Assembly (NCBI RefSeq): GCF_018350175.1
Contig: NC_058368.1
Coordinates: forward strand, 80,602,001-80,666,000
Reading direction: 5' to 3'
Length of the DNA stretch: 64,000 nt
Source: Felis catus
Taxonomy: Eukaryota
Shown: positions 1 to 64,000 of the stretch, piece after piece
How the letters are laid out: each line of letters starts with the position of its first letter
Numbering within the stretch: the stretch's first letter is position 1
The notes under the pieces: generated by a model
What the model was told of the DNA's origin: nothing
The model's input: the letters and a program-made list of their open reading frames with translations, nothing else
The model's database searches: none
Translations under genes and position numbers: made by a program

Positions 1-779
1 ATACGGTTCAGATTTTTCCCTCGAAGTGCTTGAGGGTTTTGTGCTCTGTGTACCATGAGGGGTTTGCACTTAAAGTCACCCTTGGCATTGGCACATAATA
101 GCAAGGTTGCACGGTCTTTGAATGATTTAAAGCCAGGAGCCTTGGAGGCCATTTGCATTATATAGGTTCGTCTGCCAACATTCTTGTAAAACAAGCCTGT
201 CTCATCAGCGTTGAAAACCTGCTCTTCCATATAACCCTTTTCATGTATAATGCTTAGCAGATACTTTTTAAATTCTTCTGCAGCTTCCTCATCTGCAGGA
301 CCTGCCTTCTGTCCAAGTTTAACGTTTTTCATGTGGTATCGCCTTTTGAAACGTGCAAGCCAGCCTGCACTAGCTGAGAAGGGTTTAACCTTTTCCTGAC
401 CCTGGGTAACATGACTGTAAATTTCCTTGGCTTTCAGCCTCACAACAACACTGTCTACCATGCTCTTTTTATTGGTTGTCATCTCCTGAATCCACAAATT
501 TAGCTGCTTTTCCATCTTTTCCATAGCCGCATCACGCACTATAGATGTTACTTTAGCACTTTCTGGAGCAGCCTCACGTACAGATCGGCGAATATCGTCT
601 TCCTTTTTCTGGATGTACCGTATTGTTGATTCATTAACGTTGAACTCACGGCCAACAGCACTGTAACTCAGGCCTGAACGAAGCTTATCTAACACACGTA
701 TTTTCTCTGTAAGGCACATCACAGCCTTCTTGCGCTTAGGAACATTAGACAGTGCTTTAGCGCTACGCTTGGGGGCCAT
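1..779 (-). CDS. Uninterrupted pogo/Tigger-family transposase ORF (TIGD/CENP-B-like), 5' part only; runs off the window start
   Basis: Manual translation of the reverse strand from ATG 779-777: MAPKRSAKALSNVPKRKKAVMCLTEKIRVLDKLRSGLSYSAVGREFNVNESTIRYIQKKEDDIRRSVREAAPESAKVTSIVRDAAMEKMEKQLNLWIQEMTTNKKSMVDSVVVRLKAKEIYSHVTQGQEKVKPFSASAGWLARFKRRYHMKNVKLGQKAGPADEEAAEEFKKYLLSIIHEKGYMEEQVFNADETGLFYKNVGRRTYIMQMASKAPGFKSFKDRATLLLCANAKGDFKCKPLMVHRAQNPQALRGKNLNR... (259 codons, no stop, no frameshift). Contains a psq-type HTH, a CENP-B-type HTH (FSASAGWLARFKRR), the first catalytic Asp motif VFNADETG (D192, nt 206-204) and KDRxTLLLxANAxGDFK. An in-frame TAA (782-780) lies directly before the ATG. Family identity is secure; expression is unproven. 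Confidence 0.8.
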   Translation of the reverse strand, partial: MAPKRSAKALSNVPKRKKAVMCLTEKIRVLDKLRSGLSYSAVGREFNVNESTIRYIQKKEDDIRRSVREAAPESAKVTSIVRDAAMEKMEKQLNLWIQEMTTNKKSMVDSVVVRLKAKEIYSHVTQGQEKVKPFSASAGWLARFKRRYHMKNVKLGQKAGPADEEAAEEFKKYLLSIIHEKGYMEEQVFNADETGLFYKNVGRRTYIMQMASKAPGFKSFKDRATLLLCANAKGDFKCKPLMVHRAQNPQALRGKNLNR

Positions 780-1038
780 TTAAAATAGCAAAGTCACCAA
801 GAAGAACCACAAAAATGTGAAAAACGTGATGCCAGTAGAGAGTGAAAAGGACATCTGCTTACCTTAGGAGCTGAAGCAAGAGGGCAGAGCACAGTCTTGT
901 TCAAGTTTAGCTGGGAATGTGTGTCATGTCTGTGAATGACTGGGAAAGTGCCACCAGTATTGATTTTGGGGTTACAAACAAATTTTATCAAGTAGGTGAA
1001 TTTGCACAGAATCCGTGAATGAATGAGGACGTGGACTG
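1..1038 (-). mobile_element. Tigger (TcMar-Tigger/pogo) DNA transposon, left end; 5' non-coding part resembles MER82-type elements
   Basis: Minus strand reads TA|CAGTCCACGTCCTCATTCATTCACGGATTCTGTGCAAATTCACCTACTTGATAAAATTTGTTTGTAACCCCAAAATCAATAC...: a TA target site at 1040-1039, then a CAGT-starting TIR-like end, leading into the transposase ORF. Subfamily name is from memory. Confidence 0.85.
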
Positions 1039-2497
1039 TATTTGTATGGGTCTCTTGCCAAAACAAAAAAACCCAACCAAACAAAAACAGTGATCAGTAA
1101 AAATGGTTTAGTATAAAAATGTCTTACTTTAGCATACTGTTTTGTTGCAGGAAGTGGAATGGAAAGACGCTGAAGGAGAACAGAATGTAAAATGTCTGAC
1201 TTTTAAACAAGGAATTTGTTCATTAATTTTTTAAGATGGAGAATGGCTATTTCTACTGTTTTTTGAGCTACTGGACATAATTTTAAAGCATATTTAACAG
1301 TTTCAAAATGTCCTCAAGACATCAGAAATTAAAGCTTTGCAACTACTTAAAATTATTAAGCATGCATATTTGGTGCATACTTTTTCAAAATTCTTTTATG
1401 GAGAGGAGCAAATGGACCAGGAAGCAGCTTTGGTTTATCTGTTCACAGAAAAAAAAAAAAAATCCGTTCAATTTGGAGGAAATATGTTGGCAATTTCTTC
1501 TAAGGATTTTTAAATTGTAGGAAAAAAAGGGTCTGATTTTTGCCCTCTTTGTACTTCTTAACACCCTTGTTTTTCGTTTTGATTTATAACTTTAAAAGAC
1601 CCAAGCTTGAAATGAAACCAGAGTATTCCTGTAAGGCCTGATGGAATGCTGTGATATCCCCATACAAGGACAAAAGTGCCCTGAATGTCCTTAGATGCTA
1701 GAGTTCTGGATGATGCTGTAGTGTAGCTCTCAAAACTTAGTCTTCTTATGTGTCAGAACGACAAAGGGCCCTTCTCATGTCTCCGGCTTCTCTCTTGATT
1801 GCTCTCGGTTTTCTTGACTTTTCTGGTCCGGGAGGCTGTCAGTAACTCCTCACAGGTGTGGCAGGTGGCCCTCAAAGTTCTCTCTTGGCAGCCTGCACCG
1901 GGCCCTCCTCGACGCTCTCCGCCCGTGGTAGAGGCCGCAGACAACTGCTTCCTAGCTGACTTGCTCACTGATATGTAACTGGCTATTCTGGTTAATCATT
2001 AATGAAGCACGTGGTGTGTATTCGGGAAGGAAAACATTGCACTTCAATCCCAACATGCATAATTTATGTTGCCAATTATTCTAAATCCTCGTAATAGAAT
2101 ACCGGTTCCACTCTCCCAAGCCGGTGGCTGGGAAGAACTGAAGATAGGGTTCCCTCCAGCCCCTTCAGGGTTGCTCACCGCTGAGGCCCTGCTCTCCGGG
2201 ACCCTCTGGGCAGGGCGGGCTGTGTCCGCTGGGGCCAGGCGAGGATGAGGGCCAAGTGCCGGGAGGAGTCTGCGCGTGGGCTGGGTCAGGTGGGCCGTGT
2301 CAGAGGATGAGAACCACGCGCTGGGTGGAGGAGGCCGCGCGTGGGACCAGGTGCGCAGGTGCGCCCCGTGTCGGAGGACAAGGACCTGGTGCTCGGCGCG
2401 GGGGAGGATGGAGGAGGAGGAGGTGGAGCCCGAGACTGAGACCGCGGGTGGGGCCAGGTGCGCCGCGTCCGAGGACAAGGACAAAGTGCTGTGGGGG

Positions 2498-2527
2498 GGA
2501 GGAGGAGGAGGAGGAGGAGGAGGAGGA
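2498..2527 (+). repeat. (GGA)10 microsatellite within the CpG island
   Basis: Direct reading: a G run followed by ten GGA units. Confidence 0.95.
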
Positions 2528-2654
2528 GGCGGCCGTGGGTGGGGCCAAGTGCAGGGGACAGGCGGCCGCGCGTGGGGCCAGGTGCACCGCGTCTGCCGGC
2601 GCGAGGGCGAGGCCGGAAAAGGCGGTGCGCTGGCCGGCCGGGGCGCGGTCTGAA

Positions 2655-2668
2655 TACGTCACTTCCGG
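2655..2668. promoter_or_regulatory. Overlapping CRE/ETS composite motif
   Basis: TACGTCACTTCCGG (reverse complement CCGGAAGTGACGTA), close to the composite CCGGAAGTGACGTCA motif bound by GABPA and CREB1. Confidence 0.7.
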
Positions 2669-2669
2669 T

Positions 2670-2733
2670 GGCGGCCCACTTCCTGGAGAGGGCTGGGGCC
2701 TGAGATTGGTGCAGCCCAGAGGAAGGAAAGACG
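2670..2733 (+). other. ARHGEF7: Candidate non-coding alternative first exon of ARHGEF7 (short isoform); start approximate
   Basis: Strong donor ACG|GTGAGC (GT at 2734-2735) just downstream of the ETS/CRE motif and 170 nt upstream of the exon 2 acceptor; no ATG in the segment. Confidence 0.55.
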
Positions 2734-2903
2734 GTGAGCGGCGGCGGCGGCCCAGCGGGCGGGCGTCAGGGGCGGCCGGGGTCCCTCCGGGCCGCCGGGG
2801 CCGCCCGTCCGCGTCCTCTCGCCCGGGGCCGCTTGCCGGCGCCGCCCTGGGTCGCGTCCGCGGCCTCCGCGCCGCCGCTCAGCGCCTGTGCTCTGTGTTG
2901 CAG

Positions 2904-2990
2904 GTTTACCCGGAGCCCCGGAGCGAGAGCGAGTGCCTGAGCAATATCCGCGAGTTCCTGCGAGGCTGCGGGGCCTCCCTGCGGCTGGAG
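2904..2990 (+). CDS. ARHGEF7: ARHGEF7 exon 2 (CH domain): VYPEPRSESECLSNIREFLRGCGASLRLE
   Basis: Acceptor ctctgtgttgcag|GTT, donor GAG|gtgagc; 87 nt, phase 0/0; peptide matches the beta-PIX calponin-homology region. Confidence 0.97.
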
Positions 2991-4785
2991 GTGAGCGGGC
3001 GCGGGGCGCCAGGAGGGGGGCGGGCCGGGCTGGCGGCGCCCGGAGGCCCGGGGGAAGGGAGCGAGCGCGGTCGCGGGGCGGGGAGGGGCCGCTGCGTGCA
3101 GCCCCGAACTGGGCTGTCGTCGCTCTGAAGAAGAGCCTCAGGAGCTCGTGGGTAGGTGTCACGCTTTTGCGAGAACCGTTCCTAAGGGGTGCGGTCGATT
3201 CCTTGTTCCCTGCCTTAGCCTGTGCTTTTAGGGGTTCCCCGGGGGACCCGCATTCAGGGCTGGGTCAGCCCCTTAGAATTTCTAGCAGGTAAGCGGGCAA
3301 AACCGGGCACAAATGAAAGGACCCCGAGCCCTCCCAGCCTCACGCCTTTATCTGCTTTTTTTTCCTACCGCCAGAAGGTAGGCGGTGTTTAGGTTGGAGG
3401 TAAACCTACGTCTTGGGGAGTGTACCCGGCGGGGTGTGTCTGCTGTGTAAGGTTTTGTCACTGTTCTAAATACGGTCTTTCAGCGGCAGTTCTCTGGAAA
3501 CCTCCTTTACAGCTCATTTTACCGTATGATTTTTCCTAACCTTGGGGTAGTGCTTTTGATCCGGAAACCTAGACATTGTTTCATTTGGGAACTCCAGCTC
3601 GAAGTGGTTGTGGTCACGTCTGTGCTTCCATCGTTTCCTCCTGCTGCTTTACCACCTGTTTCCTTATCAGAGCTGAGCTGAGTTTGAGCAGGCTGGCGGA
3701 GAAGAGTATATGAAGGCATCTCCGGTGGAACCTGTTGTGTAAGAGGATTCCATAAAGTTTTCCCCTCCTAGCACAGTCTTAGTGTGGGTTTCTTGGGAGA
3801 AATCTAGAAGTCCAGTCGGTGAGGGCAAGTTTCATGGCAACTCATTTGTTGAAGTTACACTGGCATCAAGAAACCAAAATCCTGTCCTGCGTGATTGTGA
3901 ACATTAAGGTATCTCTTTTGTAGTATTTGAGGTCTGCGAGGAAGTCCCTTACAGGTACCTGAAAGGCTTAGTAGAGATCCCGGAGACCCTAGGGCTGTTT
4001 AGGAGGGGGCAACATTTCAGAAAGGCTTTGTCATCTTGTTCTGGACTCCCCTATTGGGCTGTGAGAATATGTGTTCCTGGTAGCAACGTTTGCTTTTCCT
4101 TGACCTTTGTTGTGAGACTATTTTCATCAAACTGAGTTTTGGTTGTGATAGTAAATTTGAAATTCAGTTTGCACATTAAATTTACAACCTCACAACTTCA
4201 GTGTTCAGTGTAGGACTCTGTAAGAAAGTATTAAAGTGGAGTCTTAAAAACCCTTTACCTTTCGCTCTCCAGAGGCTGCTGTTGAAATTTCATATCCTGT
4301 CTATCTTTATAACGAAGAGTTTAATGATGCTGTAGGAGAGGTCACTAACTTATCCCAAGCATCTAGAACAGTTCTTGGAGTTATAGTAGGCCTTCAATAA
4401 ATCTGCAGTTGATAGCAAATAATTGATTTTTTTGTTTATAAGGAAACTTGTGGCTAGTTTTTAAAGAGTTTTAAATTTTAAATTCGGTAAATAAATTTGA
4501 GAGGCATGTTTTGTTAGCATACTTTCAGTTTCCGTAGTAAGTCACACTTCAAACTCCTAATTGCCTAGGATAATGAAAATAACAAAACACATCAAAACTC
4601 TCACATTGTTGAGTCACTCTGGTTTTTGTTTTGTTGTAGGAAGTTACCCTGAAAAATGAGTTCTGTATGGTGTGAATCCTACTTGGGCTTCCAGACTTGT
4701 TCTGATCTGTGGTGTGAAGGTACTGGCCTATTCCCTGAAAGGTGGCCTTGCGTGCGGAGCACATGCAGCAGTTTCCCAGGGTTTT

Positions 4786-5006
4786 GTTTTGTTTTTAATT
4801 TTTAATTTTTTTTTTAACCTTTTTATTTCTGAGACAGAGAGCATGAACAGGGGAGGGTCAGAGAGAGGGAGACACAGAATCTGAAACAGGCTCCAGGCTC
4901 TGAGCTGTCAGCACAGAGTCCGACGTGGGGCTTAAACTCATGGACCGCGAGATCATGACCTGAGCCAAAGTCGGACGCTTAACCGACTGAGCCACCCAGG
5001 CACCCC
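4786..5006 (-). mobile_element. Feline CAN-SINE (SINEC_Fc-like)
   Basis: Reverse complement of GGGGTGCCTGGGTGGCTCAGTCGGTTAAGCGTCCGAC... with CT-rich part and A-tail; TSD tcccagggtttt at 4774-4785 and 5007-5018. Confidence 0.95.
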
Positions 5007-8000
5007 TCCCAGGGTTTTTAAAGAGAGATACATAGAAAGGGAATGGGAAGGGAAGGACCTTGCACTTCTGAAACGTGTTCTTGGCTTGACATGTTTCATT
5101 TTTACGACCTTCTGAATGATGAGAGAAACTGTTGGAAATTACAAACACAGACCCTGAAACTAATCGCTTGAACTCCAGGTTACCTTCTGTTCTGGTGTCT
5201 GTCAAGGTGCCTTTTTCCAAGAGTTGAGACCGAAGTGTGTTTGTAACAGATTATTCTGGGAATGTTTTACTAGCGTCTTAAGCTATGCCAGGATTTCTTC
5301 CAGGAGCAGAGGAACCAAGCGCTGTGGTTACTGTATCCGTCGTTTTGGTCCGCATCTTAATTAGCTGCAGAAAATGAGGTATTTCCCCCAGTGGGTGGTT
5401 CTGATCATGAAAAGAGTTTTAAGTTTAAAGGAAGTTTGTAAATTTTGTATTTATTAAAGTTTGAGAGACCATTTACGTTTTAAGTTGGAAAACATTTTTT
5501 AAATTTGGCGGGGGGGGGGGGGGCATAAAACCTGTAGGAAAACCACATATATGGCTTTGAACTTTTCCTATTTCTCACTTTTTGCTGCCTATCATGCATC
5601 TTATTTGAATCTTTCATATCCTGGAATAGTGTGTAGTTTGATAAGAATTCACGTTTTTTTTTTTTCCATGTTTCTAATAGTGTAGTAAAGTAAGATCTGA
5701 TGAGAGCTGACCTCATTTAGAACTATGGGTTATTACAGTTGACAATTCTCTTAAACTTCCCGACTGAGGAGCTGGTACTGTGGTCCAGTTACCTTGGAGA
5801 ATGTGTGGAGAAACCCTGGTTTGCCTGGTATATGTGGCAGGGACAGAATTGTCCTAAGTACATGCCACCTGGGTGAGGGAGAGAATCTTGCTCATGCTAA
5901 GTGCTGCCTTGTATAGTTTTCCCCATTCTCCATTTGGTCTCTGGTTTCAGTTCTCAATCACGTCTTTATTGGTAACATTTTCTAAAGGGCTTTGACATGT
6001 TACTTATTTCGCTCCTCCGTCTTGAGTTCTCACAGCCCTGGTCTGGCAGTGAGCAGGCAGAGCGTAACCTCTCCGTGTTCTGCATTGGCCACCAACTGCT
6101 GTTGGGGCCGTGCATGTGTGTTCCCTGATCGTCCAATGGGGCGCTGCTAGGGCAACGGTGTAGGGGCTTTTAAATGCCGTGAACACCTGCCAGGTTGTCT
6201 CCGGAGACGTTTTTCTCCCTTTGCCTTTCCAGCAGCAACAGGCAGGCACTACTTGTTCCTGTTGGGTGTTTTCTTGATCTCTGGGGGATGGAAGTCCCTT
6301 GGGCCAAATGTTTTGGCTTTTCTCTTTTGTGTCCTCCTCGGTGTGCCTATTTCTGGGTAGATGGTGAAGCAGATGTGGGGTGCTGCAGATTCCCCGCACT
6401 GCGCTTGCATGAGAAGGACAGGGCGACAAAGAAGGCTGCTGGAAGAGGCAACCGAAGTCGCGAACCTCCGAGCGTTTCCTCCTAGCTTGTCACTCACCTC
6501 TGCCACTTTGCTTTGTGCCAGTGGGAGGGGCTGCCCTGCGCAGGCAGGTGTTCTGGCTGCAGGCACGTCACAGGCCTGTTGCTGACGGTGCCCATCGCCC
6601 TCTGTGTGAGGGGGGAGGCTTTCCTTTGCTCTGATGTCCAGAGAATGAGGAGGCCTTTGGATGGCCTCTCTAGCATTGGAATCGGCCGGACTGATGGAGT
6701 TAGGAGGTTAGCGGGGAGGTTTTGGAAAACATCGCCCTGCGTGTTTCCAAAAACACTTTTGGCTGTATTTTTGAAGGATAGGTTCTTCTGTTATACTACC
6801 ACGTATAGTATTTGATGCTCTTTGAGATTTTTAATCAAGATTATGATTGAAATTTTGTCCAAAAGAATATTTAAAAATACTACTAAAGTTAAAATTGGCT
6901 TACTTGGAAAGTTAAAACTTGTTGACAAAGGCTTCAGAATTAGAGCAAAGTCCAAAGTGTATTTCTAGTCCTTTCCTAGGGAGGGATGCCCCCCAAGGGT
7001 TACCTTTGTCTTAGATCTGGGCAGCTGGGTGGTTGAGCCTCACTACAACTGTGTACGAAGGTGTAGTTGAGGTCACACAGCAGGGTGTTTTCCTTCGTCC
7101 TCGTCACGGTTGGCACGGTAGTGAGCTGGAAATGGCTGGTGTCATGACCTAGTACTTGACTGGTTTTATTGAAGAAACTCTTGAAGTTCATTCATCGTGC
7201 CTTTGTCAGAACTTGCCTTTGAGGAAGTTGAGTTAAATTTGGGAGATGATTATCCTGTGAACATCTGGTGGGTACTAAAAGCAAAGAAAAATTCTCAGAT
7301 GTTATAGCTATCTTTACCTTTTCCTGGCAAAAAGTGTCAAAGTTGACCCTCTGTCTTCAGTATTTGTGTCTTGCCAAGGTGTCTTGTAGGGTGAACAATT
7401 AGTCCCTGTGCACCCAGGTTGATTTTCCAGTGTAGAAAACCGGTTAGGCCTTCCCCCAACTTGAGATCTGTGGGGTGGCTGTCGCATAGATGGTGCAGTC
7501 CTGCACATGCAGTGTGAACCTCCTTTGTAGTTAAAACTGCAGTAACTACATGAAGTAAAAAACGTGAAGCTCGGTTTAATAAGCTTTTTAACCTAGAGTA
7601 TTCCTAATGTCTCAACATCTGCTTGTTGAGATAATGTTTTTTGCACATCAGGTCTTTATAGTTTGGTTTGTATTTGGCACAAGCTCCTCCCATTCTGGTT
7701 CTGTCACATTTCAGGGTCTCAGCAGCCCATGTGGGGGCTGGTCTGTGTTGGATGATGTCAGTCTACATTAAGAGGCTGTCATCTTTGAAATGAAGGGGAC
7801 TGACATTTGTTGAATACAAGTAACGTGCCCGTGCATTTTGTATGTACTGTGTACTTGTGACTATCCCGCAGAGGGGCCGATAGACCTGGGGTGGCGGGCG
7901 GGTCTTGGGGCCCGGCCCGACAGGTGAACGGGCAGGATTTGTACTCCACGCTGGCAGTTCCACAGAGCTCCTGTGAGCATGCTGAGGCCTGGAGTGCAAG

Positions 8001-8316
8001 TTAAGCTGTGGGATGATGCGGACGTGACACTGTCCAACTGACTCGTGGCAGGGGCCACAGGTTAGTCCTCCGAGTTGAGCTGGTGGCGGGGCTGTGCACC
8101 CTGAGGTCTCCTAGGGCTCTGGACTTGGCTTAATGCTCTGCTGGCACCGGCTGAAATTCTGAGGAACTTTGAATCAGGAGGGCCGCATTCTGTTAGTGCT
8201 GGACCGTAGGGTTGGATGGCTGGTCCGCCCTGGCGGTGGCTCTGGGAGGCCTGCAGCAGACAGGAGCAAGCAGCTCCAGACCCTGTGGTAAAACGTGTAC
8301 TAACCCGCTAGATCTT

Positions 8317-8530
8317 TCTTTTGTGTGTGTGTTTATTTTTAAGAGGGGGACAGAGCACAAGCAGGGGAGGGGTAGAGAGAGAGAGAGAGATACAGAAATC
8401 TGAAGCAGGCTCCAGGTTCCCAGCTGTCGGCACAGAGCCCAGTGTGGGGCTTGAACTCAAGAACTGTAAGATCATGATCTGAGCCAAAATCAAGTCCGAC
8501 ATTTAACCGACTGAGCCCCCCGGGCGCCCC
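8317..8530 (-). mobile_element. Feline CAN-SINE
   Basis: SINEC body on the minus strand (…ctgagccccccgggcgcccc); degenerate TSD. Confidence 0.9.
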
Positions 8531-10711
8531 CAAACCCCCTCGATCTTTAACCAGCTGTGACAGGTCGCACCCTTCGTGACCCTGCAGCATGGCCAGGAGC
8601 CTGAGGCCCTGCGAGATGGGCATCTGCCTACAGTCCAGAGCTTGTGTCAGAGGACTCTGTAGCGTCCTGGCTCACCACGAGACTCCTGCGTGGGGACTGT
8701 CCTTGTGCAGCCCCTGCAGAGAGGCAGGGACAGTGAGCTGGGCCGAGTGTAGGGAGGGGAGGAGTGAGGGTGGTTCATATCGTAAATTTCTGTCACCAGT
8801 CCTGTTAGTCTCAGGCGAGATAAAGTCTCGGGTACAGGCCCAGGCAGCCTGGCCTAGCCGGGTGAGCCGCGTCCCTGGTCCTGGTGATGGGAGGTGGAAC
8901 AGTGAGACCCAGTTTTGGACCTTGGCCCGTGTCCACCTCGCTGTGAGAGACCTGCCATGGGGTGCCGCTTCTGCTACGCAGTCGGAGCAGCACCCTCTCG
9001 GGTGCGCTGAGAGCTGTCCTAGCTTCCCAGGTGCCTTCATCCCCCTGCCTGACGTTGGTAATGGCAGGACTTACTGTGGACCCAGGTTTTGTGTTTTGAA
9101 GGCTCCTGTGGATGGGTGGTGCAGGAGAACATGGGGTGAGGAGCGAGGACGGGTCTCTGCTCCCAGGAAGAGGACTAGGCCACAGGCGGGCACCGGGCCG
9201 CACACTCAGGAGTTTACTGCGCAGCTTGGATCGCAGTTTTCACTGCCGTGTTCTGTCTCTTCAACAAGCCACCAGCTTGGGGACCTGGCCCCTGCTGGGC
9301 CTCTGTGGACAACTGTTGAAACTAGTTTGAGTGTGGCTGGTCGACCAGGCTCACGTGAGACTTGTAGGACCGTGTCTTAACTGGCTGCTCAGCAGGTACT
9401 GGCGCCACTTACCATGTGTGTGCGCATCCTGTGGCTTTTTGCTACTGTGAGAGCGCAGTTCTGCTTCCCTCCCTCCCTCCCTGCTGCCCCTGGCCATCTG
9501 CTCACCTCCCTAGGCTGGGTGGTGGCACTTGGCTTCGTTGGCCGTAGTCTGTTGAGCCAACTCCCTGCAGCCTGGGTGGAGGCAGAAGGCAGAGGATCTT
9601 CAGTAGCACAGCTGGGTCTTTGCGCTTGTGACACGTGGGAGTGGGAGGGGACCCAAGGAGGCCCCTGTGGCCTCGTTTCCCATCTTTGAGCAGACGGAGA
9701 CCCACAGATGTGTGTGGGACACGCGTATGTCCCTGGGAGACTGCCACAAGGGAGTGGTCCGAGCATCCCTCAGGTGTGCCCGGGTGGTGGGCAGGTCCAG
9801 GGTGGCCTTCGAGCCTCTGCAGCCTGCTCCTGACGTCTCCCCAGCTCACTCTCCCCGGACGCTATGGTGCTCTTCTCTCGCTCCTGCTCTGGCCACTGAT
9901 ACCCCCTGCCTAGATTACTGCGGCGGCCCTGTGACGATCCAACTCCTCTCTTGTCCTTCTCCAGGCTGGTTTCCCTCAAATGCAAATCTGACTTCCGTTT
10001 TCCTGACTGATTCTGCTTGGGGTCTTAGGCTGAAATCCAGACTCCTTGGACCTGAGGGGAGAGCAGAGCAGGAGACCAAGGTGCTGTTGGGCCAGATGAC
10101 GTAGGGGGTCTTGGAGATCACCCGAGGATGTTGGGCTGCCCTCTGTGAGTTGGGGCTGCCGGGGCGGACCCGTGAGGTAATGTGACCAGAGTCTGGGGAA
10201 TCATCTTGGCTGCTCTTTGAGGCGTAGACCACAGGGAGTCTAGGGCAAAGGCAAGAAAACCAGAAGAGGAGGTGGCGAAAATCCAGGGAAGAGTTGATGA
10301 CCCTTGACCCGCAGTTAGAATAGTTTATGTGGCAGGAGTTGCATACTTTGGTTTCATGCAAAGCGTAGGGATGATTTTCTCGCGGACCGCAGAGGGGTGT
10401 GAAAACAGAGTCCGAGAGGACGAGGCTCTGGCCTGAGCAGAAACCATGGCCATTGGACGGGGAGTCTGCTGCAGTCCAGTGTGGTGCTCTGTGCCCAACA
10501 TCCTGCAGTAGACCTGTCTGCTTCGCTTTGCCGGCGATCAGCGTGGGTCTGATTGGACACGGGCCGTGATGTCAACTTGGAGCTTGTGCGTGCACGAGCT
10601 CCTTCCACTGCAGGAAGTGCCGCCTTAGACCAACTTCAGGAGGTCTCCTCATGATGCTGGATCAGGTGACCCCACTCCGTGGCTGCGGACAGGGCCGTAT
10701 TCAGTGCGTGC

Positions 10712-10713
<2 letters not shown>

Positions 10714-10759
<46 letters not shown>

Positions 10760-10772
10760 CGCGCGCGTACAC
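10714..10772. repeat. Compound microsatellite (TG)18(CG)4TG(CG)4TACAC
   Basis: Direct reading; 59 bp of unbroken purine/pyrimidine alternation. Confidence 0.95.
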
Positions 10773-11469
10773 TGCTCTTCTCATTGGAGTGTGAACGTGG
10801 AGGGCAGCATCCATGCACTGGGTCGTCTTGTACTTCTGTCCCCCGTGCTGTCATGTAGTAGGCTCTCGCTGAAACTGTTGAATGCCCAAGACTAAGGAGG
10901 AAGGGTAGGAGAAGTCCTAGAATTGAATTCATCAGTGTTCAGCTTTAAGCACTTAAAGTGATGGCTGGCCCCATCTTCTCTAGCTCCTGTCACACTGGTC
11001 TGGTGGGCCACTTGGACATGCTTCCTTGGAATGATGGCTGGTGCTTCTGCAGGAAGCCTGGTCTCAGCCATGGCAAGCTGCTGGAGAGGTGTCTGTGTGC
11101 AGGACTGTGATCACGTGTAGCACCGATGAATTTAGGACGGCTCAGTTGTGCTTTGAGGGTGGACTTCCTCTCCTCTTAGGCCAGACCTCAACACGGGGAC
11201 TGATGAATTGGGCTTGTATGAAGGTAGACTGCCAGAAAACTTGTGGGAATGTTCAAGAACAATAGAGGATGTCCGGGCCTTTGGGACTCGTTTTCCTTCT
11301 CTGTGAGATCTAGGTTTCAAGAGCATCCCTAGGTCTTGGGACCTGTCTGTGTGGTCCTCTGAGAGGCAGAGGATGGGATACTGTAATATTTCTACATCAG
11401 TTTATCGTGTTGATAATGTTTGCTTGTTGCTCTCAAAAGGCACTTGTTTTTAAAACGCTGGTGGTTTCA

Positions 11470-11652
11470 GGACGCCTGGGTGGCTCAGTTGGGCGTCCGA
11501 CTTCAGCTCAGATCATGATCTCCTGGTTCGTGGGTTTGAGCACCGTATTGGGCTCACTGCTGTCAGGGTGGAGCCTGCTTCGGATCCTCTGTCTTCCTCT
11601 CTCTGCCCCTCCTCTGCAGTCTCACTGTCTTTCTAACAAACATGAAAAAAAT
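11470..11652 (+). mobile_element. CAN-SINE, diverged
   Basis: ggacgcctgggtggctcagttgggcgtccgacttcagctcagatcatgatc… ending in an A-rich tail. Confidence 0.9.
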
Positions 11653-12364
11653 CTTTAAAATTCTAGCTGTTTTGTCCTTTCATAGCTGTCCGGTTTTGTC
11701 AGAGCTTCTTCTCGGAGCTTTTTCATGCTTTGAAGAAACTTTTAAGGTGCTTCTGTAAGAAGGGTAGCCTGGAGATTTTCCAGACATGTGGCCAGGCCAG
11801 TTCAGACATGGTGCTTTTGAAATGAGGCCCTGCTTGGTTGAGTAGGACCTGCAGGATCATGGCACAGCATTAGATGGCCTGTTCCCTTTCACTTGGTGAC
11901 TTCACTTGGTCTGAAGACTGGTTCCAATCTGTAGAGTACCGTTCGTTACCTGCATCCTTGGGATATGTATCGCAGACACTGTGTTGTGTGCCACGACGTT
12001 CTGTTGCTGGCCCAGTTCTAGGCTGCAAGAACCCACTGCTGACCGTCCTAAGCTGAGGGGAGAATTGGTCCTAGAAGTTACTTCTGGTAGCCTTCTGGTT
12101 ATGTTTTCCAGAACAGGAAATGCTGCTTATATAAGTTTTTAAAAAATAGGTTATGTTTTTTTCATGGTCAGTAAAACTAATTTGTTAATTATAGTCTTCT
12201 GTGTTACACTAAATCCATCAAATGAAGTGAGACATTCCTGTTTCTGCCAAAGGGAGAGATCATTTGAGCCCATAGGTCTCTTACAGAAGTTTTGGTTTCA
12301 GTGAGTACATAGCTGTTCAGTAAAATTGATCTCTGGTTCTTGCACTTTGTGAGACAGTGTAGCA

Positions 12365-12960
12365 TGTTGGTTTTCTCTTGCTGGGAAACCAGTTACCACA
12401 GATGGAGTGGCTGAAGACAACGCTGTTTACCACCTCTGTTCAGCATTGAGGCTACTGGTCTGGGGAGCTTGGCAGGGCTCTGTGCTCAGGGTCTCACGGA
12501 CCGGGTGGTGGATGACGGGGCTCTTAGCGGGGACCTCGAGAGGGATCGTCGGTTTCCAAACTCCTGAGGTGGTTGGCAGAATTCACTTCTTAGTGGTTGG
12601 GACCGAAGGCCCGGTTTCCTGGTGCCATTGGCTGGGTGTTGCTCTTTGGTCCTGGGGCCGCTCCGGTCCTAGCCGTGGGCCTTTGTCTTCAAAGTGGCAT
12701 CAGTTCACCTGTGTCCGGTCTTGCTGCACACATACCTCTGACTTACCCTGCTCCGATGGCAGGAAGCTGCTGGCAAAGGGCTAGATCGCACCCATCTAGC
12801 CAGTCTCCCTTTGACTTCGCTCAGGGTCAACCCTGAGGGACCTCTGCAAAACCCTGTCTGCTGTGGCTTGTAACAGCACGCCTGCAATGCCGTCGTGTCA
12901 CGTTCTGAGCCCTGAGCGGATCGAGAACAGGACTGTGGTATCTGGCGAGCAGGGTGTAAT
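12365..12960 (-). mobile_element. Old MLT1-type (MaLR) solo LTR, approximate limits
   Basis: Degenerate MLT1-like motifs (…ttaccacagatggagtggctgaagacaac…, ctgtgctcagggtctcac, gttggcagaattcacttctt…). Recognition only. Confidence 0.55.
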
Positions 12961-14704
12961 CCTGGTGCTGCACCGATAGTGGTGGCCCCAGCCTCCTTTC
13001 CCACCTTTAACCGAGCTGGACGAAACAAACCGGGGGAGAAGGGACCAGCAGCCCCCGACCCCAGTTGTGCTCAGGGTTAATTGAAGTGGTGTGCCGGGGG
13101 TGACTGAGCGTCCTCTCTCAGTGCTGGGGGCTCTTTGTGCTGATGTACACACGATAGGGACGGGCACTGGCACCGGGTGGGGGGGGGGGGCATGAGGACC
13201 GAAGGCGGCAGGAAGATGGTCGTGCCTCTGGGACGGAAGAGCAGGTCTCGGCGTGGCAGGACGGTGGGGGCTTAGTCCTGTAACGTTGTAGCCTCCAGCA
13301 CTCCTGGTAAGGTCCCCGGTTTTCTGACTGAGCCGACGCGCTTGTGCTCTGCATGGTTGGCTCCTTCTGCAGTCAGGTATGTCCATGTCGCTTGTGCCAC
13401 AGCCCGGACCCAGGTGGGCCCGCTCCTCCCCGGGAGGCCCAGCCAGGCGTGCAGTGGTAACTGGTTGTCGTGCGAGGGCGCCCGTTCCAGTCTAGAGGAA
13501 GGAGTGTGGAGGAAGCCAGGGGCATGTTGTCAGCTTGCGTCTGGCCGCCCTCTACCCATGGCAGGCTCGTACACAGCCTGATTTGCTCTCCGTTCCTTGA
13601 TCCTCATGTGCTGTTGCCCCGGGGGGTGGCCCGGGGGCCTCTGGCCTGACCGTGGCACTGCCCTGCTGAAACCACCCCTGTACACGCCCCCCCTTACTCA
13701 GATGGTCACGTTCAGGAGCTTTATTGTATGGGTGGGACTTCTTGTGACTTGACCCTTGTCCACTTCTGTCCTTGCCCCTGCTCTTGGACTTCCTGTCCCA
13801 GGCATGTCAAGTTCCTGGAGATGTCCAGAGTACTACGCTCATCAAAGTAGTAGTGTGAGTACTATGCTCACAAAGTGTGTGTGCCATGCTAGGTGCTGTG
13901 CGAGTGGCTTCACATGTTACGTTGAAACCTTGTGATGACTCCCTTGAGCTGAGACCCTGAGCTGGAGAGGTTGAGGAACACGGCCACAGTCACTCGGCTA
14001 TGAGTGTTGGGGCCAGGTTCAAGCAGGGTGTCCCTGGAGGGGGTCCTTCCTGTGCCCCATCCTGTCTGTGCTCGGAGCCCCCCGTGGCCTCTGCCCCCCA
14101 TCTGCATGTCTCCTCCACCAACCCGGTCCCTGCCGTTTCCCTCTGTGGCACCTTCAACGCCGTGTCCTTGCTCGGACTGTGGACTCCTCGGCCTGCTTCT
14201 AAGCTTGAGTTTTTGGTGTCTGTCACTTACTAGGCACGGAGTAGATGTTGGTTGACTTGGTAAAAACACCCGAGGTGCCCTCGCTAGCCTGCTGGTGAAG
14301 GGGCTTGGCATGTCTGTAGAGCCCCGTCTGGTGTCTCTGCTTGCCCTTCTCCCCGCCCCTGTTCACACCTTCACTGTTCCTTCCGGTCACTCCTTCAATT
14401 TTTGTTTTCTTCCCTTCAGGGTCTGGCTTCCCTGAAGGACTTGTGGCTGAGGTGTAACTGAACAGGGAGTCCCCTTTTCTCCGTCAGCAGTGGCTGCCGG
14501 TCCTGATGGTGAGGGTCGGCCCGAGGGGCCAAGTGGCCAGCTGTGCGTGCACCGGAGCCTCTGGTGGAGCACAGTAGGGGCTGCCTGGGGACCCGGTGGC
14601 TCTGCTCTTCAGGGGAGGCTCTTAGGCATATCGACCACACAGACTTCTAGAATCAGAAAGGACCTGGAGCTGGGGTGCCAGCTGGGGCCAGGAGAACACG
14701 ATGT

Positions 14705-14886
14705 GTGTGGCTCAGTCGGTTGAGTGTTTCCGACTCTTGATTTTGGCTCAGGTCATGATCCCGCGGTGATGAGATCCAGCCCTGTGTTAGGCTCCGAGTG
14801 GAGTGTGGAGCCTGCTAGGGATTCTCTCTCTCCCTCTGTCCCTTCCCGTCTGTTTGTCTCTCTCACTTAAGGAAAAAAGAAAAAAG
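14705..14886 (+). mobile_element. Older carnivore SINEC
   Basis: gtggctcagtcggttgagtg…ctcttgattttggctcaggtcatgatc…gagcctgctagggattctctctc… plus an A-rich tail. Confidence 0.85.
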
Positions 14887-17800
14887 GGCTTGAAACTGGT
14901 TAGAAACTTGTATTGGGTGAGCATGTGTAGCTGTGCTTTGAGGAGCTGTGCAGGTGTCCTGTGGAGAGCAGCAGACCAGCGCTAGAGCCCTGTGTGGGGT
15001 CCAGACTGGTCTCTGGGTCTCTGCCCCCTATGTGGAGATAGGAATTGTCCTCAGCCCCTCACTGGGGAGACCCTAGGAGGGTGCAGGAAAGGGTGGGCAG
15101 GTGCGTATTGAAGAAACCCACGTAACTCGTGACCTTTTGTTCCCTAATCTAAAAAGGGCCCAGATTCCTGTTGCAGGCTGGTCCTCGTCCTTGGGTGACT
15201 TTGGAGACGGGTCAGGTAGAGGCACTCATGGAGCGGAGGCGGGTTGGGTTGGACATGCGTTCTGGATGCGTGTGGCGTGTAGGCAGGGCTGTGCCAGCTG
15301 AGGAGGGGGGCAGGCCTGCCCCGTGCTGGGACCCCCAGCCTGTGGTGTGCTTGCATCTGTCCCTTTAGGTGCCGGACGGGGGGGGGAGGGAGGGGGGCGG
15401 CTTGTGTGGGCCAGCCTGGCCGACCGCATGCCTGGCCGGGGGTCGCTGGCAAGGCTTTCCCCCAGCGTCCGGTGCACCCTCATGGCCTCGCGCAGTGGGG
15501 AAAGGGTTTCTGGGTAGGAGCCCTGTATTCTCCTGAACAGCACTAGGCTGCACGTGTGTTCTTTCTGCTTTGCGGTTGAATAGGATGGTCAGTGTTGGCC
15601 AGTTGAAAGGGAAGTGCTTTATCGAAGGACTATCTTTTATTCTCCAGTAAGGCCTCTTGGTTAAAAATGTCAAGACTGATGAGTGGGAGCGGCATGAATC
15701 TAGAGCTTGAGCATGTACGGTCTGCAGAATCCTGAGTGCTCTCTTTGCCCAGAAAAGATGCTGGTCACTTAGCGTGGTGCCTTCCCACTCTGTCCTTTTT
15801 CCCACCTTGTTTGAGGCTTCTCAGGATGCCTTAGTCCTCACTTCTCTACTTGGGCTTTAAAAACCAGCAGAATCCCCGCTGGCCGCCTGGGAAGGGGAGA
15901 CCTTTTCCTGGCAGGTAGTTGTCCGAAGCAGTTTGCGTCCCCGAGGAGTTCCTGTAGGTCCTGGGAACCGGCGAGAGGGCCAGTTCCCAGTGAGTGATGA
16001 CCAAGCAAAACAAAGTCCGAGGCCTCTCAGACCACATTTGGATGTGAAATCTGCCCTTCGTATGTTTTTGTAAAAAATAGTTTTCTAACCGGAATATGTA
16101 TTTCCAATCTATTTTATATTAGTCTGCATTGGGTGTTTTCTCGGCTAGTTGAGGGAAACTCACTGGTCTGTACTTGAAGTGCTAGGACAGGACATGCTGT
16201 GGCTCTTCCCACCTTCCTCCAGGCTGAGGGGGGTGCGTCCCCTTCAGGGAGGACTTGTAGGTTAGAACGGATGGGGTCCCCTTGGGTTGCAGAGTTGTGG
16301 AGCTTTTAAAACATTCCAGAGTCCCCCTGGAGAGCCTGACTTAATTAGTTGGCTTTTAAAGCTGACCCAGTTGGGTCCCTCAAATTAGGGTATGGTGAGG
16401 TGGGGAGAATTGTGGCAGTTGCCCTCAAACTTACAGAAAGGCCAAGGATCCTGCCCAGCTTAGGACAGGCACAGGGAAGTGTACTTTCCTCAGGCCTCCT
16501 TCTGGCAGAAGCAGCCAGTCGGCTGAGCTGGGGCGGGCGTTTTTGAGGCAGTGACTGAGATCCTGAAGTGACACGGGGCTGATCTGGTCTGTGGATGGTG
16601 AGGGAATGCTTTCATTTTCTACTTAAAAGATGCTGGGGGTAGTGTTGGGGAGCTCAAACAAACCTCCTGACTTGCCTCTTGCCCTTTTCTTGGAAAAACC
16701 TAAGCTAACACATTAGAAGGTAGTGTGACGTCCTGTGCCGTCACTTAGGTCACCATACAGACACTTCGCCGCCTGGCTCTGAGTGTTCACGTATTCTCTA
16801 GCCACTTAAACCACGTGGTAGGCCTCCACATGCCTGCCTCTGAACACCCCGTATGTACGTCTTTAAGATGAGAATATTCTTCCTTAGTTTCCCCACACCG
16901 TTCTTCTACCTTTCACGTTTATTAGGACTCTTATGTTTTTGGGGAGTCCAGCGTTGTTAACCCCGTAGAGTCTGGTTCAGGTTGGACATTTTAGGTAAGA
17001 ATTCTACACGCTGATGATCTATATTTCCATGGGTCCTATCAGAAGTGCTTCATGTTGACACTTCATACCGCTGGCACTGCATTCCATCCCTTGGCTAAGG
17101 TGACATCCGCCAGGTCTCTGCATTGTAAAGGTGGTCTTTGTCTTTGTGCTTAGTACATAATCTGTGGGGTGGTGCCCCACAGCCTTTCATCTGATGCACC
17201 TAGCATCCTGTGATGACCCTTCCTGAATTGATTGGTGTCGTGGTGGTAGCTGCGTGGTACTGGGGCCTTCTGGTGCACACTGCCTTTGAGATCTTGGTTC
17301 TGGGCAAGGACGTTTGGTGGTGGTGTTTGGCTTGTAAGTTAGAAAGTTGTGTGTATTTTGGCTGGTGGAAGAGCTTACCTGTGCTTTCAAGAATCTGTGT
17401 GAAGGTCATACGGTGTCCTTTGTGAACCTGGCCATTCACTTCTGAGCTCTGTTTACCTTTTGTGCCAGCTTTCCATTGTCCATCCAGCAAATATTAGTCC
17501 CCGACTCTTGCTGACGCCGGGAGCTGCATTTCATCCACGTGGGCCTCAGGAGCGTATAGGAAAAAGTTAAGAGGAAGGAAGGAGTACAGATACAACATTT
17601 GTATATGAGGAGAAATGGTAGAAATGCAGAGAGATGGAAATAAGTTCTTAGAGTTGCGTACCAGCGGCTTTGTAGCAATACTGACTACTTGCCGTGTGGC
17701 CCCTCAGTGCCGAGTCAGCCACAAGGCGGTGCTGTGAGGGGGGCGCGGGGAGCCCCGGTCCAGGGAAGGGAGACCAAGATGGGGAGTGGGTCCACGAGAT

Positions 17801-19832
17801 GCCCGGTGTCTAATGTTTACCAAGGGGCAGTGCTGGTGTTTGACTCCAGGTTTAGGGAGAGTCCATACCTTGTAAGTTTAGAATAACCGGTCTGCTGCAG
17901 CAAGGGCACTAGGTCAGTGCAGTTAGTTGGACGCCCCATGAAAGGGAAGAGGAGAGGTGCATTTTGAGGTGCGGTGCGATGCGGTGTCTTGTTGGTAAAT
18001 GTGTTCACGTAGAGACCAGCAGCCTGTACCATGCAGCTGAGGGGATTTACATGTGACTTAGCAAGTTTACCTGCAGAATCTTTGTGTTCTGTGTGTCCCC
18101 CATCATGATGGGTGTGACACGTAATTCCCTGAAGCCTTTCAGCGTAGTGAAGGATTTATAACCTAGGAAGGACTTTGAACCAGTGATCATTAGCAACTTT
18201 ATTTAAAGCTTGAGTAAATGCTGTCCTAGCTGCATTTGCTAATTCTTTCAGTGTGAGGTTATTAAATTGCATGTTTATTATGTGGGTTTTGTGTTTGTAT
18301 ACTGGTTGTAATGTAAAACAAAGTGTGTGTGTCTGTTCTGGATCATCATCGGGAGTCTCACGGCCATCAGTCAGATGTCCTATTTTGAGGACCAGGCAAG
18401 GCTGCTTAGGGGCTGGGAAGCAGGTGTGGAGGTTTCACAACTGCCCCGGCTCTGACCTGTCTTCACCCTGACGAGACCTGGAAACTTCCCATCTTCTGAG
18501 ATGAAACTTAACGTCTTCAGGGTGTCTTTGAGCATCTCGTTGGGCTCATAATGGGGTAGCAGGGAACGTCCCGTGATGGGGCAGCATTCCCTGGGAGCCT
18601 GCCATAACACCTCTGGGGTAGACGGGGATCCTTTGACCATTTATTGGATAGGACAGGTTCAAAGATCTTGAAGAGCAAGTTTGTATTTCATTGCAAGTGG
18701 AGAATGGGAAAGTGTTTCTCCAGGTGGTGGTCAGTCTGCACACAGTTGATGAGGACCTTCTGGAACCCTGCTTTGCCCTGGGGAAAAGTATCCATGCACA
18801 ACATGTGTCTCTGGAGCCTCAGCCATGTGTGGCAAGTAGGGTGGAAGCATGCAGGTGGGATCCAGGGCTGAGGCTGGAGTCCTGCTGGAGTGGAGCACAT
18901 GGGGTTGGGGTGCGGAGAGAGACGCTTCACGTGGCCAGACTTGAGAAGGTGAGTGGGCGGATACCTGGGTGGGTAAAGCCAGCAGCTCCCTGGTTAGCCT
19001 TGGTTGAGCTGAACCAACAAAACATCGTGGATTTGATGAGCTGTCCCGAATAGGAATTGAAAGAGAATCTGAATTGTGGCATTTGGGGTTTTCCTTCCTT
19101 GGGATATGTCATACCCTTGAACTTGAGGGGAACGTTTCAGTGTGGAAGATTATAATAGGCACAGACAGGTACCCAAGCATTTTAGCATTTTTGGAAAGCT
19201 GCTGCTTTTGGTGGTGGTTGCTTTTGTTTGTTTGTTTTTTAAGCAGATCGGCCCAGCCCTCAGGACTCTCAGCATAGCCCTGCCAAGGTTAGACCTGAGA
19301 CCAGGAGGCTGTAGACTGCTCTAGGGAGGCATTGTGCCAGCAGTCACGTTGTAGTCCTGTTATGTCATTGTGTGCCTGCTAACAGGCTCTGTTAAATGTA
19401 CGTACCTTGAAATAACACTGACCTGAACGTCTGTCTGGGCATGTGGACGGCATCTATTCAAGTCTCCTGTCAGGTACCAAGTACTGTCTGTCTTCTCTGC
19501 TCACTCAAAACTGGAACTGCTTGTCTACTGAGAGTTCTGTCTGTACAGGGTTGAGCAGTTTGAAGAGTACTTTCTCAGTTTGTCGTGATAGCTAATTGTC
19601 ACGAAGACCTTTGGATTTTCACCTTTAAAAGTCCTGATCCGCTTCTGTGGTCCCACCGTGGCTCCCTTCCTTTGGATCCCTGAGAATGGGATGGATTTAG
19701 TGTGCTTGTCCTGCCTCCCAGCTCCTTGAAACATCTCTGTATCTTGGTTTTCACTAATTGCATTGTCTAGTAATTCTTAGTTTTTCAGTACTTTTACACA
19801 TTTAAATGCTGTACCAGAAACGTGTATTTCTT

Positions 19833-20048
19833 TTTTTTTTTTTCTTTTAAACAGTTTATTCATTTTGAGAGGGAGAGACAGAATGCGAGTGTGGAAGGGG
19901 TAGAGAGAGGGAGACACAGAATCCGAAGCAGGCTCCAGGCTCTGAGCTGTCAGCACAGAGCCCAACGCGGGGCTCGATCCCATGGACCGTGAGATCATGT
20001 CCCGAGCTGAAGTTGGACACTTAACCAACTGAGCCACCCAGGTGCCCC
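19833..20048 (-). mobile_element. Feline CAN-SINE
   Basis: Full SINEC body; TSD agaaac(g/c)tgtatttctt on both sides. Confidence 0.95.
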
Positions 20049-20301
20049 AAGAAACCTGTATTTCTTGATCTTTCCTCTTGGAGCTCACCCCTGTGTGGAA
20101 GAGGAGGAACCCACAGTGTGACCTCATGGACTCACAGCAGACTGAATGAGGGGCACTTTGTTATGGCCGTGAGTGGTGGGATTGGCCATGTTCCCCCTCG
20201 GTATTTGGTGGGCAGGGCTAGTGTCTAGAAATTTCCTTTTTGCTGTGCTGCCCCTTTCTTGGTGCTCCAGCCAGAGAGGGCAAGCTTTTTCTGGGGCTGT
20301 T

Positions 20302-20336
<35 letters not shown>

Positions 20337-21154
20337 GGTGCATCTGGGTTGCATCTGAAGCAAAACAAAACAAAAACCCCCACAGAACCCAGACAACCCT
20401 CTGCTGTGCTTCTTGGGCCCTGAGGCCTGTAGCCAGGCTGCTGCTCCCGGTCTGAGTTCTGTTCGCCTCTGTTCTGTATGTAATGTCCAGGGCTTTTAAA
20501 AAGCTGGACTTTGCGGTTCCTGTAATATGAATAAAGGCCCCATAGCTGACATGAATGTACAGCTGTGTAGGTGAGACAAGAGGGGCCCTGTAAGGGGCGA
20601 GGCTGGGAACAGGTGTGGGAAATCTGGGGGGAAGGGTCTGGATGCTCTCCCTGAGCAGGGTAGAGGGATGAGCCTTCTCTCTACCCCAGTTCCCGTGTCT
20701 CACTCCAGCTAGAGGGCGGCCCCGGCTTGAAGTTTATGGTGGGGCTCTTAGGGTATTTCATTTTAGGTAGAATTGTCTCCTTTTTTGTCTTCTGTGTCTG
20801 TTAGTGGGTCCAGTAGTACCTGGACTTAGTGACTTGTTAGGGATCTGGTGTAGGCAGCCAGCTTTCCTTACGGGGCAGAGGTCTGAGTGCTTGGCCTCCT
20901 CCTGGAGAAGTGCTGCTTCCTGTCCTCCTGCTGGAGCAGTCACCGAGGTGCTCCTGGGTCCCCTTAGAAGTATGGCCCATTCTTTCCTGTGCTGTGGAAT
21001 CCCCTGAGGCCTTGCTTAGATTGCTCATGGCCCCTGCCCCCTGCCCCATTTAGCGCTGCAGTAAATTCCTTCTTTATTACTTAAAGCCTCTTTTGTCATT
21101 TTCAGTGGAACTTTGGGAGAGATGAGAGGTAGTTCACATTTGCACTTTCCCAGC

Positions 21155-21385
21155 TTTTTTTTTTTTTAATATATATTTTTTAACGTCTGTTTATCTTTGA
21201 GAGAGAGAGACACACAGAGTGTGAGCAGCGGAGGGGCAGAGAGAGAGGGAGACACGGAATCCGAAGCAGGCTCCAGGCTCTGAGCTGTCAGCATAGAGCC
21301 TGATGCGGGGCTCAAACTCATGAGCTGTGGGATCATGACCTGAGCTGAAGTCGGATGCTTAACCGACTGAGCCACCCAGGCACCC
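21155..21385 (-). mobile_element. Feline CAN-SINE
   Basis: Full SINEC body; ttgcacttt flanks both ends. Confidence 0.95.
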
Positions 21386-24300
21386 TTGCACTTTACCATC
21401 TTTGAGATGTTTCTCAAAGTTTGACTTTTGTAACTATTCACGCTAAGTTTTAAAGTTAATGCAGTGTACTTGTTACCTTCCTGGCTCTAAACGTTAGCAC
21501 CTAACTTATTTGAGTCCTTCTGCTCCGACCCCTGTTTGACACCGGAGGGCTGCTCTTTTCAGACTCACCCCATTGGCATTGCGGACAGCCTGGGGGCCTG
21601 CTGCAGGCTGGTGGGGCGCTGTGTTTGTGCATGGGTGTCTGAGCCCACTGCCCCGCTTGCTGTGGACCCCCGTGTACGCCTGCAGGAGAATGCAGTGGTT
21701 CACCGGCTTCCTGTCTTCTTCTCCCAGACCATCACACCGTCGTCCTGGGGGCCGGGTCTTCTTTGTAAAATAAGGTTGGCGTGAAGTCTTGAGCACAGCG
21801 CCCAGAGGCCTCCGTGGATGTTGGAGCCTCCCTCCCTGCCTGGTGGGGCTTCGGCCTCTCTGCTGCTTTCTGTTTGTGGAGGCTGAAAGCCGGCTGGTGC
21901 TTTCTTTGCTCCGGTGGTCTTCCCCACTTCTCAGGGTTTATCACTCCCACCCCCCCCCCCCCGCCACCCCTTCCTGTAGACCACCTAAAACATGGGGCTG
22001 GGGTTTCTTTTGATCTGGGTGGTCCCTGCCCTCGTTCGTATGTGGGTGTTGATACCGTCAAATGCACAGCGTTGAATATGCTTTAATTCTCATTTTAAAG
22101 TGGAAAGTTGTTTGGGGGCACACTGGGTGACTGGTAGGTATTGATAGAAGCCATCGCCAAGCTAGTTTTATCCCTGGAGTGGAGGAGTAGGCAGGACTAA
22201 GAACAAACCTGCAGAAGCCAAGGGGGCGAAATCACTGCAGAGTCCTGTTCCTCCCGTGTCCCCATCAGTATGGACCATTTGCAGTAAACTGAAATAGCAG
22301 GACTTCAAGACTCCTTTCTGCTCCTCTTGCCACAAAATCCAATTTCTCTTGACAATGTGATAGGACAAAATTATATTTTTAACTTGGCGAACTACACTCC
22401 AGAACCGTGCCAAGAGTAAGTTTCTTGCGTCAGAAATAGCTTCCTCATAAACTCCCTGGAGGAGCTGACCTGGCTCCTTGCATTTGGAACATTAAAGCTA
22501 CAAGAGTTGAACGTGCTTGGCTGGCCTCCCCTTGTGGGGGTCTCTCCTTTAGCCCTGAGATGGTAGAAAGAATGTCTGTACGTTCCCTGTGATTTTCTTG
22601 TTGCATGTACCCAGGGTGTCCTCAGCCAGGGGCATAACTTAGGCACGCGTTCTCTTCAGTGGCTGTGGTTGGTGGTCTGCAGTCAGTGGGTGGTGGTCGA
22701 GCCCTGGGGAACGTGCAGAGGGCAGCCGAGGCAGCCCACAGATCTCCACTACCCTGTTTCTCAGGTTCTGTGTAGCCCCCAGTGCTGCAGGGGGTCCCCA
22801 CCCTGCTCACTGGGGTCGTGCACAAGATGCTGGGAGGATGTGTGTGTCACCTTGGCTCCCGGGGCCCCTCTGCCTCTCTGGCTGTGGGGTTGTGACCGGT
22901 GGCTCAGGGCCAGCCATTCGCTGCTAGGATGGCAGGCTCGTTGCTGTTGGCCTGGGGCTGCATAACCTCAGTAGGAGGAGTGTTCCTGAAACTGCAGCCC
23001 ATGCCGGAGACAGTAGACAAAAAGATGGCCCAGAACTTATGACTTCTGCACTGTGGCTCTTAACTTTTTCGACTTGTTACCTGAACAGTGCTGTTTCGTT
23101 TAAGCTGGTTCGAATTTTATTTCTAGTCGAAAGATTTGACTGAGGGGGTCTTTCTTATATGATGAGTGATACCATCAACTTGGTGCTGTGGTTTGCTTTT
23201 TTATTGTGTGGAAGACATTCTGATTTCCAGTATTATCAGTGACATTTGGAAGTCAGGGTGAAGCAAGGCCCCCATTGTGAGCTGGGCGGGGGGGGGAGGG
23301 GGTGGTGGGGAGAGCCTTTCAGGCCTTACTACGTTAGGCATCCTTTAGTTACATTTTTGGGAACCCTGTCCCACTTCGTTGTGAGGTGTGTCCGCACTCC
23401 ACAGAATGCAGAGTGACATTCTGTGACAGTGGAGCCATCCAGGGAAGAGGTATGGGCACCTGATTTGAGGGGAGAGGTGTACATGCGGTTGGGACTCCCG
23501 TGGCGGTGGACATGGTGCTGGTTTTCAAGCACCGTGCTCACACTTCTGGGCACTCGTTTCTCAAGTTGGGGCCGGGGCCCTTCCCTCTAGTGGGCCGCAC
23601 GGGGGCCTCCTTAGGGACAGCATGGCACGCAGGTCTGCAGTCCTGAGTCGCAGGCACTGTGCTGGTCTTCCTGTCGAGTGCCCACATCGCTGCTGTGAGG
23701 ACTGGAGCACATGGCTGTGGTGGGCAGCCTGGTTGAGACCCAGCCCTGGGGATGCTTTCAGGCCGCCTCCGAGAGACCAGAGCTGTGTCCCCCGGTGGAG
23801 CCTCTGGGAACTGCTGACACCCCAGGACCTGCGAGGTAGGTTGTGGAGGGCCCTGAGGCTGAGGGACCTGTTACTTAGACGCCGAGCGGCGGTCTAGGCG
23901 ATGGAGGTTGAAGGTGGTGAAGCCCTCTGTCGCTCTGCTGGCCCTGCCTGCCTTCTGGTTCCTAGGGCACCTGGTGTAGAGTGGCGGACCAGTCGAGGGT
24001 GCGTGAGAAAGATCGAGTGCTTGCAGGGCCAGCCTGTGGACACATGGTGTCTTTTCTTCATGGAGGCTACGTGAAGCCGTCACTCCCGAGCAGTTACGTG
24101 ACAACTGCGTCCAGAGTTTGGGAAGGAAGGGAAAACCTCGTTTGCTCTGCAATAAGAAGTGCTTTGTGGGGAACAGTTTTTCCTGTTTTGAATAGCTGAG
24201 GGTTGTTTTATCCAGCGAAGAGGTTTTAACTTTGACCCTTTAGTGTTAACTTGGCCTGAGTCTAAATGACCTGTTTCACTTAATGTCTTCTTTTTTTTTT

Positions 24301-27300
24301 TTTTTTTTGAAGATGTACTCTGTCCCCTTCAAGAATCCCTTCTGTTGTGGAAAATGTGGCATGTGGGTGTATTGCCAGTTCTTGCCAGATGCTGTCATTC
24401 AGCCCCCACATCTCCGAGACTCTGAAGCCCAGAGGTTTATCCTCCTGGCTGCGTGTTAGCTACAAATAGGGTGTTGCTGTGCTCTCAGGGTCATCTTGAT
24501 GCTGCAGTTCTGGCCTGGGCCTGCCTGTCTCCTTCAGATGGGCGGATACCCCCAAAGGCTCCTACAGCTTCTGCTCGGGGCTGGCATGCATCATCCTGCT
24601 CAGAGCTGGTGCGCGTGCGTGCGTGGACCGAGCCCACGGGGAGGCGTGGCAGGGGGTGGGGAGCAGATGCTGGAGCTAACTGACCAGCTGCGGTGAATTG
24701 GAGTTAGACCAAAAAGTCGGAAAATGATGTGATGAATGGGACGGTTCTAGATTGGGTCCGCATCTGCTCTTAGAACTTGTGCCTTGGAAACCCGTTTACT
24801 TCAGAGCAGTCTTCTGTTGCTTAAGGCTTTCCTGAGAACCACGGCGGCTTCTCCTCATGCAGCCCTCCTCTGTCAGGTTGAGGTTCGTGTGTTCGGGGAG
24901 CTCTCGCAGGGAGGGGGGGGAGTGTGGCGGGGGTGTCACCCTCCTGTTACTGCCCTGCCGGGTGGATGCTGGTGATGTCTGCTTCATTTGTGTGGCACAG
25001 CCCCGTCTTCCTGTATAGGTGAGCCTTCCTGATTTCCGGTGTGTGTTCAGGAGCTAAACTTGGTAGTGCATGTGACCGTGTAAGTCAAAATAGAAGATGT
25101 TTAGAGGACTAGAGGAAGTTCGGGCTGGGAGGGTGAACCTGGCCAGATCGCCCTGTCTTTGGTGGTATGTGTTAGCCCTTCTGGTGACATCACAGGCAGG
25201 ATTTCTGGGGTTAGTGGTCGGGGGGTGGGGTGGGTGCTCTGAGGGGTTGGTTTGTCTGGGCCTCTGCTGGGCGGGCGGCCTCTCAGGCCTGACCGTGACC
25301 TCCTGACACAGATGGTGCGCCCTCCTCCCTCTGCTGTTGGTTTAGAGCTGAGGGGCTCCACATCTGTGAACATGCGTGCTTGTCCCTCCTTTTGAAAAAA
25401 CCCCTCCTGACCTCTTGGAGCAGGTGCTGGTGGGATGGGGCTTTGCCCTGCCCCCACCTCTCCTGAGCCATGTGATTCTCTTGCCCACTGGTGGGCTGGG
25501 GTCCTGCTGACTTCTCCTTTCCTGTGTCCTGTCATCCACCTGGAACCTGGTGCAGGGGCGTGGCTCTGGTGCAGGGGGGCACCCTAACCCTCCTCTGTGG
25601 CCTCGTAACTCCTTCCCCTGCTTTCCTCCTTCAGCCTTCACGAGGTGTCCTGGGAAGGCCGGCTCTCTTGACCCTGCTTCTCCTTTCCTCCCAGTTTATG
25701 GCCCTCCTCTAAGTGGTGTCCTGTGTCGGGGGGTGGGGGGGGGGGCCTTGCAGGTTGGCCAGTGGCGTTTCTCTCCCTCCTCAGGCGGGGAAGCGGCGCC
25801 CGGGCCATGCGGTGACCTTCCACAGGGGCCCTCGGCGGGCCTGTGCTCCTGTGCCGGCCCTCCGTGCCCTTCCTCCTGGTTTGGACTGGACGCTCCTAGG
25901 TGTGGGGGGCCACAGGGCCCGGTTGGTCTGAGGTGGCCCAGGCGTACATGTGCTGTCCCGAACTGACTTCCTCTCGAGCTCCTGTTTGTGCAGAGCGACT
26001 GGCGTGGTGGTTGTGTGTGTCCTGCGGACACTGCCGCTCCCCGCCTTGTGCCTCGCTCTCTGTCCACTCCCCACTTCACGTCTCGCTTGTGCTGCTTTGT
26101 TCGGAGCTCTTCCGTCAGCCTTCCCTTTCTTTCAAGGTTCTCTGCAGGTTGTACCTTGTTTAGGGACACCTGGGACTGGCCGGAGTTGTAAAGAAACAGC
26201 CTGGAGACTTCCTTGGTAGCTTTTGGTGTCCCCTGGCATAGCCGTGTGCTCTTTTGTTGAGTTTAACCCCGTGTGGGCGCCCCCCAGTGGAGATGGGGGG
26301 CAGGTCCCACCAGAGGACCTGAGAGCCCGGTTCTGCCCTGCTGGTGCTGCTGGCCCCCGTGGCTGGCCTGTCTGTGATGTCCTGTGCTGCCTGCCTTGGG
26401 GTGGGGATGCTATTTATGCTGATACTTTCAGGAGGATTCCAGCAGTGCCCTGCTTTGGCCGAATCAAGGAGAATGATGTATTCGGGGGTAGAATCTTTTT
26501 GGTATTTGGCATTCTTCCCTGTTAAAGGAGGAGATGATTATCTTAATTATCTTTATCTAATGAAATAGTTTCATTTACTGCTTTTTTTGGTGGAGAAAAC
26601 TGCAGCCTTCTTCCTTGATGTGGTGGTGGTTGGTAGATGTGTGGTCCCGTGTGAGCTCATAATGGGGGCTGCAGCCAGAAGGGAGCCCCAGGTTTCTTGG
26701 GGCATCTGGCAGGTGCCCAGTTGGGGACCCGAGGTGTAGAGGAGAGCCGTGTGTAGCGATGCTGCTGCCTCGGTGGATCCAAGTCCAGGCTGGGGGAGGG
26801 TGGGCCCTCTTCAGGCTGCATAGTGTGTCAGCAGGTTCTTAGAAGTCCCTTCTGGGCTGGGGAGGCAGGACTCCCGGACCCAGAGCCTCGATTTAATATC
26901 CTTTCCTTCCTGTTGCAAGGAGGTCTGTTTCCCCAGGCAGGACCTTTCGCTGGGGTGCTGTGGTGGCCTTATTGGGCGGCACTCCCCTGCTGCTGAGGGC
27001 ATCTGTCTGCTCTGCGTGAGCCCTGCTAACAGCAGCTGCCCTTGAGGTTCACGCTGCCTGCACCCTCCCCGTCTTGGCCTCCCGTGCTGCTTGGAGTTTG
27101 AGATTGTTTCCCACTGTGTTAAGAATGGGCTCAGGTGAAGCTGACCGTGGTTTCCCCTCCTGAGAGTTGACTGTGTGACAAGGCAGCGGATAGTTCAGCG
27201 TTGGGCAGACCGCGCAGGGAATGGCCGTTCTGCGGAAGTGTTCCCACATAGTGCTAGCCATCCGGGGCCAGCGAGGGCGGGGAGCCGGGCAGCAGGTACA

Positions 27301-27820
27301 CCAGAGCCTTGAGCAGACCCGTGTGCAGGCTGCGGGGCTGCCCTTCCTCTTATGTGCTGGTGTATTTCCCTCGTGAGCCTTGGGGTGCCGCGGTGTCCAC
27401 GCTGTCAGGGTGGACAGGTGAGTGGGAGGGAGGGCTGGGCTGTCAGAAGCAGCAGCTTCAGGGGTGGGAGTTTTGGGTGGGAACCTGAGCACTTTGATGG
27501 AGTAGGGTCCTTCAGGATGCAGAGAGGTGCAGTGTCGTGCTCCAGGGCGCGTGGTGTGGATGCCTGTACTCCCTTCTCTGGTCCGGTGAGGCCTCTGCTT
27601 CTGGGCACCCCCCAGGCATCGAGGAAGCTTTTTTTCTTGGTAACTGTGTTTTGGAAAACCGTTTTCTATGGTAGAATGTGGTTATTGATGGGTCAGTATT
27701 ATAGGAAACCTGAAGCTTGGTGAGCAAGACTTCAGTTCTTAAAATCTGTTCCTAATCCAACATGTGAGACATTTGCATGTTGCTTTCTGTCCTTGTCAGT
27801 ATGTTTTTCCTTCCCATTTT

Positions 27821-28037
27821 TTTTAAATTTTTTTTTTTAACGTTTATTTATTTTTGAAACAGAGACACAGCATGAACGGGGGAGGGGCAGAGAGAGAGGG
27901 AGACACAGAATTGGAAGCAGGCTCCAGGCTCTGAGCCATCCGCCCAGAGCCTGACGCGGAGCTCGAACTCACGGACCGCGAGATTGTGACCTGAGCTGAA
28001 GTCGGATGCTTAACCGACTGAGCCACCCAGGCGCCCC
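27821..28037 (-). mobile_element. Young feline CAN-SINE (SINEC_Fc-like)
   Basis: CpG-rich body; perfect TSD tccttcccatttt at 27808-27820 and 28038-28050. Confidence 0.95.
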
Positions 28038-29829
28038 TCCTTCCCATTTTAAGGATGAGAAAGCAGAAGCCTGGGAGGGCTTCCGTACATTGTGAGGCTA
28101 TAACAAGCGAGGGCAGCCTCCACACAGGAAAGGGCCGGCTGCTCAGGGCTCAGGCTCCTTGGACAGTGCTGTGTTGTCACTTGGAACACGCTGCTCACCT
28201 CTGTCCTGCTCTCTCTGGGGGTCGTGTTTGCTCCCTGTCACTATAGTATTGTTGCTTTTGATTAATAAAATACTAAATATCAACAAATTTAGTATTTTGA
28301 GGGGGGGAACAGGATCATTTTACTTCAAGAATATTGGATTCTGCTGTATACATTTAATTCACGTAAATGCGAAAGTGAGGGTGAGTGTTTGGGGATATGC
28401 TTTTCCAATATCTCTGGGCCACAGAGTGGTCCCTCCTCACTGTGAGTTTGGTCTTGGTCTGGAGTGGAGCCCGCCTGGGGAGAGGATTCACACCTTCCTT
28501 GTCCCTCCAGGGCTTTTTTCCCCCTGCTGCCTGGAATCACATGGGGTCAGGGTTCCTCAGGGGTGCTAATTTAACTGGCCTGGGGTTTGGCCAGAGTGTC
28601 TTGGTTTTCTGAATCCCTGGAGATGCAGCCTCTCCTGAGAACCTCTGCTCCGCCACCGGAGGCAAAGGGGACCCCAGTGTTGGCTTCCTTCCTCCCGCTG
28701 GCTCCTGACCCCAGCCAGGGTGGGCGGTGCTGCTCTTTCGGCCACATGGGTAGGCCCTGAGGTGGGGCCAGTGTCCTTAAGCGCGGAGTGCCCTGGACAG
28801 CGGAGTGTGCCGGTGTCCTGATCGTTCTCCCGCGTGTGGGCTGACTTGTGCCGAGACGCTAAAACAGAAGTTCTAATGAGACTTTTCTCCTAGTGCAGAC
28901 TCTTTACTCAAGAGTTTTCTGGTTTTCTTTTTCTTTTGGTTGAATAGTTTCCTAATTCGGGAAATAGTCTTTTTTTAGAGCTGGGCTTTAGTCAGAACAT
29001 TTCATGGATTCAGAATGTGTGTTTCTCAGCGGCAAGCGTTTGTCTCCTCTCGTGTAGTTTCCTGTGAAGAAATGTAGCACAGATGTGAATCCACTTAAGT
29101 TGTGGGGTCACATGGAAGCCCGTCGGTGGGAAGGTTCGGCCAACCAGACGCTTCCTGGTATCCAAGTAAGAGAGATATATAGTTCTGGAATAACAGGAAG
29201 CTGCAGCTTTCAGCATCCTGTTTTTCTGGGTTTTGTGACTTGCTGCCTCACCACAATGAAGGTTAGTAGACCTTTTTATGTTGAATTCTTCTCATAGGGT
29301 ACTGCGTATTTAATTTTCCTATCTCTAAAACTGGAACTTCAGAGCTGAAAGACGGGCAGATTAGCTGCTCCTGCGTTTTACAAAGGAACGTTGATGTTCG
29401 ACACAAGGAAGCAGAGGCCTGTCAAAGTTAATGCTCTTCATGGTGCTCCTAAAAAATGCAACTAACACGTTAAACAAAACGTAGGTAGATGTGTCCGCCT
29501 AGATAATGCTCATTTGACTCGTTTCTGAAATCTCACAAATGAATTAGATTCTGTGTTGTATAAGCTGATTCTAAAGACGCTCTGTTGGAAGGGGTGCTTT
29601 TTACAGGAAGGGTCTGGCGTGAAATTGATTCATTTTGTACGTCAGCTGTGTGAGAAATGGCACCAGTGACTGTCTGGAATGCTTAGATGCGGTCACATGT
29701 AGGCGTTAGGCTCTGTTCAGTTTCTTCCAGCTTTTAGAAAAAGCAAGCTGTATGTCCAGCTCCTCCCTTGACTCCATGATTTGATGGCCTCCTTTCTTGA
29801 AGTTCTTCAGTTTTTCTTTTGTTTGTTGG

Positions 29830-30044
29830 TGTTTTTTAAAAAATTTTTTTAATGTTTATTTACTTTTGAGAGAGAGAATGCGCACGAGCACATGAGTGAG
29901 CGGGGGAGGCACAGAGAGAGGGAGACACAGAATCTGAAGCAGGCTCCAGGCTCTGAGCCGTCAGCACAGAGCCCGACGTGGGGCTCGAACCCATGAGCTG
30001 TGAGATCATGACCTGAGTCGGACGCTTAACCACCCAGGGGCCCC
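29830..30044 (-). mobile_element. Feline CAN-SINE with small internal deletions
   Basis: SINEC body ending …gacgcttaaccacccaggggcccc. Confidence 0.9.
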
Positions 30045-30876
30045 TGTTTGCTCATGTTTAAATAAACCTACCTCATGGTTTTTACTCATTTCAGAAATTA
30101 AAGGCAGAAGGCCATTAACTGAAGAATTTTGAGGAAGGCAGCAATTAGATTTGGAAAGGCTCCCCTTAGCTGCTCTGTGTGTGAATGTCCCGCATGGTGA
30201 CATTTAACACCGCAGGGTGGATGGATGGGTCGACTGGTGCATTTATCCATTCAGCAGACGTTGGACCTTTTGTACTGTGTGCTGGCCGTTTTGCTAGATG
30301 TTGGGAGTTGTAAACTCTGGTTTCGTGGGTTTTCCAGTGTAGGGTGGCTATACACGCGGGATGTGAGGTTGTCCTTGAGGTGAGTGTGCTGGGAGAGCTT
30401 GGTTAGGGCGCCTGACCTAGTCTGGTGCGGAAGTGTGGCCAGGAGTCCTGTGAGGACTTAGGGGGTGGGGGCTGGGAGGCAGGAAGAAGAGGGGTTCCTG
30501 GCAGGATGTGAAGTGGAGGAGGGGAGGGAGGAGGGGAGAGGTGGCCGGGCCCTCCTTCTCCTGACCCTCCTTCCTGGAGTGGCTGGTGATGTCTGTTCAT
30601 TTTTGCCCTGGTGCGAGAAACTTAAGGCTGTTAACAGAGTTTACGTTTGGGTCTCTAAATACACCTTTGTTATCGACATCCTGAAAGAAATATTTTCATA
30701 ATTTTTCTGGCACCGTTGTAGGTGATTTTACTGTTACAATCTTTTGTGGTGGTTACCTGATGATCAAAAGCCGTGTGTGTCCTCCAGGCAGTATTTGGGA
30801 GTGAGATCTGTGTGTGTGCCTGTGCGCACACTTGCAGACCAGCTGTAAGGTATCTAGGCAAGCTGACGTGTTCTCT

Positions 30877-30880
<4 letters not shown>

Positions 30881-30938
<58 letters not shown>
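30881..30938 (+). repeat. (GT)29 microsatellite
   Basis: Direct reading. Confidence 0.97.
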
Positions 30939-30941
<3 letters not shown>

Positions 30942-31464
30942 TGCACCTGCGTGCCGGGATGGACTCTCCTGTGTGCTGGGTCTGTAGGTGGCCGAGGTTG
31001 GAGGAGGTATAGACTAGCCCATCCCGGTCAGGCCTCAGTGCGGTGCCTGGAGAGCAGAGGTGTCCCCGGAGCTACTGGTCTGTCCCTCTTCCGGAATCCA
31101 CTTCTGTCTTCCCTTCCTCCTGCTGTCAGCATGTGTTTCTCTTGCTGTGCTTGGCTGTGGAGTGGACTTGGGGCTGGGACAGGATCTAGAAGCAAGCCCA
31201 GTAGCTCATGGGGCTCCACCCTGTGTTGCCGAGGGGGTTGGGCCAGGTGGGGAGTTGGCAGTGAGGACGCTGGTCTCCTGCCCCACATCAGAGTGTGCCT
31301 GCACCGGGAGCTCTGACTGGCCCCTGCCCTCTGCTGGAAGCTGAGGCCACCGGTCTGCTCCTTGCAGGCTGGGCTGACTCTTAAGGACTTGCTCAGCCAA
31401 TCCTGCTGTGGTCCTCCCGTTGCTGTGAGAACTTCGTTTGTCCTGTACCCGACAGAGGAGACCC

Positions 31465-31471
31465 TACTAAC
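31465..31471 (+). promoter_or_regulatory. Consensus branch point TACTAAC for the exon 3 acceptor
   Basis: TACTAAC, then a pyrimidine tract, then AG at 31491-31492; branch A (31470) is about 22 nt upstream of the splice site. Confidence 0.8.
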
Positions 31472-31492
31472 TTGTTTAATTTTTCCTTTCAG

Positions 31493-31577
31493 ACATTTGA
31501 TGCAAATGATTTGTATCAGGGGCAGAATTTTAACAAGGTCCTCAGTTCCTTAGTGACTCTAAACAAAGTAACAGCAG
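31493..31577 (+). CDS. ARHGEF7: ARHGEF7 exon 3 (end of CH domain): TFDANDLYQGQNFNKVLSSLVTLNKVTA
   Basis: Acceptor ttttcctttcag|ACA, donor CAG|gtaaga; 85 nt, phase 0/1; typical CH-domain motif FDANDLY…NFNKVLSSL. Confidence 0.97.
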
Positions 31578-34500
31578 GTAAGAACTTTTTATTGAACTTG
31601 AGGGGGTGGGAAGACCAAAGGGCAAAAACATGTGCGTTTCGGTTGGCAAGGCAGACATGAGCATTATAGAATTAAAAAGAAAACAAACCATCCTGTTACA
31701 TTTTTGGCTTTAATTTTTGCTGTGATATTTTCTTCTTAGATCAGAGTCTTGCTGTTCGGGCCTCTGGTGGATAGCAGGTGTTTTCCTTTCTGTGGGCAGA
31801 AAGCTTGCTGCCTGCCACCTTAGCAGAGGAGAAAGGTGTTTTGTGTGGGTGGACTCCCAGGCTGTCTTGGAGCTAGAAGCACCTTTCTCTGGGTTTTTAT
31901 TTCTTTTGATGAAAGCTTACATTTAGGGAGCAGGTGTAGTGCCAGTTTGAGAGGTGTGACCATGACAAGGAGGCAGCCAGCGAGGTAGCCCTAAAGTAAC
32001 CCCCTGCCACGGCCAGGCTTTCTGCGGGCTGTGACGGTGCCCAGGGTATGGGTTCTGCTGTGTTGGGGAGCCCGGGCCCTCCTTCAGTGAAGGGGTGAGT
32101 GGAGCTGAGGATACCCTGTGCTGCTCTTCTGGGCTCCCAGGTACAGGGAGGACAGGAGAGCTTCTGTGCACATTTCTTGGAGGGAGGCACTGCCTGTCCC
32201 CGAGCACCGAGAAGCTCTGTCTTTGGAGAGCTGTGTGGATCTAAAAGAACTTAGTGGCGCTTCTGTCTTAAAGTCATTTTTATTTTTCCATTTCCCTCTA
32301 CGCAGTTTTAGTTTCAGGTTTACGGGGGAATGTTGACCTTGGGGTCTTTTGATGAGAACCTCAAGTGGTTTTCTGAGGGGCTCTTGTCCCTGTTTTCCTG
32401 GCCCTTCAGAGGGAGTGTGGGGAGGAGCAGAAGCAAAGCATCTCAAGCTGTAGTCCCAGCTCTGCGGTGCTCTCTGCTCAGGGCTCAGGTAGCCCCCTCC
32501 TAGAACTTGCTTGCTGGGATGGCTGTCTGCACGGAGGTGGGGGGTGGGGGAGGGGGCGCGGGAGGCACTACCCAGAGCACCTGCCGCTGCCCCCCAGCTC
32601 CAGGCAGGGCTTTTGATGTGGCTGCGTTTTCCCAGCCTATCTGTGCGGTTTGAAGTTGAAAACCTCCTAGGGCTGTTGAGATGGATTATCTGGGGAATTC
32701 GCTCCATTGATAAGATAGGACCTTCTGTGATCAAGTGTGGGATTGTCGGTGAGGTTCTGACTCCAGGAGGAGGGAGAACGACCAGGATGGAGAAGGTGGG
32801 GGGGGGGGGGTACAAAGATAAATGTAGTTAGTATTATCCTCCCACGTGATGTTCTACAAACAGAACTTCGTGGCATTTTGTGAAGGTTATTAGGCAGTGA
32901 AGCTGCCTTCTCTAGTCCCACATTGTAAAAACGCTAGCTTGACGGCGAACAAGCCGATTAGAAAGATTATGTAGTGGTGGGGGTAATACAATGATGGAAA
33001 CCTGTAGATCAGATCCCCGGAATTTAACGGAAGAAGAAACTGGTGCAGAGGGTACGGTTGTGTTTCTTCGCCATGTGGGGCCTGTGTGCCAGCTGCTTCT
33101 AATAACCATCTGTGCCTCAGAGTTTCACGGGAGCGTCTGAGGGCTGATGGAGGGCTCCATGGCAGGCGGGACAAGAATGGCAGATGTGACAAGTACACGT
33201 CGTTTTTTTACTGTGACCCTGCTGCTCCCAGGGCATCCTTCTCTGGTGGCTGGTAGGGGACAAGAGGGCCACTTTGGCTTTGCTTCTGCATGCTGGGTCT
33301 CGCTGCAGTTGAGGGACAGGTGCCAAGTTGGGGAGGACGAGAGGGGAGGCGATGGGGCCGGCTGTGATCCGTGCCCTTGGGCGTGTGCTCCTTGTAATAG
33401 AACGTGGCCTGGGTCCCATCGCTCCCGGGCACGTTACTGTCGCTTCCCCCTCCTCCTTGTGCAGCAGTGGTGCTCCTGTGCCCTGACAGCATTGGACATG
33501 GAGTGAGTAAGATGTCCTTTCTGGAAACCTGCTTGGAAGTTAGGGAATCAGTGGGGCTCTTCAGCATTGACATGGTCTCTCAGCTGGAAGGAATTTTCGC
33601 TCTTATATTGGGCTACTTGATTTTAAATTTTGTTCCTGAGGCCTGTGTGCTGGAAGTGACCCTGTCTTTTTAACTCCCTTTTAGATTCACTTTTAAATGA
33701 ATGAGAAAAGTCTGTTACTATTTTCACTTCTGCCACTTGAAGACCCTTGTCTCCAGATGTATTGATAAATACTTGCCTTTTAACTGGACAGAAGAAAGAC
33801 AGCTGACAGGAAGTGTAAGGGATGTCGTGGGACTCCTTCATGCACTAAATGTTCCCTTGAAAGGTGGAGTCAGGTGACAGCCGGGCGAGGGTGAGGAGGA
33901 CAAGTGTGCAGCTGCTGGGGGTGGAATCTCCACGAAATGACCTTGAGGAGCTGGTTTTGTGCTTGAGATTCCCAAGGCCTGTGCCCACCCTTAGTAGAAA
34001 ACACTGACAATTATGCACAGCCTGAAGCAGGACCTGAGAATTGTAGGGGCCTTTGGAGGTGCCCTGGTAGGGATTCAGGACTGGGCTGTCGAGGCTGTTG
34101 TAGGACTGGGTTTCCAGACACCAGTGTCCATGGAGCCAGGCGGAAGCCCAGGGAAGCGGCCGCTGTCTGTGCGCGCAGCCCTGCTCGGCTCTCGGAAAAC
34201 TGGAGCCTGGAGCCGCAGCCCGTGTACCTCAACAGCAGCTGGAAATCAGGGCCTTCCTGTGATAACTTCAGACCTGCAGTTGACAGCGGAAAATTTTGTA
34301 AGACCCTGTGTAAGCCAACCCCAACAGATCCTTCAGAAAAATAGGAACTGGAGATCACGTTTAAGGATATTTTTATAGATGGCTCCCTACGTATGTAGTG
34401 CCTTTGAGAGAATGCTAGCTGTGTGGATCTTGGTCTGGCGATTTCCTTAGAAAACCTCTTCATGGCCTTGTTTTTTGGTCAACTGACTTCTAAGAAGCGG

Positions 34501-35116
34501 GTTGCTAACATTTACTTGTTGGTTGGCCTAAGTCTCTGCTCCTGAAGAGACTCGGGGAGAGTGCTAAGCCCCTTAGTACCTGTTTCCATCCATCCTTCCT
34601 GTTACTTGGAAGGAAGGCGTGACTGTCTGCATTTTGAGGACGTCCTGCTCAGACAGGTTTCTAGCTAAAAGCTGTCAGGGGACTTTTCTCTTGGTTTAAA
34701 GTCGGAGTTTTTGTTGCAAGAGGATTCTTGCTGCTTATGGCCCTTTTTGAGGCTTAATCCTGGAGGAGTGGGTGGGCGGGGGTGATGTGTTGGGGCTGAG
34801 TCCTGGCTGGTGCTCTGACTTACTTTGAGAGGCTTGTTTTTTCCATGGGAAGGGAAAGTATTAAAACCAGTTACAAAACCTTTAAGAAATGTGAAGATTG
34901 TACTGGAGAGGGACGGATGAGTAGTTCTCTCGAGTTACTTCCTGGAGCGCGCGCACCTTGTCTGGGTAGCAGACGGACTGCTCTGCATAAATGGCCCGCT
35001 TTGTTGCTTTGGCCGTGCGTCCCCCGGGGGCTGCCCCAGTTTAGAGTCTGGTGTGCTACGAGAGTGCGTGGTGTCCAGCGTCTCAGCTCGCTCTTCTCTG
35101 TGCACGACCTTTTCAG

Positions 35117-35247
35117 ACATCGGCCTGGGAAGTGACTCCGTGTGTGCCCGGCCCTCATCTCATCGGATAAAGTCTTTTGACTCCCTGGGAGCCCAGCCTT
35201 CGCACAGTCGGACTTCAAAATTGTTCCAGGGCCAGTATCGAAGTTTG
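35117..35247 (+). CDS. ARHGEF7: ARHGEF7 exon 4 (linker): DIGLGSDSVCARPSSHRIKSFDSLGAQPSHSRTSKLFQGQYRSL
   Basis: Acceptor ccttttcag|AC, donor TTG|gtaagt; 131 nt, phase 1/0; frame joins exons 3 and 5. Confidence 0.97.
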
Positions 35248-36559
35248 GTAAGTTGGAGAGAGCTGGTTTTTGGAATATGTTGGGGGAGAGGAGCCTGTGC
35301 AGGTGTATCCAGAAAGGTGCTCGTGCCTCTGAACAGGGTGCTGCACAGCCAGCGGGTGCTTTGGCTCTGTTCCCGCTGTTCTTCATTGGGGTGTGGTGTG
35401 TGCTCATCACCGGGTTCTCCAGATGTTTACACGTGACCGCTTTTGAGAGACTTGTGTATTTTGGGGGTTATATTTTAAGACTCCTAAATCTGTTAATCTG
35501 GAGAGATGTGTGTGCTTTAAAGTGTTTCCCTGGTCCCTTGTAAGATGGTATTTTTTTCTGCTTTGTGCACACGTACGGAAGTATGGGGATAAATATAAAA
35601 GTGCTTAGACGTGTGATGAAATGGCTAACAGGCAAAGAATCAAAAGGTGGTCTTTCTCCTTCCGGAAGTGTGGCTTAGCGTGCCTTCCTGGGTCAGGGTG
35701 TGACTTGTGAAGGAGGGGCTCCCTGGTCATGGGTGCTGGTGAAGTGGGTAAGGAAGGGGGTGCATGACTGTTCTGGGAAGTGAGGAAAAATCCACGTGGA
35801 AGTTGTTAGGATCCAGGCCATGAGCAGAGCACGTGGGGTGCAGCCGTGAAGCTGACCATGCGAGGCTGGAGAGAGATGTGGTATGGTGTGGAATGGGGGC
35901 TGTGTGCAGGGAGGCCGCCCCAGGTGTCGTTCTGGAAACGCTCCGAGCCCTCTTGTGAGCTAGCAGGTGATGGCACTTAACTTAGATTAGCTAGTTGTGG
36001 GACTTTGCTTTCACGTCCTGTTTTAATAAATTGTTTTCGAGACCAGTGGTCTTGCAGCATGAGCCGAAGGAGAGCCTGACTCGTGGGTGTTTGGGGATCA
36101 CCGCTGTCCTACCTGCTTCGACACAGAGAGGAGTATTGTCAAGCTAACGGTTAGCTTAAATAAATCGGTTAGAGTTGCATTTTGTGGAGGGAATTTGAGT
36201 TTCATTCAAGGACGGTTAAAAAGGAAGCTGCAAAAGGGAAATGAGAGTTTTACATGTTCCTGAACTTTCTGAACACAAGCTAACTCCTTGCTGTTTACCT
36301 GCTTTTCCTTAGAGAAGCCTCGTTACTGTTTCTGATCTTATGTACGATGCACTTGGTGCCACTGCTGTGTCTGCCCTGTTCTAGGCGCTGTTCCCGGGCT
36401 CTTGCAGATGACATTCCCGTCCCCTGCTCCTGTCCCCGGCCCCCTGTCCCCCACAGTGACCCCATGAAGCAAGGGCTTAATACTAGGTGAATTTTGCAGA
36501 GCTCTGTTGGGAGTGTTTTTAATCCACATTGAGGAAAAAATACCAAACCACTTGGATGA

Positions 36560-36773
36560 TATTTATATTTCTTAAAAATTTGTGAGAGAAAGTGAGAGCA
36601 TATACATGCAGGGGAGGGGCAGAGAGAGAGGGAGAGAGAGAATCCTAAACGGGCTCCACGCTGTCAGCACAGAGCCCGACATGGGGCTCTATCCCACGAA
36701 TTGTGAGATTGTGACCTGAGCTGAAATCAGTATGCAGTCAGATGCTTAACCCACTGTGTCCCTCAGGTGCCCC
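36560..36773 (-). mobile_element. CAN-SINE, diverged
   Basis: SINEC body (ggctccacgctgtcagcacagagcccgacatgggg…tcaggtgcccc). Confidence 0.88.
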
Positions 36774-37208
36774 TGGAAAAGTTTTAAAATTAGCTTTTAT
36801 AAAACTCGTAGGGGAAAATGTAAGAAATCTGCAAACTCTGGGTAGAGAAATATGTTGCCTCACCCGTTTACCAGGGCCAACTTGTAACTACTGGTTTTTG
36901 AGAAGTGAAGGCTAGATTGCAGATGGAGAATTTTAAGTAAAATGTGGGTAAGTGTAATGTTGAAGGGTGCATGTTACTAAGATCACAGTAAGCATAGGAT
37001 TAATGTATAATGAGCTTGGGAAATTTTAAGTAATGGCAGAAATAAAAAGCCCTCTGCACCCGCTATGTTCGGAAGACCCTGCTGGCTGCTGCCCTGTTGC
37101 TGTGCGACAATGACTTCCTGTGCCCTTCAGTTTTTCTGCAGGTGTTACTGATAGTACTTTGAGGGAAATTTCTTGGATTAAAAATTACAATGAAGCAAGA
37201 ATGGCAAA

Positions 37209-37410
37209 ATTTTTTTTTAAAGTTTATTTTTGAGAGAGAGCACAAGCCAGGGAAGGGGCAGAGAGAGAGAGGGAGACACAGGATCCGAAGCAGGCTCCAG
37301 GGTCTGAGCTGTCAGCATAGAGCCCGACGCGGGGCTCGAACTCACAGACCACGAGATCGTGACCTGAGCCAAAGCTGGATGCTTAACCGACTGAGCCACC
37401 CACGTGCCCC
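37209..37410 (-). mobile_element. Feline CAN-SINE
   Basis: Full body; TSD aagaatggca on both sides. Confidence 0.95.
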
Positions 37411-37449
37411 AAGAATGGCACAAATGTTTATTTAAAGCTGTGTGATAGG

Positions 37450-39050
37450 CAGCAGAAAGAGAAATTGTTAATTTCATTTACAGTTGTACCAAAACAAATA
37501 AAAAAGGAATCAATTTAATGTAGGAAGTGAAAGACCTGTACTCCACTATAAAACAGTGCAAGAAACTGAAGATGACACAAACAAATGGAAACATGCTCAT
37601 GGATTGGAGGAGTCCATACTGGTAAAATGTCCACACTACCCAAAGCAGTCTGCAGATTTGATGCAATCCCTGTGAAAATAAGAGAGTGCGTGTCACAGAA
37701 CCAGAACAAATAATACTAAAATTTGTATGGGACCACACACACTTCAAATAACCAAGATAATCTTGAGAAAGAACAAACCTGGAGGTATCACAATCCCAGT
37801 TTTCAAGGTGCGCTACAAAGCCACAACAATCAAAAGTGTATGGTAAGGGCACAAGAATAGATGTAGATAGTGGAACAAAATGGAGAACCCAGAAGGAAAC
37901 CCACAACTACGTGTCTGGCTCTGACAGAGGGAGCAAGGAAATACAATGGGGAAAGACCGTCTTTCCAGCAAATGGTGGCAGGAAAACTGGACGGCAACAT
38001 GCAAAAGTGTGAAACTGGACCACTTGGTTTCTTTCAGCGTACACAAAAATAAACAAAAATGAATTAAAGACCTAAACGTGAGACTTGAAACCATAAACTC
38101 GTAGAAGAAAACAAAGGTAGTGATGTCTTTCACATCAGCTATAGAAACATTTTTCTAGGTATGTCTCCTAAGGCAAGTAAGACAAAAATTACTATTAGGG
38201 CTACACCAAAATAAAAAGCTTTGTCACAGCCAAGGAAGCCATTAACAAATGGGGAAGACAGCCTGCTGAGTGAGGGAAGATACTTGTAAACGACCTCTCC
38301 GAGAAGGGGTTATTATCCAAAATCTAGTAAGAACTTACACAAATCAACACCAAAAAACCCAATTAAAAAATGGGCAGAGGACTTGAATAGACCTTTTTCC
38401 AAAGACCTGCAGATGGCCAAGAGACCCATGAAAAGGTGCTCCTCACCGACCGTCACAGAAATGCAAAGCAGAACCAGAGAGAATACCTCACCTCTGTCAG
38501 AATAGCTGGGGTCAAGAAGACAAATGACAAGTGTTGGCGAGGACGTGGAGGAAAATGAGACCTCGGCACAGTTGTGGGAATGGAAACTGGTGCGGCCATT
38601 GTGGAAAACCGTATCAAGGTTTTCAAATGGAACGTAGAAATACTATATGATCCAGCAATTCTGTTGGATATCTGCCCAAAGAAAACCAACACTAATTTAA
38701 AAAGATAAATGCTACAATAAATTCAGAGGTTAATTCTTGGCATTATTTACAACAGCCAAGATACAGAAGCAACTCGTGTCCACAGACAGATTAATAAAGA
38801 TGTGTGTGTGTGAGAGAAACGTGTGTGTATACACACATACACACGCAGTCTACTCGGCCATCAAGAATAAAATCCTGTCATTGGCAGTAATGTGGATGGT
38901 GGAATGTGGAATACGACGTTATTCCGCTTGTATGTGGAATCTGAGAAAAGAAAATGAATAAACGAAAAGTGAAAACAGACCCATAGAGAATAAACTGATG
39001 GTGGCCAGAGGGGTAGGGGCAATATAATATGGGGAGAGGGAGAAAAGTAG
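37450..39050 (+). mobile_element. 5'-truncated, degenerate LINE-1 (3' part of ORF2 plus 3' UTR), carnivore type, sense to ARHGEF7
   Basis: Typical L1 ORF2 text (gaagtgaaagacctgtac, gaagatgacacaaacaaatgg, tgctcatggattgga, aaaatgtccacactacccaaagca, caagtgttggcgaggacgtggag, tatgatccagcaatt) with many stops and frameshifts. Confidence 0.93.
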
Positions 39051-42000
39051 GTGATAGGTGAACCTCCACCTACCCATTGTCTTCTACTTCGTGTTTGAAA
39101 TTCTCCATAATAAAAAATTAAGCTAAAACAGTAGGTGGTTGCTTGGATGTAAATTTTGTGGTCTTTGTTAAAGCAAACCATAGCCTAAAATCGTGTGAGG
39201 CCCCGCCGTTCCCAGGGGGAGGACGGGTGTTCTCAGGGTGCACTCTGAAAGCCCCTGGTCACACGTGTTCACTCGCACCTCTGTTAAGCACGCGTTGCCT
39301 GACCACCACCTCAGTGCTTGCTGTCAGCACGATCGCTTCTGTGTCACTGAACCCCTCGACTCCAGGATGGGTTTCTTGCTTGTGATGGAGGCCAGTTTGA
39401 GCAGTTCTGGTGTTCTGTCTGCACTGACATGGAAGTTCTAACTTCCTTTCTTCCCTGTTACTTCCTCACTGTTCATTTCTGGGGGTGATCCCCTTACCCC
39501 CGCCCACACCCTCTGCTAAACTGAGCTCTTCCTGTGCCCCTGTGCTCATACTGTGCCCTCCCCCAGACCTAGTGCGGCTCCTTGGAGGGGAGGGGGGCTC
39601 AGGCTGTTGACTTGGGGCTTGTTTTTCCTCTGGTCTGGGGCTGACTTCACCCTTCACTGGTGAATAAACTGTACTGACTGCTTTTGGGACTCCTCCTCTC
39701 CCTCTGTGGCCAAAGTATTCATCCATTGACTCCTGAGAAGTATGACCTTGGGTTCCCAAGTTTCCCTCCCTGATTGTGGGGAGTGGTGAGGTCAGGTGCT
39801 TGCTGCCACCACCCTTCATTTGTGGGAGTCCTGCCTTGAGCCCCTCAAGCACTGCCTTTGCCTGTGGTCCCCACTGCCACCTGGGACTGGGCCAGCCCTG
39901 GTCCCTGCGCTCCCAGGACTGTTTCTCAGACCTGCATCTCCGTGTGTCCACGCATTCCACGCTGTTCACGTCTCTACTACCTCTGCCACTTCATTACCGC
40001 ATTTCAGCAATTCTGAGACTTTTTTTTGAAACCTTCTCACAGGTTCAAAAGTAGCATGTGTCCTAAAGTTGATGGTATGTCATAATTGACAGCATTTGGA
40101 GTATATAAAAGGTATTGTCTAATTTCTGGCATGTTCTAGTTGATGAAATACATTATGAGCAAGCAAGTGTAGAGAAGTTACAGTATTTACCTAAGCTTGC
40201 AAGACAGGGAAGTACTGGCTATTGGAAGAGAAGTTGGGTGTTTCCTTGACCAGCTTTTCTTCTGTGAATGAGATTACCCCTTCCAGGGAACGGGGAGGAC
40301 GGGGCTTGTGTGAAGGTAGCATTCCAGGACATCGTGGTTTTGGGTTGTTAGGGTGACTTCAGAACGTGGGATAAAACACTTGATGCATTTCTGGGTGTGC
40401 ATGATATTGACAGGTGGGCCTTTGTAGGCCTCGGAGGGCAGCTCTGAGGGGCAAGTGTGGTGGGTACAGGTTACTGCTCCCAGACGAGGTACAGTAAGTG
40501 GGCCCCACAGTGTCCTCCCATCACTGACTTAGTGACCTGAAACCTACATCTAGAAAACAGCTAGATGAATTTCTACAAGTCAGACATTCCTGTGTAAGAT
40601 CGAGAAGCAGAACCTGACCGGTGTCACCTTTGTTGTGTCTGCTTTTCCCAAAAGGCACCTGCTGTCCTGATTTCTGACGGTAAAGATGAACTTCGCCTGT
40701 TTTGTGTTGGACATAAACGGAATTGCACAGCGTGCACTCGTTCTGTGACTGGCTGCTCTTGGCTCAGCCCGTTGTGTTGTGGACTATCGTGGGGTGTCAG
40801 GTTGAACCCAGGTAGCTGATGAGTTTCAGTTGCAGGAGACCCTTTAAATAGGGGAAGGAGAGAAATCCCAAAGAGGAGAGCCGTTAAATACCTGCTCTCC
40901 AGTTTGCCAACATCAGCGGCAGTGACTTGAATGCTACTGTTGAGTGTTGGGATCTGAGACTGGACGATGGTGTGGAGCCGTTGCGACATCCTGTCTGGGG
41001 CACCCTCTCGCACCCCATCTCTGGCATCTTGTGGTCGTAACACTCCTTAGAACAACATCTTAAGCTTACATCTTTGATATAGTAGGTGCTGAATCCTTGG
41101 ACACTTGTGGCATCAGAAGTTTAGGTAGATCTAAACTTCTAGAGATCTAGGCTGGCTGCCTGTCCTCTGTGTCTTTCTTCCTACCTGTCCTGGGACACCC
41201 CTGTCCTTGTGGAGTGGCTATTTCTGTGCGGAAGACGCGGCAGTGGTGTTCGCCTGACCTGTGCCTGAGTGCAGAGAATTGGTGACGTGGGGGGAGAGTG
41301 TAGTCGCCCTAATTTGTAACGTTCAGGTTGGTGTTGTGCCTGGAGAGGGCCTGTGCACTGGTGGCTGGGCTGGCTAGAGGGTCGCTCCTGGGGGGTACTT
41401 CGACCTCCTTGGGGCCCGCTCTGCCCCTGCTCTTGGTTATGTGTTAACGGATCCCTGGGATTGGCTCTGTGCGGGTTGTACACAAAGCCAGCTTGCCCAG
41501 GGTGGGTCACAGGAAGGAGAGGGGGTGAAGATCGTGGTGGACAGCTGATGCAGGGTGACCATGGTTTGCAGAGATGAGCCGATGCCGTGTGGCAGCCTGA
41601 TCTGGTTTCCTTAACCAGGGCTGTGACCTGTGCCATCGCTGGGGAGTGGGGGGGCAGGGGGCAGGGAGCCTCCGCGGGGCTGGTGACCTTTAAGCTGTCC
41701 CTCGCCATTCAAGTGCGCCAGGCAAGCAGCATGTCGGCCAGAGCTTTCATTCAGTTTGCCCAGTGCTGAAGGGAGTTTTTTTTCATGTTAATACTTAGGG
41801 TATTCTAAGCATTAAACATTCAGTATGTATGAAGTGCTAAATTGGTTAGATAAGACACTTAACGCATGTACTTAAATTAACTTTTTGTAAGTTAATGTAA
41901 AATACACATTTAAATAAAGAATAAACATTCTAAGAACTGTCTGCTCCTCTGGAAGCTCTGTCACCACTGCACTTTGTCTGTCTTCTGGTTTGGTGACGTG

Positions 42001-43369
42001 CACAGCTGGTTAGACTTGGGTCCTTCCAGACTTGGTGCAGGAGGTCCCACTTGCTCATCGGGCCCCCGGGGGTTTGCCTGTATTGTCTCCGTGAACGCCT
42101 CTGTGAAGCTGGATTTAAGCCTGCAGTGTGGTCAGTGTGGATTTCCTGTCATGGAGCGGGGTCGGGGTCTCGCTCTGCATCCTGGCCCGTACCTTCCTCC
42201 TGGCCAAGTGCTCCCATGGCTTCTGTTGGGTCCGGTCAGTGTCCCCTCACCATGTCCCAGACCCACAGGATGGCCAGGGTGTGTGTGATCACTGTGCTTC
42301 CTTTCCTGAAAGCGTGGTGTTTTCTGGAGTAAATAATCATTGCCTGTTGGAGTTTTCTGTGCGCCCTTTGCAGACTGCAGCCCTCATCTTTTGCTGGTTT
42401 CTAAGAATCTCTTGTACATTCAGACCCATTAGGATTTCTCACTTCTTCCCAGGGAACTGCCTTGACGTCTTGTGGCCACTTGAGTCTCCTGGTTGTAGCC
42501 AGGCTCCTGCCAGATGCTGCCTGAGCCGTCCTCCTGTGTCACCCCACCCTCCCTTTGACCCAAGCCCATCTCCCCCTCTTCTGCTTTTTCTTGACTGACC
42601 CCCCTGTTGAGGAGGAGTTCATCTTACAGGAGCTTCTCAGAGAGAGGGCGCATAGGCTGGGGAGTGCTGGAGAGCTCGCGTAACTACAGCCGTATTTTTA
42701 TTCCAATGCGAAAATTCTCTTCGTTTTCCGAAGTGTCTTTACCATGTGACTTGAGCCGGGTTTCTCTAGGCTCCTTCCCTGTGGGGTCCATGCGGCTTCC
42801 TGGCTCTGTGGCTTTGTCTTCAGGTTGGGGACGTTTTCAGCCGCATTCCTCATACTGCCTTTCAGCACTGCTTTCTCCTCCACGACACCGGTGACTCCAG
42901 TCTCAAGCCCGTCATTTTCCACATGTTCCTGGGGCTCTTTTTTCACTGTCATTTTGAGTAAATTTTGTAAGTTCTTTTTCCTTTTTGAGTCTAGTTCTTT
43001 GAGATGCTGGCGGGTAGATGGGGCCACATGCTGCCACCTGGTAAGAGTGGAGCAGGGACTCCCGGCCTGATCTTTGCTGACGTCACCAGTGCAAGCGGGT
43101 GCTCGGTGGGGCATGGGACATGTCTCTTCCCCATCCCCGTGGACGCCCAGGCGCAGACTGAGGGCACACCCCCTGTCGGTGGGTGGACCTGTCCTCTGCC
43201 CCTCTTCTTTCACCGGGAGATCAGGCTTTTCTTGGGGATGTGTTTAGTTTGCTTCTGTTGGTGGTTCCCGGTTACAAGCCTCTCCAGCACCTAGTCTGGG
43301 ATAGATGGAAATAGAAACTCTAGCCTGGCTGCCTCCTCTTCCCACCTTTCAGAGTGGGCACACAAGCTT

Positions 43370-43750
43370 AATCTCTGAGGAAAAATGCAAACTGAAAGGT
43401 ACCATTTCTTCCCAGCAGTTTGGCAAAAATAAAAATGCTTGGCGATGTTCAGTGCTGGTGAGCGTGTAAAGAAATAGCCCTGAATTACTGTTGGTGGGAA
43501 TGTAGTTTAGTGTGAGGAGAAACTTTCTGGAGGGCAGTTAGGAATAGGTACTAAAATTTAAAATATGTCGCATGTTTTCTGACCTGAATTTAAGGTATAC
43601 GTTTATTTACGGGTGTGTTCAAAGATGTGCATGTAGTTTTAATGCAGCCTTGTCTTGCAGTAGAAAAATACTAGAAATAACCTTAAATCTAGTAATGGAG
43701 AATTACTGGCACAGCCATACAGCTAAGTTACACAGTTGAGACTAAAATAA
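43370..43750 (+). mobile_element. Old L1M-type 3' fragment
   Basis: Degenerate aaatgcaaactgaaa…ccatt…ttggcaaaaat…gtgctggtgag…tgttggtgggaatgta…ctttctggagggcagtt. Confidence 0.6.
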
Positions 43751-44086
43751 TTCTAGAAATCACCTCAGTGTGTTAACTTTTTGTACACTGTATTGAAGGA
43801 TGTACTGTATAATTTGATGTAAGTGTACATGAAAGTATGTCATGTTTATGTAAGTGTAACTGTGGCCAGAAAAAGACCTTTAAAACCACTGAGAGGGTTT
43901 CCTCTGGGACTGGAACGAGGTGGTGGTGGTCAGGGCACTGCAGGGAGGTCGGAAACCTGCTTGTCTACCTTAAAAAGTGCTCTGCTGTTGGAACGGGGCA
44001 GCTGCACTCTGATTATACTAGTAAAACATCTCACTTTGTAATGAGGCAGACCACATGAAATTTTTCTCTCCCTCTTCCCTTTTTAG

Positions 44087-44288
44087 GACATGACCGATAA
44101 TAGCAACAGCCAACTGGTGGTGAGAGCGAAGTTTAACTTCCAGCAGACCAATGAAGATGAGCTCTCCTTTACGAAAGGCGACATCATCCACGTCACGCGG
44201 GTCGAGGAGGGCGGCTGGTGGGAGGGCACGCACAATGGCAGGACCGGCTGGTTTCCCAGCAACTACGTGCGGGAGGTCAAGCCCAGTG
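44087..44288 (+). CDS. ARHGEF7: ARHGEF7 exon 5 (SH3 domain; ATG 44090 is the start of the short beta-PIX isoform): [67 protein letters not shown]
   Basis: Acceptor tttttag|GAC, donor GTG|gtaagt; 202 nt, phase 0/1; SH3 motifs ELSF, GGWWEG and GWFPSNYV. Confidence 0.99.
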
Positions 44289-44584
44289 GTAAGTGGCGTG
44301 CGGGCAGAGGGATGCCGCTTGTCCTCCAGGACAGGTGATTGCACTCACGCACTCACGCGAGGGCTTCTCCCTCCCTGGCTAAGCTTGTATAGATGGCCCT
44401 GGGCTGAGGGTTCTCCTTCTTCTCTAGTTGTTCTTCAAGGAGAGTGATTTTTACTTTACCCCTGCCTTGGGGTGCCAGCATGAAGGATCTGTAGTTAAAA
44501 GTAGCATTTCAGTCGGTTATGGTAACAGTTTAAAATTAGGACTTGGGAGTTTGCTCTATCATACAGGCTATTAATAAAAAGAAA

Positions 44585-44780
44585 TTATTTTAATGTTTGT
44601 TTTTGAGAGAGAGCAAGTGAGCTGGGGAGAGCAGAGACAGAGGGAGACACAGAATCGGAAGCAGGCTCCAGGCTCCAAGCTGTCAGCACAGAGCCCGATG
44701 TGGGGCTTGACTTCACAAACCGTGAGATCATGACCTGGGCCAAAGTTGGATGCTTAACCAAGTGAGCCACCCAGGTGCCT
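44585..44780 (-). mobile_element. Feline CAN-SINE
   Basis: Full SINEC body; caggcta flanks both ends. Confidence 0.93.
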
Positions 44781-44859
44781 CAGGCTAATTTGTATCACTC
44801 TGGGTGCTTTTGCTGATGATGTATTATTTATCTTTTTCTGTATTTGTGATAGTTATTTT

Positions 44860-45037
44860 ATGTTATTTTTTATTTTGAGGGAGTGAAAGAGCCGGAGAGG
44901 GGCAAAGAGGGAGAGAGAAAGAATCTCAAGCAGGTTCCTCACTGTCAGCGCAGAGCCTGATGGCAGGGCTCAAACTCATGAACCATGAGATCATGACCTG
45001 AGCCAAAATCAAGAGTCGGATGCCACCCAGGCTCCCC
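44860..45037 (-). mobile_element. CAN-SINE, diverged
   Basis: …gaatctcaagcagg…gtcagcgcagagcctgatggcagggctcaaactcatgaaccatgagatcatgacctgagcc…gccacccaggctcccc. Confidence 0.88.
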
Positions 45038-45091
45038 ATGTACCACACTCTTACGATAAAGTTAAGGCATTGCTAAGAAAATGAGAGAGCC

Positions 45092-45296
45092 GGGGCACCT
45101 GGGTGGCTCAGTCGGTTAAGCATCCGACTTCAGCTCAGTTCATGATCTCACAGTCTGAGTTCGAGCCCCGCATCAGGCTCTGTGCTGACAGCTCAGAGCC
45201 TGGAGCCTGCTTCGGATCCTGTGTCTCCCTCTCTGTCTCTGCCCCTCCCCTGCTCATGCTCTGTCTCTCTCTGTCTCAAAAAAAAAAAAAGAAAAA
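45092..45296 (+). mobile_element. Feline CAN-SINE inserted into an older Tigger2/MER8-like remnant
   Basis: Full body; 17-bp TSD aagaaaatgagagagcc at 45075-45091 and 45297-45313. Confidence 0.95.
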
Positions 45297-45313
45297 AAGA
45301 AAATGAGAGAGCC

Positions 45314-45404
45314 AGCACATTTACAGTACTGCAGTGTATTGATGAATATCCATGTAAAAGTGGACTCGTGCAGCTCAAACTCTGTTGTTGGAGGGTCAGC
45401 CGTA
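45314..45404. mobile_element. Tigger2a/MER8-like DNA transposon terminus
   Basis: atccatgtaaaagtggactcgtgcagctcaaactctgttgttggagggtcagccgta resembles the Tigger2-family terminal sequence followed by TA. Confidence 0.6.
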
Positions 45405-46179
45405 TATAAAATCCTTCTGTTTTGTGGAGCTTGGCATTGAGCGCCGCTCTCCCAGCCTTTCTGTCACCAGATGTGTGAGTTTTCTGTACCGAGCAATCCG
45501 GTGACCTCATGTAGAGCTTCTGAAACCTTCGTAACTTCCTAAGGGATCAGAGTGCTGGGAGCATCTTCTGTTCTGTTCCAGTACTTGCTCTCTGGTCACG
45601 GTTCCTGATACAGCGCTCCCAGGAACTTTGTCATTTCCTGTGGCCCAGACCAGGCGCAGACCCCTGGCCGTACCTGTTTTCTGTTTCAAAACCACAGTTT
45701 GCTCATCCATTCATCTGTTGCTGGACATTTTGGTTGTTTTTCACCTTCTGCTGTTGGGAATAAGGTTTCTGTGGTCCTGGGTGAGATCTGAGTCCTGTCC
45801 ATTCTCTTGGGCTTATACCTCGGGGTGGAATTGCTGGCTCACAGGGCGATGGTGGTCAGTGTGCGGGGCACTGCCGTGCCGCCTGTGTGGCAGCTGCCCT
45901 GTCGTGCTTTCCACCAGCAGTATGCCAGGGTTCCGGTGTGTCCACGTCCTTGGCACTACTTTTTTTTCCCCCATGATAACTGTTGGGTGTGAAATGGTAC
46001 CTCGCTGTTTGTATTTTTCTCATACGGTAAAGTTGACAGTAAGTGCCTGGGCTGCTTGTGTTCTGGCTGCTTGTGTTCTGGTTACTGTCTGAAGTGCTTC
46101 TACAGTGGCCTCATTCAGTCCTCACACAGCCCCAGGAGACATCGGGATATTCGGGGCACAGGTATGAATCCTCCTCCTC

Positions 46180-46417
46180 CTTTTTTTTTTTTTATTTTTT
46201 TTTATTTTTTCAACGTTTTTTTATTTATTTTTGGGACAGAGAGAGACAGAGCATGAACGGGGGAGGGGCCGAGAGAGAGGGAGACACAGAATCGGAAACA
46301 GGCTCCAGGCTCTGAGCCATCAGCCCAGAGCCCGACGCGGGGCTCGAACTCACAGACCGCGAGATCGTGAGCTGGCTGAAGTCGGACGCTTAACTGACTG
46401 CGCCACCCAGGCGCCCC
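46180..46417 (-). mobile_element. Young feline CAN-SINE (SINEC_Fc-like)
   Basis: CpG-rich body and long T tail; TSD atgaatcctcct. Confidence 0.95.
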
Positions 46418-47181
46418 ATGAATCCTCCTTCTAATGCCAGCTGTCCTCACCGTACCGGTGTCCGGCTGATGGGGACGGAAGTGTGGCCTCAACCTTGGAC
46501 TCATCTGCTGGGAAATGGAGCTTAGCGTATGGCTCATGGGACTTGCCAGTAGTCACTGGTTGGCCCCGGCACTGGCCTGTGAGCATGAGGCTGGGACAGG
46601 TCGAGTCCGGGCTAAGAGCCTGGCCAGTCCTATGGTCCCCTGGTGTCCTGGGCTGAGAGTGCTGCCCTGGCCCTCTCTGGGAGGACGAGGGGCGAGGGGG
46701 CTCCGAGCACTGGTGCCGGGGACCTGCCATTTGGCGTAGAGCCTGATTGGGCCCACATCTGCTGACTCCAGGTCCCGGGTTCTGCTACGAATGACACATT
46801 CAAATGGGAAGTTCGGTCTTTGAGTTGTAGTAGTAAGAGTGCACATTTCTCCTCAGGGAGTTTTCAAAGTTTTACCTTTTGAAAATTACACTGAAAGGAT
46901 ACTTTGTGGGTCTCAGGGTCTTCTTCAGGTGACCTTGGGGAGTCACTTCTAAAAGGATCTGAGCAGGCTCAGGACTGCTCTTGGCGGTAGGTGGTTCCAT
47001 GGTGTGCTGCCCCCCTTGGAGAGTCTGGCAGTGTGGCATGAATGTCTTGCTGTGGGGCCCTGCTTTCGGAGTGGAGTGTGCAGCCAGAGAGGTGCTGGGT
47101 GTAGACAGATGCAGCTCTAAGAAGAACCGGCCATTCCAGGTGGTGGAATTTGCTTAACAACAACAGCAGCAGTATGTGTAA

Positions 47182-47295
47182 GGGGCACCCGGCCAGCTCT
47201 GTCAGCAGAGTGTGCGACTCTTGATCTTGGGGTTGTGAGTTTGAGTCCCATGTTGGGTGTATAGATTATTAGAAATCCTTAAAAAAAAAAAAAAA
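47182..47295 (+). mobile_element. Short carnivore SINEC (tRNA-derived head plus A tail)
   Basis: ggggcacccggccagctc…gcgactcttgatcttggggttgtgagtttgagtcccatgttgggtgtatagatta…A-run. Confidence 0.85.
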
Positions 47296-48388
47296 TTCCA
47301 TGTCTGTCAGTGTGGACTTGTGTCAGGGCAACTGTATCACTGTCTGCCAAGTTTTGTGTCTTACCCCATGTTTCTGTCTGCACGGGCATGAGAGAGATCC
47401 CTTTAAACACGCTTGTAACTGCATTGGGTCCCATGGGATCCATAGTTTTTGTACTGAATGGAGACCAAGAAACTGGGAATTTTCACATCTTCCAGTTTAC
47501 CTGTAAAGTGCAAATGATAACAGACTTGCTCAGATTGGTGGTCTGTCATGCCACTTTCCTCTTTAGCTGACAGTGGGGCCAAGGGGATAACCTTTTGGAA
47601 ATAACTTCCCTTCCTGTGTTCACAGATTATCTGTGCATATTCTAAGGAAACCTGTTCCTGTCTGATTTTTGATGTGGGCATTTGAGACAGAAAGGTGTGA
47701 GATCATATTTTTACAGTATCATCTTACAGCAGTGAAGAATGGAAGTCCAGGGTCACAGTAACATGTTAGTATTGTAACTTCTCAGTAATTTCTGTGACTC
47801 CGATGTTGGAATAGGATTCCCTTCTAGAAGGGTGTATTTAAGATAAGCATTGTCATTTACAGTGTAATTCTTCATTTTCTGTAAACAGAGTGTGCCTGAT
47901 CCTAACTGGTGATCCTGTCAGGATCATTTACTTGTGAAACAAACACTGACTTCCTCTAAATTGTGAGTTTCTCTTTGTTCAAGTTTTTGATTTAAGAATG
48001 TATTTGTTGAATAAACAAAACCACCATCCCTGAGTTGACCCCTTTTGGGCTGCTTTTTTCCAGATAAGTTCTCAAGAATGTCCACTTGATCTCACACTTC
48101 TTGCAGGTGTCGGTAGCCATGATCATTTGCTCTCTGGCAGCTACAGATGGCAGTGTGGCTGTCAGGCTTCGCTGTTGTGTGTGTGTGCCTTGACCTGTGT
48201 GTGCTTTCTTGTTTCGGATAGTCCTCTTTGCAGGCTGGTGTCCTCCAAGAATACGCTTAAGGGATTTCCACTGCTTGCCGCATGTGCCCTGTCCTCCCTG
48301 AATCTCTGCTACCTCACAGCAGACACCCTCGTTGCTCCGCATTTACTTGCCATGCACATTGTTCTGATGTGCAAAACCATGGATTTCT

Positions 48389-48577
48389 GGGGCACCTGGG
48401 TGGGTGGTCAGTTGGTTAGCATCTGACTCTTCAGCTCAGGTCGTGATCCTAAGGGTCATAGGTTCAAGCCCCATGTCAGGCTGTGCACTGACCATGTGGA
48501 GCTTGCTTGAGGTTATGTCTCCCTTTCTCTGTGCCCCTCCCCTGCTCGAGCATGTGCTCTCAAAATCAAACTTTAAA
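48389..48577 (+). mobile_element. CAN-SINE, diverged
   Basis: ggggcacctgggtgggtggtcagttggttagcatctgactc…ctctgtgcccctcccctgctc. Confidence 0.85.
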
Positions 48578-49864
48578 CCCACGGATTTCTGTGTTGTATA
48601 CACACGTGCATGTTTCAGGCCACACTCTGGAGAATTTCTTCAATTGAAGGGAGACCTCAGGAAAGAGGTGATGAGGCCAGTGGTTGGGGGTGGGGTGGGG
48701 AGAGGGCCGCTGGTCGCTGCTACTGTTAAGTCATCATGGATGCTCTGTGGGTGGTAGGCCTCTCACCAGACTGTGCATTTAGAACCCATGTTCCGCTGGG
48801 GTGGAGGGGGCCATGTTTACATCTGGCATCAAAAAGCGACCTGGGTTTTAGGTGCGATGATCGATCGGCTATGGAAGAAGTTTTACGAATATAACCCGTG
48901 TAGGGAAAGGGACAGAGGTAGCAACTGATTTCCGTATTGCTGGAAAAGTGTGTGCGCATGCACGTGTGATGGGAGGTTTCTGAAAGCACCCAGGATAAGG
49001 CTGCATTAGAGGGTAGCCCTATCTGTACGGTTTCTTCCAGATGCACACTTGATAATAGGCGGAAAGAGCCTCAAATGTAAGATTGCACCTCAGGCCTGTA
49101 GGGGCGGCGGAGGGGGGGACCCAGAAAGACAGGTGGAGGGCTCTGGGGTGAGATGCTTTGGGATTCTTCTGGGACGTGGGGGTGAGTGTTCCTCCAGATG
49201 AACACTGCGTGCTCTTCCTGAACAGCTGTGCTGGTGGGCGCTCTAGGGGATGTTCCACTCTCTGGGGACTGTGCTTCAACATCCTGTTTGAAGGACCTGT
49301 CCCCTAGGTCAGCTGACTGACAGCAGTCAGGGGTCAGGGGTGATATCCCCCAGTATCAGGGATGAGACCCTGGTAGGTGGTGGGAGCCTGTGACGACACA
49401 GCTGGGATGACAAGAGCACCTCCGGCCTCCACATCTGCCTTGCAGCTGTGTGACCGCCCCTGCCCGTCTGCGGGGCTGCTCTGCATGGACGTGGGTCCCA
49501 CAGATACCCTCCCCTGGGGCTCCTGGTTTTCCTGGTCCCCTCGCTTCCTCCTCAGCTTGGGCTTCACGTTTTGTTCTGTTGCTTCCCTTCATGGGTAATG
49601 CCTCACCGTGGACCTGGTGTGCATGCCGCGGTTATCCCTTGGTGCCCCGCTTTGTAACACGAGGACCTGCCTTGACCTTTCTCCGCCCTTCCATCCTGCC
49701 TCCAGTCAGCTGTGTTTTCCGTGTACATCATCAGGATTGTTATGATTGCCCTTGGTTCCGAAACCACAGGCAGCATCCATTCAGCAAATACTTGAGTGAA
49801 CTCTGTTGTGGGGACCGGGGGTGGGGGGGGGGGGGAGTGAAAAACCAAGGTGTCTTTCCAGAAA

Positions 49865-50190
49865 TCACGAAGCTTACCTGAGGTTCCCGAAATAGAAAAT
49901 GTGGTAGACAGTTGAGAAGGTGAAGGTCCGCTAGGCTCCCCTTCCTCAGTGGACATTTGATCCCCTCAAGACCTCACGAGTGGGAGAGTACAGGACAAGG
50001 TACGTTGAGAGAGCACGTTCACGTACCTTCTATTGGAGTATATTGTTGGGTTCTGGTTAATCTCTTTCTGTGCCTAACTTGCAGATTAAACTTTATCACA
50101 GGTGTGCACGTAGGGTTTGGTATGCTCGGTTTGGGGCATTTCCCGGGTTCTGGGAACAGACCTCGTGGATAAGGGGGGTGTCTGCTGTGT
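49865..50190. mobile_element. MER44/Tigger7-like non-autonomous DNA transposon remnant
   Basis: gttaatctctttctgtgcctaac…attaaactttatcacagg…gggtttggta…cctcgtggataagggggg resembles the MER44 3' part. Recognition only. Confidence 0.6.
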
Positions 50191-50609
50191 GGGCTTCCTC
50201 AAGGGCCCCCACATTCAGTGCTGCCTAGAGGCGCCATTTCCCTCTGTGCGGGATGGTTCTGATTTTGTGGGGGATGTAGTGTGGTGCTCTAGCCCAGGGC
50301 TCAAGATGTCTTTTCTGGAAAGTGTCTTTTCCAGTAATGTTGCTCGTTCCTTTTGCTTTCTCCTGAAAATCCTATTAGCTGTCTTGTTTTGCCTTCTTTG
50401 GCTTTTAATCTGGTTTTTGTATTTTTTGTTTCGCTGGATTTCATTCATTTGGAGTCCACTCCTCAGATCTTTGAGTTCACCGAAGTCTCCTCTTACTTGT
50501 GATGGTGACCAGAGTTTTCATTTCCAGAAATGGTTTTGTTCTTTTTCAGGTGTTTTTAATTTTTGTGGTGCATTGTTTATTCATTATGGCTCTTTTCTTT
50601 CCAGGTGGG

Positions 50610-50809
50610 GTTTTCTTTTCTTTTTTAATATTTAAGTAGAGAGGGGGCGAGCAGGATAGAGAGAGGGAAAGAGAATTCCGAGCAGGCTCCGCACTGTCAG
50701 GTCTCAGCACAGACCCCAGTATAGGGCTCGAACTCATGAACCGTGGGATTATGACCTGAGCCAGAATCAAGAGTCAGACGCTTAACCGACTGAGCCACTC
50801 AGGTGCCCC
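50610..50809 (-). mobile_element. CAN-SINE
   Basis: SINEC body; TSD tctttccagg. Confidence 0.9.
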
Positions 50810-52301
50810 TCTTTCCAGGCATTTTAAATATACTTACTCCATGGTCTCCTAAATTTTCCCCTTGTTTCAACATCTTGGGTGTTCCATTTCCTTTGTATGT
50901 TGTATCTGTTTATACTGGGTTCAGTTCTTCGTGAGCTGTAACTTTGTTATAGTTGTGTCTTTGGGGGTTTGGTTGGGCGTACCCCTGTGCCCTGGGCTGT
51001 GGAAACATTCCTACAGAGAGGAGGGACATTTGTTTCCTCGGGGGCTCCCAGAGATTTTCTTGCCCTGGGCAAACCCTGGGGCCCTTTGGGGGCTGGAGTG
51101 GGTTTGGACCATATGCCTCCGCAGGGACGGGCTCAGGGTTTGGATTTCTCCTGGGCTGTGTCTCCCAGCCCGCGTCCTTGCGAGACGCTGTTTGTCTGGG
51201 TTGGCGAGCAGGATAGGCTTCTTGTTGTCAGCCTACCCGAAGGGTCCCCAAGAGCTCCTCCTGTTTGTCACTCAGGGCTGTGTCTGGTCTCTGCAGTGCC
51301 CTCCCCCTTTATTCATTTAGCATATTCATGGTTAAATTCTCTTGTTTTTGGCACTCTTAGTTTATTGAAAGAAAGGGAAGATCTGTATCTTCCGGCGCCT
51401 GGTAGGACAGCACTAAATTACGTTCTCATGGTTTCCCCGCAGTCCCAGTGAATTGTATCAATCTTTAGCTATCGAATGGGCCAAAAATGTTTTATTTTTC
51501 TTAAGATACTGGGAAGGCTGAGTGTTTTCTAACGTTTCCTGGGCGCAACTTTTGTTAAAATTGGCCATTACTTCCCTTCTGGTATATTATGGTCTAAGTG
51601 TGTGGGTGGGGTGGTGGTGGTGTTATTTTGGGGGGCGGGGGCGGGTGGGGAGTAGGTGCTGGAGGGCTCCCTCGGGCTGCACAGAGGTTCCTGAGGCAAA
51701 CCTGGCATCCTGGGCCCCTCCTGCCCAGCGTGTTGACCGAGCGTCCCCTCCCCGTGTGACTGAGGGCCGGGGCCCTGGGACGAGTGCGGAGCGGGCCCTG
51801 CTGTGGCTGTCGGCGGGGGAGCTGCGGAGCCCTGGACTCACCGCGCCGCCTTAGCTGTGGGAGGGCAGTGGTCTCCCTCCCTCGGGGCCTCCTGCCACGG
51901 AAGTGCCTTGTGGTTGGTGGCACCACAGGCAGACATGGCTCCTCTGTGACTGCTCGGTGCCGGGGTTTCTTACCTTGGAGCCCTCTGTCGGGAAGGGCCC
52001 ACGGGGTTTGGGGAGATGTTCCCGGCCCTCCCGTGGCAGTCATTCCCCTGTAGCCGTCGGCAGAGCTGTGGACTCCCTTTTCCACGGGAGAGGAGACCGC
52101 GTGTTTGGGCTCCGCCTGCACTGGGTGGCTCTCTTCTGCCTGCCCTCTGTTTTTACACAGTGCTGTAGCCGGGCGCTACTTCTTGTGAAAGAGCCTTTTC
52201 TCCTGGTTCTCCCAGTAAGTTAGTTGAATGTTATCTGTGCTGTTGGGAGGTGTGTCTTAAATGAGGCACTTGACAGATTATTTGCTTTTAAATTTAAAGC
52301 T

Positions 52302-52692
52302 GGGGCACCTGGGGCCTCAGTCGGTTGTGTGTCTGACTCTTGATTCTGGCTCAGGTCATGATTCCAGGGTCATGGGTTCGAGTTCTGGGTCGGGCTCTGT
52401 GCTGAGCGTGGAGCCTTCTCTCTCTTCCTCTGCCCTCCCCAGCTCATGCACGCATGTGCGCTTGCTCGCGCGCTTGCTCTCTCTCAAATAAAAAATAAAA
52501 AATAAACCAGGGGCACCTGGGTGGCTCAGTTGGTTAAACGGCTGACTTCAGCTCAGGTCACGATCTCACAGATCATGGGTTTGAACCCTGTGTCATGCTC
52601 TGCGCTGACAGCGTGGAGCCTGCTTGGGATTCGTTCTCTGCCCCTCCCCCACATATTCTCTCTCTCAGAAATAAGAAACAACTTAAAATAAA
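52302..52692 (+). mobile_element. Two tandem CAN-SINEs (about 52302-52505 and 52510-52692)
   Basis: Two successive ggggcacctggg… heads, each with a CT-rich part and A tail. Confidence 0.9.
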
Positions 52693-54099
52693 TCCAGTCC
52701 AAGGTAATAGCACACATGTTGGTGTTCGTGGTCCGGTGACTGTCTTTCAGGCTTCAGTGCTCACCTTTATTTTTATCTGTATTTGTCCCCTAAATGTTGG
52801 GTTCCAAAGGTGAAAGGCATCGTTTTTCTTAAGGTAAAAGCATGTCAATTTTTTCTTCTATAGTTAAATTCCTACCTGTAGGTGCGAGACTGGGAAGGAA
52901 TGTGTGTTAGCCAGAACACATTGATATTTCTTAGGGGCTCAGAAGTGGTTCATTTCTCACGGAGTTCTGTTTTCATCCTGTGAGCAGAGAGTTCTTTCAA
53001 CTGGGAACAACACCTGTTTTGTGCTTTATTGTCAACCTTTTGGAAAAGCAAGTGAGGCATTGAAGGACGGTTTAGGCAGACCATTCATTCCATAGGAAGG
53101 GGAAGGCCTACAGTTAGTGCATGTGATTTCAGGCATTTCTGGGTTTCTGTTGCTAGGCAGATAACGGCAATACTGAGCAGCCAGTTGGAAGTGGGGACCT
53201 GAGACTTTGGCAGTGTTTGGGATTGAGGGCACTGTTGGGGGAGCTAGCAGAGACTTGGGGCAGGTGGGTGAAAGGGTGCTGAGCACAGCACACCAGAGGG
53301 ACAGAGCGTTGACTGACTCAGGTGAGGCGGGTGTGTGACCTGCTCCTCGAATGCCCCTGCCCTTCCCCCCACCCCAACCACCCCAGTTTGCTCTCCAGCC
53401 CCGGTAGCCAGTGACTGACACGCCCGCCCACCCTGAGAGCCACACTGGCAGTCGGCATATGCTTCCTCGATCCCTTTTTTGCTGGCGAATCTCCTGAACA
53501 GGTGTTGAATGAACGCTAGGCAGCGTACAGATACTTGAACCCTCGAGTAATCACAATTGCTCGCACTACGGTTTCTGGGGTGGAGGTTCTTAAGGCTCTG
53601 TGGGTTTTTCTTGTTTTCTGCCCCTGCTCGGGATGGATTTCCTCCTCCTTGGCTTATCACGCTGAGCCAGATCCTACTTGTTTGGAGAGACCTGCGTTGT
53701 GAGTGCTCTGAATTGGACGTGTAGCCCAGACTCTGCGTCTTGGTGTTTTAACATCGTTACGTATCTGCCTGCATCGGCTGGTATTTTATCTTGACTGCAC
53801 TTGTGATCTGTTAGCATAGCTCATGCTCGTGCTCTTTCTTCTGCTGACAGTCAGGGAGCATGGCCTGTCAGACGCTGAGCCCGAGCAGGGAGTATGGGGT
53901 GAGCCACGTACGGGCTGGGGGGGACGCCGGCTCCCTGACCTCAGGGCATGAGCATAAGGGAGGTACGGGCCTCTGGCAACTTCCCTTGTTGGCTGGTGCT
54001 CTCACAGGAGGTCCCTGGACCAGTAGCTCTGGGCTGTGGGGGCTGGCTTGTGTGGTCTCCAGTACTGGTCAGTAAAATTGTGTTACGTTTTCATTTCAG

Positions 54100-54188
54100 A
54101 AAAGCCCGTGTCTCCTAAATCAGGAACGTTGAAGAGCCCTCCCAAAGGATTTGATACTACTGCCATTAACAAGAGCTATTACAACGTG
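54100..54188 (+). CDS. ARHGEF7: ARHGEF7 exon 6: EKPVSPKSGTLKSPPKGFDTTAINKSYYNV
   Basis: Acceptor ttttcatttcag|AA, donor GTG|gtgagt; 89 nt, phase 1/0; leads into the DH domain (next exon not in the window). Confidence 0.97.
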
Positions 54189-56829
54189 GTGAGTACCTGC
54201 AAAACCCATTTTAAGAATAACTTTTTTTTTTTTTGAATGTCTCTAAAACTCTGCAGTGTAGACTGTAGGTAAATGGTGTGGAGTATGAAGGAGGAGATAG
54301 AAATCATCTGTTGTGGGCTGCACAGTTACGACCACCGTTAACGTTCTGGTGTATTTTCTTCTAATCTTTCACGATCTTACGTTTTTGTTTACTACTTAAG
54401 TAGACTTATACCCTTTTGTTGTCACATACCGTAGTATTCCCTCCTACTGTTTCAAGTCCTCAAAAGCGAGATTGTAAAAAAGCGCACGATGTGATTTATA
54501 GGCGCCACATGGTGTTTTACTTGTGCTTTGGGTGGATTATAAGTACTTCAGATCAGTACTGTTTCTAGTTTACTTGTTTCTTGACATAAAGTCTCTTCCG
54601 GGATTGATGGATTCGTGCATCGGGTAGTGTGCAATTACAGGAGAGCATCTATACGTCTCACTCAGTGAAGACAAGTGCTTCAGAATGGAACACGACGTTA
54701 TGAAACTTAACGTGAGCAATATGTGAGCTTAAAAAATACCCGTGATGCTAGGTCTAGTGTCTAGTCTACTCTTTCCTGGTCCCTAAACCATTGCATGGGC
54801 TGCAGAAATAGGAAGTGGTATTATTTGGATCACCTTCGAAATGGCTGGCATATATTGGTGTGATAAACCAGCGTAGTACACTTTGTGAGTGTGGCTCTGT
54901 CTTCCATTCCGTGGAAAGTGTGCATTTTGGGTTTCTTCCCTGCTCCTGGTCTTGCACAGGACGCTTCCTGAGAAGCAGTGTCCACTTGAGTCCGTGACAC
55001 CTGTGTGTCCTTGAAGTGAAACCACTGTGGATCGGTGCTGCTTTGAGCATCTGAGTGTTTCACTTCCTGTGCTCCTGTAGGAAAAGGAGAGGACGCGTGA
55101 TGGACGGAAGTCTGTTCCGCTGAGCTGACCTGTTGCCACAGCCTCTGCTGTGAGTTTGCGTGTTCGGCATGCCGACCGTTCACTTCCCACTGGCCCCCGA
55201 CCTTCCAGAGCAGGGTGACGTCGGGAGGGCTCCTTGCTCTGACGCACGGTGATTGGACCCCTGCTCTGTGCCAGGCCCTGGTGAAGGCAGCAGGATGTGG
55301 CATCCAGCACCTGTCCCCTTACCCCCCCACTCCCCCATCTCCTTGCTGCCTCTGCCTCCTTTCACTTCCACTCTTCTTGTCCTGTGGACTCGGCTTGCTG
55401 CCTCAGACTGGATTTCTACGTGTTGGTCGACACCAGGCCCTCTTCCCTAGCAGTCCTTGAGTCCCAGCCTCTGCTTCTCTGACTTTGTCTGGGTGCAGAC
55501 TTCAGCCAAGCTGTGCAGGGCTCCCCAGCATGGCCCATACCCCGAGGGGCCGCCTGCCTCTCCTGGTTCTGTTCTGCTGTCCACACCCTCTTTGGGTCTC
55601 TGTTGGATGTTCGTCGTGGATGTTCGTCCCCATGACGTGGCTCTTCCGCTGCTTTGCTCGTTAGTATGCGACGTGTTGCGTGTGCGGCTCTGTGTCCAAA
55701 GCACAGTGAGAGTGGTCTGGGGTGCTTGAGGGCCTCACAGGAGGCGAGCTTGGGGAGCAGCCTCTTCCTCATGTTCCTCTGTGAGATCTGGGGTTCCGCC
55801 CAGGGGAGGGTGTCCTGGGCGGAGTACCAGTCCGGATCCACAGTGCTGCTCTGGAGAGGGGGTGGCTGCTCCTCTCTGAGGTTCTGTCCACTTAACCCTA
55901 ACTGTTAGAGGAAGCAAGGCAGGGCCCCGCCCCTGGAGCCCACGTCATCTCTCTGGTCTTTGCAGTAGTCTTGCCTCCATTAGGGATTTTGCGGATGTAG
56001 GCAACCATGCTTTTCCAGAAGTCCTGGTAAGTTGTTGTCCTTTGCATTTTATGTTCTGTAACCCTCTTCAGCTTGAAGCATCATCAGTGCTTTTTTGGAT
56101 TTCTTTCTTTGAACTATTCTTGTATGGGGGGGCAGGGAAGCGCCTTTATATCACAGGTGCTGTTCTGAGTCAGCCACTGTTTCATTGAGAAGGATGGGAA
56201 AACACCTTGACCTCAGAATCACATCCAAATTGTTGTTTTCATAAAGCTGTGTTGGTAAATAGCACATGTTAAAATTGTACTTGTTATGGACATAACTCAG
56301 AATCCAAGGAAACCCTCTTTGGGTGTAGCACCCCTTTTACAGGGGAGAACATAGCTCTAGCTGTTAAAGGGCTTGCCCAGGGTCTGCCACTCTTTGGTGA
56401 CTAAGCCAGGAATGAATTCCTCTTTTTTGAATTCTGTATTTATAAACGATGTAGGAAAGTAAACTGTAGAGCAGAATACAACATGTAAAGTAAAGCAGAA
56501 GAGCTTTTTCACACTGCCTGGCGTGGCTTTGTTTTCACAGCAAACTGTGGAAGTTTAGGTATTTTTAACCCTGCTGATGGGAGAAGGTTCTCCAAGAGGA
56601 AGACTTGGTGAGAGACTGAGTCTCCGCTTGGGCTCAGCGGAAAGCAGTGGGGAGAGTTGTGGGTGGAGGTACGAGACTGGAGGCGGGCAGGACAGGATGG
56701 ATGGGCGTCCTGTGGCTCCTGAGTGACGGTCGAGATCGCCCACCTACGCTGGCACGTAGCTAGTGCTTCTGGGTGGCTTAGGACTGTCCTGGGACTCGTG
56801 CTGTGCGTGCGAAGTGTTATGGTGTCCAT

Positions 56830-58900
56830 GGGTCTCGGAGCTGCTGTGAGTTTTTCTTCACTTGTTTCTGTTCTTCAGACTGAAGGGTCTCTATTGTCCT
56901 TTCTGTTGGCTGATTGTTGTACATCTGCATCTAGTGTTAGGCCCCTCGAGTGGATTTTTCACTTTTATCACACCTTTCAGTTCACAATCACCATTTGGTT
57001 ATTTTTACGGTCAAATAGTGTATTTGTGTCACTGTTTATGTATGTTAATTCTTTAGGCATACCTGTTTTGGTTCTTTGGACGTTTTTAAAAAGACTCGAC
57101 TTATTTTAGAGCAGCTTGAGGTTGACATTGGAGAGGGTGGAGCTTTGCCAAGGCCCCATGATCAGCACCTCTCAGGCTTGCTGGCTCTCCTCTTCATGCA
57201 GGATAGTCCCCTGCTGTCTGGACTGACCAGTTTGTCCATCACCCACTGGAGGACCTCTCACTTGCTTCCGGGTGTTGGTGATTGTGAACGAAGCAGCTGT
57301 GAACTCGCGTGCGTAGGTTTTCTCGTGGATGTGTTTTCAGCTCGTTTGGGTGAATGCGAAGGACTGTGATTGTTGGGTGTTGTGGGGAGCGTGTTCTCAG
57401 TTCTGTAAGAAACCGCACACGGTCCTCCAGGGAGGACCCCTGTGGGGCATCTTCTGCCACGCCTGCTGGTGTCTGATCGGGTTTCGCTGATGGACAAGGC
57501 GTGTGGTGCCGCCTCAGTGTCTCAGTCGGCAGTTCGCGGATGACCTGTGTCCACGTGCTTACTGCCACCTGTAAGGTGTCTGTTCAGTTCTGCTATCCAC
57601 TTTTAAATTTGGGCTCTCTTAAGGAGCTGTAAGTTTAACTTTGACTATAGTTTGAGGGCGATGTGCACGGGTGTGGTGTTTTGGCATTTATGCTGCCTGG
57701 TGTCCTCCGAGCCTCTGGGGATCTGTGGTTTTGGTGTCTGACATTAATTAGGGGAAATTCTCCGTCTTCATGGCTTGAACTCTCTCTTGTGTTTCTTCTC
57801 CTTATGGTACTTCGACCGTGTGTATTTACACCTTGTGCAGTCCCCACCATCCTTGGATGTTGTGTTTTCTCTGTCTTTTCAGCCCTGAGGGATGCTGTTA
57901 AGGTCTGTGGCGCTGGGATTCTCTCTGCAGCCGTGTGTGATCTGCTATTGACACCATTATGGGCATTCTTCATTTCTGTTAGTGTTTCTCCCGGTTTTCA
58001 GTTCTTGGGATTTCCACCTCCTTGCCGGTCTTTTCTTGCATGCCGTCTGCTTTCTGCGTTAGAACCCTTAGCATCTTAATCTTCGTTGTTCTTAGTTCCT
58101 GGTGGGATAATTCCAGCGTCCCCACCATGTCTTCTTCCGATGCTTGCTTTTCTCTTCAGACTGTGTGTTTTGCCTTTTGCTGAGTCTTGTAAGTTTTTGT
58201 CGATAATTGAACATCGTGTATCATGTAAAAAAGGAAGTGCTCACTGAGGGGGTGAGGTGTGCGGGGAGAGGAGGGGGGCGCTCCATCAGGGAGCCTGTGC
58301 CTCTGGACCATGAACTCCACTGGTGTGTTTTAAATTCTCCCCCCCACCCCTCCCCTCCCCTCCCTCCTGCCTGGAGATCAGGTGGCCCAAGGGGGCTGGG
58401 CTGTTGGTCTTTGCCAGGGCGTTTTCAGCAGGCTAGTCTGAGTTAACTAGTTTCCCTGAGGGCAGGCCTCATAAGTACCAGGATGCTGAGCTGTTATTTC
58501 CGAATGGCTCTTCCAGTGGTTCTTCTTTTCTCTGCTGAAAGCCCAAGGGTGTTTTTCTCTGAGGCTTTGGGAATTTGGTCACACTCCTAGATGATAATTT
58601 CCCAGTACTGAGGAGGCCTCTCTACGACTGGGTCTCCCCCAGAGTTTTGAACTCACACTTGTCTGCACTGAGCTTCCAGCAGTCCGTCAGTGATGGTTCA
58701 CGTTTTCCCGCCCCGTTGCTGGCTCGCAGTGTGGTTTCTTCTGGGGCGCCCGGGCTCCGGCAAGTGGGGCTCCCAGGGTGCGTTGGCCTCTCCAGACTTG
58801 GGGCGGGGGTTTGCCTTGCGTCCTGTCCTCTCTACCATAGGGGTCCAGCAGGAGTTGATTTTTCAGTCTGTTCAGCTTTTGACTTCGTTGGATGGAGTAT
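56830..58900 (-). mobile_element. Patchwork of old antisense L1M fragments, approximate limits
   Basis: T-rich degenerate antisense-L1 text (ttctgtaagaaac…, ggttttggtgtctgacattaattaggggaaattctc, tctgctattgacaccatt…gcattcttcatttctgtta, ataattccagcgtcccc). Confidence 0.6.
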
Positions 58901-58959
58901 GATTTCACACAGAAACAGGCAAAAGCAGAAGTCCCTGTTTGAACATATTTAGAGCAGCT

Positions 58960-59178
58960 TTTTTTTTTATTTTTATTTTTTTTAATGTTTATTTTTGAGA
59001 CAGAGACAGAGCATGAATGAGGGAGGGTCAGAGAGAGAGGGAGACACAGAATCCGAAGCAGGCTCCAGGCTCCCAGCTGTCGGCACAGAGCCCGACGCGG
59101 GGCTTGAACTCACAGACTGTGAGATCATGACCTGAGCTGAAATCGGACGCTTACCCAACCTAGCCACCCAGATGCCCC
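58960..59178 (-). mobile_element. Feline CAN-SINE
   Basis: Full body; TSD tagagcagct at 58950-58959 and 59179-59188. Confidence 0.95.
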
Positions 59179-59304
59179 TAGAGCAGCTATTTTGAAGACT
59201 TTATCTGCTAAGCCAGCACCAGGGCCTCTCAGGCCGTTTTCATTCAGTGCCTTGTGTTTGTGCAAGGGTCGTGTGTTCTTGGTTCTTTGAACATCTTGTA
59301 ATTT

Positions 59305-59502
59305 TTCACTGAAAAATTATTAGGGAAAGTGAGCGCACATGTGCATGGGTAGGGGAGGGGCAGAGAGAGCGTGCGAATCCCAAGCGATTCCACGCTGTCA
59401 GCGCAGAGCACAGTTCGGGGCTTGACCCCCCAGTCCTGGGATTGTGATGTGAGCCGGGATCAAGAGTCAGGTGCTTAACTGATTGAGCCACCCAGGTGCC
59501 CC
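59305..59502 (-). mobile_element. CAN-SINE, diverged
   Basis: …gaatcccaagcgattccacgctgtcagcgcagagc…tgagccacccaggtgcccc. Confidence 0.88.
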
Positions 59503-60017
59503 TCAAAATTGGACATTTTAGAGGAGCTTAGTAATTCTGGATTCTGATCTCCCCTACTCCCAGGATTGCTTGTTCCTTTTGTTGACTAACTGCAGTTTAT
59601 CTCTCCCACGGTCACTGATGGGTTCGCTTCATTAAAGCCTGGCTGCCCGGTATTCATACTCAGAGCTCCAGACTTGAGTGTGTAGCCAAAGATTGCTCAA
59701 AGCAAGATTGTGCATAACCAGGCTTTCGTTCTGTGCCTGTGGATCTGTGTGTGGTCAGTTAATGTGTTGGAGTGGGAGGAGGCTTTTTAGAACATAAAGC
59801 AATGAATGAAAACAAAGGGAAAGCTCAAAATTGATAGGCTCCATAAAAGTTTAATAAAAGTAGAAACCAAATTACAAGTTGAGTGGAACGTTTGTAACAA
59901 TTTCAACAAGATAAGATGATCTTTAATGACTGAGGAGCTCATTAAGGCAAATACATGAAGATTCTGGGTGAGTAGGAAAGGATGTGAGCAGTAGAAAATG
60001 GGGGAGGGTGGGAGCTG

Positions 60018-60320
60018 TGCTGTAGTCTGTTGGGGCTGTTGTACTAGCACCGCAGACTGGGTGGACTCCTCAGTAAAGGCTCCTCACGGTTCTGGAGCCT
60101 GGAAGTCAGCTCAGAGTGCTGGCGTGCTCAGGTCTTGGGGGACTCCCTCTTCCTGGTTTACAGAGGGCTGCCTGCTGTCCTGTCTGCATGTGGCAGAGAC
60201 CGTGAGTCTGGCCGCCTCGTCCCAAGGGCCCTGCCTGCAGCACCCCTCACTGGGGATTTCGAGATACCCAAAACCCCGGCATTTGGGGAGGACACAGATG
60301 TTATGTCTAGCCCTCTGACA
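60018..60320 (-). mobile_element. Old MLT1-type LTR remnant
   Basis: cagactgggtgg…ctcacggttctggagcctggaagtca…cttcctggttt…catgtggcagaga motifs. Recognition only. Confidence 0.6.
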
Positions 60321-60779
60321 GTGTGGGTAAGCTTACCATAAAATTGTGGTCGTGAGGAGCAGAGAGGTAAGGAGAATCCTCAGTTCTAAGGACAGCGGGA
60401 TGTACATCCATACAGGGCTTCTTGAGAGTGGCCTGGTGGTTGCATATAAAAATCTGAAAACAGTCAAACCCTTTAATCTGGCACTTCTACTACTTGGAAT
60501 CCTCCCCAGAGAAATTACCTAAAGCGTATTCAGTGGTGTCGGTGCAAAGATGTTTTAATAGGATTATTATAATAAAGTAAGCAACCTAAATGTGTAGCAG
60601 TACAAGAACGATTAAGTAACCAGTGGCACATGTGTTTGTAATTATTGAAAATGCACACGAAGCTTTAAAAATACCTAAAATACATGTTTGAGTGCAATAA
60701 GCAGAATCTGAAATTATATAGATAATGCGATTTAATAATGTAAAAATGTTGGCATAGAAGATAGAAGGAACTGTGCTAT

Positions 60780-60865
60780 GGGGTGGCTCAGTCTCGGGAC
60801 CGTGAGTTTGAGCCCCACATGGAGTGTAGAAATTTCTTAAATAAAATTAAAAAACAAAACAAAAA
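60780..60865 (+). mobile_element. Truncated short SINEC
   Basis: ggggtggctcagtctcgggaccgtgagtttgagccccacatggagtgtagaaatt…A-rich tail. Confidence 0.7.
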
Positions 60866-61885
60866 ACACCCAGGGTGCCGGAGAGAACAGCTTCTCCGGA
60901 GTGGCAGACTTGATCACTTGATGACATGAGTAGGAGTGGCTTTGGGGGGTTGCTCTGGCACGGAGACCAGGCTGTGCAGGATGTCAGGCTTGAGAGCAGC
61001 AGTGACCGAAGATCCACGCACCTGAACTACGGAGTTGCTCAGTCTTTGTGACAAAGCCAGCCACAGCCGTTCCCTTTATTTTGAGATGGGAAAACGGAAA
61101 CCTGCTTTTAGGGTCCTAGATCAGTGAGTGATCAGGAGATCCCTGGCTTCGGCTGCTGGAGCGGGGGTGGAGGGGGTGCCCTGTCTGTGGGTAGGCCGGA
61201 GGGAGCTCCCCAGCTGCTTGCACAGGCACTAAATTGTCAGATGGCTTGGTGATCCTGGCCTTGGCCTTTTGTAGTGTTGGCTTTAAGGAGCCTGGTGAAG
61301 TGCTTGCCTTGAGGTTTTCAGGGTTATTAGCAAGGACGAGCATGTGGAAACACTTGGGGCATCAGGCGTCACTGTTCTGTTTGCAAATGGGCATCCCGTT
61401 TGGGAGTTACCTGGGAGAGCTGCAGTCTAGGGTGACAGGAATCTGTCGTTTGTGGCCTGCTTGAGCTTGCTGGATTTTAACAGTGGAAGAACACGAGTGC
61501 ACCTGCAGGATGGTAAGACCTCTGTCCAGTAGAGAGAGCTTAGAGAAGGCATTTCTGTTGTGTAAGCTGATGCCCCCAGACAGAGTGAGAGATCTGGAGT
61601 TTCCTTCTTTTAGGGGATGAGGGGGTTCCTCAGTCATCATCAGAGAAGGAGGTTTCTTAAATATGTCCATCTGGGAAGACCAGTCCTTACCACCTGACAC
61701 GTTTAGTGGTATTGGCTTAGTTTTTAGGTTCTATTGAACACTTTTATCTAGGGTATTGTGTCAAAACTCTTTATCTATGGGAACAGGGAGCGGGGAACTT
61801 CTGCTTGTGCCGAGTGTAATGAAAAGGCAGAACAGCTTTTGCCTTTGAAATGTTGAGGTTATGATAGGTAGCAATGACTAGTTTT

Positions 61886-62102
61886 TTTACATTTTTTTTT
61901 TAATGTTTATTTTTGAGAGGAAACAGAGACAGAATGCGAGTGGGTTAGGGGCAGAGAGAGAGGGAGACACAGAAACAGAAGCAGGCTCCAGGCTCTGAGC
62001 TGTCCGCACAGAGCCTGACGCGGGGCTCAAACTCACGAGCTGTGAGATCATGACCTGAGCTGAAAGTCGGATGCTCAACCGACTGAGCTACCCAGGTGCC
62101 CC
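61886..62102 (-). mobile_element. Feline CAN-SINE
   Basis: Full body; 16-bp TSD agcaatgactagtttt at 61870-61885 and 62103-62118. Confidence 0.95.
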
Positions 62103-63666
62103 AGCAATGACTAGTTTTAATAAACACAAGGGATAGGCGTGCATTTTTCGTAGAATGTTACAGCAGCTTCCATGGACCTTTGCTGTGCTCTGGAGAAATA
62201 GTGCGTGTCTTTCCTCTTGGCTCCTTGAGTTGCTTGGAGCCTCTGCATCCTGGACCAAGGGGAGACCGAGACAGCTGGCCCAGCCTCTGTACACAGAGAC
62301 CCGCATTGGCCCCAAGCCCTACTTGTGCTGTTTTTCCTTTTCCCTTTGCTTCCCAAGATTAACTAACACCTTAACCAAGATTGCTTTTTAGTCTGTACCT
62401 CCTGGCTAACGGAGTCATGTAAGAAGGAGCACCATGAAGGATTCTGGGTTTGGGTTTGAAGACTGTGTTAGGAGGTTTGTGTCAGGCAGCTGATACTCTT
62501 GAGTGTCCCCACCCTGTAAAAAATAACCCTGTTCCCCCAATACTGCCTTTTTTAAACAGGCACATAGACTTGTGCAGAGCCAGGATTTGTGCCCAGGTCT
62601 GCTGGGTGCCCGGGGCTGGTCCCTGGTGTATCACCGTGCGGTCGTGGACATCTGTCTGCTGAGGCCGGCTTCTTGCAGCAATCTGTATCCCAGTGGAACC
62701 AAGGCTTCTGCTGGAGCTTTTGCAGTGAGCCTTTAGTATTGGGAAGAAATCTATCCCAAGGCCTCGTGAATCCCCGAATTTAGAAATATTATAACGTTTT
62801 TTCAAAAGACACAATAACTTAAAACCTTTGCATGGCCCTTCCAGACTCTTCTGGGAACCTGTGGAGACTAGAGAGCTCTGTTCAATCAGTACCTGCCGGT
62901 GGGGGATTGGGGTTGGGGGTGGATTGTGGAGGGGGAGGGGTGGTTTGGAACTGCTTCCTGCAGCAGCAAGGGCAGGCTGTTCCTTCCTGTTATTCCCCAG
63001 AGGCTCAAGTCTGGTCTTCGAATCTGTGTTCTGAGAATGTAAGTACAGTTTAAGTAGACTGGGTTGAAAGGAAACGTGCAAGGATGATTTTTCCCTTGTG
63101 TAGGGAGGGGCGGGTGGCTTATTTCCTGTTGTCTGAATCTGTTACTGTTTCAAGGGCGTGCTTAGGACCAAACCAAAGTTGTTTCTAAAAGTTGGGTTTT
63201 AGTTAATGATGATCTTTCCATCTTGATCAAATCTCTAAGAAAACTTGTTTCTTCTTATATGTAAATAAGTTATTTTTAAAAGATTCAATGACCTAAAATA
63301 TGAAACCTACCAAAATTTGCGGTGAAATTTGCAACTCCCGTGTAAAATCTGCGATACTGAGCGCTCCTTTAATGGTGGTAATGAAGTGAGTTTCTGTGCG
63401 TCTGCGGGGTAATGAAGTCAGTCCTTTTGTTTTGTGTTGCTGTAATGGCTGACAGCTCTGGGATTGTCTGTGTGGTTTGCCTGATGTCCTCCTCCTGTGT
63501 GGCCCCATTGTTTGGCGGGGGCTCTCCACGCCTCACGCCTGAGGGAGAGCTCGCTGAGGCGGAGGCCGGCCTCCCTCCCCAGCTGTGGAGCAGAGGCTGC
63601 TCTGCTGTGAGACGTGTGGGACCGGCCTTCGTGGCATGGAGCGCTGGAGCCTGGCGGGGGAGTCAC

Positions 63667-63717
63667 ATGGGGTCCTGTAGCAGCCTGAGCGCGCGCAAGT
63701 CCCGGAGGGGGAGACAG
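63667..63717 (+). CDS. Candidate coding part of an internal alternative first exon of ARHGEF7: MGSCSSLSARKSRRGRQ
   Basis: ATG 63667 (cacATGG), 17 codons, ending CAG|gtgctc in phase 0 (the same phase as the exon 6 donor), followed by G runs; local CpG enrichment 63500-63780. The donor is weak, so this is tentative. Confidence 0.4.
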
Positions 63718-64000
63718 GTGCTCTGGAGCTGGGGAGGGGGCGGGGAGGGGGTGGCTCCTGGTGTCAGCCGGACTCGGTCAGGTCAGCCCTGTCTGGTCTG
63801 GGGCGAGTGTTTGGTGGGACAGCTGAGTGTGACGGGGAGTGTTGGGACGGGAGGATTACAGAACTTGTCCTTAGCGCACACTGGAAGAGCATGTTTCTAA
63901 CTGGTGGTTGACATTAACTAACTTGACTGCCTTGATGTCACTTTTTGGCAGAGGTTTCTTTGGCATTGTTTCTGGTACATTCTTACGGGAGGCTTTTATA

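Follow-up and report, generated by a model that had tools for sequence, protein, structure and literature searches.

An intact Tigger transposase frame antisense in ARHGEF7 of the cat is probably a domesticated host gene

Introduction

Why should the reading frame of an ancient Tigger transposase still stand open in the cat genome, antisense within ARHGEF7? The window examined here, a stretch of 64,000 nucleotides of Felis catus DNA (G000:C1:80602001-80666000), begins inside such a frame. A preliminary description drawn from the letters of the window proposed that the frame is an undescribed gene, kept by selection and domesticated independently of TIGD1-7. The frame, which starts in window positions 779..1 on the minus strand, is called gene A below.

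Twelve pogo-derived genes of vertebrates were recognized by Gao et al. 2020 (PMC7386202). TIGD1 and the predictions named “TIGD1-like” were left out of that survey as multi-copy, of low identity, narrowly distributed and pseudogene-like, with the data not shown. The explanation that best fits the observations reported here, and that we hold to be probable, is that an ancient Tigger copy became a domesticated host gene, lying antisense in the ARHGEF7 unit and with a DNA-binding mechanism proposed for its product.

Results

A complete transposase-derived frame

The minus-strand ATG at window positions 779-777 is directly preceded by an in-frame TAA and followed by 259 sense codons up to the window edge, and the open frame described earlier was thus reconfirmed. 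A stop or frameshift just beyond the edge had been named as a finding that would count against a gene. Neither is present: the frame runs on to a TGA stop about 1 kb past the window edge and is complete at 592 codons (G000:C1:80601001-80602779, minus strand). The features found in the window are collected in Table 1.

Table 1. Features in and around the 5' part of gene A, in window positions
Feature	Window position	Strand	Basis and remarks
Gene A, first 259 codons	1..779	-	Rest extends ~999 bases before the window start
CENP-B_N (psq-like) HTH, aa 15-66	582..737	-	Pfam PF04218, E 3.4e-8
HTH_Tnp_Tc5 (CENP-B-type) second DNA-binding domain, aa 87-153	321..521	-	Pfam PF03221, E 1e-12
DDE_1 / RNase-H-like core, start, aa 221-404	1..119, runs on outside	-	Pfam PF03184, E 3.5e-46 (full protein)
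D192 codon, first catalytic Asp, NADETG motif	204..206	-	Alignment with homologues
Gene A element, 5' non-coding part and decayed 5' terminal inverted repeat	780..1038	-	Family copies stop matching there
ARHGEF7 coding exon, part of CH domain	2904-2990	+	29/29 residues identical to PDB 2L3G, E 1e-14
CpG island	~2100..3400	.	GC 0.71, CpG observed/expected 0.82; 1.3-2.6 kb upstream of the gene A ATG

All three Pfam matches exceed the curated cut-offs. They agree with the psq-type HTH and the CENP-B-type HTH that had been claimed, and D192 aligns with the first catalytic aspartate of homologues, as had also been proposed. An AlphaFold2 model of the protein, built from a 46-sequence alignment (mean pLDDT 78), was compared with known structures using Foldseek. 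The model matched the Mos1 transposase (E 3.7e-4), the SETMAR transposase domain (TM 0.62-0.65 on the target), the catalytic domain of Sleeping Beauty and the DNA-binding domain of CENP-B (1HLV). The last of these was also matched by sequence (aa 14-147, E 1e-4). A CENP-B dimerisation domain was sought by Pfam search and none was found in gene A. With its three Pfam domains and an RNase-H-like fold related to Tc1/mariner, gene A has the features that define the pogo/Tigger superfamily.

Position within ARHGEF7

The plus-strand exon at window 2904-2990 encodes part of the ARHGEF7 CH domain; gene A is therefore situated upstream of an internal coding exon of ARHGEF7 and runs antisense to it. The antisense position proposed in the preliminary description is borne out by this match, in which 29/29 residues are identical to PDB 2L3G. 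The exon sits within the CpG island. Of 119 plus-strand ORFs (≥45 aa) found over the preceding 20 kb, none matches any Pfam family, so the CH-domain exon before this one is either farther away or was missed, and the placement in intron 1 given in the preliminary description is a presumed one.

The element and its family

A genome search with 3 kb around the gene A ORF revealed an old family. The element that carries gene A ends at about window 1038 and at about G000:C1:80600452, a length of roughly 2.6 kb, with a TA beside each end. The two ends now pair poorly: pairwise local alignment of both ends, for gene A and five decayed copies, gave matches of only 7-23 bases, and the ends were therefore set by where family copies stop matching. 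Gene A is thus a full-length insertion to which the non-coding ends are still attached, in decayed form. Most family copies are internal-deletion derivatives, in which the match begins ~260 bp before the ATG, breaks off near codon 224 and resumes in the last 100-250 bp.

In a whole-genome protein search, only two intact ORFs were found within the family, gene A and a paralogue on another chromosome, called B here (G000:C39:49823734-49825485, 593 aa). B is the best other copy, 82-85% identical to A in DNA and 78% in protein. Many near-identical dispersed copies, which would have indicated a young family, had been named as a refuting observation, and none were found. The remaining copies, among the matches listed, are mostly 66-82% identical to gene A in DNA and are broken; in the protein search every further match within the family carries stops, and the single long decayed copy has 16. 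The other intact pogo-type ORFs of the cat genome reach no more than 35% identity to gene A.

Segmental duplication was considered as the origin of the pair and rejected, as the two loci are homologous only within the element, over a region that begins 49 bp before the ATG and extends ~420 bp past the stop, and have nothing but short dispersed repeats in common beyond it. Measured against the family consensus (described below), 8 differences are common to A and B, 49 are private to A and 41 are private to B. The small number of common differences, together with the absence of flanking homology, indicates that A and B arose by separate insertions and diverged around the period of the family's activity.

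Relatives in other species

A protein search over 5.8 billion proteins returned relatives that carry the NCBI name “tigger transposable element-derived protein 1(-like)”. Gene A itself is already named “tigger transposable element-derived protein 1-like” by NCBI, and the suspicion that an automated pipeline might list it was correct.

A maximum-likelihood tree of 22 proteins, calculated from protein sequences only, resolves two clades, A and B, each supported at 100/99. Both divide into a colugo group (joined by marmot in clade B) and a laurasiatherian group, which in clade A consists of carnivores, equids and camel. This division of clade A matches the species tree. An armadillo protein falls just outside the two clades (84/83). 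Two genes passed on vertically from the boreoeutherian ancestor, or from an earlier one, would be expected to give this pattern; orthology was judged from the tree and from shared derived residues.

The predicted clade-A proteins are 586-592 aa long in Prionailurus, Leptonychotes, Phoca, three Ursus species and Nyctereutes (raccoon dog), 612 aa in three Equus species and 558 aa in Cynocephalus. The Prionailurus protein, of 592 aa, is identical to that of the cat at 587/592 residues. The predictions from dog (340-425 aa) and camel (300-384 aa) are truncated, which indicates that gene A is dispensable in some lineages. No primate, mouse or rat name occurs among the 119 hits or a further 78 shorter ones, many of which carry no species name; this suggests that gene A was lost in primates, mouse and rat.

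Conservation is unevenly spread along the protein. Between cat gene A and seven other full-length clade-A proteins, mean identity is 92% in the HTH domains (CENP-B_N 92%, HTH_Tnp_Tc5 91.5%), 90% in the DDE core and 90% in the C-terminal helical region (aa 501-560), and falls to 77% in the acidic stretch and 69% in the tail.

Loss of the third catalytic residue and retention of a PIP box

In Tc1/mariner enzymes the catalytic triad is required for catalysis. The remaining DDE/D residues of gene A had been expected beyond the window. The second aspartate was indeed found there (D307), but the third position is occupied by serine (S341), so that with D192 the triad reads D, D, S with a spacing of 33. 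Gene A accordingly lacks the complete DDD triad of an active transposon. Among 45 distant homologues, aspartate occupies the three columns in 42, 43 and 37 proteins, respectively, and asparagine takes the third position in five.

The change is shared by the whole clade. The first two aspartates are kept in 20/20 clade-A proteins and the third in 0/20, with serine in 14 and asparagine in 6. The DD33S form occurs in carnivores, equids and camels and the DD33N form in colugos and some further sequences. In clade B the full DDD is present in 5/8 species. The third-position codon is AGT in gene A and GAT in B, and the codons seen at this position are compatible with a path from D through N to S.

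Gene A also carries a C-terminal PIP box, QTRLKEFF, at aa 553-560. The strict motif (Qxx[ILM]xxF[FY]) is present in 14/16 clade-A proteins, 3/8 clade-B proteins and 23/45 distant homologues, and otherwise occurs once in 32,817 residues of these proteins. A review (PMC5371812) states that PCNA is bound by the transposase of Drosophila pogo, whose PIP box has been conserved in Tigger; the same source describes fission-yeast CENP-B homologues as acting at transposon LTRs and stalled replication forks. Taken together, the alignments show that gene A has retained both HTH domains, the RNase-H-like core, the conserved C-terminal helical region and the PIP box.

These observations bear on how a selected gene A might work. 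Selection could have favored a mechanism other than sequence-specific tethering to chromatin or PCNA, for example a retained or modified nuclease or recombinase-like activity, or the protein may first have been kept as a repressor of its own family. The DDE core of clade A is as conserved as the HTH domains (90% versus 92%) and always keeps its first two aspartates, paralogue B has the full triad in most of its species and asparagine also occurs at the third position in some distant homologues, all of which would suit such a mechanism. However, the third aspartate is missing from every clade-A protein and the related Tc1/mariner enzymes need it, and a repressor would have no current target because the parent family is long dead. 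A mechanism of this kind is therefore considered unlikely, and the reading of gene A as a DNA-binding host protein is preferred.

Selection within the cat genome

The influence of selection was estimated against a CpG-corrected majority consensus of 28 decayed copies, from which two duplicate loci were dropped and paralogue B was excluded. The consensus covers only the 5' 930 bp and the 3' 110 bp, and dN/dS was calculated over codons 1-224. As the alignment was anchored on gene A, the comparison may flatter A, and the ratio that this method returns for neutral sequence is 0.68 rather than 1.

Against this consensus, gene A has a dN of 0.062 and a dS of 0.226 (ratio 0.27, Fisher p 3e-6) and paralogue B a dN of 0.039 and a dS of 0.253 (ratio 0.16, Fisher p 3e-10). 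The corresponding means of the 28 decayed copies are 0.193 and 0.293 (ratio 0.68, range 0.41-1.11). The dN of gene A is thus threefold below that of the decayed copies, with a neutral-like dS. Compared directly over 582 codons, A and B differ with a dN of 0.116 and a dS of 0.446 (ratio 0.26, p 2.5e-23). By their synonymous changes A and B are therefore as old as the dead copies, with three to five times fewer amino-acid changes. Paralogue B is conserved too, and so gene A is one of a pair.

The constraint is confined to the coding part. Gene A differs from the consensus at 37/249 positions of its 5' non-coding end (copy mean 17%) and at 17/103 positions of its 3' non-coding end (copy mean 22%), but at only 60/670 positions of its coding part, for which the copy mean is 19% and the minimum 15%. 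Its differences fall on codon positions 1, 2 and 3 in the numbers 23, 16 and 32, whereas in the decayed copies the distribution is nearly flat. These comparisons show that the coding sequence of gene A has been under purifying selection on amino acids after immobilisation. The earlier claim that selection kept this copy is supported by the ratio of 0.27, against 0.68 in the decayed copies, and by the neutral-like non-coding ends.

The intactness of the frame points the same way. The 28 decayed copies contain 128 stops in 5185 aligned codons, and none of them is free of stops and frameshifting deletions even over codons 1-224. At this rate ~14.6 stops would be expected in 592 codons, and the probability of finding none is ~4.5e-7, with indels ignored. 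An intron-like location and decayed transposon ends that are still attached are what a fortuitously intact neutral relic would display; that gene A is such a relic is nevertheless close to refuted by this probability, by a dN one third that of neutral copies at a similar dS and by the existence of intact relatives in several orders.

Conservation for a non-coding reason, for example because the sequence contains an intronic enhancer of ARHGEF7 or gives rise to an antisense RNA, might be proposed for an element that adjoins an ARHGEF7 exon and lies 1.3 kb from a CpG island. The constraint is, however, specific to codons, dN is far below dS and the non-coding flanks of the element are not conserved, and such an origin of the conservation is considered highly improbable.

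That gene A is a still or recently mobile autonomous Tigger is the least credible explanation of all: the element is full-length, with both ends, TA flanks and an intact ORF, but several near-identical copies with matching terminal repeats, as expected of an active transposon, are not found (the next best copy has 82-85% DNA identity), the third catalytic aspartate is lost, decay of the terminal repeats has proceeded at the neutral rate and the dS of 0.23 from the consensus equals that of dead copies roughly 100 Myr old, an age inferred from divergence.

Discussion

A proposed history and mechanism

On the preferred reading, an ancient eutherian Tigger (pogo-superfamily) DNA transposon would already have been lodged, in antisense orientation, in the ARHGEF7 transcription unit of the boreoeutherian ancestor, and its transposase ORF would since have been retained as a single-exon host gene. 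Gene A can accordingly be read, from sequence, as a domesticated transposase of boreoeutherian age that encodes an inactive DNA-binding protein. The protein would no longer cut or paste DNA, and it would bind DNA sequence-specifically through its two HTH domains. Its probable targets are relics of the terminal repeats of its own family, of which more than 1000 candidate copies remain. By analogy with CENP-B and the fission-yeast homologues, the PIP box might tether the protein to PCNA at replication forks. Our guess is that the CpG island is a shared or bidirectional promoter region for gene A, in which case transcription may begin 1.3-2.6 kb upstream of the ATG.

Relation to known genes

Gene A resembles TIGD1 in its combination of CENP-B_N, HTH_Tnp_Tc5 and DDE_1, its length of ~590 aa, its single coding exon and a C-terminal PIP-like motif, but the two belong to different Tigger families. 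The same genome contains an intact ORF of 593 aa (G000:C17:170726836-170728533) which, from its N-terminus, we take to be of the Tigger1/TIGD1 type; gene A is 30% identical to it, and the identification of gene A with TIGD1 was rejected. The earlier statement that gene A is none of TIGD1-7 and was independently domesticated holds to the extent of this figure and of the ceiling of 35% identity to other intact pogo-type ORFs.

CENPBD1 is also among the closest known genes. It is described by Gao et al. 2020 (PMC7386202) as ~540 aa long, of DD32G type, continuous in Laurasiatheria and missing from most primates and rodents; like gene A it is Tigger-derived, mammal-restricted, domesticated and patchily distributed, and it has lost the third aspartate. 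The two are nevertheless distinct, as a separate ORF of 541 aa with DD32G (G000:C39:61613650-61615242) fits CENPBD1 and is 33% identical to gene A, which has 592 aa and DD33S. CENPBD2P was also considered as an identity and rejected, since the available text of PMC11929002 ties it neither to gene A nor to ARHGEF7.

JRK, JRKL, TIGD2, TIGD5 and TIGD7 are, like gene A, domesticated Tigger genes that retain both HTH domains and DDE_1. According to Gao et al. 2020 (PMC7386202), several of them have asparagine at the third triad position, and the Ka/Ks of the group, 0.06-0.21, is comparable with the 0.27 of gene A. Apart from B, no intact pogo-type ORF of the cat genome exceeds 35% identity to gene A.

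Gene A in the literature

No description of gene A was found in the literature searched, which extended to sources outside the subscription journals. Neither the term TIGD1 nor any of five clade-A accessions occurs in eight supplementary text files of Gao et al. 2020 (PMC7386202), and Mateo and Gonzalez 2014 (PMC4231638) is without the terms TIGD1, Tigger1, horse and carnivor. The word “undescribed” in the preliminary description is thus apt for this literature, although a generic pipeline prediction exists. As far as searched, gene A is an addition, as one of a pair, to the known class of domesticated pogo/Tigger genes, predicted by pipeline and apparently uncharacterised.

Implications

All “TIGD1-like” predictions were discarded in the only systematic survey found, that of Gao et al. 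2020 (PMC7386202), and the present evidence points the opposite way for at least two of them. On this evidence A and B are each present in a single copy, have experienced purifying selection from about the boreoeutherian ancestor onwards and are conserved across several orders. If this is confirmed, two genes would be added to the list of domesticated transposases, and they would form a natural contrast between A, with its triad lost, and B, with its triad kept. It would also follow that gene catalogues based on human and mouse miss domesticated transposases that were lost in those lineages. The position of gene A, antisense in ARHGEF7 and beside a CpG island, raises the question of shared regulation.

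A more far-reaching reading is offered tentatively, as one that is possible but that we would not yet expect to hold in full. A and B would be unrecognised domesticated Tigger genes, boreoeutherian in age (B possibly eutherian), and their absence from human and mouse would explain why neither the TIGD nomenclature nor the published survey includes them. A would be a catalytically dead PIP-box factor that binds remnants of its family at replication forks and in this would be the mammalian equivalent of the CENP-B homologues of fission yeast, and B, with its DDD triad, might still cut DNA.

Gene A was further compared with CENP-B and its homologues and with the pogo transposase. CENP-B and the fission-yeast proteins Abp1, Cbh1 and Cbh2 derive from pogo; they are no longer catalytic and recognise specific DNA via the same paired HTH domains that gene A has. 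Unlike CENP-B, gene A has no detected dimerisation domain and no evidence of a link to centromeres. The Drosophila pogo transposase has a C-terminal PIP box, as gene A does, and that of pogo was shown to bind PCNA (PMC5371812). Pogo is an active transposase with the full DDD, whereas gene A is immobile and has lost its third aspartate.

Intact pogo-type ORFs in the cat genome

A second intact ORF of the same Tigger family as gene A, the Tigger-derived ORF antisense to ARHGEF7, was found elsewhere in the cat genome (paralogue B). It is 78% identical to gene A and retains the full DDD triad. Its dN/dS, measured against the family consensus of decayed copies, was 0.16, and conserved relatives occur in tiger, horse, hippo, otter, colugo, marmot and armadillo. 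Upstream of the ATG, the surrounding element retains 49 bp, with the rest of its 5' end missing; ~130 bp are also missing at its 3' end.

The intact ORF on C17 shares 30% identity with gene A and carries D, D and G in the triad columns. From its N-terminus we take it to be of Tigger1/TIGD1 type, and it looks like a TIGD1-type gene of this carnivore genome. A whole-genome protein search also returned ~10 further intact pogo-type ORFs (460-700 aa) on several contigs, with 29-35% identity to gene A; as a group, these are presumably the known JRK, JRKL, TIGD, CENPB and POGK genes. The ORF near the end of C39 matches the description of CENPBD1 in passages of a survey of pogo-derived vertebrate genes (Gao et al. 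2020, PMC7386202). Those passages do not handle TIGD1 as a stationary domesticated gene, and conservation of the C17 ORF may therefore merit a separate check.

Features located in the cat genome (G000; C17 and C39, contigs; L002, L041 and L042, local stretches)
Feature	Local position	Genome position	Strand	Description
Paralogue B	L002 1550-3331	G000:C39:49823734-49825515	+	593 aa
Tigger1-type ORF	L042 1477-3258	G000:C17:170726812-170728593	+	593 aa
CENPBD1-like ORF	L041	G000:C39:61613650-61615242	-	541 aa, DD32G triad
CpG island	window 2100-3400			strong; contains ARHGEF7 CH-domain exon 2904-2990

Clade A in dog and camels

Clade-A predicted proteins (gene A and its relatives) are shortened to 300-425 aa in dog (P0017, P0149) and camels (P0020, P0154, P0155). 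The dog protein has many Arg-to-His or Arg-to-Cys type changes, as would be expected of recent decay, and that of the raccoon dog is still 586 aa. Together, these observations point to lineage-specific loss.

A putative promoter in ARHGEF7

The position of the CH-domain exon within the CpG island suggests that ARHGEF7 has an internal or alternative promoter there, and the same putative promoter could also drive gene A.

Follow-up and report, generated by a model that had tools for sequence, protein, structure and literature searches.

A Tigger-derived transposase gene nested antisense in ARHGEF7, with a possible spliced leader from an internal CpG island

A transposase gene within an ARHGEF7 intron

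The left end of a 64,000-nt stretch of the Felis catus genome (here called the window; NC_058368.1, positions 80,602,001 to 80,666,000 of the forward strand) carries part of a pogo/Tigger transposase open reading frame (ORF) on the minus strand and, to its right, a CpG island and coding exons of ARHGEF7 on the plus strand. The genes and the element are laid out as follows.

1..779, minus: transposase ORF, codons 1-259 of 592 (the ORF is complete), ATG at 779-777
1..779, minus: domains in this part of the ORF, CENP-B_N, HTH_Tnp_Tc5 and the start of DDE_1
780..1039, minus: non-coding 5' part of a Tigger-like element; homology with old copies stops at 1039
1039 (outer end), minus: end of the element, reading CAGTCCACG..., with flanking TA at 1040-1041
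2904-2990, plus: ARHGEF7 coding exon of the CH domain (VYPEPRSE...SLRLE), 29/29 residues identical to 2l3g_A 66-94
44087-44335, plus: open frame with the ARHGEF7 SH3 exon (2ak5_A, E 2.6e-39; ARHGEF6 weaker, 1.7e-32)

The SH3 exon, whose best match is ARHGEF7, establishes which gene is the host and on which strand that gene runs. The coding sequence for CH-domain residues 14-66 is found 26.4 kb left of the window and shares its strand with the exon at 2904-2990, and since CH residues thus flank the transposase gene on both sides on the plus strand, this gene is nested antisense in the 29-kb ARHGEF7 intron that separates two exons of the CH domain. The initial annotation had placed it antisense to the long ARHGEF7 pre-mRNA, which is borne out by the CH exon, the upstream CH residues and the SH3 exon, all on the plus strand. 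Of the 265 open frames on the plus strand that are at least 55 aa long, 111 were searched against Pfam, and the SH3 exon was the only hit.

The complete ORF (592 aa) extends 999 nt past the left edge of the window, and the part inside it matches CENP-B_N (E 1.2e-8), HTH_Tnp_Tc5 (4.4e-13) and DDE_1 (9.5e-6). This is the domain set of a TIGD-type pogo/Tigger-derived gene (CENP-B-type HTH, Tc5-type HTH and DDE_1), and the same three domains are in the precomputed Pfam record of the homologue P0001. The 3' end of the element was placed by eye ~1.55 kb left of the window; an inverted-repeat search did not recover its terminal repeats. A retrocopy origin of the ORF was ruled out, as old copies match the window copy as far as the transposon end at 1039.

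Among 75 protein-level matches to the ORF in the cat genome, the only close relatives are the window copy itself (100%) and one paralogue (593 aa, 78% identical), both intact, the paralogue being the single intact close relative in the genome. The remaining intact matches are 29-35% identical to the ORF, and those above 35% (36-57%, the close pair aside) are all partial and all but three contain stop codons. The ORF is open over 592 codons in cat and fishing cat and is full-length in horse (612 aa). A 20-row tree separates clade A (cat, fishing cat, dog, horse, camel, colugo) from clade B with support of 100/99; each clade spans several orders, and single-copy orthologues across lineages stand beside decayed copies of the family. 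Against the paralogue, dN/dS is 0.265 (dS 0.46, 588 codons), a value that indicates purifying selection on a path that may partly date from the mobile phase of the element. The ORF belongs to clade A and is a domesticated pogo/Tigger transposase gene ('TIGD1-like'), both ancient and single-copy; the gene, its age and its nesting are shown by the data.

In the motif LIQPL[D]QG, the bracketed site is S or N in all seven clade-A rows that cover it and D in 4/5 clade-B rows and in armadillo. We take the bracketed D to be the third catalytic Asp of the D-D-D triad; the clade-A ORF does not have the intact triad of an active pogo/Tigger transposase, and the ARHGEF7-nested copy appears, from this alignment, to have lost the third Asp and kept the DNA-binding domains.

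It is extremely improbable that the ORF is an unexpressed, unusually well-preserved dead copy and mere intronic antisense sequence. Such a reading could draw on the dog sequence P0015, which is truncated and degenerate-looking, and on Gao et al., who, in the part of their paper available to us, put TIGD1-like sequences aside as 'akin to pseudogenes' (PMC7386202). Against it stand an ORF that is open in cat, fishing cat and horse while the non-coding family copies are 68-82% identical at the DNA level, the low dN/dS, and the two orthologue clades, each across several orders. Because of these two clades and a dN/dS of 0.27, the pair of 'TIGD1-like' sequences appears to behave like genuine old genes. 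This is the more useful outcome of the analysis, the published survey having left such sequences out.

The internal CpG island and candidate splice signals

To the right of the element lie the island and the signals that could join it to the ORF.

2180..3170, no strand: CpG island, GC 0.69-0.80, CpG observed/expected (o/e) 0.5-0.9
2656..2685, plus: CRE half-site ACGTCA overlapping an ETS core ACTTCCGG (ACGTCACTTCCGG at 2656-2667)
2678, plus: second ETS-like motif ACTTCCTG, between the minus-strand and plus-strand donors
2731..2739, plus: donor ACG/GTGAGC (exon end 2733), score 8.6
2179..2650, minus: proposed non-coding first exon, GC skew -0.35 in its own sense (C-rich), no ATG
2171..2181, minus: proposed donor GCG/GTGAGC (exon end 2179), score 7.8
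1128..1169, minus: possible 42-nt internal exon, acceptor 10.3, donor AAA/GTAAGA 7.8
871..890, minus: proposed acceptor ctctgccctcttgcttcag (...ttgcttcag), pyrimidine tract and AG, score 8.75
857..865, minus: strong donor-like AAG/GTAAGC (last exon base 863), score 11.0
780..870, minus: proposed 5' leader inside the transposon, with a 24-codon upstream ORF (uORF)

The island, which we take to drive the short beta-PIX isoform of ARHGEF7, would cover (at about 2180-3170) both proposed first exons, each of them predicted; its tandem repeats are only (GGA)10.7 and a 14-nt doublet. The ETS core ACTTCCGG lies at its centre and is also present beside the paralogue. The transposase ATG is 1.4 kb from the island edge, and the element is antisense to, and upstream of, this host CpG-island promoter, its 1039 end pointing away from the island.

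We tentatively propose that the transposase gene would be transcribed from the divergent side of the internal ARHGEF7 island. The first exon of the transcript would be short and non-coding, and the intron after it would take out the AT-rich, ATG-laden spacer and end at an acceptor that the transposon already bore upstream of the ORF, the junction 2179>870 being the simplest form of such an island-to-leader splice. Where transcription starts, on which strand, and how the exons are joined are all inferred here as the most likely arrangement. An island-driven spliced leader is quite possible, if somewhat short of probable; that the exact 2179>870 junction is used is unlikely.

The sequence features named in the initial annotation all lie where it put them, and their presence is a direct observation, with none going beyond chance. 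The minus-strand donor has its last exon base at 2179 and GT at 2178-2177; the acceptor has AG at 872-871 and its first exon base at 870, 91 nt before the ATG; the minus strand from 2650 to 2179 is free of ATG; and the plus-strand donor follows 2733, with the CRE/ETS motifs (2656-2685) between the two donors. On a position-weight matrix whose frequencies, and hence all splice scores, are approximate, the minus-strand donor (7.8) is equalled or beaten by 121 of 7,356 GT sites on both strands of the window, ~1 per 1,060 nt per strand; the chance of a donor scoring at least 7.8 in a ~500-nt island flank is ~0.4. Between 2760 and 1900, no other donor on the minus strand reaches a score of 6. The acceptor score of 8.75 is equalled or beaten by 168/9,695 AG sites (P about 0.3), and the 472 nt of the proposed first exon hold no ATG against 0.72 expected (P(0)=0.49).

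Real ARHGEF7 sites in the window served as controls (acceptor 2904, 7.9; donor 2990, 10.0; donor 2733, 8.6); by these, the candidate donor and acceptor score about as real sites do, and the acceptor at 871 outscores the real ARHGEF7 acceptor (8.75 vs 7.9). Its AG is present in 12 of 17 alignment rows (11/15 old copies and the window copy) and lost in the paralogue; the acceptor is ancestral to the transposon family. Sixteen ATGs lie in the unspliced leader (2650-780) and one in the spliced leader, so that a splice would be needed if transcription starts in the island.

Several features, left out of the initial annotation along with the ancestry of the acceptor, complicate this simple junction. 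The leader holds the uORF (ATG 854-852, TAA 782-780), which is in frame with the main ATG and stops directly before it; the main ATG has T at -3. The donor at 863, 8 nt downstream of the acceptor, is matched by only 10/7,356 GT sites (top 0.14%) and is derived in the window copy only, the family consensus reading CTGTAAAC. Given what is known of very short exons, U1 on donor 863 should hinder the nearby acceptor or define another exon, for instance 929-863. Competing minus-strand acceptors lie at 1438 (11.9), 1169 (10.3), 2127 (10.4) and 929 (8.35), with a further acceptor at 2488 (11.0), and an exon at 1169-1128 could possibly compete with the direct 2179>870 junction. A (CCT)n run at 2498-2529 also lies in the proposed first exon, whose C-rich composition counts against the splicing model, since first exons in CpG islands tend, in their own sense, to be G-rich.

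Two further ideas were tried and dropped. Depletion of polyadenylation signals as a sign of read-through gave no AATAAA/ATTAAA in 2178-780 against 1.55 expected (P=0.20). A host-transposase fusion protein is not possible: no ATG occurs in the proposed first exon, and each of the three frames runs into a stop within 26 codons of the junction. The open frame in this exon (2179-2496, minus) was also compared with a protein database, in search of ORFs that continue past the donor or span the junction; this gave 39 word-sharing candidates, none of which scored.

The transposon end and other possible promoters

The stretch 1039-871 agrees with the family consensus at 139/165 positions (84%), where 15 neutral copies average 76% and reach 81% at most; being kept better than all 15, it would suit a functional sequence in this end of the transposon, for example a promoter. 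The proposed leader (870-780) agrees at 68/91 positions (75%; neutral mean 82.5%). That the proposed-intronic stretch, and not the proposed exonic leader, is the one closer to consensus counts against the splicing model.

Alternatively, a CpG-poor promoter belonging to the gene itself, within the transposon 5' end or immediately upstream of it (about 1040-870), might yield an mRNA without splicing; minus-strand RNA arising in the island would then be a short upstream-antisense transcript unrelated to the gene, and the 2179 donor a chance occurrence. This we consider rather unlikely. It gains from these 169 nt being the best conserved of 16 copies, from the strong donor at 863, which argues against use of the adjacent acceptor, and from a donor, an acceptor and an ATG-free stretch that are all within chance; a first rank among 16 nevertheless carries little weight (about P=0.06), and locally slow mutation could account for it. 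The 5' part of the element is also CpG-depleted (3 CpG, o/e 0.29), whereas the corresponding region of the paralogue lies inside an island (14 CpG, o/e 1.0), so an own promoter here would have to be CpG-poor and probably tissue-restricted. Most human Tigger-derived genes, moreover, use a neighbouring CpG island (8/13 in the available part of PMC2777200).

Some other promoter, either at a minus-strand exon farther right in ARHGEF7, beyond 2760, or with a start in the block 1800-2100, is quite improbable. That block is moderately CpG-rich (8 CpG per 200 nt, o/e 0.5-0.8) and holds an HNF1-like palindrome and an E-box, and the acceptors at 2488 (11.0) and 2127 (10.4) could take an exon from farther upstream. 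No sign of such an exon was found, however; the island is the nearest strong promoter-like sequence, and the paralogue has the nearest-island arrangement.

A spliced message joining island and transposase is a plausible reading, in accord with the published pattern. If true, it would be a further clean case of a transposase turned host gene, with the divergent side of a CpG-island promoter borrowed and the element's own acceptor used, and with the twist that the borrowed promoter is internal and isoform-specific and the new gene nested antisense in its host. Neither this spliced capture nor the status of the 'TIGD1-like' genes overturns present understanding.

The paralogue and published captured transposases

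The paralogue belongs to the same transposon family and, like the ARHGEF7 copy, is divergent from a CpG island with the ETS core ACTTCCGG. This island also holds an opposite-strand first exon, encoding MEEFDSEDFSTSEEDEDYVPSG; its neighbour there is presumably CFDP1. The paralogue's ATG is ~0.45 kb from the ETS site and its 5' transposon region is within the island (o/e 1.0), whereas the ARHGEF7 copy starts 1.4 kb from the island edge with a CpG-poor 5' region. The paralogue lacks the ancestral acceptor AG and keeps the third Asp; the ARHGEF7 copy shows the reverse. Because the paralogue is head-to-head with another ETS-bearing island, promoter capture is supported as a pattern, and the earlier claim that the transposase captured a host promoter is supported by analogy only, with this paralogue and with published pairs (PMC2777200, as far as available).

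A broader scenario, a long shot as a whole, is that two sister Tigger-derived genes, of at least boreoeutherian-ancestor age, were each tamed beside different ETS-type CpG islands. The ARHGEF7 copy, its catalytic Asp lost and its DNA-binding domains and unusually well-kept transposon end retained, would be transcribed antisense across the intron lying between the promoters of long (CH-domain) and short beta-PIX, and its transcription or protein could influence ARHGEF7 isoform choice.

Literature searches found no paper linking ARHGEF7 or CFDP1 with tigger, and both names are absent from the text and five supplementary files of PMC2777200. In the available part of that paper, 8/13 human Tigger-derived genes are in CpG-island bidirectional pairs, defined there by opposite-strand start sites <1 kb apart, and a model for elements landing farther away adds a new upstream island exon and an intron (Fig. 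1D(iii); Kalitsis & Saffery, 2009; PMC2777200). In TIGD1-EIF4E2 and similar pairs, as described there, the Tigger ORF points away from the host CpG-island promoter, as it does here. TIGD1 is primate-specific and single-exon, retains its catalytic core and is 130 bp away from the start of EIF4E2 (PMC2777200, same part), whereas the ARHGEF7-nested gene is common to several placental orders, no longer has the third catalytic Asp, is 1.4 kb away from the edge of an island internal to its host gene and would need an intron. The human transcript ARHGEF7-AS2 is described as non-coding, unlike the ORF-bearing ARHGEF7-nested gene.

In the part of Cosby et al. available to us, captured transposases use an element-borne acceptor just upstream of the ORF in 8/9 cases (bioRxiv 10.1101/2020.05.07.082677), and the ancestral acceptor described here matches this rule. 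As in those captures, a pyrimidine tract and AG inherited from the ancestral element stand just upstream of the ORF. In the published captures, coding exons of the host are fused to the transposase, whereas the first exon proposed here has no ATG and would be non-coding.

The transposase gene and its relatives

The minus-strand 'TIGD1-like' ORF (ATG at 779-777), which runs off the left edge of the window, is complete in the cat genome, where it encodes 592 amino acids (genomic stretch L001, 501..2279, minus strand) with CENP-B_N, HTH_Tnp_Tc5 and DDE_1 domains. Its database relatives carry the name 'tigger transposable element-derived protein 1-like'; among them are sequences 99% (fishing cat), 89% (plains zebra), 88% (dog, truncated), 86% (camel, fragment) and 83% (colugo) identical to the window protein. 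One felid-like match, P0002, is a 572-aa form that starts at Met21 of the window protein, perhaps because another cat species has a changed start codon or because the transcript lacks the first ATG. Searched at the DNA level, the cat genome yields about 40 family copies that are 68-82% identical and a single paralogue reaching 85%; among protein-level matches, the window copy and the paralogue alone are both close and intact, and the remaining intact matches (29-35% identical) are taken to be known TIGD/JRK/CENPB-type genes.

A tree was built from 20 sequences, comprising both cat ORFs together with 18 of 119 database matches, after excluding near-duplicates (P0002, P0007, P0008), a fragment (P0019) and the distant remainder. 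Two clades are well supported (100/99 each): clade A, the window gene and its orthologues (cat, fishing cat, dog, horse, camel, colugo and two further sequences), and clade B, the paralogue and its orthologues (cat, tiger, otter, horse, hippo, colugo and marmot), with an armadillo sequence in an unresolved position at their base. Given this membership, both genes are older than the Laurasiatheria/Euarchontoglires split. Compared over 588 codons, the two cat genes have a dN/dS of 0.265 (dS 0.46). The Asp of the LIQPLDQG motif (residue 342 of 592, left of the window), presumably the third catalytic Asp of pogo transposases, is S or N in all seven clade-A sequences covering it and is kept as D in four of five clade-B sequences and in armadillo; the loss of this catalytic residue appears to date from early in the history of the window gene. 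The two clades, the dN/dS and the altered Asp thus point to an old, catalytically altered, domesticated transposase. That the ORF is not expressed is very improbable.

Nesting in ARHGEF7 and signals upstream of the ORF

The transposase gene sits inside ARHGEF7, its plus-strand host. All 29 residues encoded at 2904-2990 are identical to residues 66-94 of CH-domain chain 2l3g_A; an exon lying 26.4 kb beyond the window's left edge (C1:80575514-80575681) encodes 53 residues identical to the same PDB chain (14-66, the N-terminal half of the ARHGEF7 CH domain); and for an SH3 exon at 44087-44335, ARHGEF7 is a better match (E 2.6e-39) than ARHGEF6. The 29-kb CH-domain intron contains the Tigger-like element carrying the ORF, the left half of the internal CpG island and the ETS site, and the transposase gene, nested on the opposite strand between the CH-domain exons, is antisense to the long ARHGEF7 pre-mRNA, as the initial annotation held. 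We take the island to be the promoter of the short beta-PIX isoform. It had also been proposed to drive a leftward two-exon mRNA joined 2179>870, from the following signals.

Features between the island and the ORF (window positions)
2179 (last exon base), minus strand: donor GCG/GTGAGC, proposed end of exon 1
872-871 (AG; first exon base 870), minus strand: acceptor ctctgccctcttgcttcag/, 91 nt before the ATG at 779-777
After 2733, plus strand: donor ACG/GTGAGC
2656-2667: ACGTCACTTCCGG, between the minus-strand and plus-strand donors
2678: ACTTCCTG, between the minus-strand and plus-strand donors
About 2180-3170: CpG island, GC 0.69-0.80, CpG o/e 0.5-0.9

Each of these donors, the acceptor and the motifs is present in the sequence, as is an ATG-free interval at 2650-2179 (minus strand); the observation is real and statistically unremarkable, the signals being no more than chance. 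Splice sites on both strands of the 64-kb window were scored with a simple position-weight matrix, and the scores are approximate. Donor 2179 scores 7.8, equalled or exceeded by 121 of 7,356 GT sites (about one donor as good per 1,060 nt per strand), and the acceptor scores 8.75, matched or beaten by 168 of 9,695 AG sites. Since real ARHGEF7 sites score comparably (acceptor 2904, 7.9; donor 2990, 10.0; donor 2733, 8.6), the candidate donor and acceptor are credible, not special. Under a first-order Markov model, 0.72 ATG are expected in the 472 nt of 2650-2179 (P(0)=0.49), and the lack of AATAAA/ATTAAA at 2178-780 (minus strand) has P=0.20.

As a prediction, the specific two-exon mRNA is reasonable; it is unproven and faces evident complications. 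An upstream ATG at 854-852 (minus strand) starts a 24-codon uORF whose TAA immediately precedes the main ATG. Only 8 nt past the acceptor lies donor AAG/GTAAGC (minus strand, last exon base 863), the best of the region (score 11.0, equalled or bettered by only 10 of 7,356 GT sites in the window); it is derived and found in the window copy only, the family consensus being CTGTAAAC in A1, an alignment of both genes with 15 old genomic copies chosen for matches extending into the element's 5' part. Use of this near-perfect donor would splice out the main ATG. Work on minimal exon size indicates that a donor 8 nt from an acceptor should hinder it or define another exon; donor 863 should therefore hinder the acceptor or define a different exon, e.g. 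929-863, which counts against an island-driven leader. Stronger or similar minus-strand acceptors compete at 2127, 1438, 1169 and 929, and acceptor 1169 could frame a 42-nt exon with donor 1128 (minus strand).

Between island and element, a moderately CpG-rich block (1800-2100) contains GTTAATCATTAAT at 1991-2013, which we take to be near the HNF1 palindrome, with an adjoining E-box, CACGTG; the block may be an enhancer or minor promoter. In the left half of the island (2260-2640), where the plus strand is strongly G-rich (skew up to +0.46), about four degenerate units of about 90 nt (GCGCGTGGGGCCAGGTGCGCCGCGTC..GAGGACAAGGAC..) can be seen by eye along with (GGA)10.7 at 2498-2529; a tandem-repeat finder recovered only the latter.

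Candidate promoters

We give an island-driven minus-strand transcript with a spliced leader slightly less than an even chance, and its exact junction, 2179>870, would on the whole be unlikely. In its favour, donor 2179 is the sole minus-strand donor scoring >=6 in 2760-1900, and a leader from 2650 would contain 16 ATGs unspliced versus one spliced. Counted against it are the splice signals, which are within chance, and the proposed first exon, which, read in its own sense, is rich in C (skew -0.35). A protein-database search for ORFs spanning the proposed junction gave no match, which carries no weight either way.

In A1 the element's 5' end lies at 1039, reading CAGTCCACG... in the gene's sense, with a TA flank at 1040-1041. 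The acceptor is inherited from the ancestral element: the family consensus there is CTGCCTTCTTGTTTCAG, and its AG, lost in the paralogue, is kept by the window copy and by 11 of the 15 old copies. The 169-nt element end (1039-871), intronic in the proposed model, matches the consensus at 139/165 positions (84%) in the window copy, above all 15 neutral non-coding copies (64-81%, mean 76%, maximum 81%), while the proposed exonic leader (870-780) is no better kept than in those copies (68/91, 75%; neutral mean 82.5%). Both comparisons count against the island-driven leader and fit a rival in which the promoter is seated in the transposon end itself; the high identity of this end hints that it is under constraint, e.g. 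as a promoter or a binding site for the transposase protein. The element's 5' region is CpG-depleted (3 CpG, o/e 0.29) and therefore outside any unmethylated promoter domain, which counts for the island-driven leader; an element-proximal promoter is possible, if rather doubtful, and some other promoter distinctly improbable.

The paralogue locus (L002) repeats the arrangement of the window locus, which counts for the island-driven leader: the ORF is directed away from a CpG island in which ACTTCCGG and CCAAT stand 0.45 kb from the paralogue's ATG. The island's other strand carries a first exon encoding MEEFDSEDFSTSEEDEDYVPSG, then GTGAGC, presumably that of CFDP1. The element's 5' region here lies within the island (14 CpG, o/e 1.0). 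A canonical AATAAA on the gene's strand (L002 1216-1221) falls between the ETS/CCAAT site and the element's 5' end, which makes it probable that transcription of the paralogue starts beyond this signal, within the CpG-rich end of its transposon.

Comparison with captured transposases

'TIGD1L' sequences were left out by Gao et al. 2020 (PMC7386202) as akin to pseudogenes; contrary to this exclusion, clades A and B argue that at least the window gene and the paralogue are genes. In 8/9 captured transposases, the acceptor in use closely precedes the ORF and was inherited from the element (Cosby et al., bioRxiv 10.1101/2020.05.07.082677). CpG-island bidirectional pairs include 23/63 human transposon-derived genes, among them 8/13 of those derived from Tigger (Kalitsis & Saffery 2009, PMC2777200), and the model proposed here is already drawn in that paper (Fig. 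1D iii), whose gene lists, supplements included, cover human and mouse only and contain neither ARHGEF7 nor CFDP1. Together with the paralogue's matching layout, this published pattern supports, by analogy, the broader claim of the initial annotation, that the transposase captured a host island promoter.

Follow-up and report, generated by a model that had tools for sequence, protein, structure and literature searches.

We identified the first 259 codons of a pogo/Tigger transposase at one edge of the window, by which we mean the whole stretch of cat DNA analysed here (64,000 nucleotides). Judging from sequence comparisons, it is probable that the element entered an intron of ARHGEF7 before the boreoeutherian split and that its transposase has been kept under purifying selection in cats, bears and horses, as a host gene whose product would bind DNA without cutting it. 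The original prediction, which was made from the CpG pattern of the frame, had favoured selection over young age. A tree resembling the mammal phylogeny, relative rates and the decay of CpG-containing Arg codons in other lineages all lend support to that preference.

The transposase frame and its genomic setting

The features of the window that bear on this gene are as follows.

3..779, minus strand: pogo/Tigger transposase frame, codons 1-259 (ATG at 779, open to the window edge)
582..737, minus strand: CENP-B_N helix-turn-helix, aa 15-66 (Pfam PF04218, E 1.2e-8)
321..521, minus strand: HTH_Tnp_Tc5, second DNA-binding domain, aa 87-153 (Pfam PF03221, E 4.4e-13; match to CENP-B 1HLV)
204..206, minus strand: first catalytic Asp, D192 (from the alignment with relatives)
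18..119, minus strand: start of DDE_1, aa 221-254 (Pfam PF03184, E 9.5e-6)
780..1038, minus strand: non-coding 5' part of the element (starts CAGT; 3 CpGs; frame offsets relative to horse and armadillo)
871 and 862, in the 5' part, minus strand: candidate splice acceptor (871) and donor-like site (862), both predicted
1039..1040: TA immediately beyond the element end, as expected of a target-site duplication (the opposite end of the element is outside the window)
2176..2181, minus strand: putative donor site for antisense splicing (GT 2178-2177), bordering the CpG island and proposed from a consensus scan
2201..3350 (about): CpG island, with motifs that we take to be ETS-like (2660-2668 and 2677-2683) and GC boxes
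2904..2990, plus strand: ARHGEF7 CH-domain exon (29/29 residues identical to PDB 2L3G residues 66-94, E 1e-14)

The domain order CENP-B_N, HTH_Tnp_Tc5, DDE_1 is that of a pogo/Tigger transposase. A database protein of 592 amino acids, P0053, is identical to the frame over all 259 residues encoded in the window, and two further triad positions, D307 and S341, lie left of the window in this full-length protein. The triad D192, D307, S341 has the form DD33S in place of the intact DDD of an active Tigger. Among the 57 rows aligned at the third triad column, Asp occurs in 44, Asn in 8, Ser in 3 and Glu in 2, with the serine being found in cat, bear and horse.

A structure model (mean pLDDT 78, pTM 0.56) contains two helical DNA-binding units and a strand-rich core, and its best fold matches, which are modest (E about 6e-4), are to the Mos1 transposase and the CENP-B DNA-binding domain. 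The predicted product is a sequence-specific DNA-binding protein lacking cutting activity. Its catalytic domain is conserved like its DNA-binding part (169/180 and 109/119 residues identical to horse, respectively), so that the former likely has a structural or partner-binding role. Equal conservation of the catalytic domain is not predicted by a role in DNA binding alone.

The 5' end of the element starts with CAGT, which also appears as a Tigger end among the TIR motifs in the accessible portions of the PMC7386202 and PMC9219625 supplements. No inverted repeat was found in 780-1300, and the three short two-copy direct repeats in that interval are likely due to chance. On the minus strand at 855-875, the donor-like site at 862 sits 8 nt after the acceptor-like site at 871, and either could shape the 5' UTR. 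There was no second copy of the element within the 64-kb window. The search for neutral copies from which to derive a consensus was likewise negative: none of the 402 pattern matches from a protein-level scan of metagenome contigs was confirmed, and motif scans returned none in viral contigs and none in genome contigs. A single motif match in a metagenome contig was rejected as an element copy and attributed to chance. The 5' end of the element may resemble MER82. In the available text of the respective papers, MER82 is listed among the human Mariner/Tc1 families (PMC5753468) and a CTCF site in a MER82 copy is described as conserved in human and mouse (PMC6979391). Membership of the Tigger7 (MER44) subfamily was considered and seems unlikely, the trimmed Repbase TIGGER7 peptide being clearly different from the window protein by eye.

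Since the exon at 2904-2990 encodes part of the ARHGEF7 CH domain (2L3G), the intron upstream of this exon is the one that holds the element, in antisense orientation. From its sequence, the CpG island is likely an internal ARHGEF7 promoter and could also serve the transposase gene as a bidirectional promoter. About 1.2 kb separates the island from the end of the element, and CpGs are sparse on the way from the ORF to the island (1 to 3 or fewer per 200 nt, 801 to 1800). Within the island, the consensus scan also gave a plus-strand donor-like site at 2734, and the interval 2400-2530 holds two runs of GGA triplets together with short duplicated GC-rich blocks. A head-to-head position at a CpG island has been described for 8 of 13 human Tigger-derived genes in the part of PMC2777200 available. 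ARHGEF7-AS2 is placed elsewhere in the accessible text of PMC13729714. Six RNA runs contain 0.96, 0.86, 0.68, 0.48, 0.22 and 0.16 of the words of the stretch, values that we do not count as evidence of transcription; an intronic stretch of this kind also occurs in ARHGEF7 pre-mRNA. In the mechanism that we propose, an antisense transcript with a spliced 5' exon would arise from the island promoter, and the protein translated from it is predicted to bind the terminal repeats of its own transposon family.

CpG distribution and divergence of the frame

The original prediction rested on a manual count of CpGs in nt 1-779, which a script recount matched exactly. The interval has 22 CpGs, of which 16 occupy codon positions 1-2 (every one of them in an Arg CGN codon), 5 span codon junctions and 1 is at positions 2-3 (Ala84, GCG). 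The four intact CGA codons that had been reported (65, 147, 204 and 253) were reproduced, as were the only 3 CpGs of 780-1038, at 825, 1014 and 1030. Taken alone, the contrast in density between the ORF and this 5' part (22/778 versus 3/258 dinucleotides) is not significant (p 0.16).

The phase distribution departs strongly from equal phases (chi-square 16.5, p 2.7e-4), and an equal skew was seen in 0 of 77 control tiles, these being tiles of 777 nt taken from elsewhere in the window, each with 10 or more CpGs. Relative to positional base composition, the CpG ratios for the three phases are 1.73, 0.08 and 0.31. The third position preceding a codon that starts with G is C in 5 cases and T in 34, compared with 44 and 43 preceding other codons (p 6e-5), and NCG occurs once versus 19 occurrences of NCA (p 0.002 relative to the other four-fold boxes). 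Silent CpGs are depleted in the ORF. Their density there (6 in 777) is similar to that of the 5' part (3 in 259), and the background CpG observed/expected ratio of the window is fairly high, mostly 0.3-0.5.

According to the part of PMC12050414 available, a CpG skew of this kind is expected in any vertebrate coding sequence. Some of the skew may also be ancestral, having been brought in by the transposon, and the caveat that had accompanied the prediction, that ancestral codon usage may explain part of the skew, stands. A selected transposase in a methylating host would already show the skew, so the skew alone gives no date for the selection. It is the retention of 13 out of 13 ancestral Arg codons (see below), and not the skew, that requires selection after insertion. 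We envisage that CpG deamination, acting on a frame presumed to be methylated in the germline, would strip silent CpGs and press on the Arg codons, where either transition alters the protein.

Relative rates were compared with horse as the outgroup. Over residues 1-400, the window lineage has 3 changes and the dog 35 (p 2e-7), and polar bear has 7 against 36 in dog (p 1e-5). The window and bear have accumulated changes almost equally (15 and 16). Differences between the window and the seals (14 versus 23 or 25 changes, p 0.14 and 0.078) and between a camel-like row and the window lineage (p 0.16) are not significant. When the 27 CpG-touched codons are left out, the counts are 2 versus 14 for dog (p 0.004) and 3 versus 18 for otter (p 0.0015), meaning that non-CpG codons have changed 6-7 times more slowly in the window lineage than in dog and otter. 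Because the slowdown persists without the CpG codons, low methylation alone does not explain it. The fast lineages count as two independent controls (canid and mustelid-like), not four.

Codons 1-259 align with horse, bear, colugo and armadillo as a single gap-free block, with no stop or indel. In horse, the annotated protein extends further upstream, and this added portion is the 5' part of the element in translation. Equal divergence of coding and non-coding DNA, which had been named in advance as counting against selection, was not observed in one small test: window and horse are identical at 237/259 residues of the ORF and at 11/20 of the 5' pseudo-translation (best of three frames; p 6e-5). 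The horse and armadillo extensions can be matched only with frame offsets, which points to indels that are limited to the 5' part and spare the ORF; the indels that had been suspected there are in this way supported without the use of a consensus. The divergence of the 5' part matches that of neutral DNA.

A neutral simulation at an assumed distance of 0.25, taken as the cat-horse value, and with assumed rates that include tenfold CpG transitions, gave an identity of 56% (49-62%) and about 7 stops, left 1 of the 16 Arg codons in place, and produced no stop-free run in 150. At a distance of 0.10, 3.7 of the 16 Arg codons were kept. Protein-level rates and the retention of CpG-containing Arg codons support purifying selection on the protein.

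Relatives, losses and alternative explanations

Relatives were gathered by three protein searches and three cluster look-ups and come from a wide range of placental mammals. In a quick tree of 42 selected rows, with SH-aLRT support only, they divide into group A, which includes the window protein (support 99), group B and the armadillo protein. Within group A, colugo and further rows fall on one side and the equids, camel plus further rows, and carnivores on the other, with the carnivores split into feliforms and caniforms (canid, ursid and phocid). The group A tree follows the mammal phylogeny, which we used as a yardstick, and the insertion is therefore likely to be old. A single insertion inherited since the boreoeutherian ancestor is likely from these data; the orthology of the group A proteins is one that we infer from the tree and from shared residues. 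The Tigger would accordingly have inserted antisense in the ARHGEF7 intron before the boreoeutherian split. Both the tree and the match of the 5' part in horse are consistent with one shared genomic position across species.

Intact proteins of 592-612 amino acids are found in the cat family, bears and equids and are 90-92% identical, these being species that split more than 50 million years ago. The fishing-cat protein differs from the window protein (P0053) at 5 of 592 residues. Only two cat-family lineages, 77-78% identical, were present among the protein matches, which contained no cloud of near-identical copies.

Group B, comprising proteins P0008, P0009, P0012 and P0087 with their clusters, is a second lineage of the same transposase. 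Its catalytic domain is shortened by a four-residue deletion, and the third Asp is present for the most part. Intact members occur in cats, bears, seals, equids, whales, squirrel and colugo and have a species-like tree of their own, and from its sequences group B looks like a separate domesticated gene; the human copy, P0211, is broken. The armadillo protein, P0005, has the full DDD triad without the group B deletion and could be either a third domestication or an orthologue of A or B. Two rows, P0049 and P0059, are identical to group B over their first 36 and 56 residues and belong to group A for the remainder; they are likely assembly chimeras between paralogues or products of gene conversion. 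P0165, which has 807 residues and is related to the 58% identical outgroup, is extended at its N terminus by repeat-rich sequence and is possibly a host-transposase fusion in a non-mammal.

We defined 13 ancestral Arg sites, all CGN in the window, from horse, P0004, colugo and armadillo, using no carnivore, and tabulated their loss in 26 rows, of which 2 lie outside group A. None of the 13 has been lost in the window lineage, fishing cat, polar bear or brown bear, and none of 11 in P0049. Black bear has lost 1 of 13, harbour and Weddell seals 2 each and elephant seal 4, and the losses out of 13 are 8 in dog, 7 in raccoon dog, 7 in otter and 8 in P0169. Three rows of 203 residues have lost 3, 3 and 5 of 12, P0113 3 of 11 and the Steller sea lion 0 of 2. 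Single losses occur in horse, P0006 and P0062 and none in P0004 and colugo; the low values of horse, P0004 and colugo are partly by construction, because these rows helped to define the Arg set. Two broken rows, the camel-like P0148 and P0046, have nonetheless lost only 1/13 and 1/12.

At the 16 CGN codons of the window, the dog differs at 9, in 8 cases by His, Cys or Gln, compared with 21 differences in the 243 codons elsewhere (p 7e-6). His, Cys and Gln are the expected products of CpG deamination at Arg codons, as stated in the portion of PMC12050414 available, and their presence in dog makes it likely that the Arg sites are methylated and hypermutable when free. Several of the 203-residue relatives stop just before codon 204, which is CGA in the window. 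Thirteen of the 16 CGN sites are Arg even in the 58% identical outgroup. In the proposed mechanism, selection would purge Arg changes where the gene is kept, and changes would accumulate after its loss, as in canids, mustelids and others.

Dog, raccoon dog, otter, sea lions, elephant seal, camels and several other rows carry a broken or decayed version, so that the gene is dispensable. The raccoon-dog protein is annotated with 586 amino acids yet is decayed, so a long frame alone is weak evidence; protein databases favour intact frames. The elephant-seal protein P0045 ends at 413 amino acids with a foreign tail that, in our reading, presumably resembles the start of a carnivore SINE, which suggests loss by insertion. 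In the sea-lion proteins P0168 and P0207, most of the catalytic domain is gone through a large in-frame internal deletion.

The preserved Arg codons could in principle belong to a neutral copy that the nearby CpG island has shielded from methylation in the cat lineage and whose Arg-rich pattern was simply inherited. The island is close enough to the element for this to be conceivable (about 1.2 kb), shielding by a CpG island has been proposed in the part of PMC2777200 available, and the 13 of 16 sites that are Arg in the distant outgroup agree with inheritance. However, non-CpG codons are slowed as well, by the same 6-7 times relative to dog and otter, silent CpGs are depleted, the DNA from the ORF to the island is CpG-poor, and 259 codons have remained without stop or indel relative to horse, colugo and armadillo; we consider this account quite unlikely. 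Constraint could instead act at the level of DNA or RNA, through an enhancer, ARHGEF7 splicing or an antisense transcript, and not on the protein; this would fit the location in an intron next to a promoter island, but the CpGs track the minus-strand codon phase, with silent ones depleted and Arg kept, and indels are confined to the non-coding part. It seems extremely improbable.

A young element, or a separate recent entry into each lineage by transposition or horizontal transfer, would account for the intact frame, the TA flank and the recognisable end. It is very unlikely in view of the mammal-like phylogeny recovered in two separate clades, the presence among the protein matches of only the two cat-family lineages (77-78% identical) with no near-identical cloud, and a 5' part diverged like neutral DNA. 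The gene could instead have been selected in early mammals and now be decaying in the window's lineage as it has in dogs, mustelids, sea lions and camels. There have been at least several independent losses among the relatives, and in codons 1-259 the window and fishing cat differ twice, both times by Arg-to-Gln at CpG-type codons, which could mark early relaxation. Position 250, though, is Gln in several intact rows and so looks tolerant, the four CGA codons are intact, and the fishing cat differs at only 5 of all 592 residues, so that ongoing decay appears unlikely to us.

Related genes and implications

A likely domesticated transposase gene retained in cats, bears and horses invites comparison with the known Tigger-derived genes. 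RefSeq names relatives of the window protein TIGD1 or TIGD1-like, by automatic transfer. TIGD1 resembles the window frame in having a whole frame with CENP-B_N, HTH_Tnp_Tc5 and DDE_1 and in lying antisense to a host CpG-island promoter, but in the accessible part of PMC2777200 it is a recent domestication beside EIF4E2. It is found in primates only, with a DD32D triad, whereas the window frame is in ARHGEF7, has DD33S and occurs in carnivores, equids and colugo. On the basis of host gene, triad and non-primate range, we rejected the identification of the window frame as a TIGD1 orthologue. TIGD2, TIGD5, TIGD7, JRK, JRKL and CENPBD1 share with it, as far as the available sources describe them, the domain order, approximate length and purifying selection. 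The third triad residue is changed here too: TIGD2 is given as DD34S and TIGD7 as DD34N in the accessible text of PMC7325037. None of these six was among the protein matches at the thresholds used.

Group B and the armadillo protein come from the same transposase lineage and are 77-80% identical to the window protein. They differ from it in that group B has the four-residue deletion and mostly keeps the third Asp, and the armadillo protein has DDD and no deletion. CENP-B shares the paired helix-turn-helix DNA-binding module (1HLV), and SETMAR an RNase H-like transposase domain resembling Mos1 and Metnase. The 592-residue protein differs from both in having no added host domain in Pfam; transposase fusions to host domains are the subject of bioRxiv 10.1101/2020.05.07.082677, to judge from the part of it available.

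Some of these proteins have appeared in a published tree. In the accessible portion of PMC7325037, clade 53 ('Tigger 1') includes leaves from bear, horse, donkey, colugo and armadillo and leaves of group B, beside an alligator protein, and that portion does not single them out. PMC7386202, in the part available, counts 12 genes derived from pogo and leaves out TIGD1-like sequences for their likeness to pseudogenes. Motifs of the window protein were not found in the partly legible text of its supplements, nor did they match in searches of the available PMC9219625 supplement. A description of the ARHGEF7-intron locus was not found in a full-text search that covered mainly open-access literature. 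The frame is likely an unnamed TIGD-like domesticated gene that has been lost repeatedly and has a sister paralogue.

The list of pogo-derived mammalian genes, of which a dozen are recognised, thereby gains a likely domesticated transposase gene and its sister. Such a gene could escape surveys that concentrate on human and mouse, and in one survey TIGD1-like sequences were left out as pseudogene-like. The intact and decayed copies of carnivores show CpG-Arg decay switching on once constraint is lost, and offer a comparison for work on function. Biologically, the CpG signature as such brings nothing new; here it served as a flag for domestication that could be read from a single genome.

A broader hypothesis, which we regard as possible although doubtful, is that a single Tigger lineage gave rise to two or three domestications close to the placental root (the ARHGEF7 gene, group B and the armadillo protein) and that the products are lineage-variable transcription factors which read the terminal repeats of their own family's non-autonomous copies. 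If this were true, the repeated losses in canids, mustelids, sea lions and camels, and that of group B in human, would be a natural experiment in transposase-derived regulators, and the genes would be a surviving record of the transposase of a family whose known fossils are perhaps all non-autonomous.
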